IMG/VR virus record: IMGVR_UViG_3300025896_000021
Strand: one strand, 5' to 3'
From: a virus
Taxonomy: Duplodnaviria > Heunggongvirae > Uroviricota > Caudoviricetes
Length of the DNA: 64,000 bases
Shown: positions 1-64,000 of the stretch, piece by piece
How the letters are laid out: the number at the start of each line of letters is the position of its first letter
How positions within the stretch are numbered: position 1 is the first letter of the stretch
Made by a program: the position numbers and the translations under genes
Notes under the pieces: generated by a model
What the model was told of the DNA's origin: nothing
What the model saw: only the letters and a program-made list of their open reading frames with translations
Databases searched by the model: none

Positions 1-2943
1 AACTTAACTATCTTGTGGAATGATCCAGCTAATCCAAATTGGCAAGAACAGTTCAATAGCATCATCAATGCAGCATTGATTGACACTCAAAGAGTAGGAC
101 GTCCGGGAAACACTAAAACTATTTTGGATGTAAAGACCGACGAGTATAGCATAAGTATTCCAACTGGTGTTACTGCAACTGCTCCCTTTAATGCGACAGT
201 CGACGGTGTTACTATGGATTTCGAGTGCGTTAGTGTGACTAGCGTAAATTCTGACAGTTTGTATGAATTGCCACCGGGACCTAACGGTAAATTCAACATA
301 GTATATCGCAATGACAGATTAGGCTACGGTAGCCCTAATACAGGATTCTTCATGTACTTCAAACAAGGCTCATTGAGAACATATAATTTTAACTTGCTTG
401 AACAAATTAGCAGTCAAGTAGTCGATATCAATATTCAAGGTATTAATAATACAGACACTTGGTTATACAGTACAGACACAACTGCGTCTACGCTAACCCG
501 GTGGACTCAAGTAGACAGCATCTATGCCAACAATAGCTCGCAAGTAGCTAGCACTAACAAAAAAGTCTTCAGCGTAGCTTCTCGCTTCAATGATCAAGTA
601 AGTTATGTGTTTGGTGACGGTGTATTTGGTGAGATTCCGATTGGTAACTTTACGTCATATGTTCGTGCAGGCAATGCACTAACCTATACAATCAATTCAG
701 GTGAATTGCAAGGTACTACTGTTAGTATTAACTACATCAGCCGTGTTGGCCGTGTCGAAACACTTACTCTGACTATGGAACTAACTTTGCCTGTAGCAAA
801 TGCCCAAGCACGTGAGACATTGCAAAGTATCAAACAACGTGCCCCTCAACGTTTTTATAGCCAGAACAGAATGGTTAACGGAGAGGACTATAATAACTTC
901 CCGTATACATTGTACGGATCAATCATTAAGAGTAAAGCACTTAATCGTAGCAGCGTTGGTGTAAGTCGCAATTTTGACTTACTAGACCCAAGCGCAAAGT
1001 ATTCTAGCACAAACAACTTCAGTGATGATGGTGGACTTTATTTAGATACCAGTGACGGTTATACCACATTCTCTGCAAACACTACGAATGATGTTGTAGC
1101 TTTTCTAACTGAAACATTGAATAGCGAACTAAACAATCATCGTTCATTCCAACACTACACTCAGCACTATAAACGTTATCCAGTAAATCAATCTACTGGT
1201 GATGGTGTTGTTAAGTGGCACCAGTCTTCATTCAATTCACTTGAGTCAACTGGATACTTTTTACACAATGTAGACCCGGTGCCAATCGGAGTATACAGTA
1301 CTGGCAATGTCAAATATCTTACCGAAGGCGCACTGATTCGCTTTACTGCACCTAGTGGATATTATTTTGATCAAGACAATAGATTGATTGAAGGATTACC
1401 CACCCCAGCAGATAGCACGTTCATTTGGACGAGTGTTGCTAGTGTTACCGGTGACGGTAGCAATAATGGTCAAGGTAATCTAGGTAATGGTTTCGGACCG
1501 GTAGTGTTGAATAATCCTATTCCAAACGGAGTTGTGTTAGCTGAAATTCTACCTTCGTTCACTAATTTGTTACCATCAGATGTTATTCAAGATTGTATCA
1601 CGCAGATCACGTTGAATCAAAGTTTTAGTTTGGTTTACAACAATGCATTATTAGCAAACCAAACTCGCTGGGCAGTTGACGCATTCACTGCATCTAATTA
1701 TTTTGTAAAATTTGATAGTCTTGGTAGTAACCGTTACATGGTTACTTACAAGTCTCTTGCATATTATTTTGGTAGCGTGGCCAATATTCGATTTACGTTC
1801 GACAAGAACAGTGTAATCTATGATCCATCAACTGGCAAACTATTGCAAGATTTTGTTAGTATATTAAAATTGAATAGTCAGCCGGACAGTAACTGGCCCT
1901 TCGCTAAAGACAATAAACTAAGTGTCGTTGGGCAGTTAGTTGAAAGTGATGGTTATGTTGATGACTATAGTGTAGAAGTGGCTAGTACTGATCCAAACAT
2001 TGCTGGTGTAGTAAAAGATCCTGATTTCTTCTACGACCTAACTGGTTATGCAACTGGCGCCAAGAACACTACACATTTTGTTTTCTTTGAACAAATTACT
2101 GATGTTAACTTATTGACTAGATATCAAATGGCATCCAACAAGAATATCAATCACGCATACGCTACTAAGGCAGAAATCTCATTAGTGCGTTATGAATATG
2201 CTTCTGGACAAATCTATTATGCAACTACAGAAGATGCATTTTATCAAGCAGCGAATGATGCTACCACGAAAAATGTTATTAACTTGGTTCAAATCAGTAA
2301 CTATGTTGCTAAGATTGGTCGTCAGGGGTTTGCGTTTCAATATAGACACAACTCAAGCAATACTACTCGTATTGATCCAGCAACAACTAACATTATTGAT
2401 TTGTATGTAGTAACACAATCTTACTACACTCAATATCAAAATTGGATTAAAGATACGTCTAGCAAATTGACGGAACCTACAAGCCCAACTATCAATGAGT
2501 TAAATATAGCATACAGTGAAATTAATGATTATAAAATGTTAACTGACAGTGTGATTTTAAACAGCGCAAAATTCAAACCATTGTTTGGAAACAAAGCTGC
2601 ACCTCAGTTACGTGCTACCATCAAGGTTATCAAATCAAGTGCAACAACTGCGAGTGATAGTGAAATTCGCAGTGCGGTGTTGAGTGAGATGAATACATAT
2701 TTCAGTATTGATAACTGGAACTTTGGAGACACTTTCTACTTCACAGAACTTAGTGCATTCTTGCATTCTAAGATTGGTGATCTAGTAAATTCAGTCGTCT
2801 TAGTTCCAAATGATCCTTCGCTGTCGTTTGGTGACTTGTACGAAATTCGTAGTGCACCTTATGAGATTTTTGTCAATGCAGCACAAGCAAGCGATATCAT
2901 GGTTATCAGTGCATTGACACCGGCCGAACTACAAACAAATTAA
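1..2943 (+). CDS. Baseplate wedge subunit, T4 gp6-like (5' truncated by window edge)
   Basis: Frame is open from base 1. Motifs YVFGDGVFGEIP and ETLQSIKQRAPQRFYSQNRMVNGEDY resemble gp6-family wedge proteins. Structural gene context. Confidence 0.75.
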   Translation, partial: NLTILWNDPANPNWQEQFNSIINAALIDTQRVGRPGNTKTILDVKTDEYSISIPTGVTATAPFNATVDGVTMDFECVSVTSVNSDSLYELPPGPNGKFNIVYRNDRLGYGSPNTGFFMYFKQGSLRTYNFNLLEQISSQVVDINIQGINNTDTWLYSTDTTASTLTRWTQVDSIYANNSSQVASTNKKVFSVASRFNDQVSYVFGDGVFGEIPIGNFTSYVRAGNALTYTINSGELQGTTVSINYISRVGRVETLTLTMELTLPVANAQARETLQSIKQRAPQRFYSQNRMVNGEDYNNFPYTLYGSIIKSKALNRSSVGVSRNFDLLDPSAKYSSTNNFSDDGGLYLDTSDGYTTFSANTTNDVVAFLTETLNSELNNHRSFQHYTQHYKRYPVNQSTGDGVVKWHQSSFNSLESTGYFLHNVDPVPIGVYSTGNVKYLTEGALIRFTAPSGYYFDQDNRLIEGLPTPADSTFIWTSVASVTGDGSNNGQGNLGNGFGPVVLNNPIPNGVVLAEILPSFTNLLPSDVIQDCITQITLNQSFSLVYNNALLANQTRWAVDAFTASNYFVKFDSLGSNRYMVTYKSLAYYFGSVANIRFTFDKNSVIYDPSTGKLLQDFVSILKLNSQPDSNWPFAKDNKLSVVGQLVESDGYVDDYSVEVASTDPNIAGVVKDPDFFYDLTGYATGAKNTTHFVFFEQITDVNLLTRYQMASNKNINHAYATKAEISLVRYEYASGQIYYATTEDAFYQAANDATTKNVINLVQISNYVAKIGRQGFAFQYRHNSSNTTRIDPATTNIIDLYVVTQSYYTQYQNWIKDTSSKLTEPTSPTINELNIAYSEINDYKMLTDSVILNSAKFKPLFGNKAAPQLRATIKVIKSSATTASDSEIRSAVLSEMNTYFSIDNWNFGDTFYFTELSAFLHSKIGDLVNSVVLVPNDPSLSFGDLYEIRSAPYEIFVNAAQASDIMVISALTPAELQTN

Positions 2944-2956
2944 TAGGTAATACAGA

Positions 2957-5900
2957 ATGTCAAAAAGAGTTAGAACAATTGATTTTTTACCAGAAATCTT
3001 CAAGACAGATACCAACAACCAGTTTCTATCAGCTACGCTAGACCAGTTAGTGCAGCCTCCAAATTTCAGTAAAATTCAAGGCTACGTGGGTAGCAAGTTT
3101 GGTTACGGTGTTAACGCTACTGACGGATATGTTGCTGAACCAACTAAGACTAGAAAAGATTATCAATTAGAACCTGCAGTTGTCTTCAAAAAGAAAGATA
3201 CACAAGTTGCAATCGATGCTATCACTTATCCTGAATTAATTGATGCATTGCATATTGAAGGCGCCGCAACTGATAATCATCATAAATTATTCACTAATGA
3301 GTTTTACTCTTGGGACAGCTTTGCAGACTTAGATAAACTTATCAATTACAGTCAGTACTACTGGTTGCCACAGGGCCCTGAGCCAGTGAACATCAGTGAT
3401 TCTACTATGTATAAAAGTGGCGCGTTTACAATGCTATCTAACAATGTAGTATATGATATCACTAGTGACTTGTATAAGTTTGACGTAAGCAATCCTACAT
3501 TGACTCTGGTCAGAGGTGGGTCATACACTTTTATCGTAAATCAGAATTCAGAATTCTATATTCAAACTCAGCCAGGTATCACTGGATATGAAAAGCTACG
3601 AACAAACATTAGTACCCGTGAAGTCTACGGAGTAGATGTTAATGGATTAGCTAATGGTACAGTGACATTTGATGTACCATTAGCTAACGCTCAAGATGAA
3701 AACAACTATCCAGGCAACAATCCAGTTGACCTAGTTGTATCTATGGCAATTGGAGATTTGCACGGTAAGAAAGTAAGTGATATTAATAACATCGACGGTG
3801 TTACTAGTTTAGATGGAAAACGTATTGTATTCTATGGAACTCAACCTGGCGTACAATCATACCTAGGCGATTTCTATGGAGAGTTTGGTTTTGATGTTGA
3901 TGATCCTGCACGTGTAGTTCCTACTACCACTGAAGTAACACAGACTGCTGGATCAGTAACTGATTTCGATGAAGAAACATTTGACAGTGACCCGATGAAC
4001 TACACTCGTCACGTAATCACTTGTCTGTCTACTAAAGATTTTTCAGTAAATAGTGTAGTGACATTCTCGGGCATTCCATTCGGCGGCCTGACTGAAGGTA
4101 CTGTTTACTATATTGAATCTATTCTCAGTGACACTACTTTTACAGTGTCTACCTCTTTGTATGGAACAGCAGTAGAACTAACTGATGCTACTACCAACGA
4201 GAACGGTAAATTATTTTTAACAGTACATGATGGTGGATTCGAAGAAGGTAGCCTAACTACCGTCAATGACAACTTCTATACTATCAAATATATCGGTGAT
4301 GAATTAGATCCTATCATCAGCGTGTACGAAGACGGCGTTATCCCTAACGATCAAACTATTCTTATTAACTACGGTACTAAGTATGTAACACGTCATTTTG
4401 TACGTAATGCATATGGTGAAATTTTACTAGTACCGTTGATCACTGCTAACCTAGATAAATTGTATTACCAAGCTGGTGCTAATCCTGATCAGTATGGAAC
4501 TATTAAGTTGATTGACGCTACTAGTCTTTCAGGTATAGATATTAGCGAGATCATCGGTAAAAAAACATACACTAGTCCAAACGGTGTTCAATTTACTAAT
4601 GGTCTAAAAGTAAAATTCAACGGCACAGTAGTCCCAACTCAATACACAACTGATCAATACTACGTAGAAGGTGTTGGTACATCTATTGCATTGCTACCAG
4701 TGAGCGAGCAATTAGTTCCTGAACCATTCGGTCAAGGATTCTTTGCCCCATTCGATCAGGTGTCGTATGATACGGATGCATACGGTAATGCACTACTAGT
4801 TCCAGCAGACAGCGATTACCTAACTATCAATCGTAACAGCAATAGCCAAAATGCGTGGAGCCGCAGTAATCGTTGGTTCCACATTGATGCACTGAATACG
4901 GTGCTGGCTAACAATGACAACAGTCCTATGGTCAAGGCCGCATTGGCTAGTACTACTGCTAGAGCAAAGCGTCCGATCATTGAGTACTATGCTAACCTCA
5001 AGCTATTCAATTCAGGCACTAACGGCAAAGCTCCAGTTGATTACTTAAACTTCACCGTGACCGATGCACTTAACCAAGTTGCCGGCAAGACTGCATTTTT
5101 TCCGGACGGCAGTGCAAATGAATTGTTCGATGGAGCTAGAATTATATTTGCCAATGATTCTAATATTGAAGTAAGAAACAAGATTTTTGTTTGCAACTTT
5201 AGTAAAGTCTCACCTGATCAAGTGCCAACTATCACGTTGAGCAGAGCATATGACGGGGATGTGGCATATAATGACCAGACTGTTATTGTTAAAGGAGATC
5301 AGTATCAAGGTAAGAGTTATTACTTTGACGGATCTACTTGGAGCGTAGCTCAATTAAAGAAGTACGTAAACCAATATCCTAAATTCGATGTGTTCGACAA
5401 GAATGGAATTAGTTTTGGAGACATAGAGTATTATCCTGGATCAGACTTCACTGGCTCTACGTTGTTTGAATATCAACCTAGTTCGGGAGTTAATGATCCT
5501 ATATTAAACTTCCCAATCAAATATAGCTCTATCACTAACATCGGTGACATAAGTTTTGATGTTAGCTTGAATTCACAGACATTCAACTATGTGTATAATA
5601 GTCAATCTATTACTACTCCCATCAACACTGGGTATGTACATACGTATTCGACCAACACACTATATGACCGACACATTGGTTGGCAAACTGCGGTAGAACC
5701 TACCTTTCAATATCAAGTATTCAACCTAACTTATTTAGGTAGCGATATTGTATGTGACATTCCTGTAAAGGCTGTAGCCGACACTGAATGGCCTGTTATT
5801 ACAGTGTATGTAGATAATCAACGAACTACTGATTATACCTATACAACTTCTGATTCTACTACGACAGTAACCTTAAACACTCCGCCTACAGTAGGAACTC

Positions 5901-8900
5901 CCATTGAGGTTCTATTGTTCAGTGATAGTGTGAGTAAAATTGCATACTATCAAATTCCGTCCAACTTTGATCACAACCCATTCAATGAACAAGTGACTAC
6001 TGTTAACTTGGGTGACCTTCGCGGCCACTACAAGAGCATATGTAATAATATCAAAACACTAATTGGTAGTGCATTTGGTCCTAATAACTTTAGAGACTTG
6101 GGTAATATTGTTCCATACGGTACACGTATTGTACAGAGCAGTGCATCATTGGTCGCACCGGCTATATTCTTGAAATCATCAAACAATAATATTTTTAATG
6201 CATTGTCATTCAATGCAAAAGAGTATACAAAATACAAAGCAGTATTAATAGACACGGTTGATAGATCAGATTACAATCCGTTGCAATCTAACAGTGATAT
6301 TTTAGATGATGCGCTAGATCAGATATCGGGAACTAAGTCTGATGCCAGCTCATTCTTCTGGAGTGACATGCTACCTTCGAAGGGTGCATCTACTACTAAG
6401 ACTTATAATTTTAAGAGTGGTGTAGATTCATCAGTGTACCCACTGACGATGATTTATGACTACACTACTGCTAACTATAATGGCGTGTTAGTATATCTAA
6501 CTAGAAAAATTGACGGTGTATCTAGAAACATCCAACTGGTTAAAGATATCGATTATACTGTTAGTGCGGTCGCAAAAAGTCTATCCATCAGTAAATATCT
6601 GATTCCAAATGATTCTATCACTGTTAAAGAATATGCACAGACATATGGTAGCTATGTTCCTAATACTCCTACTAAGATAGGTTTGTATCCTGCATATATG
6701 CCTGAGGTATTTCAGGATGCAAGTTTCATTACACCTACGTATTTCATTCGAGGTCACGATGGCTCTTACACTAAATTGTATGGTGATTATAATGGTGGTT
6801 TCTTAGAAGACTTTCGAGACAGAGCGTTGTTAGAATTTGAAACTCGTATATACAACAACTTAAAAGTTGTTGCTAAGATTCCATTGCAATATGATGATAT
6901 CTTCCCTGGACAATTTAGAACTACTGATTACACCTTCGATGAATTGAATGCAGTTTATTCTTCTCAATTCTTGAATTGGGTTGGTACAAATCGTGTGGAC
7001 TACAAGAGTCAGTATTATGATGCTACTAATGAGTTTACTTGGAACTATAGTAAGTCTATCAGTAAGCTAACTAATACTAAACTCCAACAAGGTAATTGGA
7101 GAGGTGTATTCTACTGGTTGTATGATACATCACATCCGGATACTCGCCCATGGGAAATCTTAGGAATAAACAATAAGCCGTCATGGTGGGATGCTAGATA
7201 CGGTGCTGCACCATACACTAGTGATAACATATTACTATGGACTGATATTAGTAACGGTTCTATTTGGAATAACGGTGACAGCTATATCAATGCTAAACGG
7301 GTACGTCCTGGATTATTAGACGTGTTGCCAGTAGATTCTAACGGTAAGCTAGTAAGTCCATTCACTAATGTAGTTAATTCATATGATGTTAACACCTTCA
7401 ATAATGAATGGACTATCGGGGATATGAGTCCAACAGAATACAGTTATCGCAAGAGTAGTATGTGGCCATTCGACTTGATGAGAATGTACGCATTAACCAA
7501 GCCAGCGCAATTCTTCTCGTTGGGCATTGACCTAGACATCTATCAATACAACTATGAATTTAATCAATATCTAGTTAATGACAGATTGCGTCAACCACCT
7601 TCAGACTTGTTAGTTTACGGTGCTAGTGCAGATACAGCCGCACATAGTTATTTGAATTGGATTGTTGATTATTTGAATCAATTTGGTATTGATGGTAGTC
7701 AGCAAGTAACTGATTACTTCAATAACACTGATGTTAGATTAACTTATAGAATGGCAGGATTCAGTGATAAAGACCTATTGAAATTCTTTGCAGAAAAAGG
7801 TTCACCTAATAGCAAGAACAATAGCTTATTGATTCCTGACGAGAGTTACAATATCATCTTGTATGAGAACCAACCATACAGTACTATTGTATATAGTTCT
7901 ATCATCATTCAAAAGACTAAGTTCGGATTCAGAGTATATGGTAACAGCCAAGACAAGGCATATTTTGTAATTAGCGATGCAAATCTTAACGGAATATATT
8001 CTACAGTAACAATTAATGATTATTCAATTAGTGTACCTACAAAATTTAGAGATACTACTACATACATTTCATACGGTACTGAATTTGCCACAGTAGAATC
8101 ACTTGCTCAATTTGTGAGCAGCTATGGTAATTACTTAGTAACACAGGGTGTTAAGTTTAACAACATCGAGAATGCATTAGAGTTAAACTGGAATCAAATG
8201 ATTGCAGAACTACTTTACTGGTCTTTGTCTGGATGGGAAGATGGTAGTATCGTTAACTTAAACCCTAACGCTAATAGTATCACCATCACAACTGATATTG
8301 GTATCGTTCAACCATTGACATTGTATCAAGAAAATTACATTCTGAATCAGAATCTAATACCAATCCCATTGAATGATCTAGGTATTACCAGACTAGATAC
8401 TACGTTTACTGCTACTGCATTGAATCAAGGCGACTCATTGAGTTTCATGCGATGCAAAGTTAGCGGTGTCGAGCACATTGTAGTGTTTGATAATACTACG
8501 GTATTCAATGACACTATGTTTAACTTAGTTACTGGCCTACGCCAGCAACGTATCTACGTTAAAGGTACAAAGACCGCAGAGTGGACTGGTCAAATGAACG
8601 CTGCTGGATTTATTATCAATCAAGATAATATACAAGAGTGGGTATCTAACCAGAAGTATAACAAAGGTTCAATTGTAAAATACAAGAATGAATACTGGAT
8701 TGCAAACAGAGTTACTGTAGTACCTGTTAGTAAATTTAACACTGATGAGTGGAATAAAACTTCATATGATAGTATTCAAAAAGGATTATTACCTAACCCA
8801 AGTACTAGAGCATATGAATCTACGTTATATTATAATACTAATGCAGCCAATCTAAAAAATGAAGCGGACTTGTTAAGTTTCTCATTGATCGGATATCGCC

Positions 8901-11900
8901 CACGTAATTATCTAGCTGAAGCTAACTTAGATGATACTACTCAGGTAAATATTTACAAGAATATGATTTCTAGTAAAGGTACTCGTAATGCATTTGATGC
9001 ATTAATCGGGGCAAACCTACAACAATCTAGTTTGACATATGACTTTTATGAAAACTGGGCTATCAAGACTAGTAACTACGGTGGAGTATTGAACAAGAAC
9101 TTTATCGAATTCACTTTGGACGAAAGTCAGTTGCTAGGTAATCCAGCAACGGTTGGCATTGTACACGGTGAAACTGTCGATAATGTTCAGCAGTTAGTCC
9201 AACTGTATGATTTGAAAAACTATGGATATACTATAAACAATACTAATATATTGCCTACTATATCTTCAACCACTGATAGTAAGTTACCGTCTGCTGGTTA
9301 TGTTAATCTTGACGATGTATTGTATACTGGATACTATGTTGATAATCTAGATAATGCTTCTATCAGTAACTTATATAAAAATGACTACGTATGGATTGCT
9401 GACAAGATAGGTGAATGGAAAGTATATACTCCTATCCCAACAGTAGCACGATTGACGAACGTTGTAAACAACTTAAACAATACCGCTACGTTTACCTTCA
9501 CTTATCACCATGACTTAGCGGTTAATGATATAATTGGTATTATTGATTATGACTATCGTGTCAATGGATACTACACTGTAGTCTCTGTTAACAGTTTAAC
9601 TTCTATTGTGGTCAGTTTAACTTTGGATTCTGGTGTAACTTCTATTAACAGTAATAAAAGTAACATCATGTTCAAGTTCTATAACCAACGTGTAACCAGC
9701 GCCAAAGATATTTCTACTCTAGAACTTCTAAACGCAGACTATGTGAAAAACAAAGTATGGGTTGATAAAAACCAAAACGGTGAATGGAGTGTATTACGCA
9801 AGACCAATAACTATGAGTATACTAACTTCATTAAGCCGGGCAATACTATTGAGTTTGGTAGTGCAGTAGCTTACACTGAAAAATTAGGTTACTTTGTTTC
9901 CGATCCAGCGAATAGCAAAGTGCATCGTTTCGTAGAAACGTCATCCGGTAATAGTCAGTACGCATTGGTGGATACTATTACTCATGGTCAAGGCTATGGA
10001 ACTGCGATGGTCAAAAATGATGATATAATGATTATATCACAACCTGATCCGTTTGGCGACTTGAGCATTCTATATGTTTATAGAATGGTGAAGACTGACA
10101 GAATCACGTCATTAGTAGAGGAACAAATTCTAGCAGTGGCTGGATTTAGACTAGGAGATAGTTTAGCACTTTCCGGTGACGGAGAGTTATTCTATGCTAG
10201 TGTCATCGACCTTAATGCTATTATTGAATTCCAGCGCAGTGCTGATTACTCATACTATAATATAGGTGCAGTATTAAAATCAGCAGTGACACCCGGCTCA
10301 ACATCATTTGAATTGTATGGTAACATCCCTAACTTGGTACCCGGACGTTATATCACGTTTACTAATTTTGGATATGATGACAAATATACAGTAGTAACTT
10401 CAAAGTACAATTCGTCAACTGATTCTACTACTGTGTATTTGAGTGAAGCAGTGTTGTACAGCGTGAGCACTGGCTCAGCGGTATACAGAGCGAGTGTTAG
10501 TTATTTCATCTTGGGTGCAATTTCTAGTGAAGGATTAGCTAACGGCAGTGATCTATTCAGTTCTAGTCTAGCTACTAACTATGACGGTAGCAAACTGTTC
10601 GTAGGCTCTCCTCAATCTGACTTTAGCCAACAGTTACTAGATTCCGGTTATGCATTCGTATACGACAGACTGATTGAAAATTGGGAAGTCATTACTGATA
10701 GTCCGGGTAATAGCTTTACGTTATTCTTCTTGCCTTGGCAACCTACCCCTACATCGGTCGTCTATATCAATGATGTAAAGCTACACCCATCATACTATGT
10801 ATTGATTTCGAATCTATTAGTGATAGGTCCTATCTTACGTGCAGGCGATGTAGTTACTGTTAGTAGTGGTAACATGGTATTAGTACAAGAATTAGCAAGC
10901 TACGACTTGATTGAAGAAATTGATCCAGGTGCTAAGTTCGCATGGTCATTAGATTGCAATACCTCTGGTAGTGAACTATTGATTGGTAGTCCGTTCAACT
11001 TGAATCAAGAAGAAAAAGAAGGAGCAGTGTTCAGATACTCTAACGAAGGTAAACACTTTGGTAGAATTACTGGTATATTACAATGTCACCTATTAGAACC
11101 AGCTAGCATTTTGATTAACGGTTATCGCGTTGCGTTACCTGATCCTACTATGTCTGCCCCTGGTGATGCGTTCTACGTAGCAAACAAAATTAATCAAGCA
11201 GTTATTACCAACGTTTTTGCATATGCAACTGAAGACAATCGCTTAGTAATTCGCCTACGTGATGTAGACTTGAATCCAATCAACAACAAACTGAACTTGA
11301 CTGTATTCAACGGTAATATCATGGCAGAGCTTGGTATTGCTATGTACTTGAAGACTCAAGTTATATACGATCCTCATGCAGAGACCCGAACTCAGTTTGG
11401 CTACAAGGTTAAATTCAATGAACAGAATAGTTTCATCGTAAGTGCCCCTGCTGCACCTCGTTATATGGGTACTCAGTTCGACTTCAGTAATGATGAGAAC
11501 AACCACAACGATACTGTATTTGATAATAACTTTACGCAGTGGGAAGACAAGTACGGAGACGCTGGTACAGTGTATATGTATGACTACATTCCTTCATACA
11601 ACGAAAGTTTGGTAACTGCTAGTAACTATGTATATTCGCAAACACTCCCTGATCAGGAGCTTGCATATGGTCGTCAACCATATTACGGTCAATCATTAGA
11701 CTTTATTAAAAACAAAGTAATGATCGGTACACCAAACTTTAAGAATGGTTCTATAAACGGTCGAGTGACTGTATATGAAAATAATGTCGGTGCAGCTAAC
11801 TGGGCAGTGTATAGAGAGTCTGCGCTTGTAACTGATATCACTAAGATTCAGAAAGTTCAAATCTACAATAACATCACTGATGTAACAGTGGAATCGCTTG

Positions 11901-14900
11901 ATTACTTTGATCCTCAACAGGGTAAATTGTTAGGACCTATACGTGAAAATATAGACTTCATTACTTCTGTTGATCCAGCTGGATATAACAATACGAATGC
12001 TAAAGGCAACATGGCATGGGGCAAGAATCAAATCGGTAAGATTTGGTTTGACGTAACCACAACTAAGTTTATCAACTATCATCAAAATGATGTAGTGTAT
12101 AACAGCAAGTACTGGGGTAATGTATTCCCGGGAAGTACTGTAACAGTATATAGTTGGATTGAAAGCGATGTAATGCCAGCGTTCTATATTGGTACAGGCC
12201 AACCATATAACTTTGGTAATTATAGTTTAGGATTCGAAACTGATGCAAGTGGAAACCTATCAACTCGTTATTACTACTGGGTACGCAATACTGACACGTT
12301 ATTTGGCTTACAAGGTAAGACATTAACCGATACAGTCATTGCTCAGTATATCGCTAATCCACAAAGTTCTGGTATTGCATATTTTGCAGCACTGTCTCCT
12401 AGCGTATATTCATTGTATAACGTGCGTGATTTTATCTACAGCAAAAATACTAACTTGCATATTGGTTTCAGTACCAACGACATTGATATTCCTAATCACA
12501 GTGAGTATCAATTAATTCGCAATGGTTATGCTAATGATTTCTTACGTGGAGTACCAGATAATATTAACTATGTAGAGCCTGCAGGATTGTACAACAAGTT
12601 CTTGAATAGCTTTGCGGGTGTAGATGAGATAGGTCAAGTATTACCTAATCCTAATCTACCTAAACTATTACAAATTGGTATTGGTACTCGTCCTAATCAA
12701 TCGTTGTTTATTAACCGATTCAGTGCGTTAGAGAATTATCTACAGTATGCAAATACTGTAATGAAAACTTATCCAATCAATGAACTGAGCACTATAACTT
12801 TCTTGAACACTTACGGTGATTCATTCGACACACGCAAATATTGGCAAAATATTTATTGGTGGGCTGATGGATATAGCAGTACAACTAAAACTGCATTTGA
12901 AGTTGCAACTTACTATGACTTACTAAAGGTTACTGCGAAAGAAGAACTAATAGTTGGTGTTAGTATGAACAGCCAAGGTAACCGTGAAGTGTACAAGTAT
13001 ATAACTAGTTCATGGGTTCGTATTGGTTTAGAAGATGGTACTATTGAATTCTTGCAAACTCTATGGGATTACGAGAACAATAGAATCGGATTCGGCGATG
13101 TATTCTTTGACACAGTTTCATTCGATGCATATCCTTCAATTGAAACCAAGTATATTGTTCGTGCGCTTAATGAGCAGATTTACGTTGGACCATTGACCAT
13201 CTATAAGAACAAGAGTTTGATATTGATGTTCGAATATATTCAAAGTGAAAACGTAGAATCACAGAATTACTTACCATGGTTGAACAAAACTAGCTTGGCA
13301 GATGTTAGCTATAACATTCGTAGCTTGCTACCGTACCAAAAGTATCAAAGTGATAACACTAATTTACTTGAAGGTTACTTAAATGAAGTTAAACCATATC
13401 ACGTAGTCCTTAAAGAATTCAGTTTCAAATACGATGGTATAGATACATTCGACGGTAACATTACTGACTTTGACTTACCTTCAAAATATAATTCTACACT
13501 AAAACGATTTGTATCACCGCAGTTGTCATATAGTTCATCATTATCCGGTGGAGAGTATAATAGTGCAGACGCAATTTGGTCTAGTGATGCTGAATATCAA
13601 TCTTGGATCAGTAACTATGGTCTAAAATTAATTGCTAAGAAAAATCAAGTCGTAGCGAGATTAGTAAAGTACGTTAATACTATTAGCCAATCACTATATG
13701 TAGATAATGCTAGAGGATTGCCTGCTGCAGGTATCATCACGATTGGTGGAGAATTGATTGCCTATTCTAAAGTAGATAGAAACCGTGGTAAGTTGTCTGG
13801 ATTAAGTCGCGGAATGAGTAACACTAAGGTTACTACTCATCTTCCTGATACTAGTGTTTATGCTGATTTACCGAGCGTTATCGTACTGGATACCGGACGT
13901 GGATATATTGACCCACCGATAGTTAAAGCATACATCGATACATCGAAGTATCCTGCACCAACACGTGAAGCAGTATTGAAAGCTGCAATGAGCGGCGATA
14001 AAGTAATTGAAGTCGAAGTAATTGATCCAGGAGAAGGTTATGCTGTTGCTCCGGAAATTATATTCCAAAGTGCATTTGAGACTGTGTTCAATGAGAGTGA
14101 TATTAACTTCCAATCAAACTTATTGGTTCTAGATCCTACTGACATTGTAACTGGTGATTTGATTAAGATCATTGCCGGTGGTAATTCTGATGAAGCTATT
14201 ATTTCTGGTTACTACTACGTTACCGTACTAGGATTTAACAGTGGTTCTAGTGGGGTTAATGACAAACCGGTAGTATCGTTGCATTACAATTACAGAGACA
14301 GTACGGTCGGAGAACATAAAGTGGTGTTCAAGAAGATCACTACTGCATTGTCATATACGTTGCAGATGGTACCTAGAGCGATTGCAGTTACAACTAGTCC
14401 GTTGATCCGATCTATCAATACTACTATGAGGTTAGATAGAACGAGCTATCAAACCATGATTGAAGAATGGAAATCAGGTACATACTGGCCTAGTCCATTC
14501 AACAGTTTAGGTAATGATGCTAGTACTGATACATCGTTGAGCTACGGCATACCGTTTACGTTCGAATACAATGACGGTAAGAACTTTCAAAACAGTGCTT
14601 ATGGTGCTGGAGTGAAGTTTACTGTGTATAATCAAACAATGTTAGAAATGTATGCAGTGACTATCGAAGCGTCGGGCGCCGGATATACAGTGGGTGATAC
14701 TATCACGGTAGAAGGTTACTATTTAGATGGAGTTACCGGTACAAACGATTGTACTATTACAGTAACCTCTATCATTGGTTCATATGCAACTGGCCCTATT
14801 AAAACAGTAACAGTATTGGGAACTCCGTACTCTCAAAGCGGCGCAGGCGCTCAAGGTGCATTGCTTCCAATCATGGCTACGGAAACAGTAGAAGACGCAG

Positions 14901-17900
14901 TAGTGGTTACTCTGAACTATAAACCAAGTACATTGAAACCAGGCCAGATCAAGGGTTTGAGAATGTATTTCTATCGTCATTTTGAACCATATGTATATGA
15001 TGATACTGGTACATCATTTACTGGATCTATTTCTGGTACTACATTGACCGTGACTGCTATAGTAGGGTCTAGTACGACATTAAGTATAGGTGATCATGTA
15101 TATGGTAGAGGAGTATACTTTAAAGGTGCCGGGACAACTATCACCGGCTTTGTGACCGGAACCGGTCGCTTAGGTACATACACTGTTACTCCTAGTCAAA
15201 CTGTCGCCTCAACTGATATGAATACAGGCGGCGGTGCGGTGATTGAAGTGTATCGTCCTAGATTCAATCCAGTGTCAATCACTAATCAATACTTTATTAA
15301 GATTCTAAACTATGGTTGGAAGTATATTGATGATGATCAAATATTGTTATCTGGTGCATTACTAGGTGGAACCGCCGGAACGAATGACGCTAGCATTAAC
15401 ATTCGATATGCCGGAGATTTTGGACAGATTCAAATTGCGTCTATCACCGGTGTATCTAATGGTGGATTCAAACAATACTATGTCATGCCAGTGAGTGCAA
15501 CGCAGATCAAATTGTTTGTTGATACTAAGTTGACTATTCCTGTATTGTCTGCGGATTATACTTTCACTAATACAGTGACTGACTTTGCATTCATACCGGA
15601 ACCATTGTCATCAGGCGGCGGATATAAGTACACCGTAACTGCTATTGTCTCTTATGACAATAGAGTATGGCGTTGCTTGATTAGTAACAGTGATGATTAT
15701 TTTGACTTTGCTAAGTGGGAAGTAATTCCTAGTGATAGCAGATTACTAAACGCACTAGATAGAACTATGGGTTACTATAAACCTACAGTAGATATGCCGG
15801 CCAAAGATGTACGTCAATTGTTTACTGGTACTACATTCCCTAATGCAGTTTACTATGGTAACAGCTTTGCTCCCGGAGATGAATTACCTCTAGATGTTGT
15901 ATTGAAGGATCAAATCTTCTATCCTAGAGACACTGATATTAAAGCAATTATATTTGATGGTACTTCATACGTAGCTGTAGGAGAAACTGCCACTCACTCT
16001 GTTGCATTAATCAGTGATGACGGAACTAACTGGCGCGTCATTAAATTATCAGATCAAAACTTGGGAGTTACTGACATTGTATACTCTGGAATTTACTATG
16101 TAATTTCAACTACGACAATTGCGACACCGGTATTATTAAGTGATGATAAAGTTAATTGGTCAACATTAGGTTCAAACGTAGCATATGACTTTACGCCGTA
16201 TGGTTATACTGGATTCGACTCACTCGCATTAACCGTGCCTAGTGAAGAAATGTATTCATTGACATATGCGAACGATAAGTTTTTTGCTATTGGTAAAGAC
16301 ATTGTTTCAAGTGACGACGGTATTACTTGGAACATAGTGTTCAGTTTTGGTAGCGAATTAGACAACCAAATTAAAAACTTGCGCTATGTAAATTCTACCA
16401 ACTTTGTTGGTTATATTGCTGTAGGTGGTGGCTATCAAGTCGTAGAAGGCGCCGGCACATCTTCTCCGGTGGTAGAATATAGAGCAAGAATCATCACTGA
16501 AGTCGATTCAGTTTGGAATACTTTCAATCCATCATTCACTGGTAATCAAATGAACACTGTTATCGCATCTAGTGATATCATTGTAGTCGCTGGCGCAAAC
16601 GGAGAAATTTGGAATAGCATTAATACTCGTAACTGGATCATGTCAAGTGTCTCCGGTGGAACAGTAACCGCTACATTACGTGACAGTTCATACGGTAACA
16701 ATATATTTGTTATCGTCGGTGATGCTGGAACAATTCTAAAATCAGTTGATGGCATTTCATGGGGAGTAATTGCAAGCCCGATCTCATTCGACTTGACGGG
16801 TATTACTTTTGATGGTACGTACTTCTATGCGGTTGGTAATAACGGTGTTATTATTCGTAGTACGAACGGAAGTGCTTGGCAAGATATTTCCTTCATCACA
16901 ACTGATAAAGCATTATATGATATCAAGGGTAGCGAGTACTTGTCAGGGTATGGTCCTGAAGAACTAGTGCCAGGCATCATCAGTGACACGTTATCAATGA
17001 AGGTTACGACTCGTCCTGGATCATATTGGGATAACGATACGTTCACTCAATCATTCTTGTATGGAAATACTGGATTCAATATTGTTTCTGAAATAGTTAC
17101 ACCAACTGGAACTACTGCTAGCTTTGATAATTTAGTAGAAAATCCTGCACAACTTTCAGTGTTCATTGTGGACAGTATTACTAAGTTAGGTAATCGTATC
17201 TATGAAAATTACGGGTATGCTCTTAACTGGATCACTAAGACGATTACATTGTCTACTGCTCTAGTTGCTGGTAAGTCATTATTAGTTGAAGTATACGAAG
17301 TTGGTAATGGTCGTCAGTTAGTAAGAAGCAATTCTCAACTAATGCCGGTGACCATTGATACTACTACCGGGCACTCACAAATAATATTGAATGAAAAAGC
17401 ACAGAACTTAAGTGCTTCAATCATATATCGCAACGGAACAAAATTGGTAAACAACACTGATTATCAAATTGTTACGGTAGCTAACTACATGAAAGTTCTG
17501 TTTAGTACTACATATGACTTATCAGTAGACTATCTATCATTTGCAATTTTAGGTACTGCATTGTCTGAATACAACGCAAATGAATATAGTTATAGCATTC
17601 CAGAGACACAGGTGTTTGTATATACTAGCAGTAATGTGTTCACCTTAACTAATTCGTTAGGTGGCAATAACAATGTTAATGCTATTGTAGAATTGAATGG
17701 TCTACGTCTATTGAGTTCTCAGTATTCTATTAATACTTCTGCCAAGACGTTGACTGTTACTGCGGCATTGGTTGCAACTAATATAGTTGCAACTAATATA
17801 GTTGCTATCACTACGTTTAATGATACACAGCGCCAGTACTTAACTACTGATTCATCAACTAATATGGAGGTAACTGCAATCAATACAATTGACACTACTC

Positions 17901-18811
17901 AAGCAGGCGCGGTTCTAGTACTGACTACTAATCTTGGGTTAGTTGATGCAGATACCGTGCAAGTTAATGGTATTATTGGGGCTGATCAACTGAACGGTCG
18001 TGCATATTATGTACAAGTTGGATCCCCTTATGTGATAGACGCAATTACATACTACCAATATGTTCTGTTCAATGATGCTGCATTAACTGATCCTATCTTG
18101 AGTAATAACGTCAACATGTACATCAGCGGTGGATTTGTTTGTAAGACAAGCTCATTGATTGCGCTAACTCCAACTATCATTACTATTGCACTGGATAACT
18201 CAAGTTACACATTTACACCAACAGATTCTAATAGAATTTGGGTGACTGTTAATGGAAAAAGACTTGACTCACATCAAGTTAGTATCGTAGATGATAATGG
18301 TACATCACGTCTAAACGTGCTAGCACCAGTAGCTACTGGGGATATAGTTATTGCAACTTCTATGGTTTCCGGCGGTACTCCAAACGCAACAGCTTACGGT
18401 ATAACCATCAGCAAGCAAGGTTTTGGAACTATCAGCAACATGAGTGTTAAAAATAGAACTTGGTTAACTGAAGCACTGTATATGTCACAAGATATAATAC
18501 ATTTCAATGATGTATCAAAAATAGTAGATTCTACTACCAAGATGCTGAACTTACACGGTGAGCGAATCAGATTTACTACTGTGGATTATGTAGCAAATAC
18601 GGTGTCAGGATTGACACGCGGGGTAGAAGGTACTGGTATTATATCTGTCCACTTGGCCTACAGCTATGTATATGGAATATCTGCTGCGAAGACGCTAGAT
18701 TCTTCATATTTCTTCAAGAGTTGGAATACTAAGAACTATACTAGCAGAGGTGATCCTATCCAGTTGAGTAATTCGTATCCTGTAGAATTCTTAGAATTAG
18801 GTATAAATTAA
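2957..18811 (+). CDS. Giant (5284 aa) virion structural protein, baseplate/tail associated, with beta-propeller-type repeats
   Basis: Uninterrupted 15.8-kb ORF after the wedge gene; T/S/N/Y/V-rich; FG-GAP-like repeats (FGSAVA, LGDSLALSGDG, FAWSLDC, FGYKVKF) and Asp-box/BNR motifs (SDDGTNW, SDDGITW, SVDGISW, STNGSAW). Confidence 0.7.
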   Translation: MSKRVRTIDFLPEIFKTDTNNQFLSATLDQLVQPPNFSKIQGYVGSKFGYGVNATDGYVAEPTKTRKDYQLEPAVVFKKKDTQVAIDAITYPELIDALHIEGAATDNHHKLFTNEFYSWDSFADLDKLINYSQYYWLPQGPEPVNISDSTMYKSGAFTMLSNNVVYDITSDLYKFDVSNPTLTLVRGGSYTFIVNQNSEFYIQTQPGITGYEKLRTNISTREVYGVDVNGLANGTVTFDVPLANAQDENNYPGNNPVDLVVSMAIGDLHGKKVSDINNIDGVTSLDGKRIVFYGTQPGVQSYLGDFYGEFGFDVDDPARVVPTTTEVTQTAGSVTDFDEETFDSDPMNYTRHVITCLSTKDFSVNSVVTFSGIPFGGLTEGTVYYIESILSDTTFTVSTSLYGTAVELTDATTNENGKLFLTVHDGGFEEGSLTTVNDNFYTIKYIGDELDPIISVYEDGVIPNDQTILINYGTKYVTRHFVRNAYGEILLVPLITANLDKLYYQAGANPDQYGTIKLIDATSLSGIDISEIIGKKTYTSPNGVQFTNGLKVKFNGTVVPTQYTTDQYYVEGVGTSIALLPVSEQLVPEPFGQGFFAPFDQVSYDTDAYGNALLVPADSDYLTINRNSNSQNAWSRSNRWFHIDALNTVLANNDNSPMVKAALASTTARAKRPIIEYYANLKLFNSGTNGKAPVDYLNFTVTDALNQVAGKTAFFPDGSANELFDGARIIFANDSNIEVRNKIFVCNFSKVSPDQVPTITLSRAYDGDVAYNDQTVIVKGDQYQGKSYYFDGSTWSVAQLKKYVNQYPKFDVFDKNGISFGDIEYYPGSDFTGSTLFEYQPSSGVNDPILNFPIKYSSITNIGDISFDVSLNSQTFNYVYNSQSITTPINTGYVHTYSTNTLYDRHIGWQTAVEPTFQYQVFNLTYLGSDIVCDIPVKAVADTEWPVITVYVDNQRTTDYTYTTSDSTTTVTLNTPPTVGTPIEVLLFSDSVSKIAYYQIPSNFDHNPFNEQVTTVNLGDLRGHYKSICNNIKTLIGSAFGPNNFRDLGNIVPYGTRIVQSSASLVAPAIFLKSSNNNIFNALSFNAKEYTKYKAVLIDTVDRSDYNPLQSNSDILDDALDQISGTKSDASSFFWSDMLPSKGASTTKTYNFKSGVDSSVYPLTMIYDYTTANYNGVLVYLTRKIDGVSRNIQLVKDIDYTVSAVAKSLSISKYLIPNDSITVKEYAQTYGSYVPNTPTKIGLYPAYMPEVFQDASFITPTYFIRGHDGSYTKLYGDYNGGFLEDFRDRALLEFETRIYNNLKVVAKIPLQYDDIFPGQFRTTDYTFDELNAVYSSQFLNWVGTNRVDYKSQYYDATNEFTWNYSKSISKLTNTKLQQGNWRGVFYWLYDTSHPDTRPWEILGINNKPSWWDARYGAAPYTSDNILLWTDISNGSIWNNGDSYINAKRVRPGLLDVLPVDSNGKLVSPFTNVVNSYDVNTFNNEWTIGDMSPTEYSYRKSSMWPFDLMRMYALTKPAQFFSLGIDLDIYQYNYEFNQYLVNDRLRQPPSDLLVYGASADTAAHSYLNWIVDYLNQFGIDGSQQVTDYFNNTDVRLTYRMAGFSDKDLLKFFAEKGSPNSKNNSLLIPDESYNIILYENQPYSTIVYSSIIIQKTKFGFRVYGNSQDKAYFVISDANLNGIYSTVTINDYSISVPTKFRDTTTYISYGTEFATVESLAQFVSSYGNYLVTQGVKFNNIENALELNWNQMIAELLYWSLSGWEDGSIVNLNPNANSITITTDIGIVQPLTLYQENYILNQNLIPIPLNDLGITRLDTTFTATALNQGDSLSFMRCKVSGVEHIVVFDNTTVFNDTMFNLVTGLRQQRIYVKGTKTAEWTGQMNAAGFIINQDNIQEWVSNQKYNKGSIVKYKNEYWIANRVTVVPVSKFNTDEWNKTSYDSIQKGLLPNPSTRAYESTLYYNTNAANLKNEADLLSFSLIGYRPRNYLAEANLDDTTQVNIYKNMISSKGTRNAFDALIGANLQQSSLTYDFYENWAIKTSNYGGVLNKNFIEFTLDESQLLGNPATVGIVHGETVDNVQQLVQLYDLKNYGYTINNTNILPTISSTTDSKLPSAGYVNLDDVLYTGYYVDNLDNASISNLYKNDYVWIADKIGEWKVYTPIPTVARLTNVVNNLNNTATFTFTYHHDLAVNDIIGIIDYDYRVNGYYTVVSVNSLTSIVVSLTLDSGVTSINSNKSNIMFKFYNQRVTSAKDISTLELLNADYVKNKVWVDKNQNGEWSVLRKTNNYEYTNFIKPGNTIEFGSAVAYTEKLGYFVSDPANSKVHRFVETSSGNSQYALVDTITHGQGYGTAMVKNDDIMIISQPDPFGDLSILYVYRMVKTDRITSLVEEQILAVAGFRLGDSLALSGDGELFYASVIDLNAIIEFQRSADYSYYNIGAVLKSAVTPGSTSFELYGNIPNLVPGRYITFTNFGYDDKYTVVTSKYNSSTDSTTVYLSEAVLYSVSTGSAVYRASVSYFILGAISSEGLANGSDLFSSSLATNYDGSKLFVGSPQSDFSQQLLDSGYAFVYDRLIENWEVITDSPGNSFTLFFLPWQPTPTSVVYINDVKLHPSYYVLISNLLVIGPILRAGDVVTVSSGNMVLVQELASYDLIEEIDPGAKFAWSLDCNTSGSELLIGSPFNLNQEEKEGAVFRYSNEGKHFGRITGILQCHLLEPASILINGYRVALPDPTMSAPGDAFYVANKINQAVITNVFAYATEDNRLVIRLRDVDLNPINNKLNLTVFNGNIMAELGIAMYLKTQVIYDPHAETRTQFGYKVKFNEQNSFIVSAPAAPRYMGTQFDFSNDENNHNDTVFDNNFTQWEDKYGDAGTVYMYDYIPSYNESLVTASNYVYSQTLPDQELAYGRQPYYGQSLDFIKNKVMIGTPNFKNGSINGRVTVYENNVGAANWAVYRESALVTDITKIQKVQIYNNITDVTVESLDYFDPQQGKLLGPIRENIDFITSVDPAGYNNTNAKGNMAWGKNQIGKIWFDVTTTKFINYHQNDVVYNSKYWGNVFPGSTVTVYSWIESDVMPAFYIGTGQPYNFGNYSLGFETDASGNLSTRYYYWVRNTDTLFGLQGKTLTDTVIAQYIANPQSSGIAYFAALSPSVYSLYNVRDFIYSKNTNLHIGFSTNDIDIPNHSEYQLIRNGYANDFLRGVPDNINYVEPAGLYNKFLNSFAGVDEIGQVLPNPNLPKLLQIGIGTRPNQSLFINRFSALENYLQYANTVMKTYPINELSTITFLNTYGDSFDTRKYWQNIYWWADGYSSTTKTAFEVATYYDLLKVTAKEELIVGVSMNSQGNREVYKYITSSWVRIGLEDGTIEFLQTLWDYENNRIGFGDVFFDTVSFDAYPSIETKYIVRALNEQIYVGPLTIYKNKSLILMFEYIQSENVESQNYLPWLNKTSLADVSYNIRSLLPYQKYQSDNTNLLEGYLNEVKPYHVVLKEFSFKYDGIDTFDGNITDFDLPSKYNSTLKRFVSPQLSYSSSLSGGEYNSADAIWSSDAEYQSWISNYGLKLIAKKNQVVARLVKYVNTISQSLYVDNARGLPAAGIITIGGELIAYSKVDRNRGKLSGLSRGMSNTKVTTHLPDTSVYADLPSVIVLDTGRGYIDPPIVKAYIDTSKYPAPTREAVLKAAMSGDKVIEVEVIDPGEGYAVAPEIIFQSAFETVFNESDINFQSNLLVLDPTDIVTGDLIKIIAGGNSDEAIISGYYYVTVLGFNSGSSGVNDKPVVSLHYNYRDSTVGEHKVVFKKITTALSYTLQMVPRAIAVTTSPLIRSINTTMRLDRTSYQTMIEEWKSGTYWPSPFNSLGNDASTDTSLSYGIPFTFEYNDGKNFQNSAYGAGVKFTVYNQTMLEMYAVTIEASGAGYTVGDTITVEGYYLDGVTGTNDCTITVTSIIGSYATGPIKTVTVLGTPYSQSGAGAQGALLPIMATETVEDAVVVTLNYKPSTLKPGQIKGLRMYFYRHFEPYVYDDTGTSFTGSISGTTLTVTAIVGSSTTLSIGDHVYGRGVYFKGAGTTITGFVTGTGRLGTYTVTPSQTVASTDMNTGGGAVIEVYRPRFNPVSITNQYFIKILNYGWKYIDDDQILLSGALLGGTAGTNDASINIRYAGDFGQIQIASITGVSNGGFKQYYVMPVSATQIKLFVDTKLTIPVLSADYTFTNTVTDFAFIPEPLSSGGGYKYTVTAIVSYDNRVWRCLISNSDDYFDFAKWEVIPSDSRLLNALDRTMGYYKPTVDMPAKDVRQLFTGTTFPNAVYYGNSFAPGDELPLDVVLKDQIFYPRDTDIKAIIFDGTSYVAVGETATHSVALISDDGTNWRVIKLSDQNLGVTDIVYSGIYYVISTTTIATPVLLSDDKVNWSTLGSNVAYDFTPYGYTGFDSLALTVPSEEMYSLTYANDKFFAIGKDIVSSDDGITWNIVFSFGSELDNQIKNLRYVNSTNFVGYIAVGGGYQVVEGAGTSSPVVEYRARIITEVDSVWNTFNPSFTGNQMNTVIASSDIIVVAGANGEIWNSINTRNWIMSSVSGGTVTATLRDSSYGNNIFVIVGDAGTILKSVDGISWGVIASPISFDLTGITFDGTYFYAVGNNGVIIRSTNGSAWQDISFITTDKALYDIKGSEYLSGYGPEELVPGIISDTLSMKVTTRPGSYWDNDTFTQSFLYGNTGFNIVSEIVTPTGTTASFDNLVENPAQLSVFIVDSITKLGNRIYENYGYALNWITKTITLSTALVAGKSLLVEVYEVGNGRQLVRSNSQLMPVTIDTTTGHSQIILNEKAQNLSASIIYRNGTKLVNNTDYQIVTVANYMKVLFSTTYDLSVDYLSFAILGTALSEYNANEYSYSIPETQVFVYTSSNVFTLTNSLGGNNNVNAIVELNGLRLLSSQYSINTSAKTLTVTAALVATNIVATNIVAITTFNDTQRQYLTTDSSTNMEVTAINTIDTTQAGAVLVLTTNLGLVDADTVQVNGIIGADQLNGRAYYVQVGSPYVIDAITYYQYVLFNDAALTDPILSNNVNMYISGGFVCKTSSLIALTPTIITIALDNSSYTFTPTDSNRIWVTVNGKRLDSHQVSIVDDNGTSRLNVLAPVATGDIVIATSMVSGGTPNATAYGITISKQGFGTISNMSVKNRTWLTEALYMSQDIIHFNDVSKIVDSTTKMLNLHGERIRFTTVDYVANTVSGLTRGVEGTGIISVHLAYSYVYGISAAKTLDSSYFFKSWNTKNYTSRGDPIQLSNSYPVEFLELGIN
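17771..17805 (+). repeat. 15-nt in-frame tandem duplication (VATNI x2)
   Basis: GTTGCAACTAATATA x2 followed by GTTGC. Confidence 0.9.
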
Positions 18812-18813
18812 AA

Positions 18814-18821
18814 GATAAATA
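18814..18821 (+). promoter_or_regulatory. T4-late-like promoter motif GATAAATA
   Basis: Intergenic TAAATA core that recurs before many genes in this window; similar to T4 late consensus TATAAATA. Confidence 0.65.
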
Positions 18822-18825
18822 AATT

Positions 18826-18981
18826 ATGAACGATAAACCCATTGATGTAGACGAAAACACTATAGACACTACCCCTGGTCCGACTCCAGACGAGCAGGGA
18901 GGGTTTATTTTTAGCTCAGTTCTGAAAATAACTGATCCTAATACAAAAGAGATTATATTACACATGCGAGGCGACGATTAA
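18826..18981 (+). CDS. Small hypothetical protein, 51 aa (not in ORF track): MNDKPIDVDENTIDTTPGPTPDEQGGFIFSSVLKITDPNTKEIILHMRGDD
   Basis: ATG 4 nt after the late motif; its TAA overlaps the next ATG (TAATG); fills the intergenic gap. Confidence 0.7.
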   Translation: MNDKPIDVDENTIDTTPGPTPDEQGGFIFSSVLKITDPNTKEIILHMRGDD

Positions 18982-19601
18982 TGTCAAAAGTAACGATTCC
19001 AATTCAAATTGAGGGTTTTCTGAAAGTATACGACCCTAATAGCGGGGAAGTGTTCTATGATGGACATAACGCCATCCACTATGAAAACATCAGTGTAGCT
19101 ATTGCAGATACATTGAGCAGTCGAGGATACGGAAGTATCATCAAAATGGCTTTTGGTAACGGCGGCGCAAGCGTTGACGAAACCGGAGTTATCACATATT
19201 TACCTACTAATACTATCGGTCAAAATGCTAGCTTGTATAACCAAACTTATACAAAGATTGTTGACGATACCAGCGTTTTAAACACTGATCCTACCCGCAA
19301 TAAAATGCTAGTAAGTCACACTACTGGCAAGGTTTATACTGATATTGTTATCGAGGCATTACTAGATTACGGCGAGCCTCCAGGCCAGTTAGCGTTCGAC
19401 AATGGAACTCAGCTAGAATCCGCATTTGTTTTTGACGAAATTGGATTATTAGCAGACTATGGAAGTGATGAGGCAGGCAATGAACTGACCAAATTACTAA
19501 CTCATGTCATTTTTCACCCGGTTCAAAAGAGTTTGAACAGACAAATCCAGATAGATTATACCGTTAGAATACAAAGTCTAACCAACTTAATCACAGTTTA
19601 A
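18981..19601 (+). CDS. Putative baseplate/tail structural protein
   Basis: 206-aa ORF in the tail module; FDEIGL and THVIFHPVQKSLNRQIQIDYTVRI resemble phage baseplate/tail-collar proteins. Confidence 0.55.
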   Translation: MSKVTIPIQIEGFLKVYDPNSGEVFYDGHNAIHYENISVAIADTLSSRGYGSIIKMAFGNGGASVDETGVITYLPTNTIGQNASLYNQTYTKIVDDTSVLNTDPTRNKMLVSHTTGKVYTDIVIEALLDYGEPPGQLAFDNGTQLESAFVFDEIGLLADYGSDEAGNELTKLLTHVIFHPVQKSLNRQIQIDYTVRIQSLTNLITV

Positions 19602-19609
19602 GATAAATA
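19602..19609 (+). promoter_or_regulatory. T4-late-like promoter motif GATAAATA
   Basis: Intergenic; followed by GGAG SD and ATG 19634. Confidence 0.65.
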
Positions 19610-19633
19610 TTACATAAAGCGGAGCAACATAGA

Positions 19634-20851
19634 ATGGCTTATACAATTATTAGAAGTAATGGAACGACACTGACTACAATTCAGGATGGAACCATTAACA
19701 CCACTAGCACTTCACTAGGATTACCTGGTAGAAATTACGCAGGGTACGGACAAACTTTAAACACTAACTTTGTCAGATTGACAGAGAATTTTGCGTATGA
19801 TACTCCACCAGCAAACCCCTTAAAAGGTCAGTTGTGGTATAACACTACCGCAGGGACATTAAACGTCTGCCCCACAGACGGCCTTACTACTATTTCAAGC
19901 TGGCTAACACTAGCTAGCACGAATTCAGGTGGTAATACTACTCTAGGAAACGTAGTCGTTACTGGTAACGTATCTGCAACTAATTTTATTGCATCTGACG
20001 CAATTGTCGGAGACACTATTACAGTTCGTTTAGCGACAGTATCAGATACACTATCCGCTGCGATAGCAACTATCACTAGCGCATCTATTCCAAGTTTAAA
20101 CACTCAAACAATCACTACCGGTAGTCAAACTACTTCAGGTGCATTGACTGGTAGTTGGACTGTATTGGGTAATAATGCTACTGGTGGTAATTCATTCAGT
20201 GTTACAGCAGGTAACATTGCATTCCCTTCAGCTAGCACACACGGTATTAAGTGTGACAAGTATATGTACGCAAACGGTGCAAACTTTAACCCATCAGGTA
20301 CATTCAATAGCTCAAATGTAAGTGACTATTTGACTGGAGCAAATAGCGTAGCTCAGTTTACTGGTAACATTGCCCCTGCTGGTATCACTACTAGTAGCAT
20401 TTCAGGCGGCGGCGCAATCAATGGTATCTGGACATTAGGTGTCGGTGCTCGTTTGCAAGCAACTTATGCTGACTTGGCCGAACGCTTCGCAGCCGATGCC
20501 GAATACGAGCCGGGAACAGTAGTTGAACTAGGTGGTGAAAAAGAAGTCACTGCGGTAGTAGCTGATCTATCTGACACAGTATTTGGTGTAGTAAGTAACA
20601 CTGCTGCTCTTATGATGAACAGTGTTGCAGGGGATGACAAAACTCATCCACCAATCGCTATGAGTGGGCGTGTTAATGTTAAAGTAACTGGCCCAGTTAA
20701 AAAAGGTGAACGACTTGTAAGCGCAGGCAATGGAATGGCACGTGCTGCACAGCCCGGCGAAATTACTGCTTTCAATACAATCGGACGAGCACTTGCAAAC
20801 AAACTAGATGATGGTGTAGGCAAAGTAGAAGCTGTCGTAACTATTATCTAA
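19634..20851 (+). CDS. Tail fibre/spike-like protein with probable C-terminal autocleaving chaperone domain
   Basis: T/G/S/A-rich body; PPANPLKGQLWYNT fibre motif; C-terminal YADLAERF...PPIAMSGRVNVKVTGPVKKGERLV typical of peptidase G2-like intramolecular chaperones. Confidence 0.65.
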   Translation: MAYTIIRSNGTTLTTIQDGTINTTSTSLGLPGRNYAGYGQTLNTNFVRLTENFAYDTPPANPLKGQLWYNTTAGTLNVCPTDGLTTISSWLTLASTNSGGNTTLGNVVVTGNVSATNFIASDAIVGDTITVRLATVSDTLSAAIATITSASIPSLNTQTITTGSQTTSGALTGSWTVLGNNATGGNSFSVTAGNIAFPSASTHGIKCDKYMYANGANFNPSGTFNSSNVSDYLTGANSVAQFTGNIAPAGITTSSISGGGAINGIWTLGVGARLQATYADLAERFAADAEYEPGTVVELGGEKEVTAVVADLSDTVFGVVSNTAALMMNSVAGDDKTHPPIAMSGRVNVKVTGPVKKGERLVSAGNGMARAAQPGEITAFNTIGRALANKLDDGVGKVEAVVTII

Positions 20852-20860
20852 GGATTCGTA

Positions 20861-21832
20861 ATGGCATATTCAAAATATGGTAAAATAGAAGCCAAAGACT
20901 TCAATGATGATATTAAAGGTAGTACAACTAGTACTGCATCAACTAATATCAATTCAGTGTGGTCTGTTGGCAATAGTAAGGGTGGGTACGGTCAAACGGC
21001 AGTACCGAGTATCACTGTTACTGGAAAAGTTACTGCTACTGAATGGGCTGCTATAATTTCTACAGTTGCTAACACTGCAAGTCATCAGGGCACCCCTATC
21101 ACTGCTATCACTGCACCTACGACAGGTAGTCCTGTAGTATATTATGCTGCGTTACCGGTTAACATTACTAACGTGTATGCTGGTAAAAATAATGCAGCGG
21201 CACAAGGTTCTTCGATAACAGGTACTGTTACCAATGCTACCACTTGGTACAATGCTATAACATTTACGCAAACTGTTACTTTTGCGTCGGGGGATGCGGC
21301 ACGATATTTCTTTAATGCCGGCGGTCAGATTGCGCTAACCTTTGCTCATCCTACTGGAAGCGGCATTAATGGATTATTCAACGCATTGGGTACTTCATGT
21401 GGTACTATAGTTGTTAGTAGTCCTAATACAGGCACTGCTACGATTGCTGCTACTAATTATAATGGTATAACCAAAGTCGGCGGAGCTGGAACAGTAACTA
21501 CTTTATTACCAAACGTTGGCTACTGGGGTCTAACTACTACTAACCAAGAAGTGTTCAAGCAGTTTGGCGGCTCATTTACTAATCCTATCCCAGGTGGCGG
21601 CACATACAGTCAGAACTTTTTGTCAGTAAACGTTAAAACAAATGGCGCTCAAGGAAGTAACGGTGATAATGGATCAATTATTACAATCACTACTACTTGG
21701 GATGAAGTACCTAATGGATTGGTAGCATCTGCTGGTACTGCGGTAACAGCAACCGTCAAGCCACCGTCAACTACTTACATCACAAACACTTGGGGAACTC
21801 CGGCAATTGCTGGATCAGTCACTGGCCAGTAA
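20861..21832 (+). CDS. Putative tail/virion structural protein
   Basis: T/G/A-rich 323-aa ORF in the tail module; AAGGA SD. Confidence 0.55.
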   Translation: MAYSKYGKIEAKDFNDDIKGSTTSTASTNINSVWSVGNSKGGYGQTAVPSITVTGKVTATEWAAIISTVANTASHQGTPITAITAPTTGSPVVYYAALPVNITNVYAGKNNAAAQGSSITGTVTNATTWYNAITFTQTVTFASGDAARYFFNAGGQIALTFAHPTGSGINGLFNALGTSCGTIVVSSPNTGTATIAATNYNGITKVGGAGTVTTLLPNVGYWGLTTTNQEVFKQFGGSFTNPIPGGGTYSQNFLSVNVKTNGAQGSNGDNGSIITITTTWDEVPNGLVASAGTAVTATVKPPSTTYITNTWGTPAIAGSVTGQ

Positions 21833-21855
21833 AATAAAGCATGTGTTAGTATCCA

Positions 21856-21863
21856 TCTAAATA
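21856..21863 (+). promoter_or_regulatory. Late-like promoter motif TCTAAATA heading the glycan-enzyme operon
   Basis: TAAATA core; AGGAG SD follows. Confidence 0.55.
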
Positions 21864-21878
21864 CTCGTAGGAGTGTTC

Positions 21879-22184
21879 ATGGATACTAAACAACTTATCA
21901 CCGAAGCAAAAGCTCGCTTCAATCACAACTCAGCAAAAGCATATCTAAAAGACAAATACGAAAGTAAGTTGTCCGTCGCCGATCAGGGTGGTTTATGGGT
22001 AGCTACAGTAGAACTAATCTCGTTCTTAACCATCAGCACCATGGATCATGTAGTCTTGTTAGATACATATTCTAATCCTGTCAAAGTAAATAGGGCAGCG
22101 TTACTCACCAAACTAGACAAAACTTATACCTATGTTATGGATCAATGGCATACTGAATGGGCAGCACTAGAGAAGAAGCGATGA
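21879..22184 (+). CDS. Hypothetical protein (~101 aa)
   Basis: AGGAG SD before ATG 21879; stop overlaps the next start (ATGA). Confidence 0.7.
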   Translation: MDTKQLITEAKARFNHNSAKAYLKDKYESKLSVADQGGLWVATVELISFLTISTMDHVVLLDTYSNPVKVNRAALLTKLDKTYTYVMDQWHTEWAALEKKR

Positions 22185-22972
22185 GCAAAGGTGTATTATT
22201 ATTCGCATTTAACAATGACAAAGTAGATTATTATGCAATGGCAATTGCTACTGCTAAACGTGCGAATCAGTTTTTAAATTTACCGGTAACTGTTATAACC
22301 GATGCGTCTACTGACATGTCAAAGTATGATTACGAGTTTGACAATGTTGTCATAGTTGAAGCTGACAGAACTAATCTCAATGCACAGAATGAAGTATGGA
22401 TAAACAAAGGTAGATACCAAGCGTACAATCTAAGTCCATATGACGAAACATTACTACTAGATACAGATTATCTAATCAACAGCAATACATTGTTGAAACC
22501 ATTCGAATTATACGATGACTTCATGTGTCACAATCGGACTAGCTTTCTAATGATTCCAAATCACTATCAAGAGATGATAAGTGATCAGTCTTACCCTACG
22601 TTATGGGCTACCGTGATCTATTTTAAAAAGACTGCAAAGACTAAGCAGATTTTTGAATGCATGGAAATGATTCAAAAGAACTATCGTCATTACACAACAT
22701 TGTACCACATGACCGTGGGCAACTTTAGAAATGACTTTGCACTAACCATTGCACTACGAATCGTGTGTGGACAGACTGACGATAGTAGTCATTACATCCC
22801 GTGGAACTTAGTACACGTTGGAAAGAACACCCATGTGTACCGAGACTCAGATACAATGTATACTGTCATATATGATAACTGGCAACGAGGTAAGATAAAA
22901 AAAGAGTATAGCATTGTAACTGATACTGACTTTCACCTGTTGAACAAAGAAAACTTTATGGAGTTGATATGA
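22181..22972 (+). CDS. Putative glycosyltransferase (GT-A fold, GT8-like)
   Basis: VTVITD and LSPYDETLLLDTD (DxD motif); start likely ATG 22181 (ATGA coupling). Confidence 0.6.
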   Translation: MSKGVLLFAFNNDKVDYYAMAIATAKRANQFLNLPVTVITDASTDMSKYDYEFDNVVIVEADRTNLNAQNEVWINKGRYQAYNLSPYDETLLLDTDYLINSNTLLKPFELYDDFMCHNRTSFLMIPNHYQEMISDQSYPTLWATVIYFKKTAKTKQIFECMEMIQKNYRHYTTLYHMTVGNFRNDFALTIALRIVCGQTDDSSHYIPWNLVHVGKNTHVYRDSDTMYTVIYDNWQRGKIKKEYSIVTDTDFHLLNKENFMELI

Positions 22973-23694
22973 GAGGGTTCGTGATAATGGCTCAGAATAC
23001 TGAGACAACTGATTACGTAAAGTGCGCAGAAGCATTATCTAAAAGTATCAAGCAAGCGATGCCTGACGCCAATGTGACTATCATTACTGAGTTACCATTA
23101 AAACTTGACGGCTTTGCTAACGATTGGCAGGTATACAATGCTAGCCCCTACGAGTATACAATCAAACTAGAAGCTGATATGTTTATCCCTACTGACATAA
23201 GCTACTGGTGGGATGTGTTGCAGGATAGAGACTTGGTGTTGTGTACGACTATACGAAACTTCAAAGGAGAAGTATCAGACGTGATGGCTTATCGTCAATT
23301 CATCACTGACAATGAATTGCCCAACATCTACAATGCTATCACTTACTTTAAGAAATCAAGTATTGCTCAACAATTCTTTAACTTAGTCAATGACATCTTC
23401 ACAAACTGGGAAGACTACAAGAAAATCTTAAAGTGCGATATTAATGAACCAGCGTCTACTGATTGGGTATACGCCATTGCTTCACACTTGATGGGCGTAG
23501 AACAGACAACGCTCCCCACGTTCACTCAAATGAGCATGGTGCATATGAAGCAACACATTAATGGATTGATAACAGAAGATTGGACTAAAGAACTAGTAAC
23601 TGAGTTCCATGCTGACGTGCTGAAAGTCAACACAATCGTACAAAGATACCCCTTTCATTATTATGTCAAAGAATTTGTTGAGGTAATAGTATGA
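22969..23694 (+). CDS. Putative glycosyltransferase, paralogue of the upstream gene
   Basis: NVTIITE, ASPYEYTIKLEADM and ITYFKKS align with equivalent motifs in 22181..22972. Confidence 0.55.
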   Translation: MRGFVIMAQNTETTDYVKCAEALSKSIKQAMPDANVTIITELPLKLDGFANDWQVYNASPYEYTIKLEADMFIPTDISYWWDVLQDRDLVLCTTIRNFKGEVSDVMAYRQFITDNELPNIYNAITYFKKSSIAQQFFNLVNDIFTNWEDYKKILKCDINEPASTDWVYAIASHLMGVEQTTLPTFTQMSMVHMKQHINGLITEDWTKELVTEFHADVLKVNTIVQRYPFHYYVKEFVEVIV

Positions 23695-24038
23695 CCGATG
23701 ACACATCACAACTCTTTTGGGAAGTTAAAGCACCCGAATCAGTAGAGTTTAGGTTGTATTATGATGACAAAGGTAGTATAATAACTTATACCTGTGAGAA
23801 GCTACCGGGTAACTATCTTGTAATTGATGCCCAAGTGTTTGCTGAATGCAGACCTGATCTTACTGTAGTGAACGGCATGCTAGTCAAACTTGTACCTGAA
23901 GTGTTTCTTTCATTACTAGCTAAGTCTGATTCAGGAACTAAGTGTGCAAGCGATGATGTTTCGATAATAGTATCGGATGACTACGAAGGTAATATCACAC
24001 ATTGGGACCTAAAAAGATATGAGTACAAATATAGTTGA
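23691..24038 (+). CDS. Hypothetical protein
   Basis: 115-aa ORF translationally coupled on both sides. Confidence 0.65.
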   Translation: MTDDTSQLFWEVKAPESVEFRLYYDDKGSIITYTCEKLPGNYLVIDAQVFAECRPDLTVVNGMLVKLVPEVFLSLLAKSDSGTKCASDDVSIIVSDDYEGNITHWDLKRYEYKYS

Positions 24039-24966
24039 TGTAGCAGATTTAGATTGCATCTACCTAAGCTATGATGAACCGCAGAAGGAAGAATTCTGGG
24101 TTAAGATTAAGAACATGGTGCCTTGGGCACAACGAGTAGATGGTGTCAAGGGTAGTGATGCAGCACACAAAGCCGCTGCAGAGGCAAGCGACACTGAACG
24201 ATTTATCTTAATCGACGGGGACAACATGCCCAATGAGTCTTTCTTCAATATGCAGTTAGACTTCACTGACAAAGACAAGAACTATGAACTAGCGCAGTAT
24301 CGTTGGAAAGCTATCAACAGCGTTAACGGATTACGTTATGGCAACGGTGGCATGAGTTCATGGACAAAATCTTATGTAATGAACATGAAGACCCATGAAG
24401 CTAGCGACGGCAATGACAACAACACAGTAGACTTTTGTTTAGACAGTAGCGACAACTTGTATTGGTCAATGCATGATTGCTACTCTACTACCTATCCCAA
24501 CATGACAAGTTTTCAAGCATGGCGTGCAGGGTTTCGTGAAGGTGTCAAGATGTGTCTAGTCAACGGAGCAAAGCCTTCAGTTGAACAGTTTAAAGATAGT
24601 GTTGCGAATAGGAACATGAACAACTTGACGATCTGGCACAACGTGGGCATGGATGCAGAGAATGGTGACTGGGCAATGTATGGTGCTAGACTAGGAACAT
24701 ACATGACTATGCTTACTGATTGGAATCCACAAGAAGTTCAATGGTTTGACAACTTTGCAAAACTATGGGACGAATACAAAGATAGAGATCCAAGATTCTC
24801 TAGTGAATTCTTTGGTGGAGCATTGGGTGACAAATTAGGATTGCCTATCTGTACACTAAATGCAGAACAAAGTAAATTCTTTAAACGTCACTATAACACT
24901 GACAAACACAACATGGGTCCTCTCGTTAGAGAGATGGACGTAATTAGAAACATAGAGGGCTGGTAA
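24019..24966 (+). CDS. Putative GT-A-like nucleotide-diphospho-sugar transferase
   Basis: LSYDEP...RVDGVKGSDAAHKAAA...FILIDGDN (DxD) and AWRAGFREGVKM; same domain recurs at the C-terminus of 34882..38376. Confidence 0.5.
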   Translation: MSTNIVDVADLDCIYLSYDEPQKEEFWVKIKNMVPWAQRVDGVKGSDAAHKAAAEASDTERFILIDGDNMPNESFFNMQLDFTDKDKNYELAQYRWKAINSVNGLRYGNGGMSSWTKSYVMNMKTHEASDGNDNNTVDFCLDSSDNLYWSMHDCYSTTYPNMTSFQAWRAGFREGVKMCLVNGAKPSVEQFKDSVANRNMNNLTIWHNVGMDAENGDWAMYGARLGTYMTMLTDWNPQEVQWFDNFAKLWDEYKDRDPRFSSEFFGGALGDKLGLPICTLNAEQSKFFKRHYNTDKHNMGPLVREMDVIRNIEGW

Positions 24967-26384
24967 TGTCAGACTTAGACGGTAATTATAAAAAGCATCT
25001 TTTAGATGTTAAACAAAAAGTTGATGCAGTCAGTGATAGCTTCTGTGCAGCTAAATGGAAGCAAGTAACGATTCACTTGCAGAATGGTCATACTCATAGT
25101 TGCCATCACCCAAAGACTCACGTAGTCCCGTTGGATGAGATTGCAATTAATCCGTCAGCATTGCACAACACTAACTTTAAAAAAGAACAACGCAAGATGA
25201 TGCTTGAAGGTAGTCGTCCAAGTGAATGTGACTACTGCTGGAGAGTAGAAGATAGCAACAAGGACAACGATGTATTCAGTGACAGATACACTAAGAGCGC
25301 AGACCCTTGGGCAGCACCCTTCATTGAAGAAATTGCTAGCAAGAAATGGGATGACAACGTTGATCCTAGTTATGTAGAGGTAGCATTTAGTAGCACGTGT
25401 AATTTCAAGTGCAGCTATTGCAGCCCTGACGTTAGCAGCAAGTGGATGGAAGAAATTGAACGCTATGGAGCATATCCTACGAGCACTAACTTCAATAACT
25501 TAGACAACATTAGTCAAGCTAAGAAGATTCCTATCAGAAACAAAGACTACAACCCGTATGTTGAATCATTCTGGAAGTGGTGGCCACAACTGTATACTAG
25601 TCTAAAGACATTTAGAATCACAGGTGGAGAGCCATTACTAGCTAAAGATACGTTTCAAGTGCTTGACTATATCATTGAGCATCCTAACCCAGAACTTGAA
25701 CTGAATATCAACAGTAACTTGTGCGTACCTGACGAGTTATTAAAGAAGTTTGTAGAGAAGATGAAACGTATTCAGGGTGAAGGACTTATCAAAGAGTTTA
25801 AGCTATATACCTCTGCTGAGGCACATGGTAAAAAAGCCGAGTACATCCGTAACGGACTAGACTACAACAAATGGTTAGACAACTGCAACTATGTATTGCG
25901 TGATATTCCACAGAGTAAGTTAACTGTGATGGCTACTTACAATGCATTGAGTGTGACAAGTTTCACTCCATTCATGCAAGATATTCTAGACTTACGCAAC
26001 ACATACAACACAGGTGCTGACAGACGCAACCCGGTATCACTTGATACACCTTACTTGCGTTGGCCTTGGCATCAAAGTATGTTCATTCTTACTCCTGACT
26101 ATCTTCCTCAGATTCAAGATCAGGTTACGTTTATGTATCGCAACAAAGAACACATGATGTGGCCACCTACATGTGGTTATGGATTCTACGAACACGAGAT
26201 TAATAGAATGGAACGACTGTACTATGTCGCCAGGGATGAAAAGATCCCTGAGTTAGAACTGATTCGTAATCGCAAAGACTTTGTATCATTTGTAGATGAA
26301 CATGACAAGCGCAGGGGTACAGACTTCTTAGGTACTTTCCCTGAGATGGAAGAATTTTATAGAATGGCTAAAGAATTAAAATGA
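24966..26384 (+). CDS. Radical SAM protein with extra N-terminal Cys cluster (SPASM/twitch-like)
   Basis: CNFKCSYC (CxxxCxxC), ITGGEP; N-terminal CAAKW...HSCHH...ECDYCW. Confidence 0.85.
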   Translation: MSDLDGNYKKHLLDVKQKVDAVSDSFCAAKWKQVTIHLQNGHTHSCHHPKTHVVPLDEIAINPSALHNTNFKKEQRKMMLEGSRPSECDYCWRVEDSNKDNDVFSDRYTKSADPWAAPFIEEIASKKWDDNVDPSYVEVAFSSTCNFKCSYCSPDVSSKWMEEIERYGAYPTSTNFNNLDNISQAKKIPIRNKDYNPYVESFWKWWPQLYTSLKTFRITGGEPLLAKDTFQVLDYIIEHPNPELELNINSNLCVPDELLKKFVEKMKRIQGEGLIKEFKLYTSAEAHGKKAEYIRNGLDYNKWLDNCNYVLRDIPQSKLTVMATYNALSVTSFTPFMQDILDLRNTYNTGADRRNPVSLDTPYLRWPWHQSMFILTPDYLPQIQDQVTFMYRNKEHMMWPPTCGYGFYEHEINRMERLYYVARDEKIPELELIRNRKDFVSFVDEHDKRRGTDFLGTFPEMEEFYRMAKELK

Positions 26385-27787
26385 GTAAAGAACTATTTCA
26401 GTGGCGTCAACGAGTATTAGACAGTGTTAGTCCCAGCTTCTGTGCTGCGAAGTGGCTCAACGCTACAATACATCTAGGTCACGGCTATACCCATAGCTGT
26501 CACTTGCCTATCCCTCATCCTATTAACGTAGAGGAATTGAAGGATAACCCATCGGCTATTCATAATACTGCTCATAAGAAAGAGCAACGCACTAAAATGC
26601 TAGCAGGTGAGCGTCCAAGCGAGTGTGAATACTGCTGGAAGATCGAAGATATAGGACGTGAGAACATCAGTGATAGAGTGTATAAGAGTAAGCCCTACAA
26701 AGAAGCTGATATCATTCGCATAGCCAAAGCTGACCCACAGGATAATGTCAACTTAAAGACACTAGAGATTAGTTTCGACCGCACGTGTAACTTTGGATGT
26801 AGTTATTGCAATGCAGGGTACAGTACAACATGGGCTAAGGACATTAAAGACAATGGAATCTATCAAGGCCTCAAGAGTGATGGTGCAGGTGCTTATCAAA
26901 ATGATGGATCATGGACAGAACCCTACGGCAAGTTCAACGAAGGTAACCCCTATACTGAGGCATTCTTTAAATGGTGGCCTGAACTGAGTAAAGACTTAGA
27001 GGAACTACGAGTTACTGGTGGTGAGCCTACAATGAGCCATCATTTTTGGAAATTATGTGAGGAGATCAAGACGCAAGACTTGAAACACTTACGCTTTGCT
27101 ACGAATAGTAACCTAGGTATGAAGCGTTCATTACTAGAAGACTTGGTTATGTTCACTAAGGAAGCGAATATCAAAGAGTTCGACCTCTATACTAGTAATG
27201 AAGCGTACGGTGAGCAAGCTGAATACATCCGTGACGGTATGGACTATCAAGTATGGCGTGATAATTTGATATATTTCATGGAGAATGCTAAGTTTCGTAG
27301 TGTAACTATTATGATGACCATTACTAGCGTATGCTTATTCAGTATTACTGACTTTTTAGATGATATGATATTGCTAAAGAAACAGTATGGACATAATAGA
27401 CCAATGGTTGATTTAAATATCCTGCGCTGGCCTAGTTTCATGAGCCCTATAGCATTGCCGGATCATATTAAAGAATATTGCAGAACGAATCTATTAAATT
27501 GGTTCACTGTCAATAGAGTACATTTAACTGAGGGCGAGAATGCGCAGATTCAACGACTGATTGATTATATTGAAGTAGTTGAAACTCCACACCGCCGTGC
27601 TGTAACTGATAAATCATATTTACATAATGATTTAAAGAGTTTCTACCAACAATATGATTTACGTAGGAATAAAGATATCAATGTATTTCCTGATATCTTT
27701 ACTGATTGGTTAAAAACTATTGAGATAGATAAAACAATTCCAATTAGACTGATCGGGAACGGAGCAATTACTAACTATGACAAGTAA
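26381..27787 (+). CDS. Radical SAM protein, tandem paralogue
   Basis: CNFGCSYC, VTGGEP; N-terminal CAAKW...HSCHL...ECEYCW. Confidence 0.85.
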   Translation: MSKELFQWRQRVLDSVSPSFCAAKWLNATIHLGHGYTHSCHLPIPHPINVEELKDNPSAIHNTAHKKEQRTKMLAGERPSECEYCWKIEDIGRENISDRVYKSKPYKEADIIRIAKADPQDNVNLKTLEISFDRTCNFGCSYCNAGYSTTWAKDIKDNGIYQGLKSDGAGAYQNDGSWTEPYGKFNEGNPYTEAFFKWWPELSKDLEELRVTGGEPTMSHHFWKLCEEIKTQDLKHLRFATNSNLGMKRSLLEDLVMFTKEANIKEFDLYTSNEAYGEQAEYIRDGMDYQVWRDNLIYFMENAKFRSVTIMMTITSVCLFSITDFLDDMILLKKQYGHNRPMVDLNILRWPSFMSPIALPDHIKEYCRTNLLNWFTVNRVHLTEGENAQIQRLIDYIEVVETPHRRAVTDKSYLHNDLKSFYQQYDLRRNKDINVFPDIFTDWLKTIEIDKTIPIRLIGNGAITNYDK

Positions 27788-29066
27788 AATTATATGCACG
27801 TCTGATAGTGATGTAGCCACTACGATATCTGCGTACAATACCCGAGGGGATAGATTTCACTTGGGTAGCGACTGGATTAAGTTTCGTATTAAAGATCCTA
27901 TATCTATGCCGCTATCAACTGCATTGGATAAGAATATTGAAGGGTTCATATTCCATCAGATAGGAACTAGGCAAAGTCCTGATTGGTGGACTGGGTTCAA
28001 ACCCGATAGTTATTTGCCTGGCAAGAATCATGCCACCGTAATTGACAAGTTACCCGAAGCCCTACGAGAAAAATTACGCAATCGCACAGCACTAGTTCAT
28101 TTCGATCAATCTATGGAAGCTAATCCATTAATTGACAAATGGTTTAATTACTATGAGGCATTTCATAAAGCATTTATGGAACACGATCTACTAGCAGAAC
28201 AGTTTGTAATTACAACCTGCAATTTAAGTGAGAGCCGGTTATATGATAAATGGTGCAGTGATAATAATATTACTTCTAAAATGATTATAGTTGAGGCTAA
28301 CTTCTTTGCATCAGCTTGCGCTCAGGATCATTTCTTTTTACCAGGCCCGATCACTATACCCTTCATTAAGCATATAGAACATAAAAGAGATAATGAGGTG
28401 CAATTATTCAATTGCTTGAATAGAGTAGTTAGAGAGCACAGAGTTGCATTTGTAGCCATGCTTAATTACTATGGATTAGTAGACGATAACAAAGTGAGCC
28501 ATGATTTCTATCCCAATCATTTTAAAAATGATATAGTTATCAATGAATTTGCCCCTCATCCTGCATTCGAGCATGCCAATGTTATTAAGACTAATCAGAA
28601 ATTGCCATTGATCCTTGACACCATTCAGTTTCAGGTCAATAAAGCACAGAATCTATACGTAGATGTATATCTAAATACATGGGTTAGCGTCATCACTGAA
28701 ACCTTCTATTATGAATACCCTGATCAGGCAATATTCTTTAGTGAGAAGATATATAAACCCATGAGAGCATTGCATCCTTTTATTATAGTAGGAGCAAAAG
28801 GTAGTCTCCGTGAATTGAAAGCACAGGGGTTTAAGACATTTAGTAATTGGTGGGACGAAAGCTACGATGACATAGAAGAACCTACTGCTAGATTAGAAGC
28901 TATTTGCAAACTCTTATTGCAGTTGAGCATTAAACCAAAGGCTGAGTGGGAACATCTCTATCCTCATATGGAATCGGTACTGCAACATAACTATCAGCAT
29001 TTACTGAACACCGATTGGTTAAAAGATTTGAAACCTAAAATAATTGACAGGATACAACATGATTGA
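27777..29066 (+). CDS. Hypothetical protein, possibly GT-B-fold glycosyltransferase
   Basis: FNCLNR...HR, SVITET, FSEKIYKP, GFKTF..WWDESYD; the SEK motif recalls the GT10 donor-binding region. Confidence 0.45.
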   Translation: MTSKIICTSDSDVATTISAYNTRGDRFHLGSDWIKFRIKDPISMPLSTALDKNIEGFIFHQIGTRQSPDWWTGFKPDSYLPGKNHATVIDKLPEALREKLRNRTALVHFDQSMEANPLIDKWFNYYEAFHKAFMEHDLLAEQFVITTCNLSESRLYDKWCSDNNITSKMIIVEANFFASACAQDHFFLPGPITIPFIKHIEHKRDNEVQLFNCLNRVVREHRVAFVAMLNYYGLVDDNKVSHDFYPNHFKNDIVINEFAPHPAFEHANVIKTNQKLPLILDTIQFQVNKAQNLYVDVYLNTWVSVITETFYYEYPDQAIFFSEKIYKPMRALHPFIIVGAKGSLRELKAQGFKTFSNWWDESYDDIEEPTARLEAICKLLLQLSIKPKAEWEHLYPHMESVLQHNYQHLLNTDWLKDLKPKIIDRIQHD

Positions 29067-29826
29067 TTTTACAAAATACAAAAGATTCTTTGCATTTGGA
29101 TGCAGTATGACTCGCTATCAATGGCCTACTTGGGCTGATATGATAGGACAAGAGATCCCTACGTATATTAACTGTGCTCAAAGCGGCGCAGGAAATATCT
29201 TTATTAGCAATCAAATAGCTGAATCTAATATGCGGTATAAGTTTAACGAAGATGATCTAGTTATGGTTATGTGGAGTACTATCACTAGAGAGGATCGTTA
29301 CGTAGAAAACCAATGGCATTGTCATGGGAATATCTATTATCAAAATTTCTATGACAAAGACTTTCTGATGAAGTATGTAGACAACCGTGGACAATTAATT
29401 AGAGACTTGGCATTGATTTCAATGTCAGACTGTTTACTACAAACTACTAAAGCAACATATCATATGTTGTCAATGCAACCATTAGAAGCAGTGATACGTG
29501 ACACCACTAATAAATTAGAAGGCGAGTACCAAGATGTCCTTGATCTATACAAGCCTGTCATTGACTTGTTAAAGAATGATCTACTTACGATCGGGTGCGA
29601 TAGTAAATGGGGGTCACTCCCAATCAGACATAATATTCCGGGCGGTCAAACTCACGACTATCATCCGGCACCTAAGGCGCATTTTAACTTTGTTAATAAA
29701 GTATTCCCGAACCTTACCTGGTCTCAGAAAACGATTGATTTTATGGAATTTCATGACGATGTGGTAATGAAGGCCAAGTCTCAGGATGACTTAGTTTATC
29801 AAGCGCCCTGGCCACCTAGACTGTAA
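29059..29826 (+). CDS. SGNH-hydrolase/acyltransferase-like protein
   Basis: FAFGCSMT, SGAGN and C-terminal DYHP (DxH); start probably ATG 29059. Confidence 0.5.
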   Translation: MIDFTKYKRFFAFGCSMTRYQWPTWADMIGQEIPTYINCAQSGAGNIFISNQIAESNMRYKFNEDDLVMVMWSTITREDRYVENQWHCHGNIYYQNFYDKDFLMKYVDNRGQLIRDLALISMSDCLLQTTKATYHMLSMQPLEAVIRDTTNKLEGEYQDVLDLYKPVIDLLKNDLLTIGCDSKWGSLPIRHNIPGGQTHDYHPAPKAHFNFVNKVFPNLTWSQKTIDFMEFHDDVVMKAKSQDDLVYQAPWPPRL

Positions 29827-29877
29827 ATTAAATTCGGGGGAGAGTAATCCTTTTAAATACAGTAAGAGGAAATATTT

Positions 29878-31101
29878 ATGAACATCGGATTTATTGGAAT
29901 AGGAAAACTAGGCCTGGCCTGCGCAGAAGTTATGGCAAAGCAACATGTCGTAGACGGATATGATGTACAACCGGTGATCAGTGACAATGTGAATGTCGTT
30001 TTTAGTATAGAATTAGCAGTAAAAGACAAAGACATTGTATTCATTGCAGTACCTACCCCGCACAGTAAAGAGTATGATGGTTCTACACCTAGTGCCCACT
30101 TAGCTACAAAGGACTTTAACTATGACATTGTAAAAGAATGCTTAGTAGAAGCAAACAAGTATATGAACAAGAATCAATTGTTGGTTCTTATCTCTACCGT
30201 ACTACCTGGCACTACTCGCAATCAATTTGTTAATTTGATTCCTAATACTCGCTTTATCTACAATCCATACTTAATTGCAATGGGCAGTGTAGCATGGGAC
30301 TTTGTAAACCCCGAGATGGTTATGATCGGTACAGAAGATGGTAGTGAAACGGGTGATGCACAACTACTAATCAACTTCTATAAGACTATGATGCAGAACG
30401 AACCTCGCTATGTAGTAGGTACATGGGACGAGTGTGAATGTATCAAAGTGTTCTACAATACTTTCATCAGTGCTAAGATTGGATTGGTCAACATGATCCA
30501 AGACGTTGCAGTGAAGCAAGGTAATATCAACGTAGACGTAGTAACCAAAGCATTAGCAGACAGTACAATGCGTATCATGGGACCTAAGTACATGACAGCA
30601 GGCATGGGCGATGCAGGAGCTTGTCATCCACGTGATAACATTGCACTACGTTACATGGCAGAACAATTAGACTTGGGTTATGACTTGTTCGGCTCTATCA
30701 TGCAAGCACGTGAGATACAAGCTAAGAATCTTGCACAATGCTTAGTTGACGAGGCAAATAGTACCGGAATGCATATCTTCATACATGGTAAAGCATACAA
30801 GCCTAATGTCTCTTACACGGATGGAAGCTACAGTACACTAGTGGGACATTATGTAGAAGAAATGGGGCATGGGGTATTTTATGTTGATCCATTGACTGAA
30901 GAAACTGTCACTACCCATATCAAAGGAGTGGTATTGCTAGCACACTGCGCAGAATTAACGTATGATTATGCTGATGTTGAAAAAGCACAGAAGCTATATT
31001 GTGAAATTGTTTCTGGAAGCACCGTAGTCGATCCATGGCGTAGATACACAACTGACAACAACCAAATCAAAGTAATTCATTATGGTAACACTAGACCTTG
31101 A
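29878..31101 (+). CDS. UDP-glucose/GDP-mannose dehydrogenase family protein
   Basis: GFIGIGKLG Rossmann motif, FIAVPTP, STVLPGT, catalytic-loop variant GDAGACHPRD; GAGGA SD; TTTAAATA at 29852-29859. Confidence 0.85.
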   Translation: MNIGFIGIGKLGLACAEVMAKQHVVDGYDVQPVISDNVNVVFSIELAVKDKDIVFIAVPTPHSKEYDGSTPSAHLATKDFNYDIVKECLVEANKYMNKNQLLVLISTVLPGTTRNQFVNLIPNTRFIYNPYLIAMGSVAWDFVNPEMVMIGTEDGSETGDAQLLINFYKTMMQNEPRYVVGTWDECECIKVFYNTFISAKIGLVNMIQDVAVKQGNINVDVVTKALADSTMRIMGPKYMTAGMGDAGACHPRDNIALRYMAEQLDLGYDLFGSIMQAREIQAKNLAQCLVDEANSTGMHIFIHGKAYKPNVSYTDGSYSTLVGHYVEEMGHGVFYVDPLTEETVTTHIKGVVLLAHCAELTYDYADVEKAQKLYCEIVSGSTVVDPWRRYTTDNNQIKVIHYGNTRP

Positions 31102-32215
31102 CAAGCGTGGTTATTATTTAGTAGGTTGGAAGAAATTCTACAATAAGACCGAAGCCGTAACTTACGCCACTAAGAATAGCTTTGAAGTTAGATGGGTGTT
31201 CAACGATAGTGTATATTCTACTATCGACTGGACTATCCCAATCGAGGTGCCCCTGCCGCAATTATATAGAATGAGAGCGCAACAATTACGGGACAAGTAT
31301 GACTATATCGTGTTGCACTTTAGTGGAGGACAAGATAGCATGAACGTCCTTCATAGTTTCTTAGATAACGATATAAAATTAGATCATATTGTAATTCAAG
31401 TACCAGAACCAGAACGTAAGCGCACTAAAGAAAATGATACTGATTGGAGTAATTACTGGGCCGAGATTGATTATCAAACGATACCATACCTAAAGAGTTT
31501 GGGCAGCAAGATAGATGGAATCAAAATCACAATTCAAGATATGTCAACTTCAACTACTGAATTATTTGCTAAGGACAATTGGACTGAGAAACTACTACCT
31601 AACGCTAGTAGTAACTTAGGAGTAATTGCTAGAGCAATGGCTCAATATAAGACAAACGAAATATTAGAAGTAGCAGAGAAAGGCAAGATTAGCTGTCAAT
31701 TATTAGGAATAGATAAACCATTAGTATACTTTGATGGCATAGATTATTATTCGTTCTTCTTAGATCAATCCGCTTATCATATGCATCCTATGGATAGCAC
31801 AATGAGTGACTTGTTTATTAACTCAGCTACTGAATTCTTTTACTGGACTCCTGATTTACCCGAGATCGTAGTTAAGCAAGCACAAGAGATTAAGAAAGCC
31901 TGTATTGCTAATGATTTGTACAGAAGTGTATTCACAAAGACGCACGAGCATGAAGTGGGTATATTTAGGGCATTGATGCAGCATATAATTTATGATCCTA
32001 AGTATGCTCCTAAGTTTCAAACTAATAAACCACCGGTACCAACAGCAGGCCCGATTCTAAACAAATGGTTCTTTAGCGAGACTGACGAAAATCTAGTTAA
32101 GAACTATGAATACGCATTACAGTATATCAGCAGCCATATTGATACTAAGTTCTATAACAAAGATACTAGAGGACATGGCTATAAATCACTGTCGAGTAAA
32201 TTTTACAAACTATGA
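31082..32215 (+). CDS. PP-loop (adenine nucleotide alpha-hydrolase) protein
   Basis: LHFSGGQDS (SGGxDS). Confidence 0.6.
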   Translation: MVTLDLDKRGYYLVGWKKFYNKTEAVTYATKNSFEVRWVFNDSVYSTIDWTIPIEVPLPQLYRMRAQQLRDKYDYIVLHFSGGQDSMNVLHSFLDNDIKLDHIVIQVPEPERKRTKENDTDWSNYWAEIDYQTIPYLKSLGSKIDGIKITIQDMSTSTTELFAKDNWTEKLLPNASSNLGVIARAMAQYKTNEILEVAEKGKISCQLLGIDKPLVYFDGIDYYSFFLDQSAYHMHPMDSTMSDLFINSATEFFYWTPDLPEIVVKQAQEIKKACIANDLYRSVFTKTHEHEVGIFRALMQHIIYDPKYAPKFQTNKPPVPTAGPILNKWFFSETDENLVKNYEYALQYISSHIDTKFYNKDTRGHGYKSLSSKFYKL

Positions 32216-33120
32216 AAATTCTAATACTAATCTTAGCTATACTGTCATTTAACTGCAACGCAGATCAATATACCAAAAACATAAATGTCATCGTGTCATT
32301 GGGCGCCGGCTCAATAGTAGATACTACTTGCAGAAAGATATTTGAAATATATGATCAACTGAATAACACAAATACAGTGATTACTAATATGGCAGGTGCC
32401 GACCATATGGTTGCGCATAAGCATTTCATTACGTTAACTGAGCCTAGCATTCTATGTGCTGGTACTAGTGTGGGTGGATTGAATCAATTTAAAAATCCTA
32501 CTATCAGCCCTGCTACTGACACCCTTAAACCTGTAATCAATTTGTTCTCTAGTACGTTCTTGATTCTAGCTCCTGTTACAGGCGCTGGCTCGGTCGAAGA
32601 ATTAATAAGCAATAGCAAAAGAACGGGTAAGAGTATACTAGTCGGAGCCCCCACAACCAACACCGCTGCTGCATTTACTTATATTCTAGATAAAACTAAC
32701 AGCAACTACGAAGTTGTGGTCTTTCGAAAACCATCAGATGCGGTTGCGGCACTGAGAGAAGGTGCGATTGATGTGTATGTAGATGGTGGATCACTGAATC
32801 AGTTAATTGATACTGCTAAGGCTAAAGAAATAGCACATATTATGGCTGGAGCTTCTAGAAATGAGTCGGTAAATTTACGCAATAAATATACTGAAATCGA
32901 CCCACTAATGACTAAAATCATGTTGCACGTTAAGAGTGATGTTCCTGATAGTGAAATCGCTATATTGAACGCACGGGTTAACTCTGCTATGAATTCAACT
33001 CAATTTAAATCTTATGCTAAGGATCGAATGAGCATACATACTATTACTAATGGGACTGTTAAGCAAGCTGAACAGACTCTACTCAATCTAAGGAATTATC
33101 TAAAAAATGTTCGTAATTAA
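32212..33120 (+). CDS. Bug/TctC-like periplasmic solute-binding protein
   Basis: Signal peptide; INVIVSLGAGSIVDTTCR, NMAGA and AVAALREGAIDV resemble Bug-family motifs. Confidence 0.55.
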   Translation: MKILILILAILSFNCNADQYTKNINVIVSLGAGSIVDTTCRKIFEIYDQLNNTNTVITNMAGADHMVAHKHFITLTEPSILCAGTSVGGLNQFKNPTISPATDTLKPVINLFSSTFLILAPVTGAGSVEELISNSKRTGKSILVGAPTTNTAAAFTYILDKTNSNYEVVVFRKPSDAVAALREGAIDVYVDGGSLNQLIDTAKAKEIAHIMAGASRNESVNLRNKYTEIDPLMTKIMLHVKSDVPDSEIAILNARVNSAMNSTQFKSYAKDRMSIHTITNGTVKQAEQTLLNLRNYLKNVRN

Positions 33121-33205
33121 CTTCTTCAAGAATCTCATGCGTGAGTACAAGTATCGAAAACGCCTAAAAGAAATGCGTAAAAAAGATCCATTCATCTACA
33201 AATGA
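33107..33205 (+). CDS. Small basic protein, 32 aa (not in ORF track): MFVINFFKNLMREYKYRKRLKEMRKKDPFIYK
   Basis: Bridges the gap between neighbours; TGA overlaps the carbamoyltransferase ATG. Confidence 0.65.
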   Translation: MFVINFFKNLMREYKYRKRLKEMRKKDPFIYK

Positions 33206-34695
33206 ATTACATAGGGATTAGCTCTGGGTTCCATGATGCTGCCATCAGTGTCGTGAATAGTTACGGGGAAATTATATTTGCAGGGCATAGTGAACGGTAC
33301 AGTAACTTTAAACATGACTCGCACTTATGTTTGCCTCTAATCACTGATGCAAAATCATATATGGATAGTGATGACTATGAAGTTCATTACTATGAAAGAC
33401 CTTGGCTCAAGTACTTACGTCAACTACGTGCAGGAGAACCCACTTGCATTGCAAACATATCAGTCAAAAATGTTATCGGTAGAAGTACTATTAAATATCA
33501 GTTAGGTAACAAGACTGTTCATACTCATAATCATCATTTAAGTCATGCTGCTGCTGGCTTTCAAACCAGTCCCTTTGATGACGCTACTGTTGTTATCATT
33601 GATGCCATTGGAGAGTTTGACACTATCAGTATATGGGATGCTTCATATGATGAGGACACCGGACGTGCTGAATATAAAAAGGTATGGGGACAAACTTATC
33701 CTGACAGTATAGGACTATTCTATAGTGCAATGACTGCTAGAGTGGGACTACGCCCACTAGATGAAGAATATATTTTAATGGGTATGGCAGCATATGGCCA
33801 GTCACGTCACTCGGGTGAAATCTATGACACTCTTGTTGCATCAGCAAGAGAGTTACGATTCGATAAAAACTTGCACATAGGAGTACCCGACAACTTCTTA
33901 GAGGGTGCAAACAACATGGATATTGCTACTAGTACACAAATTGTTACAGAGCATTTGATCCAGCATGTCATTAGTAAGGCCCGTATGTTAGGCAAGAGTA
34001 AGAATCTTGTATATGGTGGCGGTGTAGCACTAAACTGTTTAGCTAATAGATTACTAGGAAATTACTATGATAACATTTGGATCATGCCAAATCCGGGCGA
34101 TGCAGGCTCTAGTCTCGGTGCAGCATGTCTTGGGTACAAGTATAAAGTTAATTGGAATGATGCTTATCTTGGGCATGACATTGTTGGGAACTATCCTGTT
34201 AATAGTTTACTTGATGTGTTACTTACTGACCGCATCGTTGGTGTCGCATCAGGTCGCGCAGAGTTCGGCCCGAGAGCATTGGGAAACAGAAGTCTCCTTG
34301 CAGACCCTAGAGGTAGTGAAATTAAGGATAAAGTAAATGAAATCAAACGTAGACAAAAATTCAGACCATTTGCGCCGGTCATTCTGGAAGAGTATGCTGA
34401 TAATTATTTCAGCATGCCTGATGGCTGGGATAATAGTAGGTATATGCAAGTCATCAGTACTTGTAGGCATCCTGACTTATTTCCTGCTATCGTGCATCAT
34501 GATGGGACTAGTCGTGTCCAAACTGTCCCAAAAGATGGAAGCGGAATTAGAGAACTCCTTGAAAAGTGGTTCGTCTTGACAGGATGCCCTATGCTGCTTA
34601 ACACTAGCTTGAATGTTAGGGGTGAACCAATGGTTAATGATCGGGCAGATGCAGACAGATTTGAACAATTGTATGGGGTCAAGGTTTTATCGTGA
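33202..34695 (+). CDS. Carbamoyltransferase (NodU/CmcH/TobZ family)
   Basis: GFHDAA, HHLSHAA, IDAIGE, GGVALNC, EFGPRALGNRSLLADPR, RQKFRPFAP, LNTSLN. Confidence 0.92.
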   Translation: MNYIGISSGFHDAAISVVNSYGEIIFAGHSERYSNFKHDSHLCLPLITDAKSYMDSDDYEVHYYERPWLKYLRQLRAGEPTCIANISVKNVIGRSTIKYQLGNKTVHTHNHHLSHAAAGFQTSPFDDATVVIIDAIGEFDTISIWDASYDEDTGRAEYKKVWGQTYPDSIGLFYSAMTARVGLRPLDEEYILMGMAAYGQSRHSGEIYDTLVASARELRFDKNLHIGVPDNFLEGANNMDIATSTQIVTEHLIQHVISKARMLGKSKNLVYGGGVALNCLANRLLGNYYDNIWIMPNPGDAGSSLGAACLGYKYKVNWNDAYLGHDIVGNYPVNSLLDVLLTDRIVGVASGRAEFGPRALGNRSLLADPRGSEIKDKVNEIKRRQKFRPFAPVILEEYADNYFSMPDGWDNSRYMQVISTCRHPDLFPAIVHHDGTSRVQTVPKDGSGIRELLEKWFVLTGCPMLLNTSLNVRGEPMVNDRADADRFEQLYGVKVLS

Positions 34696-34868
34696 CTGAA
34701 ATTCATGCACGTACTATTGCTAGGACAATTTCATATAGAATAGTTGCATTACTAATCACTGCACTATGGACAGGGTTAGGTGAAGCGGTAGCAATTCACA
34801 TTGTATTAGCGATAGTTCAATATCTCATTGAGAGGTTATGGCTAAAGATTCAATGGGGCAAATACTGA
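34692..34868 (+). CDS. Small membrane protein, DUF2061-like, 58 aa (not in ORF track)
   Basis: GTG overlapping the upstream stop; MTEIHARTIARTISYRIVALLITALWTG...YLIERLWLKIQWGKY. Confidence 0.6.
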   Translation: MTEIHARTIARTISYRIVALLITALWTGLGEAVAIHIVLAIVQYLIERLWLKIQWGKY

Positions 34869-34881
34869 CATAAGTATATGC

Positions 34882-37800
34882 ATGTTAAGAGATGTATTTT
34901 ACTTCGGCAACAAGCCACACGCACACCCGAGAGAGCAACATGCAACTGACTTAGCACACGCTAGGTCATTATCCACTACAGAGCATTTCTGGGTAATTAC
35001 TGAATGCAGTGATTATCAAAATTTTGATTGGGATTGGGATTTTGAGTTCTTGCCCGACGAAGATGCATGGACAAGTGATTTCAACAATGTGTGGCCTAGT
35101 GAGTTTGACAAAGATAGTGGAACTTGGCTTTGCACTGAACTAGACGTAGATACATTTATCTATCGTACTGACGTTTCCCCAATCAAACTAAAGAATCAAT
35201 CTTGGAAGTTCTTATCACCGATTGATATGTCAAGCATTGATGTATTGTGGAGACCTGACCCTAATGAGTCGCCCTACATCTACACTTGGGGTAATAAGCA
35301 TGTACCGGCTGAGGTTGAACCGACGCTAGAGTATCATGTTAAAACCGCAACCGATAGAAAGTACATGGGCAATGTACAAGTTTTTCCTCAATGGGATAGA
35401 TGGACTGAATCAATTAAAGTAGACAAAGCTACGTTTGATTTTACTTGGAGACCTGATCCAACTAGTCCTCCTTATATCTATGTATGGGGTAACAAATACG
35501 ATGCAGCAGAAATTAAACCAACAGTAGAATATAAAGTCCCCGGCGCTACTGAAAAGAAGTATATGGGCATCGTAGACTTAGAGCCTGAATGGGATAGATG
35601 GAACGAGTTTATCAAAGTAGACAAAACTACGTTTGATATGAGTTGGAGACCTGATCCTAACTTACATGAGCCACCTTACGTTTACGTATGGGGCAACATA
35701 TATGACCCGGCAGAAGTCAAGCCTACTATACAGTACCTAGTTCCTGGAGCTACAGAAGTAAAGTACATGGGTACAGTAGACTTAGCACCTGAATGGGATA
35801 GATGGACTGAACATCTACTAGTAGATAGAACAACTTTTGACTTTAGCTGGAGACCTGATCCTAACTTACATGAGCCTCCGTATATTTACGTATGGGGTAA
35901 CAAGTTTCATTCAGCAGAACAGAAAACAACAATTGAGTATATCGTCCCAGGAGCAACTGAAAAGAAGTACATGGGCATTGCTGACTTAGCACCTGAATGG
36001 GATAGATGGAATGAGTTAATAGCAGTAGACAAGAATAGTTTTGACTTTAGATGGAGACCCGATCCTAATTTACATGAGCCACCTCTTGTGTATGTGTTTG
36101 GTAACAAATGGAATGATAGTAAGACAGAACCTACCCTTGAGTATGTTGTACCGGGGGCTACTATCAAAAAGTACATGGATTATCCTGTTGCTCTACCTAA
36201 GATTGATATGTCATTGTGGACAGTGAACAACAGTGAAGACTTACAGACATTTGATTTCAGTTGGAGACCCAATCCACATAGTCAACCTCAAATTTATCAA
36301 TGGGTGAACAACGGCCCTAGATATACTCAACCAGCTGCGACTGAAGTAGTGTTGATGGAGTATGAAGATAGTAATCGTGAGGGAATTGTCAATCGTTACT
36401 CTATTAAAACGACACTAGAAGAACTGATTAATGAACACCCAGATGAAGTCTTCTGGGTATTGAACCCCGACTTGACTTATGATAAGTTTGATTTTAGTTG
36501 GAGACCCACTAACGAGAACTTCCGCCATATCAACACGTTTGGTAATGAGTTCAGTAAGAATACACAGACATACTATATCAACGGACCTATGTACAAACTA
36601 GGTCACCGTGAAATAAACTATGTAGTAGATCAAACAGTGGCTATTGAAACTAATTTAAGCATGTTCTACATTGATCGGGGTAACGGCGGTGATAGATATG
36701 ACGCACTGAAAATACGTTATCCTCAACTACAAAAGACTCGCTATTTAAATAGCTGGGTAGAAACTATCCAACGTTGTTGCAACAAGAGTGAGTCTAAACT
36801 ATTCTGGGTAGTAAACAGTGAACTTGAATACGGTGGGTTTATGTTTGACTTCTATCCTAGCCCGTGGCAGATGGATATGGTTCATGTGTTTGGAACTCAA
36901 TGGAGTCATTGGGGAAATACTTACCTAGTGAACAAGGACACGTTTGAAGAATCTACAAAGTATGTGAAGGTCATTGAACATTTGAACATATTGAACTTTG
37001 TTAAGACTAAGAGAGCACAAGCAGTTGAAGTGTTATACGATATCGTCTACATCGACCATAGTAATCTGTCTGACACAGACCTCAGTGATATCACCCATGA
37101 GGGAAGATTGATTGTTAAGTACGATACTAGCTATTTGGACACGCTGAAAACAATAGTAAAGTCATTACCAGTTAAGAAGGAACATTATGTTTGGGTTGTC
37201 AGTACCATCTGTGAATACTTTCAGTTTGACTTTACTTATATGTGTGACCCTTACGCTAAGGATCAATTGCACGTGTTCCCTAGCGATAAGCAAAAGTTCG
37301 GGGACACATTCTTAATTGACGTGAACAAATTGCGAACATTGATTGATGGTATGGTTGTGCTTGAAGACTATGTGAAAATTAATTACAACCAGCATCAACG
37401 GGCAAAACGATTGCCCGCACCTATTTTTATAAATGAAAAGGATACTCATGTCTCTATTACTGATTTTGATTTTAATTGGCCTTATGCTACGATTCTCTCG
37501 GCAGACAACAAAGAAATAAGAGTAACAAACGATGAACCCATGAGTTTGTGGACTCCTGAAACTAAGAACATAACTGTTCATAGTACCGGCGGAACATATA
37601 TTACTGTACCAAAAGAAGCTAAAAACTACGTGAAGAAAGAACTTTATGATTACCCGTATATCAAGCGTGTAGACAAGCTAGTTTATAGTAACCCACTTGA
37701 CATTGTATTCTTTAGTAACGGCGAAGCTAATGCTGATGAAAACTACGAGCACCTTTTGTTTATGACAGGTGATTTAGCGAATAGAGTTATCAGAGTAGAT

Positions 37801-38376
37801 GGTATAAACGGTCGCGTGGCAAGTCAACATGCAGCAGCTAACGCGAGCAATACGCCTTGGTACTTCTTGGTCAATGCTAAACTTAAGGTTAATGCTAAGT
37901 TTGATTTTGATTGGCAACCAGACAGACTACAGATTCCCAAGCACTATATATTTACTGCAACTAACCCGGTTAACCACTTAGAGTACGGACATCAAGCTAT
38001 AGTTGCTAATAATAAGAACATTACGCTTAACACTATAGCTAAAGGTTTAGACTTTACTATGGATGGGGAACATGAAGTTATCAAGCTAAACAGTGGTATA
38101 GGTATGTATAATACTAGTGCGTGGGACACATGGCGTACTAGTTTCCGTGAAACTTTGAAACTAAAGGCATATACTGAAAAGAACGATGACTTAGAAGCTA
38201 AGTTCAGATTAAGTTCATGGTTAAACTTAGGTGACGGTGATTTTGGAAATGTTAGTATGGATGCAGCACTAGATGCTTGTCGCTACTATGAATCTGTTAA
38301 CGGCGAATTAGAAAAGCTACGACTTAGTTATGACTGGGCATGGCTGCGCTGCCACTACGATAAACTATATCCATAA
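34882..38376 (+). CDS. Large multidomain protein with Trp/Pro-rich tandem repeats and a C-terminal GT-like domain
   Basis: 1164 aa; repeated FDFSWRPDP..EPPYIYVWGN..VPGATEKKYMG; C-terminus resembles 24019..24966; CATAAGTA motif 5 nt upstream. Confidence 0.65.
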   Translation: MLRDVFYFGNKPHAHPREQHATDLAHARSLSTTEHFWVITECSDYQNFDWDWDFEFLPDEDAWTSDFNNVWPSEFDKDSGTWLCTELDVDTFIYRTDVSPIKLKNQSWKFLSPIDMSSIDVLWRPDPNESPYIYTWGNKHVPAEVEPTLEYHVKTATDRKYMGNVQVFPQWDRWTESIKVDKATFDFTWRPDPTSPPYIYVWGNKYDAAEIKPTVEYKVPGATEKKYMGIVDLEPEWDRWNEFIKVDKTTFDMSWRPDPNLHEPPYVYVWGNIYDPAEVKPTIQYLVPGATEVKYMGTVDLAPEWDRWTEHLLVDRTTFDFSWRPDPNLHEPPYIYVWGNKFHSAEQKTTIEYIVPGATEKKYMGIADLAPEWDRWNELIAVDKNSFDFRWRPDPNLHEPPLVYVFGNKWNDSKTEPTLEYVVPGATIKKYMDYPVALPKIDMSLWTVNNSEDLQTFDFSWRPNPHSQPQIYQWVNNGPRYTQPAATEVVLMEYEDSNREGIVNRYSIKTTLEELINEHPDEVFWVLNPDLTYDKFDFSWRPTNENFRHINTFGNEFSKNTQTYYINGPMYKLGHREINYVVDQTVAIETNLSMFYIDRGNGGDRYDALKIRYPQLQKTRYLNSWVETIQRCCNKSESKLFWVVNSELEYGGFMFDFYPSPWQMDMVHVFGTQWSHWGNTYLVNKDTFEESTKYVKVIEHLNILNFVKTKRAQAVEVLYDIVYIDHSNLSDTDLSDITHEGRLIVKYDTSYLDTLKTIVKSLPVKKEHYVWVVSTICEYFQFDFTYMCDPYAKDQLHVFPSDKQKFGDTFLIDVNKLRTLIDGMVVLEDYVKINYNQHQRAKRLPAPIFINEKDTHVSITDFDFNWPYATILSADNKEIRVTNDEPMSLWTPETKNITVHSTGGTYITVPKEAKNYVKKELYDYPYIKRVDKLVYSNPLDIVFFSNGEANADENYEHLLFMTGDLANRVIRVDGINGRVASQHAAANASNTPWYFLVNAKLKVNAKFDFDWQPDRLQIPKHYIFTATNPVNHLEYGHQAIVANNKNITLNTIAKGLDFTMDGEHEVIKLNSGIGMYNTSAWDTWRTSFRETLKLKAYTEKNDDLEAKFRLSSWLNLGDGDFGNVSMDAALDACRYYESVNGELEKLRLSYDWAWLRCHYDKLYP
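35248..36270 (+). repeat. Intragenic tandem repeats of 198-210 nt (66-70 aa)
   Basis: TGGAGACC (WRP) recurs at 35248, 35446, 35644, 35848, 36052 and 36262. Confidence 0.9.
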
Positions 38377-38410
38377 TATTATCATCATCTGATAAATTTG
38401 TAGTACTATA

Positions 38411-38418
38411 GATAAATA
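38411..38418 (+). promoter_or_regulatory. Late-like promoter motif GATAAATA
   Basis: Heads the exported-protein operon; GAGGA SD follows. Confidence 0.6.
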
Positions 38419-38445
38419 GTAGTACAACAGAGGATGATAATAAAA

Positions 38446-39573
38446 ATGAAAAGAATTCTCATTGTCAGCGCCGTCATGGCTATGGCAATAACCACCCAAG
38501 CTCAGACAACATACGATTCAAAAACCCTAGTTGATACTAATAGCACTAGTACCAGCACGGTTAACACCAACAACGTTAACTCGGGTACAGTGACCAACAT
38601 CAATCAAACGACAGTTGGTAGCACTAGTACTAATACTAACAACAATAATAACGTTAGTACAGGTTCAATGACTAACAACAATAACAACGTTAATAGCGGT
38701 AGTATGACGTACAACAATAACAATGTTAACACTGGCACAACTACTAGTAATAACAACAACGTTAATACCAATGTTAATAGCGGTAGTATGACGTACAACA
38801 ATAACAACGTTAACACTGGCACAACTACTAGTAATAGCAACAACGTTAATGCTAGTACCAATGTCAACACAAACAACAACGTTAACAGCGGGTCAATGAC
38901 ATACACTAACAATAATGTTAATAGTGGATCAATGACTAATAACAATGTTAATTCGTCAACGGCTACTACTTCAAATACTAACAACAATATTAACAGCGGT
39001 ACAATGACTAATAACAATAACAATGTTACGGCCACTACTGCTGCAACGACCAACGCAAATACGAATAATAACGTGAACACTGGTAACATGACAAATAACA
39101 ATGTCAACAGTGGCGACATGACCAACCGTAATATTAACGAGTCTACTATTACACAAAAAATCATTCAGCCACCGCCAACAGCAGTTGCGCCTGCAATGAT
39201 GAGTGGTGGCAATGCTGACCTATGCACCACAGGCACAAGTGGAAGTGTACAAACACAAATCTTTGGTGTTTCAACTGGTGGTACAGTGCGTGATATGAAT
39301 TGCGAACGACTAAAATTATCTAAGACCTTATACGACATGGGCATGAAGGTAGCAGCAGTTGCTACTATGTGTCAAGACCGTAGAGTATTTGACGCTATGC
39401 TAGCGGCTGGTACCCCTTGCCCGTACGAAGGCAAAATTGGTGAAGCAGCTAAAACACAATGGGAAGCTAACCCAGAAAAGTTACCTAAAATAGATGAGGC
39501 AAAAGATGATGACACTGCTAAGAAAATCGGCTTGGGCGCTTTGCTTGGCGCTGCTGTTTTCAAATTATTCTAA
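38446..39573 (+). CDS. Exported Asn/Thr-rich repeat protein with Cys-containing C-terminal domain and hydrophobic tail
   Basis: Signal peptide MKRILIVSAVMAMAITTQA; (N)nVN(S/T)G(S/T)MT repeats; four Cys; ends IGLGALLGAAVFKLF. Start may be 38434 or 38446. Confidence 0.75.
   Translation: MKRILIVSAVMAMAITTQAQTTYDSKTLVDTNSTSTSTVNTNNVNSGTVTNINQTTVGSTSTNTNNNNNVSTGSMTNNNNNVNSGSMTYNNNNVNTGTTTSNNNNVNTNVNSGSMTYNNNNVNTGTTTSNSNNVNASTNVNTNNNVNSGSMTYTNNNVNSGSMTNNNVNSSTATTSNTNNNINSGTMTNNNNNVTATTAATTNANTNNNVNTGNMTNNNVNSGDMTNRNINESTITQKIIQPPPTAVAPAMMSGGNADLCTTGTSGSVQTQIFGVSTGGTVRDMNCERLKLSKTLYDMGMKVAAVATMCQDRRVFDAMLAAGTPCPYEGKIGEAAKTQWEANPEKLPKIDEAKDDDTAKKIGLGALLGAAVFKLF
38560..39140 (+). repeat. Low-complexity Asn-rich repeat array with a near-perfect internal duplication at 84-nt offset
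   Basis: 38689-38766 is nearly identical to 38773-38850. Confidence 0.9.
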
Positions 39574-41269
39574 AGCAGATGTAGTCACCGTTCCAATTGG
39601 GAACGGTTTATCTGTCAACGTCACCACCGGAGCTAGTACACCGGCATTGCAATATCTTAATAATAATGCTTCTGCTACACAGGTTAACTTAGGTGATGAT
39701 GGAACTACCACTGTTCCACTACAATTTCAATTTTCTTATTTTGGTAAGACATTCGGTACATCTTGGATGCACAGTAACGGAGTTGTTAGTTTCCAAGATC
39801 CGGGGACTACAGGAAATTTCTGTTGCTCAGGCGAAGTGTTAAACAATAATACTAGCAGTCGTTATAACTATGCAGTCATGCCGTTATGGACTGATTTGAT
39901 TGGGCAAACAGGTAGAAATACATTTTACCTTAGTTCTGCTGATTCTATTACATACGGGTGGTACGGAACTAGCCAGTATGGTAATGGCAATAACAAAAGC
40001 AGTTTTGAGGTGAAACTAGATAGTGCGGGCGCAGTTGATATGCGATGGGGTGCGTCTGTGATAAGTAATGCAACAGTTACTATGGGCTTTACTGGCGATC
40101 TAAGTAAAGGTCAATTCTATCAATATTACAATGGAAATAATGTAGCTGTCGGTAACCTTGGTGTGTCTTTTAATGGAGTCAAGATAGCTGATCCGATTGT
40201 ACCGGTTGTTAAAGCACCTGCTGCTGCGGTCGTGTATACTATTGCATCAGGAACTACGATTGCAACGGTTGATTCAAGTTCAGCTCCTACTACCGCAGTT
40301 AGTGTAGGTGGAGTACAGTTATCAACAACTGGTGAAATTGCTGCGCCCGATAATATACCGCAAGCACTACGAGATGTAGTTGCATCAGTTGCTGCATCTT
40401 CTACACCAACTGCGTCTGTCACTGCAACTACAACTGATCCAGTAAAATCAGAATCAAACAAAGCTGGACCTAGCGTTACCGTTATGAATGCTGTAAAACA
40501 AATTCAAGCTGCCGATAAAGCCGTGCAAACTAAAGCAGTTCAAAATGCTAATCAGCAAATAGCAATAAGTTCTAGCAAAGCACAAGAGCAAGCTATGGCA
40601 ACAGTAGACACACTAAATGCAATGAGTGCGTCTAGTGTGCAGACTAGTGGTTCAGCTAACTCTCAATCTAGTTCGCAATTAGGCGGATTGATAGCACCAC
40701 AAGCATCTTCACAGCAATCAAAACAACTTAATTCTCAGAGCAACACTCAGCAGTTATCAATGTTTCAATCTTATCAACCAGTGACGCAATCGTTACTGCA
40801 GGTGTACATTCCGCCCGTTGTACAAGAAACACAACCAGTTGTTAATTTAGGATTGCCTATGATATTGCCAAAGAGTCCTACCCTGTTTAATAACAATCAG
40901 TCAAGTTCTGCACAGAATGAAATTCCAGTTGTAGCGTCTGCTAGTATATCTACTAGAGGCAATGTAGTGAATGAAGTAAATGAATTCAAGCCAACAATTG
41001 AATCATTCCAAAGTGAAATGAAAACTGATGCAGTGAACAAAAGTGTGCAGCAAAATGATCTAGCAGGTGGAGTTAGTATTGCAGCAATGGCAGTACAACC
41101 AAAAGGATATGAACTGTATTCATTTGTAATTAAGGATGCAGGATTTTATGCACCAAAAGACATATATAGCAATCAAACTACTGTAGACAATGCCCGCGCA
41201 TTACGACAGTTAGGTAGCGATAGATTACACCGAGCGATGGTGGATCAACAATTTAAGATAGGAGAATAA
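39494..41269 (+). CDS. Exported protein with nidogen (NIDO)-like N-terminal domain and Ser/Gln-rich region
   Basis: Signal-like AWALCLALLFSNYSKA; LGDD...VPLQFQFSYFG...SNGVVSF...MPLWTDL resembles NIDO-like domains; true start may be 39506 or 39509. Confidence 0.6.
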   Translation: MRQKMMTLLRKSAWALCLALLFSNYSKADVVTVPIGNGLSVNVTTGASTPALQYLNNNASATQVNLGDDGTTTVPLQFQFSYFGKTFGTSWMHSNGVVSFQDPGTTGNFCCSGEVLNNNTSSRYNYAVMPLWTDLIGQTGRNTFYLSSADSITYGWYGTSQYGNGNNKSSFEVKLDSAGAVDMRWGASVISNATVTMGFTGDLSKGQFYQYYNGNNVAVGNLGVSFNGVKIADPIVPVVKAPAAAVVYTIASGTTIATVDSSSAPTTAVSVGGVQLSTTGEIAAPDNIPQALRDVVASVAASSTPTASVTATTTDPVKSESNKAGPSVTVMNAVKQIQAADKAVQTKAVQNANQQIAISSSKAQEQAMATVDTLNAMSASSVQTSGSANSQSSSQLGGLIAPQASSQQSKQLNSQSNTQQLSMFQSYQPVTQSLLQVYIPPVVQETQPVVNLGLPMILPKSPTLFNNNQSSSAQNEIPVVASASISTRGNVVNEVNEFKPTIESFQSEMKTDAVNKSVQQNDLAGGVSIAAMAVQPKGYELYSFVIKDAGFYAPKDIYSNQTTVDNARALRQLGSDRLHRAMVDQQFKIGE

Positions 41270-41270
41270 A

Positions 41271-41411
41271 ATGGGAGCATCGGCATTTGCGTTAGGATTC
41301 TTTATTGCCCTGGGAGGCTGGACTGCCAGCAAGGTCACTAAACAAGTGGATACTATAATAGATCCGCCAAAAATAGAAAAAATAGAAAAAATAGAAAAAA
41401 AGGAAGAATAA
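41271..41411 (+). CDS. Small membrane protein, 46 aa (not in ORF track): MGASAFALGFFIALGGWTASKVTKQVDTIIDPPKIEKIEKIEKKEE
   Basis: AGGAGA SD; one hydrophobic segment; 9-nt repeat AAAATAGAA x3. Confidence 0.7.
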   Translation: MGASAFALGFFIALGGWTASKVTKQVDTIIDPPKIEKIEKIEKKEE

Positions 41412-41412
41412 A

Positions 41413-42000
41413 ATGACAGAAGAAATTAAAGACGTTAATGCTAAGATTGACGATATGGAAGCAGCAGCAAAAAAATATGCCAGTAAGGATACAGTCATTA
41501 GTATTGGAGGATATGAATTTACTCCTGCTAAACTAATGGTTGCGTTCACACTAGTATCATCCTTGTTGGGTGGACTGTATGGTGCATTTGAAGTTTACAA
41601 AGACTATCAAGGTATGAAGAAGAAGATATCTGAATACTCGGCACCAGACTTATCAGGATTTGATAAGCGTCTAGCAGTGATTGAAGAAACATCTGGTAAG
41701 ACTGCTGATTACACTCGTGATATTAAGAATGATCTTAAGACTGATATCCGTCGTAACGAAACAGTTACTGAACAAGTTGAACGCAGTGTTAAAACAGCCC
41801 AACGTGAATCAGAAGGTGAGATGCGTGATATGCGTAAGGGTGTTAGAGAAGACCTAGACAAAGCTCGTGCAGAAGCAGCAGCAGTGCGTACTGAAATGGC
41901 ACAGGCACGTAGAGAGATTGGCAAGGAAGTGGAACAATTGAAGAAAGAGATTGACCAAAAGATACAGAAAGCTATTGACAATCCTTTAGCAAACAAGTAA
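41413..42000 (+). CDS. Single-pass membrane coiled-coil protein
   Basis: TM segment LMVAFTLVSSLLGGLYGAF followed by a long charged helical region. Confidence 0.7.
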   Translation: MTEEIKDVNAKIDDMEAAAKKYASKDTVISIGGYEFTPAKLMVAFTLVSSLLGGLYGAFEVYKDYQGMKKKISEYSAPDLSGFDKRLAVIEETSGKTADYTRDIKNDLKTDIRRNETVTEQVERSVKTAQRESEGEMRDMRKGVREDLDKARAEAAAVRTEMAQARREIGKEVEQLKKEIDQKIQKAIDNPLANK

Positions 42001-42005
42001 ACTAT

Positions 42006-42013
42006 ACTAAATA
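42006..42013 (+). promoter_or_regulatory. Late-like promoter motif ACTAAATA for the tmRNA precursor
   Basis: TAAATA core 3 nt before the predicted 5' end of the acceptor piece. Confidence 0.55.
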
Positions 42014-42016
42014 AGA

Positions 42017-42463
42017 GTTATTGTTGTATGAAGTAGATTGAAAAGGATTCAAGACGCGGGTTCGAATCCCGCCAGGTCCACCATAAGGAAGTTTATGAAA
42101 AGCATATATCATGGCACAGCAGGTGCCAACGCAAAACTTAAAGGTAAAAAATTTAAACTTTTGTCATGTGGTTGTTGTGTATTGTTCAACCTAAAATGGG
42201 AAGAACGTATGAAAGAAGCAAAGAAAGAAATAAAATCTTTATGATGGGCCTGCTCCGGTAATCGATTGGGTCAAGAGTAGAGAAATGGACAACTCGGCAA
42301 TGTAGAAGCCGTAGGATTAGGGTAACTTTAGTCGCTATGCCCATAGCATAGAAAGACGGAGCCTGGTCGTAGACACAAAAAACCATAAATGCAAACGATT
42401 CAGTTTACGCATTGGCTGCTTAAATGACGCCTAGGGTAGTTATACCTCGTAACAGAAAATAAC
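42017..42463 (+). ncRNA. ssrA: Circularly permuted (two-piece) tmRNA; acceptor piece ~42017-42083, coding piece 42246-~42463, tag ANDSVYALAA
   Basis: T-arm GCGGG-TTCGAAT-CCCGC (42056-42072); acceptor 3' strand CAGGTCC-A-CCA (42073-42083) pairs with downstream GGGCCTG (42246-42252), giving the G3.U70 Ala determinant; TTGGGTC (42266-72) pairs with GATTCAA (42046-52); tag frame GCAAACGATTCAGTTTACGCATTGGCTGCTTAA (42391-42423). Confidence 0.92.
42095..42244 (+). CDS. 49-aa basic CGCC-containing protein encoded inside the tmRNA intervening segment
   Basis: AAGGA SD immediately after the CCA end; ATG 42095; TGA ends with one intervening base before G1 of the coding piece; MKSIYHGTAGANAKLKGKKFKLLSCGCCVLFNLKWEERMKEAKKEIKSL. 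Confidence 0.65.
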   Translation: MKSIYHGTAGANAKLKGKKFKLLSCGCCVLFNLKWEERMKEAKKEIKSL

Positions 42464-42466
42464 AAA

Positions 42467-42488
42467 GAAAGGCTCTTCGGAGCCTTTC
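42467..42488 (+). terminator. Terminator-like hairpin after tmRNA
   Basis: GAAAGGCTC-TTCG-GAGCCTTTC. Confidence 0.75.
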
Positions 42489-42492
42489 CCCA

Positions 42493-42500
42493 TATAAATA
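42493..42500 (+). promoter_or_regulatory. T4 late consensus TATAAATA
   Basis: Exact match; 5 nt before ATG 42506. Confidence 0.7.
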
Positions 42501-42505
42501 CAGAT

Positions 42506-43174
42506 ATGATATACTTCAAAGAAACAGATTTAAAGTTTGCAGACGACATACAAGCAGAAGTCTTGGACATCTGTCACAATCGTCCTGAAGAATTAGTCAT
42601 GCGCAATCCAGAGTGGCGCCGAATACTCAATGACACTCCCTACCGTGAAATAGAATCTTACATTGGCGTTAAAGCCGCACGTGAGATTAAGTTTCGACGC
42701 ATTGCTATGCTTAAGAAATTTAATGCACTAACGCAAATTAGTTTCTTACAGTACAGTTTACCGGATCGATTGAATGAGGCATTTAAAGATGCATGTCCTT
42801 CGTTCCTACCTAAGGATGAACTGATTCCGATTGTACAAATAAGTACAGGTGGAAGCATGTTGTATCCACATAAAGGTCATTTTAGAAAAGCAAGTTTATT
42901 CTGCTTGCTTGAAGGTGGAGATGAGATTACTAAATGGTGGAAAGAAACTACCCCGTTTGATCTAATTCCTGAGTATAGAATCCCGGATATAACCAAGTGC
43001 GAAGAAGCTGTTTCTACCGTGCTTAAAAAGAATGTGTGGACTTTGTTCAATCACTATGAATGGCATTCGGTGCATTCTTATAAAGAGAACATTGAGTTTC
43101 GTGTCAACTTGGGTGTTGATTTTAAAACACTATCTGCGGATCAAGTTTACGAGAAAATACAAAATCATGTTTAA
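42506..43174 (+). CDS. Putative cupin/2OG-Fe(II) oxygenase-like protein
   Basis: LYPHKGH and distal WHSVH...RVNL pattern; metal motif is non-canonical. Confidence 0.4.
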   Translation: MIYFKETDLKFADDIQAEVLDICHNRPEELVMRNPEWRRILNDTPYREIESYIGVKAAREIKFRRIAMLKKFNALTQISFLQYSLPDRLNEAFKDACPSFLPKDELIPIVQISTGGSMLYPHKGHFRKASLFCLLEGGDEITKWWKETTPFDLIPEYRIPDITKCEEAVSTVLKKNVWTLFNHYEWHSVHSYKENIEFRVNLGVDFKTLSADQVYEKIQNHV

Positions 43175-43910
43175 AAATACAGTCCCCATTGACACTTCAA
43201 TATTTTATGTATGCTTTGCTGCATTACTATTCGGCTTTACTTTGCCAGTAACTGGTTGGTGGTGGATTTTAGCTATTGCTACCCACGTAGTAGTGATAAC
43301 TATCTTCAGTGCAGTTATTCATCGTTATTATTGCCATGATGCATACGAAGCAAATGGTAATGTTATGTTTTGGCTATCAGTCATAACTACAACTTACTTT
43401 TATTCCAATCCTATTCAATGGCGGGTGTTGCACTCACGTCATCATGCATATAGTGATAAACCTAATGACCCTCATTTAAGGGGACTATCTGGTTTCTTTG
43501 GACACGGCTATGCTACTACAAATCCAGAGACTAAGTTTATCAAAACTTCTATGAAACTAATTCGTGATAAGAGACTAGTATGGATAAACAATAATGCATT
43601 ACTAATGGGTGCTGCATGGGGATTATTTTTACTAGCATGCGGGTTCAACTGGTTCTTGTTTGCATTTGCTATACCAATCTTCACTAACCATCTATGTAAT
43701 CGGTTACATAAACAATTTGCTCATGGTGGAATGGTTAATGCTGACGGGACAATCGGTGCAAAGAATCGTTGGTGGCTAGAGTACATCTTTCCTATGGGAG
43801 GTGAATGGATTCACCAACAACACCATGAAGTAAGCAATGAGCCCTATTATAAGACTAAGTGGTATCAACTAGACACCGGTGGCATGTTAGTTAAATTATT
43901 AAGGAGCTAA
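43167..43910 (+). CDS. Membrane fatty-acid desaturase (delta-9-like)
   Basis: His boxes HRYYCH, HSRHH and HQQHH; SDKPNDPH; several TM segments. Start probably ATG 43167 rather than 43032. Confidence 0.8.
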   Translation: MFKNTVPIDTSIFYVCFAALLFGFTLPVTGWWWILAIATHVVVITIFSAVIHRYYCHDAYEANGNVMFWLSVITTTYFYSNPIQWRVLHSRHHAYSDKPNDPHLRGLSGFFGHGYATTNPETKFIKTSMKLIRDKRLVWINNNALLMGAAWGLFLLACGFNWFLFAFAIPIFTNHLCNRLHKQFAHGGMVNADGTIGAKNRWWLEYIFPMGGEWIHQQHHEVSNEPYYKTKWYQLDTGGMLVKLLRS

Positions 43911-43911
43911 C

Positions 43912-44598
43912 ATGCTTTCTGAGGCGAAGAGATTAGGGTTGGATGACCGACCTGCAGTCATGCAGCTAGTGAACAGCATATACGAGCATCTCAGTGTAGA
44001 AGAATTAGCTGATAAGGGGTATCCGGACTTGCGAGTAACACCTAACTCACCTAACGAAGTGAATACCTTCGACTACCGAAAAAAGAACTACCCGTTACAA
44101 CAAGACTCTAATGCAGATTTTGTTGCACGATCTATATATTTTTCACGATACTTATCTGAGCCTACCCCCGGCATTCCTAAAAAAGTAACATATGGTATAA
44201 TGAATGCCGACGGAGAGCTAACATCTGTTATGGGAGTATCGATATCAGATTACTGGCCAACATGGGTAGTTAACTGGGTGCTAAATTCACCAAAACATGA
44301 AATTTCAGTTGCAGATAGTGTAAAAATCTTTTATAGTATAATTGAGTTGTACAAATCGCATGGCATACACGAGGCTACATGGGTTATGCCCAAGCATAGA
44401 CTCCGTGCATGGATGAGAATAAAGCAAACAATGGAGAACCTAGTCACAGAATTAGGTATGCCGCTAAACGAATATGAACATATGACTGAGTACGTTGTGC
44501 CAGCTAACACTATTCCTCAATACTCTTTTATGTCAAGTTTAGTAGGAAACAGGACACACACTTACGACCTGTACATACGGCGTATAAAGTTCAAGTGA
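43912..44598 (+). CDS. Hypothetical protein
   Basis: 228-aa ORF with AAGGAG SD. Confidence 0.65.
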   Translation: MLSEAKRLGLDDRPAVMQLVNSIYEHLSVEELADKGYPDLRVTPNSPNEVNTFDYRKKNYPLQQDSNADFVARSIYFSRYLSEPTPGIPKKVTYGIMNADGELTSVMGVSISDYWPTWVVNWVLNSPKHEISVADSVKIFYSIIELYKSHGIHEATWVMPKHRLRAWMRIKQTMENLVTELGMPLNEYEHMTEYVVPANTIPQYSFMSSLVGNRTHTYDLYIRRIKFK

Positions 44599-44622
44599 TT
44601 AAAATTTCTGGGCAAGCAAAAC

Positions 44623-44651
44623 TTGCTTAAATATTATTCTGTATGTATAAT
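44623..44651 (+). promoter_or_regulatory. Sigma70-type promoter for the porin gene
   Basis: TTGCTT-N17-TATAAT with an overlapping TAAATA. Confidence 0.5.
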
Positions 44652-44698
44652 GCAGAGAGATTCTGTAACGGGATCGCTTAACTAAAGGAAATTTAAAT

Positions 44699-45574
44699 AT
44701 GAAGAAAATCTTAATCGCCGGCGCAATGCTAGCAGCTATGGGAATCGCGCAAGCGCAAGTTACTGTTTATGGTAAAGTTCGCATGTACGAAGAAAGCACT
44801 ACAGTTGGAACTGCATCGGCAGTCACATCATTGACCAATGATTCAAGTCGTTTGGGCTTCAAAGGTACAGAGGCGCTAGGCAACGGTCTATCTGCAAACT
44901 TTCTCATTGAGACTACTGTTGCAGTTGACGCACCCTCAGCAACTACATTGGGCGACCGTGCAGCAACTTTTGGGTTGAGCAATTCGCTTGGATCAATTGC
45001 AGCAGGTCGTGACAAACACGCAGTTGCCAAGACTCTTGACAACTATGATGCTATGGGCAATGTGTTTGGTTCTAGCACCGCTGTTATTCACGCCGCACAA
45101 GGTACCCGCATTCAAAATGCAGTGTTCGTTTCGGCTACTCCAGTCAACGGATTGACTGTTAATTATCAAAATGCAAATAGTGAAGTAGCAGGTACTACTA
45201 ATAGTCAAGGCGCAAGCGTTGAATATGTAACTGGTCCAGTTTCGGCTACTATTGCTCGTTTTGATAACGGTACTACAAGTGCATCTAACATCTACGGTGC
45301 TAAGTTTAAATATTCAAACACTACGTTGTTTAGTATGTACTCCGATGATACAATTGCTGGTGTAAATTCTACTGGTAAGAGTATTGGTATCAATCAAGCT
45401 ATGGGTGCGGTTACTGCACTTGCAAGCTATGGTGAAAAAGAAGGTACTAAGGCTTATAACCTAGGTGCTACTTACGCTCTAAGCAAGAACACTAAGCTAC
45501 ATGCTCGTTATGTTAAAGAAGTCGCCGCAGTTGACACTCAGAAAATTGGTGTCGGTATGGAACTGAATTTCTAA
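44699..45574 (+). CDS. Gram-negative general porin (betaproteobacterial type)
   Basis: Signal peptide; VTVYG, SRLGFKGTEALGNGLSANF, YALSKNT; C-terminal Phe (GVGMELNF). Confidence 0.88.
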   Translation: MKKILIAGAMLAAMGIAQAQVTVYGKVRMYEESTTVGTASAVTSLTNDSSRLGFKGTEALGNGLSANFLIETTVAVDAPSATTLGDRAATFGLSNSLGSIAAGRDKHAVAKTLDNYDAMGNVFGSSTAVIHAAQGTRIQNAVFVSATPVNGLTVNYQNANSEVAGTTNSQGASVEYVTGPVSATIARFDNGTTSASNIYGAKFKYSNTTLFSMYSDDTIAGVNSTGKSIGINQAMGAVTALASYGEKEGTKAYNLGATYALSKNTKLHARYVKEVAAVDTQKIGVGMELNF

Positions 45575-45588
45575 TCAATTAGAAATCT

Positions 45589-45615
45589 AAAAAGGGCAAC
45601 TAGTTGCCCTTTTTT
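45589..45615 (+). terminator. Rho-independent terminator
   Basis: AAAAAGGGCAAC-TA-GTTGCCCTTTTTT. Confidence 0.85.
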
Positions 45616-45650
45616 GTTGGCTTTTACTCAGAAAAGATATATACTTAATT

Positions 45651-45938
45651 ATGAGCACTGAACAAGACAAAATCAAACATAGTAGGCGCATGTTGAAAGA
45701 CGATGCCGCAGTTAAGAAGCAAGTTGATATTGCTAAAGCACATGGCTTCCCTACAGGACCCGAACATAGATTAGCAAAAGTTCACGCAACAACCTGCGGT
45801 AACCCTAACTGCGTAATGTGTGGTAACCCTCGCAAGTTTTGGGGTGAGAAGACTATACAAGAACAAAGATTGTTCCAAGATGTAGATCAGACTCCTGATA
45901 GACATAGCAATGGTTTACCAAAAGATATTGACGAATAA
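45651..45938 (+). CDS. Small Cys-containing hypothetical protein
   Basis: CGNPNCVMCGNPR; TTGGCT-N17-TATACT (45617-45645) ends 5 nt before the ATG. Confidence 0.65.
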   Translation: MSTEQDKIKHSRRMLKDDAAVKKQVDIAKAHGFPTGPEHRLAKVHATTCGNPNCVMCGNPRKFWGEKTIQEQRLFQDVDQTPDRHSNGLPKDIDE

Positions 45939-46033
45939 TAGTATTGTGTTATACTAAATACTATTGCTACACGGTGTAGCATTCAACTGTCTTTAAAAAT
46001 ATGGTCTTAGACAGTGACCAGTAAAAGAAAAAT

Positions 46034-46867
46034 ATGATGTACTCAAACAAGCTCGTGGCGAGCCTAAAAGCCAATGGTAAAATTCTCCGCGAATTTAAAG
46101 ACACCGTCTATATCCCATTCGGGAGCGAATATAGCTTCTTGCTAAAAAATCTTCACACATCCAGAGCAGTAGTTAACATCTTTATCGATGGTGACAATAT
46201 TGTTGAGGGTGGACTTGTCCTTGATCCAGGACGTGAAGTAGACTTAGAGCGTTACATTAAGAACGGCAATCTTACAGAAGGCAATCGTTTCAAGTTCATC
46301 GAACGTACTGCTGTAATTGAAGATGGTCCGCGTGGCGTCAAGTTGGAAGATGGACTGATTCGTATTGAGTTTCAATTTGAAAAGCCATATGTTCCGCCTC
46401 AGTGGAATAACAAGAGTTCTTGGATTAGTGCATCCGGATCAACTACACTTGCCAGCTACAATGTCAACGGTGCAATGCGCGGTGTGGACTTTAGTAAGAA
46501 TGGTGCAATTATGGCACAGGCTGCAAGTGCCTCAGTAGACAAGTATTGTGCCGATAACGGTATCATGAATACTAGCGAAGTACATGATGGTGCAGCTACT
46601 ATGGATTGGATGCCTGCTAACGATGTTGGCATCACTGTGCCAGGTAGCAAGAGTACGCAAAAGTTCCAGAGTGTTACAATGGGCACAATGGAGATTGAAA
46701 AGCACAGCATGGTTATCAAGTTGTTGGGCGAAACTCCTGACAACAAGCCTGTGCTAAAGCCAGTCACAGTTGAGCGCAAGCCTGAATGCGTAACTTGTGG
46801 TAAGAAGAATAAAGTACATTCTAAATTCTGCACAGAATGCGGAACTGCACTAGAAATCTTTGCATAA
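46034..46867 (+). CDS. Hypothetical protein with C-terminal zinc ribbon
   Basis: CVTCG...FCTECG. Confidence 0.7.
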   Translation: MMYSNKLVASLKANGKILREFKDTVYIPFGSEYSFLLKNLHTSRAVVNIFIDGDNIVEGGLVLDPGREVDLERYIKNGNLTEGNRFKFIERTAVIEDGPRGVKLEDGLIRIEFQFEKPYVPPQWNNKSSWISASGSTTLASYNVNGAMRGVDFSKNGAIMAQAASASVDKYCADNGIMNTSEVHDGAATMDWMPANDVGITVPGSKSTQKFQSVTMGTMEIEKHSMVIKLLGETPDNKPVLKPVTVERKPECVTCGKKNKVHSKFCTECGTALEIFA

Positions 46868-46869
46868 CA

Positions 46870-46890
46870 AAGCCCCGAAAGGGGCTTTTT
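46870..46890 (+). terminator. Rho-independent terminator
   Basis: AAGCCCC-GAAA-GGGGCTT-TTT. Confidence 0.85.
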
Positions 46891-46891
46891 C

Positions 46892-46920
46892 TTGACTTCA
46901 AATCCATAGTGTGCTATAGT
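46892..46920 (+). promoter_or_regulatory. Sigma70-type promoter
   Basis: TTGACT-N17-TATAGT with extended -10 TG. Confidence 0.7.
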
Positions 46921-46928
46921 GTAGATAT

Positions 46929-47774
46929 ATGATAACTAGATTACTGTTCGTCGGCCCTTATAAATTAGTAGACTCCGCTATAAGTCTTCAATTTGATGCC
47001 AATCTAATCCCAAAACCGGATAGAACAATTGTGCATGTTAGATTGCTTGACCCAAGTGTTGATGTATTAGCATTATACAACAGTTATGGAATCGACACCT
47101 CTACCTTTACTGTAATGGAGGACTTGGAATTCCTACGAAATATTAACATTGATGATAAAGCACTTCATCAATATGGTGGGTGGATTGCACAGCAATTGCT
47201 AAAATTCTTAGCGTTAGATAATACCGATAGTGATCATTTCTTAATACAAGATTCGGACACCTTTGCCATTAAGCCATATCGATATATAATGAATCATATT
47301 CCTAATTGGTTTATATTGTCTCAACGAACTTTGGACCAACGATATGATCAGTATGTGTATAAACTCACCGGTGTCACTAGGCAAACTACTGATAGTTTTA
47401 TTACAGACTTTGCACCACTGTCAAAAAAAGATTGGGTAATGATTAAACAGTGTATTGAAACTAGATCGAATACCAATTGGTTGGATACCTTGATGGCAGA
47501 ATTTAAAAATGATAGAGCACCGATCGGGTTCAGTGAATATGAACTGATGGGTAATTGGATGTCAGTACATTCTCAAATACTTGTTCAAGTTCAAGAGCAA
47601 ATTCACATCACTGATATTGATATTCCTAATATCAAAAACAAAACATATGTATTACCGAATCGCTCTAATATTGATGTAGTGGGATTCAAGAATTTCATCC
47701 GATTAGACTTCACTGATGTGGATTACCTTACTAACTTAATTAAGGGAAAAAATGGAAATACAAAACTCACTTGA
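46929..47774 (+). CDS. Putative glycosyltransferase-like protein (DUF6492-like)
   Basis: GWIAQQLLK, IQDSDT (DxD), FSEYELMGNW. Confidence 0.5.
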   Translation: MITRLLFVGPYKLVDSAISLQFDANLIPKPDRTIVHVRLLDPSVDVLALYNSYGIDTSTFTVMEDLEFLRNINIDDKALHQYGGWIAQQLLKFLALDNTDSDHFLIQDSDTFAIKPYRYIMNHIPNWFILSQRTLDQRYDQYVYKLTGVTRQTTDSFITDFAPLSKKDWVMIKQCIETRSNTNWLDTLMAEFKNDRAPIGFSEYELMGNWMSVHSQILVQVQEQIHITDIDIPNIKNKTYVLPNRSNIDVVGFKNFIRLDFTDVDYLTNLIKGKNGNTKLT

Positions 47775-48006
47775 TTGGCAAAAAGTTCACGCTGACTTAT
47801 CTAGCCAGTTGTCTAGTTCTGGATACAATCCAGACTTGTACAAAATGCTCACGAATATCAACCTGATGGTAACAGAGTTGAGCAAAGTAGAAGTAGATGC
47901 AAGACGGTCCAAATCTACCCGAGTGACAGAGGAAAAAGCGGCTGAAATTAACAAAGCTATCAACCATCTAGAAAAGCTAATGCTAATGGCTATGCTAATG
48001 AGGTAG
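47752..48006 (+). CDS. Hypothetical helical protein
   Basis: 84-aa ORF with AAGGG SD. Confidence 0.6.
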   Translation: MEIQNSLDWQKVHADLSSQLSSSGYNPDLYKMLTNINLMVTELSKVEVDARRSKSTRVTEEKAAEINKAINHLEKLMLMAMLMR

Positions 48007-48013
48007 TCAAAGG

Positions 48014-48042
48014 TTGACAATAAATCCGTTCTGTGTTATACT
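48014..48042 (+). promoter_or_regulatory. Sigma70-type (early) promoter
   Basis: TTGACA-N17-TATACT with extended -10 TG. Confidence 0.8.
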
Positions 48043-48102
48043 TACAGTCTGGAAATCGAAAAAGCACTCAAAAACGAGTTGCCCAGAAGTATCAATCAAA
48101 AT

Positions 48103-48131
48103 TTGACATTAAATGGTTTTGATGTTATACT
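48103..48131 (+). promoter_or_regulatory. Sigma70-type (early) promoter, tandem
   Basis: TTGACA-N17-TATACT with extended -10 TG. Confidence 0.8.
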
Positions 48132-48177
48132 GTGTTCTCAGTTAGTTAATTATTCTTTTCATCTTTAAGGAAACAAA

Positions 48178-49275
48178 ATGGCATCAGCTATCAGCGACAA
48201 TCACACAATCACTAGCGTTCAAACCCGCAAGTCTATTCTCAAAGCGTTCAAAACAAAACGTCCCGTTTTTCTCTGGGGTCCTCCCGGCATCGGCAAATCA
48301 GAAGTTGTCGCTGAGATTGCAGAAGAACTAGGTGGTGCAGTCGTAGACTTGCGTATGGCTCAGATGGAACCTACTGACATTCGCGGTATCCCATACTTTA
48401 ATAAAGACAATGGTAAAATGGATTGGGCTCCCCCAATCGACTTGCCCGATGCAGAATTTGCAAGCAAGTTCCCGATCGTTGTGTTGTTTCTTGATGAAAT
48501 GAACTCGGCACCCCCAGCAGTACAGGCTGCAGGTTATCAACTGATTCTCAACCGTCGTGTTGGTAAGTACTTCTTGCCTGATAACGTTGTGATTGTTGCA
48601 GCAGGCAATCGTGACTCTGACAAAGGTGTTACATATCGTATGCCGATGCCCCTCGCTAATCGTTTCATTCACTTGGAAATGCGTCCTGACTTCACTAGCT
48701 GGCAATCATGGGCTGTGAACAAAGGCATTCACAAAGACGTTGTGGGTTACTTGTCGTTCGCAAAACAAGATATCTATGACTTTGATTCTAAGTCTAGTTC
48801 ACGTGCGTTTGCTACCCCACGTAGCTGGTGTTTTGTGTCTGACTTGCTTGCCGATGACGACACCGATATTGATACACAATTCAACTTGATTGCAGGCGCT
48901 GTCGGCGAAGGTCTTGCTGTTAAGTTTATGGCTCACCGCAAGATTGCTGGTCGTATGCCCGAGCCAATTGAGATTCTCACAGGTAAAGTTAAAGACTTGT
49001 CTGTGAAAGAAATTTCTGCAATGTATGCATTGACAATTGGCATGTGCTATGAGTTGAAAGATGCAGTGCAAAAGAAAACACCTAGCAAAGAGTTCCACGC
49101 AATGGCTCAAAACTTCTTTGACTACATGATGAACAACTTTGAAACTGAGTTGGTCGTGATGGGTGCTAAGATTGCATTGAAGACTTATGAGTTGCCAATT
49201 GAGCCAACTCAGTTGAAGAACTTTGACGAGTTTCACAAAAAGTACGGCAAGTACATTGTAGACGCAGGTAACTGA
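48178..49275 (+). CDS. MoxR-like AAA+ ATPase
   Basis: Walker A GPPGIGKS, Walker B LFLDEMN, AAGN, PLANRF, ATPRSW. Confidence 0.85.
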   Translation: MASAISDNHTITSVQTRKSILKAFKTKRPVFLWGPPGIGKSEVVAEIAEELGGAVVDLRMAQMEPTDIRGIPYFNKDNGKMDWAPPIDLPDAEFASKFPIVVLFLDEMNSAPPAVQAAGYQLILNRRVGKYFLPDNVVIVAAGNRDSDKGVTYRMPMPLANRFIHLEMRPDFTSWQSWAVNKGIHKDVVGYLSFAKQDIYDFDSKSSSRAFATPRSWCFVSDLLADDDTDIDTQFNLIAGAVGEGLAVKFMAHRKIAGRMPEPIEILTGKVKDLSVKEISAMYALTIGMCYELKDAVQKKTPSKEFHAMAQNFFDYMMNNFETELVVMGAKIALKTYELPIEPTQLKNFDEFHKKYGKYIVDAGN

Positions 49276-49329
49276 TAGCTTTATGGGGTGAGCATTTATG
49301 CTCATCTCTTTTTATTACAAGGAAACAAA

Positions 49330-49491
49330 ATGAAACAAACACGAAACTCTGGTAAAAAGTATTTTTATGCAATTGGACAAAGTGCCCGCGCCCGCGGGGT
49401 GTCCAAGTCTTACGCCGAAGCATACTACATGCTTGATTCAGCCGCACCATATGCTCGAATTGCATTTGACGCAGGATACCGCGGACTATGA
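49330..49491 (+). CDS. Small hypothetical protein
   Basis: AAGGA SD before ATG 49330; the longer GTG start lies within a hairpin. Confidence 0.55.
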   Translation: MKQTRNSGKKYFYAIGQSARARGVSKSYAEAYYMLDSAAPYARIAFDAGYRGL

Positions 49492-49715
49492 GTGAAGAAC
49501 CCAAAGAGCTAAAGTTAGTCTTTGCTCCTGGGTGCTTTGACTCGTTTGAGGGCACCCAGGAAGAATTGGATGAACTGATGGCAGAGATCCAAGCATCATT
49601 TGATAGCGGTGAAATGCTAGAAAAAGGTACTGCCGTGGACCTTGACGACCTATCCGACGAGGATTTTGAAGCCATCATGAATGCAGTGGATGACACACCA
49701 CGACAACTTCAATAA
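49488..49715 (+). CDS. Small acidic hypothetical protein
   Basis: 75 aa, D/E-rich, ATGA-coupled to the upstream gene. Confidence 0.65.
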   Translation: MSEEPKELKLVFAPGCFDSFEGTQEELDELMAEIQASFDSGEMLEKGTAVDLDDLSDEDFEAIMNAVDDTPRQLQ

Positions 49716-49716
49716 G

Positions 49717-49745
49717 TTGACATTAAATGGATTTGATGCTATAAT
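49717..49745 (+). promoter_or_regulatory. Sigma70-type (early) promoter
   Basis: Perfect TTGACA-N17-TATAAT with extended -10 TG. Confidence 0.85.
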
Positions 49746-49771
49746 GTAGCATACATTAAGAAAGACCTGAA

Positions 49772-51067
49772 ATGAGTAAAAAGAATACACATAGCAAAAA
49801 GTACGAAAATCTGATCGGCCCAACTGATTCGAAAGTTGATAATCTAGCACGTGAGCGTCTAGTTACAGCCCGTATTGGTTTGCTGTTGCGTCATTCATTT
49901 TTTGGTAATCTTGCAACACGCATGAAATTGATTAATGCTGATGAATGGTGCGGCACTGCTGCCACTGATGGTCAGAAATTCTATTACAATAGTCGCTTCA
50001 TTATGATGTTGAAGCCTAAAGAAGTCGAATTCTTAGTTGGGCATGAAGTCTTGCACGTTGTATATGATCACATGGGTCGTAGAAACAATCGTGACCCGCA
50101 AATCTGGAACATTGCCGATGACTATGCAGTTAACGCTGACTTGAAACGTCACAAAGTTGGTCAATTCATTACTACTGTAGGTTGCTTATACGAACAAAAG
50201 TATGATGGTCTACCAGCAGAACAAATCTATGATGACTTGATGAAAAACGTCAAGAAAATCTCTATTGAGGACCTCATTGATCAAATGCTTGATGATCACA
50301 TGGACGGCGAAGACGGCGAAGATGGTGACGGCGATGGCGATGGTGACAAAGAAGGTAATGGTAAAGATGGTAAGAAGCCTGGTCGGGGCAAGCGCCCTCA
50401 ATTGTCGCAAGAAGAAAAGGACCGCATTCGTCAGGAAGTGAAGCAAGCAATTATCAGTGCCGCGCAAAGTGCAGAAGCAGGTACATTGCCTAAAGGTGTT
50501 GAACGATTGATTCGTGACACTACTAACCCAGTCATGCCTTGGCGCGAACTGATTCAAACAAACTTGACTAGTTGCATTCGTACAGACTATAGCTGGGCAC
50601 GTCCGTCACGTAGAAGCTGGCACATGGATGCTATCATGCCCGGTATGACCCCCGGTGAAGAAATTGATGTTGTAGTAACACTTGACATGTCAGGTTCTAT
50701 CAGCAACAAACAAGCGCAAGCATTCTTGGGCGAAGTTGGTGGCATGATGCAATCATTCGATGGTTACAAGGTCCATATCTTTTGCTTTGATACTAAGACT
50801 TACAACCCACAAGACTTCTCTAGCGAGAACATGGACCTGATTGAAAATTATGAGCCAATGGGCGGCGGTGGCACTGACTTTGATTGTATCTTTGAATACT
50901 TGAAAGAAAATGCAATTGACCCCAAGCGACTGATTGTGTTCACTGACGGGTATCCCTGTGGTAGTTGGGGTGACAAAGATTACTGTGATACGACTTGGAT
51001 CATTCATGGTGACCCTGATCCGCATCCCCCGTTCGGTACGTTCGCATTGTATGATGAAACAAAATAA
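49772..51067 (+). CDS. HExxH metallopeptidase-like plus VWA domain protein (DUF2201-like)
   Basis: TAATDG, HEVLH, acidic/Gly linker, MIDAS DMSGS, GGGGTDF, FTDG. Confidence 0.82.
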   Translation: MSKKNTHSKKYENLIGPTDSKVDNLARERLVTARIGLLLRHSFFGNLATRMKLINADEWCGTAATDGQKFYYNSRFIMMLKPKEVEFLVGHEVLHVVYDHMGRRNNRDPQIWNIADDYAVNADLKRHKVGQFITTVGCLYEQKYDGLPAEQIYDDLMKNVKKISIEDLIDQMLDDHMDGEDGEDGDGDGDGDKEGNGKDGKKPGRGKRPQLSQEEKDRIRQEVKQAIISAAQSAEAGTLPKGVERLIRDTTNPVMPWRELIQTNLTSCIRTDYSWARPSRRSWHMDAIMPGMTPGEEIDVVVTLDMSGSISNKQAQAFLGEVGGMMQSFDGYKVHIFCFDTKTYNPQDFSSENMDLIENYEPMGGGGTDFDCIFEYLKENAIDPKRLIVFTDGYPCGSWGDKDYCDTTWIIHGDPDPHPPFGTFALYDETK

Positions 51068-51075
51068 GGATTGAT

Positions 51076-51207
51076 ATGGAACAGGTCTATATGTTGCTGA
51101 GTGGCTTAGGCTATCTTTTTATCTTTGCAGTATTGCTTGGAATCGGCTATCTCTTTGTAAAATTGTTGGCAACTGGATTGGAATCGTTATCGGAGCACGA
51201 TGACTGA
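51076..51207 (+). CDS. Small membrane protein, 43 aa (not in ORF track)
   Basis: AAGGA SD; MEQVYMLLSGLGYLFIFAVLLGIGYLFVKLLATGLESLSEHDD. Confidence 0.6.
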   Translation: MEQVYMLLSGLGYLFIFAVLLGIGYLFVKLLATGLESLSEHDD

Positions 51208-51436
51208 CATTTATGAATCCCCCGATAAAGGGGAAACGGTGTATGTTCGCAAAGCAGGTGAGAGCGAACGTACTCTACACAGTGAGAGTACCCGTCATTC
51301 TGACCTCTATATCCAGATGAAAGAAAGTCAACTATGGGGAAACATTCACCGTGCAGCGAAAACAAATGTATCATTAGCTGATGCGTTAGATAAAGTGAAA
51401 ATGATTTATGCGCTCATCAAAAAAGAAACTAACTAG
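51200..51436 (+). CDS. Hypothetical protein
   Basis: 78 aa; GGAG SD; IYESPDKGETVYVR. Confidence 0.65.
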   Translation: MTDIYESPDKGETVYVRKAGESERTLHSESTRHSDLYIQMKESQLWGNIHRAAKTNVSLADALDKVKMIYALIKKETN

Positions 51437-51779
51437 GTATTTGGCAATGTGGGACATGACTGGACTTGAATGTCTAGTCAATGTATCTACTGTGCTAGAT
51501 GAACATGAACAATGGGGTAAGGAAAATATCTGGAGTATCCTGAAAGAGGAAAAACGGTCCCCGGCACCTAGAGGTGTTCCGTTGGATAGTATGATACTTA
51601 GAGCAAGATACAATAGTCAACGCCACTATGAAATCTACACCTTTGATTCAGAGTTGACAGAAGAAGATATTAAAGAAACATTTGCTAGTGACCCACAAGT
51701 AATGGTAGATGCTATTCGCAATGTGGGTCATGAATTGTATAGTGATAGAGTATTAAAGAAAACACAGGTGATTACATGA
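51408..51779 (+). CDS. Hypothetical protein
   Basis: 123-aa ORF in a tightly packed operon. Confidence 0.6.
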   Translation: MRSSKKKLTRYLAMWDMTGLECLVNVSTVLDEHEQWGKENIWSILKEEKRSPAPRGVPLDSMILRARYNSQRHYEIYTFDSELTEEDIKETFASDPQVMVDAIRNVGHELYSDRVLKKTQVIT

Positions 51780-52186
51780 TGTATATTGGAACAAGTTTGG
51801 GTAGATGTTTGCGTAGCATTCTTATAGGTGAAGTGTCCGAGGAAGATGTATTATTGATCATCACTCGTACTATGACATTCGATACAGAGCGTTTTATCGG
51901 TGTAGTAAAAATGTATTACCAAGAAGGTAACTACACTTCACGTAATTCAACTGACTATGATCTTTCAGTCAAGCCATGGGAAGAAGTGGAAGCACTTGCT
52001 AACCGATTGTATACTACTGGCAAGATTCATCAGCCTAGGAACTTTGTAAATTTGGGTAATCAATTTATACATCCTGAATTGAGCAATGATGTTTGGGTTG
52101 AAGTAGCACCTAAAAGTCGTAATTCTACACCTGCGGTTGTTCAGGCATACGATCAATATAAAATGCTTGATGCGTTGACAAAATGA
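51776..52186 (+). CDS. Hypothetical protein
   Basis: 136 aa, ATGA-coupled. Confidence 0.65.
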   Translation: MMYIGTSLGRCLRSILIGEVSEEDVLLIITRTMTFDTERFIGVVKMYYQEGNYTSRNSTDYDLSVKPWEEVEALANRLYTTGKIHQPRNFVNLGNQFIHPELSNDVWVEVAPKSRNSTPAVVQAYDQYKMLDALTK

Positions 52187-52431
52187 ATGTAAATGTACTG
52201 GCTTGGTATGCTACCCGCAAGCTAGCATCCTCTCCACCTCACTTTGTAAAGTGCAATACTCCCTTGTCGGATAAATCACTACTTTGGGTAATGGCTAAAT
52301 TACAAGGTAGATATTCATTATCGGACAGAGACGAAGACGATGATTTTGTGTTTTTAACCACACATGATATTTCCTTTGAAGATCCAGCAGAAGCAATGCT
52401 GTATGAGTTACGCTGGTCGGGTACAAAATAA
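52183..52431 (+). CDS. Hypothetical protein
   Basis: 82 aa, ATGA-coupled. Confidence 0.6.
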   Translation: MNVNVLAWYATRKLASSPPHFVKCNTPLSDKSLLWVMAKLQGRYSLSDRDEDDDFVFLTTHDISFEDPAEAMLYELRWSGTK

Positions 52432-52483
52432 ATTTTGTGCCGGTCAAAAAACATTAAATATTTAAAACTAAGGAGATATAGTT

Positions 52484-53191
52484 ATGAGTTTTTTACGACA
52501 TGTAGGGAAAATCGGTGATCGGAAAGTAGCAATTGTTTTCCGTGAGGTACCAAATGAAACACATATGTGTTTAGTATGCTATACGGATACATTGAATCGT
52601 CACATTCACGATCCAATGATGAAATGTATTGAGAGTGATATTGGTCAAAGTAGCCAAAACTTAGCAGATGCATTGAATCGTACCCATACACAAGATGGTA
52701 AGTACATTTTACAAGTACTACATGCACAGGGCATGTTGAAAAAAGTACAAACAGAATCAGTGGTGGTAACACCTAATTCTAATACTAGGATTAAACTTAG
52801 TGACTTGAATAAGATTCTAGATGAAATGGAACAAGGTGAAGCAGCAGTTAAACGTTTAGCTGAAATTGATAGCAGCCGTGGCATTCAAGATGCTAACCAA
52901 GTTGCCCAAAGAGCACGTGACCGCGCTGCCGAAGCAAGTCTTCCACCAGTCACTACGGCAGAAGATGGGTTGTTGTCCGATACACTAATTGCTAAAAATC
53001 TACGTAATCAAGCTAGGAAGATGGAAGATGAAGCTAGAGGTCTATTGGCTGAAAGTGCTAGATTGCAAACAGAGGCATCTTCACTCGATGGGGTAGCATC
53101 AATGTATGCCTCACCTAACGCAAGCAATGTGCTAGCTGCACCTGTAGCCAAGAAACGTGGTCGCCCTGCTAAAGTTAAAGTACTAGTGTAA
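52484..53191 (+). CDS. Hypothetical protein with coiled coil and C-terminal AT-hook-like motif
   Basis: AAGGAG SD; ATTAAATA at 52453-60; ends KKRGRPAKV. Confidence 0.7.
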   Translation: MSFLRHVGKIGDRKVAIVFREVPNETHMCLVCYTDTLNRHIHDPMMKCIESDIGQSSQNLADALNRTHTQDGKYILQVLHAQGMLKKVQTESVVVTPNSNTRIKLSDLNKILDEMEQGEAAVKRLAEIDSSRGIQDANQVAQRARDRAAEASLPPVTTAEDGLLSDTLIAKNLRNQARKMEDEARGLLAESARLQTEASSLDGVASMYASPNASNVLAAPVAKKRGRPAKVKVLV

Positions 53192-53198
53192 ATAACGA

Positions 53199-53495
53199 AT
53201 GACTCCCGAGTACATCAAAAAATGGGAACACATTCTTGAGGATATTGATAAAGTTAATGTACCTGTTCAATTCATTCGTAAAATCGTAGTGAAGATGACA
53301 GGGAAGAAACAACATACTATTAATATTCAGGCTTTGATGAAGCAAGGATTGGACCCGGAAGAGGTGGAGGAAGTTATTTCACGTAAGTTAAATGAACTCG
53401 ATCCACTAATCACTAGTTTTGAATTTGTCCTCAACGTTGAGAACATTGCAGAAACAGTGCAACCCGAAACAGATAAACTATTAGGTAAACTATGA
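53199..53495 (+). CDS. Hypothetical protein
   Basis: 98 aa; TAAATA 4 nt upstream. Confidence 0.65.
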   Translation: MTPEYIKKWEHILEDIDKVNVPVQFIRKIVVKMTGKKQHTINIQALMKQGLDPEEVEEVISRKLNELDPLITSFEFVLNVENIAETVQPETDKLLGKL

Positions 53496-53944
53496 AGTTA
53501 ATCGTAGCGTGTGATCCTAATGGAGGAATAGGCTATAAAAACAAATTGCCCTGGAGTAACATTCAGGGCGATTTGCCAAGATTCAAAAAACTAACTACAG
53601 ATAAAATTGTTGTTATGGGCAGAAATACTTGGGACAGCTTAGAGAAAAAACCTCTACCGAATAGAGTTAATATAGTCGTAACTACTCGTGAGTTAGAAAA
53701 TGTTACTACTATTAATAGTATCTCACATCAGTTTTATGGCGAATACCCTGATGCATGGCTCATAGGCGGTGCGCAACTTATCAACAGTAGTTGGCATCTT
53801 ATTGATGAAGTACATTTAACAATAACTTTCGCCGAATACACTTGCGATACGTTCATTGATCTGTTAAAATTGTCTAAAGAATTCACTTGCAATGAACTGG
53901 AAGAGTTTCCAGATCATACATATCAAATTTGGAAAAGACGATGA
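53492..53944 (+). CDS. folA: Dihydrofolate reductase
   Basis: GIGYKNKLPW, DLPRFK, VMGRNTWDS, PLPNRVN, IGGAQL. Confidence 0.93.
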   Translation: MKLIVACDPNGGIGYKNKLPWSNIQGDLPRFKKLTTDKIVVMGRNTWDSLEKKPLPNRVNIVVTTRELENVTTINSISHQFYGEYPDAWLIGGAQLINSSWHLIDEVHLTITFAEYTCDTFIDLLKLSKEFTCNELEEFPDHTYQIWKRR

Positions 53945-54816
53945 AACAATACTTAGATTTACTTAAAGACATTTTAGAAAACGGAGAAACAAAAGATGAT
54001 AGAACTGGCACTGGCACTATTAGTGTGTTTGGACGTCACCTTCGCTTTGATTTGCGTCGGGGCTTTCCAGCCGTCACAACGAAAAAGTTAGCATGGAAAG
54101 CATGTGTAGGTGAACTAATTTGGTTCATTGAAGGATCAAGTGATGAGCGTAGACTAGCAGAGATTACGCATGGTACTCGTGAAGGTGGAGTAACTATCTG
54201 GACACCAAATGCATTAGCTCCTTATTGGAAGCCTAAAGCGAAGTTTGAAGGTGATCTTGGACGAGTATATGGGGTACAATGGCGACAATGGAATCCACAC
54301 ACTATCAAGTGGACAAGCTCTAGTGAGTCGGAACCAGTGTACATTGATCAATTGAAGAATCTCATAGAAGGATTGAAACAAGATCCTAATGGGCGCAGGC
54401 ACATTCTAAGTTCCTGGAACGTGGGCGAGTTAGACCAAATGGCTTTGCCACCTTGTCATGTTATGAGTCAATTTTATGTCAACAAAAATAAAGAACTCTC
54501 TTGCCATATGTACCAGCGTAGTGTGGATGTTTTCCTTGGGCTACCTTTTAACATTGCTAGCTATGCGCTACTCACTCATTTGATTGCACATCACTGTGGA
54601 TTGAAAGTTGGTGAACTTGTTATCAGTACAGGTGATACTCATATCTACCAAGACCACGTTGAGCAAGTCAACGAACAATTGCAACGTGAACCGTTTGCAA
54701 CGCCCACTCTTACACTGAATACATTGAAGACTAATATCTTTGAAATGACAATGCAAGATATAGCATTAACTGGATACGAAAGCCATGGCTCTATCAAAGC
54801 AAACATGGCTGTATGA
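53941..54816 (+). CDS. thyA: Thymidylate synthase
   Basis: DRTGTGT, ALPPCH, YQRSVDVFLGLPFNIASY, GDTHIY; start ATG 53941. Confidence 0.96.
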   Translation: MKQYLDLLKDILENGETKDDRTGTGTISVFGRHLRFDLRRGFPAVTTKKLAWKACVGELIWFIEGSSDERRLAEITHGTREGGVTIWTPNALAPYWKPKAKFEGDLGRVYGVQWRQWNPHTIKWTSSSESEPVYIDQLKNLIEGLKQDPNGRRHILSSWNVGELDQMALPPCHVMSQFYVNKNKELSCHMYQRSVDVFLGLPFNIASYALLTHLIAHHCGLKVGELVISTGDTHIYQDHVEQVNEQLQREPFATPTLTLNTLKTNIFEMTMQDIALTGYESHGSIKANMAV

Positions 54817-55111
54817 AGATATGTTGCCTTCAAGGCAACTAAGAATATCTGATACAGGTGAACACATTGTCACGGTTACTCGTGTCGTACACACGTTTAA
54901 AATGAATGACTGTGATGACCCTGATTTGTTAGCAGCAGAACCCATATATAACTGGCAGCAAACAGAAGCAGGCAAGTGGATAATGGAAAACTCTGCACCA
55001 ACAGCTAGCTGGCATCGTAACACAGATCATAATACATACGGATACATATATCAAATCAGAGCGTATCTTACTCCACAGCAAATAACATATTTTGAATTGA
55101 AATTTAAATGA
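54785..55111 (+). CDS. Hypothetical protein (start uncertain)
   Basis: DDPDLLAAEPIYNWQQTEAGKW; fills the gap between thyA and the epimerase. Confidence 0.6.
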   Translation: MALSKQTWLYEDMLPSRQLRISDTGEHIVTVTRVVHTFKMNDCDDPDLLAAEPIYNWQQTEAGKWIMENSAPTASWHRNTDHNTYGYIYQIRAYLTPQQITYFELKFK

Positions 55112-56067
55112 ATATTTTAGTAACAGGCGGACTCGGTCTCATAGGACACAATGTTGTCCAGCGTTTAGAAAAGTTAGGACATGAAGTTGTCATTGTTGAC
55201 ACTAGGACTAACTATGGAATAATTCCTCCTAGCGAAATCATGTACTTAATGAGTGAGAGGCAAAAGAAAATTACTACTACTCATATCTACAGTGCAGACA
55301 TTGTATCAGACACTATGGATTATTTGTTTGAAAAGTACCAGTTTGAACTAGTGATTCACATGGCTAGTTTTCCTAGACAGAAGGTTGTAAACAATAACCC
55401 TATGCTAGGTGCAAAGACAATGGTAGAAGGATTACTTAACCTATGTGAGTTAAGCAAGCAACACAGTGTACAGAAGTTTTTGTATATTAGCTCTAGTATG
55501 GTCTATGGCGACTTTACTGATGATGTAACTGAGGATGCAATCTGTAAACCTCAAGGACAATATGGAATTATGAAACTAGCAGGAGAAGAACTTGTCAGAG
55601 ACTACAGCCGCCGTGGTTGCTTCAATCATACTATCATTCGCCCTAGTGCTGTATATGGCCCCTTGGATGTGGAAGATAGAGTCATCGCAAAATTTATGCT
55701 CACCGCACTGCGTGGGGGTATTCTCAACGTTAATGGGGCAGGTGAAACACTAGACTTCACATATGTAGACGATGCAGCAGATGGTATTGTATCAGCAGCA
55801 TTGAGTGAGAACACAATAAACAAGACATACAACATCACAAAGAGCCACAGTCGTACATTACTAGATGCAGCCGAACTAGCTGTTAAGATTGTGGGTAAAG
55901 GTATCATTAATGTTCGTGACAAAGACGCAGATTTTCCTAGCAGAGGTGCATTAAACATTGATGCAGCTAGAAAAGACTTTGGATTTGATCCTAAAGTAGA
56001 TGTAGATGAGGGATTTTATAACTATTACAAGTGGTTAGTGGACGATCCTTACTTTAACAATGTATAA
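55108..56067 (+). CDS. NAD-dependent nucleotide-sugar epimerase/dehydratase
   Basis: VTGGLGLIG, SSSMVYG, YGIMK (YxxxK), RPSAVYGP, DFTYVDD. Confidence 0.9.
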   Translation: MNILVTGGLGLIGHNVVQRLEKLGHEVVIVDTRTNYGIIPPSEIMYLMSERQKKITTTHIYSADIVSDTMDYLFEKYQFELVIHMASFPRQKVVNNNPMLGAKTMVEGLLNLCELSKQHSVQKFLYISSSMVYGDFTDDVTEDAICKPQGQYGIMKLAGEELVRDYSRRGCFNHTIIRPSAVYGPLDVEDRVIAKFMLTALRGGILNVNGAGETLDFTYVDDAADGIVSAALSENTINKTYNITKSHSRTLLDAAELAVKIVGKGIINVRDKDADFPSRGALNIDAARKDFGFDPKVDVDEGFYNYYKWLVDDPYFNNV

Positions 56068-56070
56068 ATA
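56063..56070 (+). promoter_or_regulatory. T4 late consensus TATAAATA
   Basis: Exact match 5 nt before the spanin ATG. Confidence 0.7.
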
Positions 56071-56075
56071 ATACT

Positions 56076-56519
56076 ATGTTCATACTATCAATACTTCCCG
56101 ACTTTGTGCTACACTTAATTCTAATAGCAGGCATCTTAGGCACTATTGCAGGATTTGTGTTAGGGTTTATCCCCCTCATTAGAATGTATAAGCTACCCAT
56201 TCAAATTTGTAGTTTGTTGATTCTGTCACTCGGGGTGTATTTAGAGGGAGGTCTTGCTAATGAACAAGAATGGCGACTTAAGGTGGCAGAAGTTGAAGCT
56301 AAGTTGGCAAAAGCAGAAGCGCAGTCTGCGGTTGAAAATGTAAAGATAGTAACTAAAGTCGTCAAACAGTTAGAGTTAGTTAGAACTCGCGGAAATGATA
56401 TCGTGCAGTATGTTGACCGTGAGGTTACTAAGTATGACACATCTTGCCCTATACCTTCTGTAGTGATAAAAGCTCACAATGATGCTGTGTCTGACCCAAG
56501 AACAAAGGATATCAAATGA
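56076..56519 (+). CDS. Inner-membrane spanin (Rz-like)
   Basis: N-terminal TM segments, coiled coil, C-terminal CPIP..VIKAHNDA; overlaps a lipoprotein gene. Confidence 0.7.
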   Translation: MFILSILPDFVLHLILIAGILGTIAGFVLGFIPLIRMYKLPIQICSLLILSLGVYLEGGLANEQEWRLKVAEVEAKLAKAEAQSAVENVKIVTKVVKQLELVRTRGNDIVQYVDREVTKYDTSCPIPSVVIKAHNDAVSDPRTKDIK

Positions 56520-56785
56520 AACATATATTGATCATTCTCTCCCTAATGCTAAGTGCATGTAGCACACCAGTGCCCATTTCTGCTAAATTTCCTGATGTTC
56601 CCCCACAGATAATGGAAAAATGCCCCCAACTGAAATCAATTGAGGGCGAAACGACTACTCTAAGTACTATCACCAAGACCGTTGTCGTTAACTATACTAC
56701 ATATTATGACTGTGCAGTTAAGATGGACGGTTGGATTGAGTGGTACAACGTTCAAAAAATCATATTTGAGAACGCCGGTAAGTAG
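56516..56785 (+). CDS. Outer-membrane spanin lipoprotein (Rz1-like)
   Basis: Lipobox LSAC; Pro-rich FPDVPP...CP; NYTTYYDC. Confidence 0.75.
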   Translation: MKHILIILSLMLSACSTPVPISAKFPDVPPQIMEKCPQLKSIEGETTTLSTITKTVVVNYTTYYDCAVKMDGWIEWYNVQKIIFENAGK

Positions 56786-57598
56786 TTAATCAGCTTTACC
56801 GCATTTAGCACGTTTAGCTTTAGTAAGCGCACCGAAGTCTACTTTCCACTCAGCACCTGGCTGTAACTCTGTTACACCTACAGGATAAGCGTAATTCACG
56901 TTGGCAGATTTTTCAATTTGTGCAATTGATACACGAAACTTAGTTAAGTCATTGCCCAAGTTAACATAGGGCTTGGTGTGCGGGAATCCCCATCCTGCAA
57001 CTTCTTTGGTAGAGTTGTTTATTACAATCTTGTAGTATCCATGGGGCACAATAACACCCTTACCAATTGTTTCATCTCCGGCACCATACAATGCTCCAAC
57101 ATAGATAGTGAACGGTTGATTCAATTGAACCGCCCATCCACGAACACTAGTCTCAAGTAGTTTCCAGATGCCACGATTCAATGAGCCATGTTGTGGGTAC
57201 ATATTAGTCATTAAAAACGATTCGTATTCGACTTGCTGAGTGTATGATAGATCACCGTCCGGCGCAGCGTGTCCTTTGTCGTAACCAGTGCCAGCATAAT
57301 CATCAGGTACTGCACCACCTTGAATTGATTTATCAGCTACAAAAGCATTAGTGCGGGGAAAGCAACCCAATGCATTAGCGGGTTGCAGTGTGTATGCTAC
57401 ATAAACTGGAATCTTCACTGGTGCATCATATGCAACTAGATATGCTTCACGGCAGATTGGCATTGCTGTACGCTGAGTTTGCGCAAAGCCATATGGACTG
57501 TGAACAGCACATGCTTGTACTGGATTAGGGGCACGTTGGTCCCATGCGTGTGCGGATGCTGAAATGATTAACAACAATCCTAATAGAAATTTGTGCAT
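56786..57598 (-). CDS. Secreted DNA/RNA non-specific endonuclease (NucA/EndA family)
   Basis: Signal peptide; YDKGHAAP (DRGH-like), TNMYPQ..LNRGIW..LE; AAGGAG SD and ACTAAATA (57621-28) on the minus strand. Confidence 0.88.
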   Translation of the reverse strand: MHKFLLGLLLIISASAHAWDQRAPNPVQACAVHSPYGFAQTQRTAMPICREAYLVAYDAPVKIPVYVAYTLQPANALGCFPRTNAFVADKSIQGGAVPDDYAGTGYDKGHAAPDGDLSYTQQVEYESFLMTNMYPQHGSLNRGIWKLLETSVRGWAVQLNQPFTIYVGALYGAGDETIGKGVIVPHGYYKIVINNSTKEVAGWGFPHTKPYVNLGNDLTKFRVSIAQIEKSANVNYAYPVGVTELQPGAEWKVDFGALTKAKRAKCGKAD

Positions 57599-57687
57599 AA
57601 ATGCTCCTTATATATGTATATATTTAGTCTGTAGCAAAATCAAAACGGTGTTGCCAACGATAAATATAGTATAATCGGAATACTTAC

Positions 57688-58530
57688 ATGGCGACAACCC
57701 TACATATACTAGAAGTTATTGATATTGGTCTATTACCCAATGATGGCACCGGAGATCCATTGCGTGTTGCATTTGACAAGATCAATAACAACTTTGCTAG
57801 TATCCCGCTACTAAATCAAGGTGGACCTAACGGCGCATTACAGTTCAATAATGCAGGATTAAGCGGAGGTATTGCTAACTTAACCATAGATGTAGAGCTT
57901 AACCAAGTTAATATTGATACGAATATCATCCCTATCACTACTAACGTAGTTGAAATCGGGAGTGATGAAAAGCGTGTCGCTAATGTATGGCTGAGTAAAC
58001 TTGATTCATTGCACATAGGTAATGTAGGTGTTAGTGAAAACTTTAATGTATTAAGTTTCTATCAAAACTCTAATAGATTTGTAGCAACCGACTTACAAGT
58101 AGGTAACATTTACGCTACCGGTGACTTATTTGCAATCGGTAATGTTACTAGTACTGGTAGTATGGAAGTCAATGGTGGTATCGGACTTAATGGTGGTATT
58201 ACAATTAACTCATCAAATGTAACAACACAGACTAACACTGCTAATCAAGTGATATACGAATTGCCCCAAGGTACTTTTAGCACTATTCGCTTTCAAATAT
58301 CATCCTCTGCGATTGACACGAATGATAGTCAAACAGCTACAATCACAGTAACCAAACGCAATGACGGAATCAGGGCCCAGCACAATGTATTCGGTACAGT
58401 GTTTATAGGCAATGCAGTAACTCGTTATAATATTGACATTGCGTATGGTAATCTCAGACTAATGGTGTCTCCGATCCCTAATATTCCAATGATACATTTA
58501 TTTTCTTATCAATCGGACAAAGAAGTATGA
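57688..58530 (+). CDS. Virion structural protein with T4 gp9/gp10-like N-terminal motif
   Basis: IDIGLLPNDGTGDPLRVAFDKINNNF; GATAAATA at 57659-66. Confidence 0.65.
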   Translation: MATTLHILEVIDIGLLPNDGTGDPLRVAFDKINNNFASIPLLNQGGPNGALQFNNAGLSGGIANLTIDVELNQVNIDTNIIPITTNVVEIGSDEKRVANVWLSKLDSLHIGNVGVSENFNVLSFYQNSNRFVATDLQVGNIYATGDLFAIGNVTSTGSMEVNGGIGLNGGITINSSNVTTQTNTANQVIYELPQGTFSTIRFQISSSAIDTNDSQTATITVTKRNDGIRAQHNVFGTVFIGNAVTRYNIDIAYGNLRLMVSPIPNIPMIHLFSYQSDKEV

Positions 58531-58913
58531 GAGCAAACGAATTCATCACTGAAGTAAAAGCCGGCCCTGTTGGGAAACGTAGACAAAATGCTACCAAGGG
58601 TCTGAACACATACGGCGACGGTGAACATATAAGCGGAGACTACACTTCATACCGCTTGGGCATGGCTGTTGCTGGCGCAGATGGTAAAACTCCACCGGAC
58701 ATTGATGCAAAAAGTTGGATAGGTAAATCTAAATCAACTCATCCTTATACTAAGGAAGAACAAGATATGCTTAAACATGCATACGCAGCAGTTGGTGCAA
58801 AATATCAAGATTTAAACAACGGTGATATGCGTAGTATGGAACCCGAAGATACTCACAAAACTAGCCCAATGATGGGGTTCAGTGGGTACGAAAAGAAATC
58901 TAAGAAAAAATAA
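58527..58913 (+). CDS. Hypothetical protein, possible internal head protein
   Basis: N-terminal MRANEFITE. Confidence 0.6.
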   Translation: MRANEFITEVKAGPVGKRRQNATKGLNTYGDGEHISGDYTSYRLGMAVAGADGKTPPDIDAKSWIGKSKSTHPYTKEEQDMLKHAYAAVGAKYQDLNNGDMRSMEPEDTHKTSPMMGFSGYEKKSKKK

Positions 58914-58943
58914 ATCACCGTAGTTTTGCTGATAAGTAAAACT

Positions 58944-59651
58944 ATGATCGACATTAACCATACCCTAGATTTACTCAAGCTAAAGTTTTACAACGAATGG
59001 CTTTACACTGCACACCTTTATGACGAGGGTGATGCAGCATTTCACAAGCAACTAACTATTCAAATGGTCAATACATATATTGATCCGTTAAATCTACCAA
59101 AAGACGCATTGATATTAGATATGGGTTGCGGCCCTGGCTACTTTTTAGATGAAATGAAAGAACGTGGTTACACTAATTGTGTCGGAGTTACACTAAGTCC
59201 AGTTGATACTAAGATTTGTACTGATAAAGGGCACACTGTGAAGAACTATGATATGTCCTTCATTCCTCAAGTTGACGGGTACTATGACGAAAGTGTAGAC
59301 TTTATCTGGGCTAGACATTCATTAGAACACAGTCCGTACCCTATCATCACGTTAGCTGAATACAACCGATTATTAAAATTGAAGGGTAAAATGTATGTTG
59401 AAGTTCCTGCTCCGGATACTGAACGTAAGCACGAATACAATCTAAATCACTATAGTGTGTTAGGAATCCAGCAATGGGATGCACTATTAAAACGCACCGG
59501 GTTTACGGTTGAAGTATGCAATACAATTGATTTTGACGTACAGATGCCCGCAGATCCAGCTAAATCAGGACCTGATGATGAAAGAATTACAATGAAAGAA
59601 AAATTCTTTGTTATGATGACACATAAGCAATGTCCACTTGATATCAAGTAA
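58944..59651 (+). CDS. Class I SAM-dependent methyltransferase
   Basis: ILDMGCGPG, DFIWARHSLEH, LKLKGKMYVEVP; GATAAGTA 5 nt before ATG 58944. Confidence 0.85.
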   Translation: MIDINHTLDLLKLKFYNEWLYTAHLYDEGDAAFHKQLTIQMVNTYIDPLNLPKDALILDMGCGPGYFLDEMKERGYTNCVGVTLSPVDTKICTDKGHTVKNYDMSFIPQVDGYYDESVDFIWARHSLEHSPYPIITLAEYNRLLKLKGKMYVEVPAPDTERKHEYNLNHYSVLGIQQWDALLKRTGFTVEVCNTIDFDVQMPADPAKSGPDDERITMKEKFFVMMTHKQCPLDIK

Positions 59652-59668
59652 TTCAGATAAATACATAC

Positions 59669-59950
59669 ATGACGTTTGATGTATGGAAACAAGCTAAAAT
59701 ACAGAACGGTCTTGCAAAACTCAAGACCGTTCCTACACGTCAGGAAAACACTGACACTACCCTAGAAGATTTAAAGAAATTAAGTGGAATAACTCAGCAA
59801 GTTATAGGGGAAGAAAGTAATATCAGCATTACCGGAAATGAAAAAGCTCGGTTAATGAAAGAGCACAATATCAAGCCCGGAACTGATGAATGGTTTCAAC
59901 TATGGTTTTCAAGACCATATCTAACCGGCGAAAAGCCAGTAGGAAAATAA
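59669..59950 (+). CDS. Hypothetical protein
   Basis: 93 aa; GATAAATA 5 nt upstream. Confidence 0.65.
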   Translation: MTFDVWKQAKIQNGLAKLKTVPTRQENTDTTLEDLKKLSGITQQVIGEESNISITGNEKARLMKEHNIKPGTDEWFQLWFSRPYLTGEKPVGK

Positions 59951-59951
59951 T

Positions 59952-60143
59952 ATGGCAGCTAACGGAATATCAACAGAAGTAGGCGCTAACGCAGCAGCTA
60001 CTAAACTAAAGCGTAAGAATGACAAACTTGCGTTAGCTAAAACTAAACGCCAAGCAGTAGGTACACCCGGATATCGCCAATATAACAAATATACTAGTCC
60101 TGGCACAGTCGCCCCCGCTACCGGCCGACCCTGGACAAAGTAA
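59952..60143 (+). CDS. Small basic hypothetical protein
   Basis: 63 aa; AGGA SD. Confidence 0.6.
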   Translation: MAANGISTEVGANAAATKLKRKNDKLALAKTKRQAVGTPGYRQYNKYTSPGTVAPATGRPWTK

Positions 60144-60173
60144 TCGGGGTCAGTAGATCCAAATAAATACGTT

Positions 60174-61742
60174 ATGGCAAAACCCCCTACACCTATTAGT
60201 AACGCCCCGACGTTGGTCAAGAACCCGTACATTAAGACGCAATTCAGAAACGAAACAGAATTAAACGACTTCATTAAATGTTGTGATCCTGAAACGGGTT
60301 ATCTATATTTTATGGATAACTTCTTTATGATTCAGCACCCGACTAAGGGTAGCATGGTCTATCACCCTTGGGATTATCAAAGACGATTGATAGAAACATA
60401 TCACAAGTATCGTTATTCAATCTCATTGATGCCACGACAGTCAGGTAAGTCAACGTCAGCAGCAGGATACTTGCTTTGGTACGCTATGTTCGTACCCGAC
60501 TCAACGATATTAATTGCAGCACACAAGTACACAGGTGCTCAAGAAATTATGCAGCGTATTCGTTATGCATACGAGAACTGTCCTGATCACATTAAAGCAG
60601 GGGTAACTACATACAACAAAGGCTCATTAGACTTTGAAAATGGATCACGTATTGTTTCAGCAACTACTACTGAAAATACAGGTCGTGGTATGTCTATCAC
60701 ACTTCTATACTTAGATGAGTTCGCATTCGTGCGTCCCTCAATTGCAAAAGAGTTCTGGACTGCTATCACTCCTACATTGTCAACCGGTGGTAAAGCTATT
60801 ATCACTAGCACACCTAACTCAGACGAAGATCAATTTGCGTTCATTTGGAAGGGTGCTAATAAGTGTGAAGACGAATACGGCAATCCTACTGAATTGGGCG
60901 TTAACGGATTCAAGTCATATAGAGCATATTGGCCAGAGCAACCCGGCCGGGATGAACAGTGGGCCAAAGAAATGCAAGCTCAATTGGGAGAAGATCGTTT
61001 TAGGCGAGAAATTGGATGTGAGTTCATTATTGCTGATGAAACACTTATCAATCCAAGTACTCTTATTGATTTAGCAGGCATTGAGCCTATTCACCGTATT
61101 GGACAGATTCGCTGGTATAAGCGGCCTACTAAAGGCAGTGTATACGCCGTCAGTCTTGATCCATCATTGGGTACAGGTAGTGATCCTGCTGCAATTCAGA
61201 TATTCGAAGCAAACACTACTACGCAAGTTGGTGAGTGGAAGCACAATAAGACAGATATTCCTAGTCAGATCAAGTTACTAGCACAAATTACTAAGTACAT
61301 TTCAGATTGTACCGGTGAACCAAACAGCATCTACTATTCAATAGAGAACAACAGCATTGGTGAAGCTGCATTAGTGTCATTGAATGAGTATGGTGAAAGC
61401 AATATTCAGGGAATTTTCATTAGTGAGCCCGGAAAAAAGCGCAAAGGGTTCACTACAACTAATAAGAGCAAACTTGCAGCTTGTGCTAAATTTAAAACAT
61501 TAGTTGAAAACAAGAAACTGACAATTCATAGTCATAGTTTGATTACTGAGTTAAAGTCATTCATTGCTAATGCGGGTAGCTACGCTGCTAAGATAGGAGA
61601 AACTGACGATTTAGTTATGGCCTCTTTACTTGCAATCAGGGTTATCCAACAATTGAGTGAATATCATAGCGGATTGGACAGTCATATGCGTGACCATGAA
61701 GAATTCATAGCTCCATTACCCTTCTTTGCGGTACTGGGTTAA
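60174..61742 (+). CDS. terL: Terminase large subunit (T4 gp17-like)
   Basis: PRQSGKST Walker A, LLYLDEFAF Walker B, ITSTPN, nuclease SLDPSLG..D, IENN, DDLVMA. Confidence 0.93.
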   Translation: MAKPPTPISNAPTLVKNPYIKTQFRNETELNDFIKCCDPETGYLYFMDNFFMIQHPTKGSMVYHPWDYQRRLIETYHKYRYSISLMPRQSGKSTSAAGYLLWYAMFVPDSTILIAAHKYTGAQEIMQRIRYAYENCPDHIKAGVTTYNKGSLDFENGSRIVSATTTENTGRGMSITLLYLDEFAFVRPSIAKEFWTAITPTLSTGGKAIITSTPNSDEDQFAFIWKGANKCEDEYGNPTELGVNGFKSYRAYWPEQPGRDEQWAKEMQAQLGEDRFRREIGCEFIIADETLINPSTLIDLAGIEPIHRIGQIRWYKRPTKGSVYAVSLDPSLGTGSDPAAIQIFEANTTTQVGEWKHNKTDIPSQIKLLAQITKYISDCTGEPNSIYYSIENNSIGEAALVSLNEYGESNIQGIFISEPGKKRKGFTTTNKSKLAACAKFKTLVENKKLTIHSHSLITELKSFIANAGSYAAKIGETDDLVMASLLAIRVIQQLSEYHSGLDSHMRDHEEFIAPLPFFAVLG

Positions 61743-61764
61743 TATAATTTAAGATAAATACACT

Positions 61765-63654
61765 ATGTCAAAAAAACAAGAAAGCCTAAGGGCAGAATTA
61801 AGAAACATTCTTAGCAGGGGCGGCCGCTCTGTTATCAGCAAATCCAGTGATGGTAAAGCAGTTCCTGTACCTGAAGAAGCAGAAGTATTTGAAATTGACT
61901 TTGTTAAAGACGGTGAAAGTTACGGTAAAGTCTATGTATCAATTGACGGATTACATCAACTTATTGTTTATTTTGACGACAAAGTAGCAAATAGTCCCAA
62001 GAACGGTTCAGCCGACAGCGAATCATGGGAACAATTAGTTAGAACACTAAAGAGATTCGCTATGATGAAACAACTTAGTTTCAAACTAGAAGATTTAGAT
62101 AATTTGGAAAACGATATGGCAAAAAGAGAACACACAAAGAAGCAAGAAACAATGTACGAAGGTTATCATGCTCAGGGCAAGAAGGCCAGCTATAGCGACA
62201 CTGTCCCTACAACTAAGATGATTATCAAGCATAAGCGTAACATGGAAGAAGGTGAACAGCGATTCCGTCAAATTGACAAAATCTTTATTGAAAACTCAAT
62301 TGGTGAAAGAGCACTAGCACCAACTGACAAGCCTGGATTGGCACGTGTGTTCGCAAGACACATTGCAGAAGGTGGAAAAGCTAACGATGACCGTTGGAAT
62401 CATATCTCTGGTTTATGTGAAGAATACGGTAAGATGGCAGGATTTGTTCGTGCTACTCGTAATAATCAATTCAATGAATCAGCACAAAAATTAGTAACTG
62501 AAGGCATCAATCACTATCAGAAACTACGTGAATGTTTAGGCAAGATGTCAGGTAAGCGTGGCTACAACAATTACTTTGAAAGCTATACTCCATCATTGAT
62601 GGAAGATGAAGACAGTGTTGACTTAAGCGAAATGTTCATGTCTAGCAGTTTAGACCCTCGCATTGAAAGTGTAATGCCAATATTAAGTAAGTTAAGCAAG
62701 CACATCAGTGAAACAAGTGAAATGGCTGAGACTATTGCATTAGAAGAATGGGCAGACGATATCATCGGAGACTCACCAAAAGCAGCAACTAAAAGTAACA
62801 AGCCATCTGACAAAGAAGTTGCAAAGCGTATGCATGCCATTCTTAGTAAGGGCAAAGAAGAAGTAGAAGAAATGGACTCACAAGGTTATACTGGTAGCCG
62901 TGATGGTGGTGACCCTGATGCTGGCAAGAAAGAACATTACGGCAAAATGGCTAAGCCAGGTGATGTTGTCAAGCAAGGTGTAAGTAGTCTAAACAAAGCT
63001 ATGAGTTCTGCAAGACCATCTGATAAAGAAGTTGCCAAAAAGATGCATAGCATTTTAAGCAAAGGCAAAAAGGATGTAGCGGAAGAACAAGTTAATGAAC
63101 TAAGCAAAGGTACACTGAAGTCTTACTCAAAATCAGCGGGCCAAGATGTACACGCTGACCAACGTGACGCAGGTGGCGCAAGAGACCAAGCTGCCCATAG
63201 CAAGAAGCACGGTGATGTCAAGCAAAGTGCAGCATGGAAAGATGAAGCTGAATGGTTAGACAAACGTGCTGAAAAACGTGCCGGCGGTGTTGCCAGGGCA
63301 ACTACTAAGATTGCGCAAAAAGGTGTGGCAGAAGACACCGAAGAAGAATTATCTGACTTGTCTAAAATCAAAACTGCAAAGCTACAACAATTACATGCGC
63401 TACATAGTCATTATGGACAAACTGATCCACGTAGTAAATCAGCAGCACAGCGAGGTGCAGCAGAACTAAAAAGACGCGGGATAATTGTCCCCGGTGATAA
63501 GGAAGGTGTAGCAGAGGACCTAGATTCAGGGCAAAAAAGAGCAGGACAGTTCAGCCCGAAAGATGCTTATGCTAAGCCAGGTAGCTTAGTTGGTACAAAC
63601 GAAAGCAGTGACCCATTAGATCGTATAAAACAGATAATGAATCATCGCAGATAA
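61765..63654 (+). CDS. Hypothetical late protein with charged repetitive C-terminus (probable head-associated)
   Basis: 629 aa; GATAAATA 4 nt upstream; duplicated PSDKEVAKxMHxILSKGK; repeated xVAE motifs. Confidence 0.65.
   Translation: MSKKQESLRAELRNILSRGGRSVISKSSDGKAVPVPEEAEVFEIDFVKDGESYGKVYVSIDGLHQLIVYFDDKVANSPKNGSADSESWEQLVRTLKRFAMMKQLSFKLEDLDNLENDMAKREHTKKQETMYEGYHAQGKKASYSDTVPTTKMIIKHKRNMEEGEQRFRQIDKIFIENSIGERALAPTDKPGLARVFARHIAEGGKANDDRWNHISGLCEEYGKMAGFVRATRNNQFNESAQKLVTEGINHYQKLRECLGKMSGKRGYNNYFESYTPSLMEDEDSVDLSEMFMSSSLDPRIESVMPILSKLSKHISETSEMAETIALEEWADDIIGDSPKAATKSNKPSDKEVAKRMHAILSKGKEEVEEMDSQGYTGSRDGGDPDAGKKEHYGKMAKPGDVVKQGVSSLNKAMSSARPSDKEVAKKMHSILSKGKKDVAEEQVNELSKGTLKSYSKSAGQDVHADQRDAGGARDQAAHSKKHGDVKQSAAWKDEAEWLDKRAEKRAGGVARATTKIAQKGVAEDTEEELSDLSKIKTAKLQQLHALHSHYGQTDPRSKSAAQRGAAELKRRGIIVPGDKEGVAEDLDSGQKRAGQFSPKDAYAKPGSLVGTNESSDPLDRIKQIMNHRR
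62803..63069 (+). repeat. Duplicated 54-nt coding segment
   Basis: 62803-62856 and 63016-63069 both encode PSDKEVAK(R/K)MH(A/S)ILSKGK. Confidence 0.85.
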
Positions 63655-63663
63655 AGGGTTAAA

Positions 63664-63687
63664 AAACCGCATTTAATTATGCGGTTT
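63664..63687 (+). terminator. Hairpin, possible terminator
   Basis: AAACCGCAT-TTAATT-ATGCGGTTT. Confidence 0.55.
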
Positions 63688-63698
63688 CCCACATCCGT

Positions 63699-63737
63699 GA
63701 TAAATACTCTTGACATTAGAGAAAAGTATGTTATACT
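63699..63737 (+). promoter_or_regulatory. Tandem late-like (GATAAATA) and sigma70-type (TTGACA-N16-TATACT) promoters for SSB
   Basis: Both motifs are visible upstream of the SSB gene. Confidence 0.7.
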
Positions 63738-63816
63738 ATCTCATATGTTAGTTGCTTCATGGTGAAGCAGCGAATATTAAAACAGACTCCAAGTCAATGA
63801 AATAAGGAAATTTATT

Positions 63817-64000
63817 ATGGCATCTTTAGCAGAAATCCGCGCTCGTATTGCAGCGCAAGAAAACAAATCAAATTCTGGTTCTTCTCAACAATCAGACAAC
63901 TCAGTTTACCCCCACTGGAATATGGATGAAGGCACTACAGCTAGTCTACGTATCCTACCTGATGGTAATGCAAGCAACACCTTCTTCTGGGTTGAAAAAC
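63817..64000 (+). CDS. Single-stranded DNA-binding protein, T4 gp32-like (3' truncated; not in ORF track)
   Basis: AAGGA SD; MASLAEIRARI...DNSVYPHWNMDEGTTASLRILPDGNASNTFFWVEK resembles the gp32 N-terminus (xRFLP-like motif). Confidence 0.75.
   Translation, partial: MASLAEIRARIAAQENKSNSGSSQQSDNSVYPHWNMDEGTTASLRILPDGNASNTFFWVEK

Follow-up and report, generated by a model that had tools for sequence, protein, structure and literature searches.

We found that a permuted tmRNA gene of an uncultured jumbo phage carries a 49-codon open reading frame (ORF) in the spacer between its two pieces. The tmRNA is intact. We consider it very likely that the spacer is an exchangeable cargo slot, that it holds a captured, real gene, and that this arrangement is general in the phage lineage. 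The window that we analyzed is a 64-kb stretch of a viral record.

Permuted tmRNA gene of the window

The full permuted tmRNA lies at 42022-42492 (+) and is intact by ARAGORN, Rfam, and direct reading. ARAGORN reported it at 41991-42514 as the one RNA gene in the 64-kb window, with the tag ANDSVYALAA. The Rfam model RF04321 matched at 42022-42423 over its full length (positions 1-213), scoring 89.7 bits where the cut-off is 47. For the betaproteobacterial model RF01850, the match at 41971-42492 scored 89.8 bits, with a cut-off of 84. The acceptor piece, with the T-arm, the 3' acceptor strand, and CCA, is upstream of the coding piece, which has G1, the G3.U70 pair, and the tag frame. A sequence-only reading had proposed this tmRNA with a 162-nt intervening segment (IVS), a Shine-Dalgarno (SD) sequence, and a 49-codon ORF, and all of them are present at the positions it had proposed. 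The features are as follows.

41975..42003, + strand: sigma-70-like promoter candidate (TTGACA, 17 nt, TAAACT; 10 of 12 consensus matches), directly upstream of the tmRNA
42022..42083, + strand: tmRNA acceptor piece (Rfam alignments, ARAGORN, and comparison of relatives)
42082..42089, + strand: 5' arm of the terminal helix, the CA of CCA and the first six IVS bases including the SD (fold and covariation)
42084..42245, + strand: IVS of 162 nt, bounded by CCA (42083) and G1 (42246)
42085..42089, + strand: SD sequence AAGGA, 5 nt before the ATG, within the conserved 5' slot end
42095..42244, + strand: 49-codon gene P0001 (translation: a small basic protein with an invariant C-x-CC), stop codon TGA at 42242-42244
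42236..42243, + strand: 3' arm of the terminal helix, covering the Ser-Leu codons that end the ORF and the first two stop bases (fold and covariation)
42246..42492, + strand: tmRNA coding piece (RF01850 and RF04321 alignments)
42391..42423, + strand: tag reading frame, with the GCA resume codon first, ten codons, then TAA (ARAGORN and direct reading)

The acceptor piece consists of the 3' strand of the long helix, the T-arm, the 3' acceptor strand, the discriminator A, and an encoded CCA (42081-42083). The coding piece consists of G1, the 5' acceptor strand with G3.U70, a pseudoknot region with an extra hairpin, and the tag frame, and its 3' terminal hairpin is at 42462-42493. The tag begins with an alanine resume codon and has a hydrophobic, LAA-type end. 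The first pseudoknot region (42298-42365) is about 65 nt long, compared with the 6 to 7 nt expected by the Rfam models, and it contains a small extra hairpin of about 35 nt, which is missing from close relatives. Two related phage tmRNAs (L018, 1000-1537, and L035, 188-822) encode unusually long tags of 27 to 28 residues. A group I intron with a homing endonuclease was considered and rejected: the window matches only the two tmRNA families of Rfam, and the T-loop is uninterrupted.

The candidate at 41975..42003 was the sole promoter that a consensus scan found upstream of the nested ORF. Homology among the window and two relatives, L011 and L003, starts at about 42017, directly downstream of it. 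Because this sole candidate is the tmRNA's own promoter, the cargo would have no separate transcript start.

The window comes from a viral record of 92 kb with a CheckV completeness of 26%. An identical copy of the 49-aa peptide is also encoded on a 359-kb contig; therefore, the source is a jumbo phage, and it is an uncultured one. Searches of a GenBank phage collection with the tmRNA region (blastn) and with two family members (tblastn) gave no match, and the sole match of a large neighboring protein in that collection was to a Ralstonia jumbo phage, at 28% identity. The window also contains a single open frame of 5284 codons at 2957-18811 (+). No smpB had been seen in the window, and this result extends to the whole 92-kb record: the SmpB family PF01668 matched neither that record nor five related records, two of which are 97 to 100% complete.

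Conserved ends of the intervening segment

The IVS reads, from 5' to 3', T, AAGGA, five bases, the ATG (42095), 49 codons, TGA, and a single final T. The TGA ends at 42244, and the last IVS base is 42245. AAGGA is the usual SD among this phage's own genes; an SD-like motif precedes 12 of 35 window genes, versus 6.5% at random positions. In both the minimum-free-energy and the centroid folds, 42082-42089 pairs with 42236-42243 (8 pairs), and this helix is stacked on the acceptor stem. Thus, the IVS ends pair and extend the acceptor stem, as had been predicted from the sequence. The SD and the stop codon are buried in the helix, and covariation across the lineage agrees with the folds. The stability of the overall fold of the region is not unusual (z = -1.35).

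The covariation was measured on the 123 IVSs listed, coding and non-coding together. On average, 11.07 of the first 12 positions, counted from the CA of CCA, pair with the 3' end of the same IVS. When the 3' ends were swapped among these IVSs, 8.38 of 12 positions paired, with a maximum of 8.68 in 200 trials. Several compensatory pair types occur at helix positions 3 and 7 to 12. Two bases, AT, lie between the helix and G1 in 117 of the 123.

In the cargo-bearing IVSs, the 5' arm of the helix holds the SD, and the 3' arm often holds the last two codons and TGA. The SD leader after CCA is common to unrelated cargo ORFs, and the same 3' end closes many of them; most of the cargo ORFs among the matches listed are in frame with the built-in TGA. 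Because the last codons are built into the slot, Ser-Leu, Phe-Leu, or Leu-Leu endings recur in proteins that are otherwise unrelated.

The spacer as an exchangeable cargo slot

We scanned viral contigs in two ways. The first scan used a 15-base pattern made of the acceptor end and the first six IVS bases. It gave many chance hits, and at least 53 were kept after a tmRNA T-arm was required upstream. The second scan used only the T-arm and the acceptor end and was unbiased toward IVS type. An IVS was scored as filled if a single ATG-initiated ORF of at least 20 codons ended within 12 nt of G1.

Among the matches listed, with the scans pooled, 48 of 125 distinct IVSs were filled by an ORF, and 43 of these 48 ORFs had an SD-like motif. 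Shuffled versions of the same IVSs gave a mean of 2.3 and a maximum of 8 filled in 200 trials. In the first 80 loci of the unbiased scan, one ORF filled the IVS in 21 of 71 resolvable genes (30%, a sample value, as both scans cover one T-arm sequence class). The remaining 70% or so of the related tmRNAs in that sample have no ORF filling the IVS.

The cargo is diverse. It comprises at least 29 unrelated sequence families of 22 to 122 aa, the largest of which, among the matches listed, consists of hydrophobic peptides of 22 to 27 aa. Pfam matches above the cut-off, again among the matches listed, were to thioredoxin (PF00085, 75.4 bits) and to a DUF2061 membrane protein (72.6 bits). A 24-codon cargo peptide showed 12 synonymous differences versus 1 non-synonymous difference, and the DUF2061 cargo had a pN/pS of 0.21. 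RF04321 gave full-length matches spanning the ORF in all 14 cargo loci tested.

The nested layout of the window recurs in the phage contigs L011, L018, L019, and L020, the last three of which were found through three further 49-aa homologues, so that five independent contigs have it. Each of the five nested IVSs measures exactly 162 nt, has the same ends, and keeps the frame intact. Comparisons among relatives show how loosely backbone and cargo are associated. The tmRNA backbone of L020 is 97 to 98% identical to that of L002, which has a non-coding IVS of 66 nt. Its cargo is 97% identical to that of L011, whereas the L020 and L011 backbones are only 62 to 77% identical. The acceptor piece of L011 is, in turn, identical to that of L003, which also has a non-coding IVS of 66 nt. 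A 338-kb genome that is 97% complete (G002) has a 273-nt IVS with the same two ends and a different, 83-codon ORF, and its own member of the 49-aa family is encoded 180 kb away from that tmRNA. The mismatch between backbone and cargo identities indicates that the cargo-bearing IVS moved between backbones or that backbones were exchanged around it. Since near-identical backbones occur with and without cargo, and unrelated genes fill the slot in different phages, we conclude that the cargo is exchanged by recombination.

Some SD-led IVS ORFs have no in-frame stop codon before G1 and continue into the coding piece. Such run-on frames occur at L156, L174, L182, and L185, at L071/L146, at L040, and at L100; one example is a cysteine-rich frame of about 30 codons that is conserved in four loci. 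Once RNase P has cut, a message of this kind would have no stop codon.

In prokaryotes, with one genome taken per species, the same T-arm class occurs in standard one-piece tmRNAs and in permuted tmRNAs of Acidobacteriaceae with IVSs of 28 to 38 nt. The only ORF-bearing IVS in that set was on one short MAG contig that is probably from a phage. Because the cellular IVSs are otherwise short, the layout is a phage trait in this sample. Eight Acidobacteriaceae MAG loci (L253, L264, L267, L272, L274, L277, L285, and L309) have the T-arm and acceptor sequence found in the phages, which may offer a clue to which hosts the phages infect or to where their gene came from.

Proposed mechanism

A real gene lies inside the excised segment, and one precursor must serve as both the tmRNA precursor and a message, a dual role that had been suggested from the sequence. 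We propose that the conserved 5' slot end, directly after CCA, provides the ribosome-binding site and that the conserved 3' slot end often provides the last two codons and TGA. Transcription of the cargo would start at the tmRNA promoter and yield it solely within the tmRNA precursor. Its translation would most likely take place on the growing transcript, before the 3' arm exists. The helix would then close over the start region and offer the precursor to RNase P and 3' trimming. As in established tRNA and tmRNA processing, RNase P would cut before G1 and the 3' side would be trimmed to CCA, releasing the IVS. Judging from known ribosome footprints, a strand of the acceptor stem would be covered by any ribosome that initiates at 42095 or terminates at 42242. 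Conversely, closure of the helix would mask the SD and the ATG and so hinder initiation. Translation and the processing fold would therefore be mutually exclusive in any one molecule. Gating of translation by tmRNA maturation, or competition between them, as proposed in the sequence-only reading, is a reasonable expectation.

After cleavage, the cargo message would keep one base beyond the stop codon. The slot might thus be a coupling device, although we regard this as unlikely. The stop codon is inside the helix and one base from the IVS end, so RNase P cleavage together with 3' trimming would give a non-stop message. The excised message would then yield a product that is tagged by the released tmRNA, and ribosomes on the cargo would delay tmRNA maturation. 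If this were true, cargo output would fall as tmRNA activity rises, a logic like that of ArfA. The run-on IVS frames would fit such coupling, as would a family copy in L034 that has its stop codon inside the next tRNA gene (see below).

It is quite unlikely, in our view, that the cargo ORF mainly serves the RNA, with translation acting as a timer or sensor of acceptor-stem formation so that tmRNA output follows ribosome availability. Such a role would suit the position of the start region and the stop codon inside the processing helix, the expected covering of an acceptor-stem strand by a ribosome at either end of the ORF, and the frame that most cargo ORFs share with the built-in TGA. However, the amino acids of the cargo are under purifying selection, some cargo belongs to known protein families, and about 70% of the related tmRNAs in our sample have no IVS ORF at all. 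An exchangeable slot for protein genes remains our preferred explanation.

Locations of the gene in related phages

Close relatives of P0001 are encoded at 16 viral loci, and among these only the L011 copy is nested in a tmRNA. In L003 and L012-L015, the gene begins about 14 nt past the terminal hairpin of the tmRNA. In L002, L004, L005, L008, and L009, it lies 0.1 to 1.2 kb downstream of an amber-suppressor tRNA, which itself comes after the tmRNA. The L007 gene is 2.4 kb from the tmRNA, and L006, L010, L016, and L017 have no tmRNA within 3 kb of the gene. Each of five larger related records has exactly one family member and one permuted tmRNA, separated by 0.3, 2.5, 26, 43, and 180 kb. Distant members of the family (L024, L032, L033, and L034) are inside tRNA arrays on the same strand, with their own SD, 12 to 29 nt past a tRNA 3' end. 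The L034 copy (2001-2174) starts 17 nt past a tRNA-Gln, and its stop codon is inside the next gene, a tRNA-Phe (2140-2215).

Free-standing copies are 5 to 7 codons longer at the C terminus, whereas nested copies end in Ser-Leu-stop, which is encoded by the IVS end. Therefore, the nested state is the derived one. By this comparison of sequences, the nested P0001 is a captured free-standing gene that lost its own C-terminal tail.

Other genes accompany the free-standing copies. They are always followed, within 20 to 65 nt, by a gene for a conserved protein of 155 to 186 aa (L002, 3185-3706; L003, 3233-3718; and L004, L005, L008, L010, and L012, at about 3188-3748). This protein matched no known family and is absent from the 92-kb record of the window. 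The amber-suppressor tRNA (anticodon CTA), with a perfect sigma-70-type promoter, adjoins the tmRNA in most close relatives (L002, 2792-2866; L003, 3768-3842; L004, 1779-1853; also L005, L008, L012, and others); ARAGORN found none in the 64-kb window. This tRNA may be a sign that a stop codon is reassigned or suppressed in that group of phages. The window encodes a 277-aa protein with a C-terminal zinc ribbon at 46034-46867. Its homologues, with 53 to 76% identity, adjoin the suppressor tRNA and the small gene in relatives, which points to a conserved neighborhood that was rearranged in this phage.

These locations bear on the role of the protein. The sequence-only reading had offered it as a dedicated cofactor or regulator of trans-translation, its synthesis being tied to tmRNA maturation because both act together. 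All five larger related genomes do pair one family copy with one permuted tmRNA, the gene is 15 nt to 2.5 kb from the tmRNA and on the same strand in many close relatives, and the protein is basic with conserved cysteines. However, in three of the five genomes the gene is 26, 43, or 180 kb from the tmRNA, and the distant members are found in ordinary tRNA arrays that have no tmRNA close by. The family thus lies mostly outside the IVS, be it directly downstream of the tmRNA, 0.3 to 180 kb away, or in tRNA arrays, which is largely the pattern that the sequence-only reading had named as counting against its proposal. The slot is shared with the 29 or more unrelated cargo families. The protein also resembles neither SmpB nor any known family or fold. 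We therefore consider a dedicated role in trans-translation very unlikely and do not retain that part of the proposal. Most likely, to judge from these patterns, the P0001 product is a cargo protein.

P0001 is a selected gene of a small protein family

Among about 5.8 billion proteins searched, we found 16 homologues of P0001, with 67 to 90% identity and E-values of 1e-11 to 1e-21. With a profile, 214 sequences, nearly all of 48 to 90 aa, were found at E ≤ 1e-3 among 1.84 billion cluster representatives. We compared 13 distinct coding sequences. Across 47 codons, the first, second, and third positions were variable at 24, 20, and 44 sites. The median dN/dS was 0.11 (range, 0.04 to 0.34; Nei-Gojobori), with synonymous sites near saturation. 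Within the nested clade of five copies, the variable sites by codon position were 3, 8, and 21, and the frame was intact. The window and L011 copies differ by a dN of 0.08 and a dS of about 1.3, and the nested copies are 80 to 90% identical in protein despite saturated synonymous sites. The low dN and high dS across the nested copies indicate that the nested gene was kept as a protein gene over a long divergence.

By its substitution pattern, then, P0001 is a real gene. The earlier proposal of a protein gene inside the excised segment is borne out: the homologues are under purifying selection, the nested relatives keep the ORF frame and the IVS ends, and filled segments are more frequent than in shuffled ones. 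It is extremely unlikely that the ORF is untranslated, as a frame left open by RNA-level constraints or a decaying passenger would be; the helix would hinder initiation, the fold is not unusually stable, and an IVS ORF of Coxiella is reported as probably not expressed (PMC4990558), but third codon positions vary far more than first and second ones, synonymous sites are saturated while the protein is conserved, the same protein is encoded at unrelated positions, and a good AAGGA motif precedes the ATG at 5-nt spacing.

The N-terminal half of the protein is basic and contains the family core, an invariant G-K pair and C-x-CC; a charged helix comes after it. Zinc binding, which the sequence-only reading had raised as a possibility, would call for four conserved ligands or a known zinc fold. 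Three cysteines are conserved throughout the family, and His6 is conserved only among close relatives. Profile searches of P0001 against Pfam, PHROGs, NCBIfam, and PDB sequences returned nothing credible. An AlphaFold model built from 24 sequences (pLDDT, 73.6) has a strand, a helix, two strands, and a long helix. With this model, Foldseek against the PDB and a wide VIA-align search gave no match above noise (best Z, 2.5), and an ESM Atlas search gave scores of 0.84 at most. The basic sequence, the three invariant cysteines, and the position of the gene beside tRNA-like genes suggest that the product binds nucleic acid.

Comparison with known systems

In its order, T-arm, G3.U70 pair, encoded CCA, and LAA tag end, the tmRNA of the window is like other permuted tmRNAs (RF04321 and RF01850; Caulobacter and betaproteobacterial). 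However, the IVSs described for these are short and non-coding, whereas that of the window is a protein gene. Our searches of the full-text literature found no description of protein genes in tmRNA IVSs.

Phages interleave small genes with tRNA genes in arrays, as in the T4 and T5 tRNA regions, where transcripts are punctuated by tRNAs. The tmRNA IVS is topologically the same kind of spacer, with a CCA end on one side and an RNase P site on the other. Unlike the spacers of tRNA arrays, it has both flanks in one RNA that must pair, and its conserved ends form a helix.

Two-piece tmRNAs of phages are known, for example, in the OM43 phage Melnitz (PMC9004378). The odd IVS contents given in a 2025 tmRNA database paper are only a tRNA-Ala gene and a repetitive element (PMC11915505). 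The same paper describes homing endonuclease genes in group I introns of tmRNA T-loops (PMC11915505). These are also protein genes nested in a tmRNA and removed from the mature RNA. Unlike them, the IVS needs no splicing, as the two pieces are never joined, and its cargo has no similarity to endonucleases.

The nearest published analogue is the S23p ORF in an excised IVS of 23S rRNA in Coxiella burnetii and Leptospira, for which the authors conclude that the Coxiella protein is probably not made in vivo (PMC4990558). This too is a protein-type ORF in a helix-bounded segment that is cut from a stable-RNA precursor without religation. The host RNA is a different one, however; the segment is cut by RNase III there, and tRNA-type processing is expected here. 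One conserved ORF family occupies the rRNA segment, in contrast to the hypervariable cargo of the tmRNA slot, and the tmRNA slot itself provides the ribosome-binding site and the stop codon.

Implications

Spacers of tmRNAs have been treated as disposable, but a large share of those in this lineage serve as exchangeable slots for genes. With a ribosome-binding site and a stop codon within an RNA-processing helix, the transcript doubles as stable-RNA precursor and message, which makes it a compact natural system in which to study how translation competes with tRNA-type processing. Annotation is affected as well: such nested genes will be missed or mislabeled by gene callers and tmRNA finders, and tmRNA models should allow IVSs as long as about 380 nt. 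The work also brings out a family of small, basic cysteine proteins, so far without a name, that is encoded beside tRNA-like genes in jumbo phages. For the phages, the slot is a route to co-express small, often membrane-active proteins with tmRNA.
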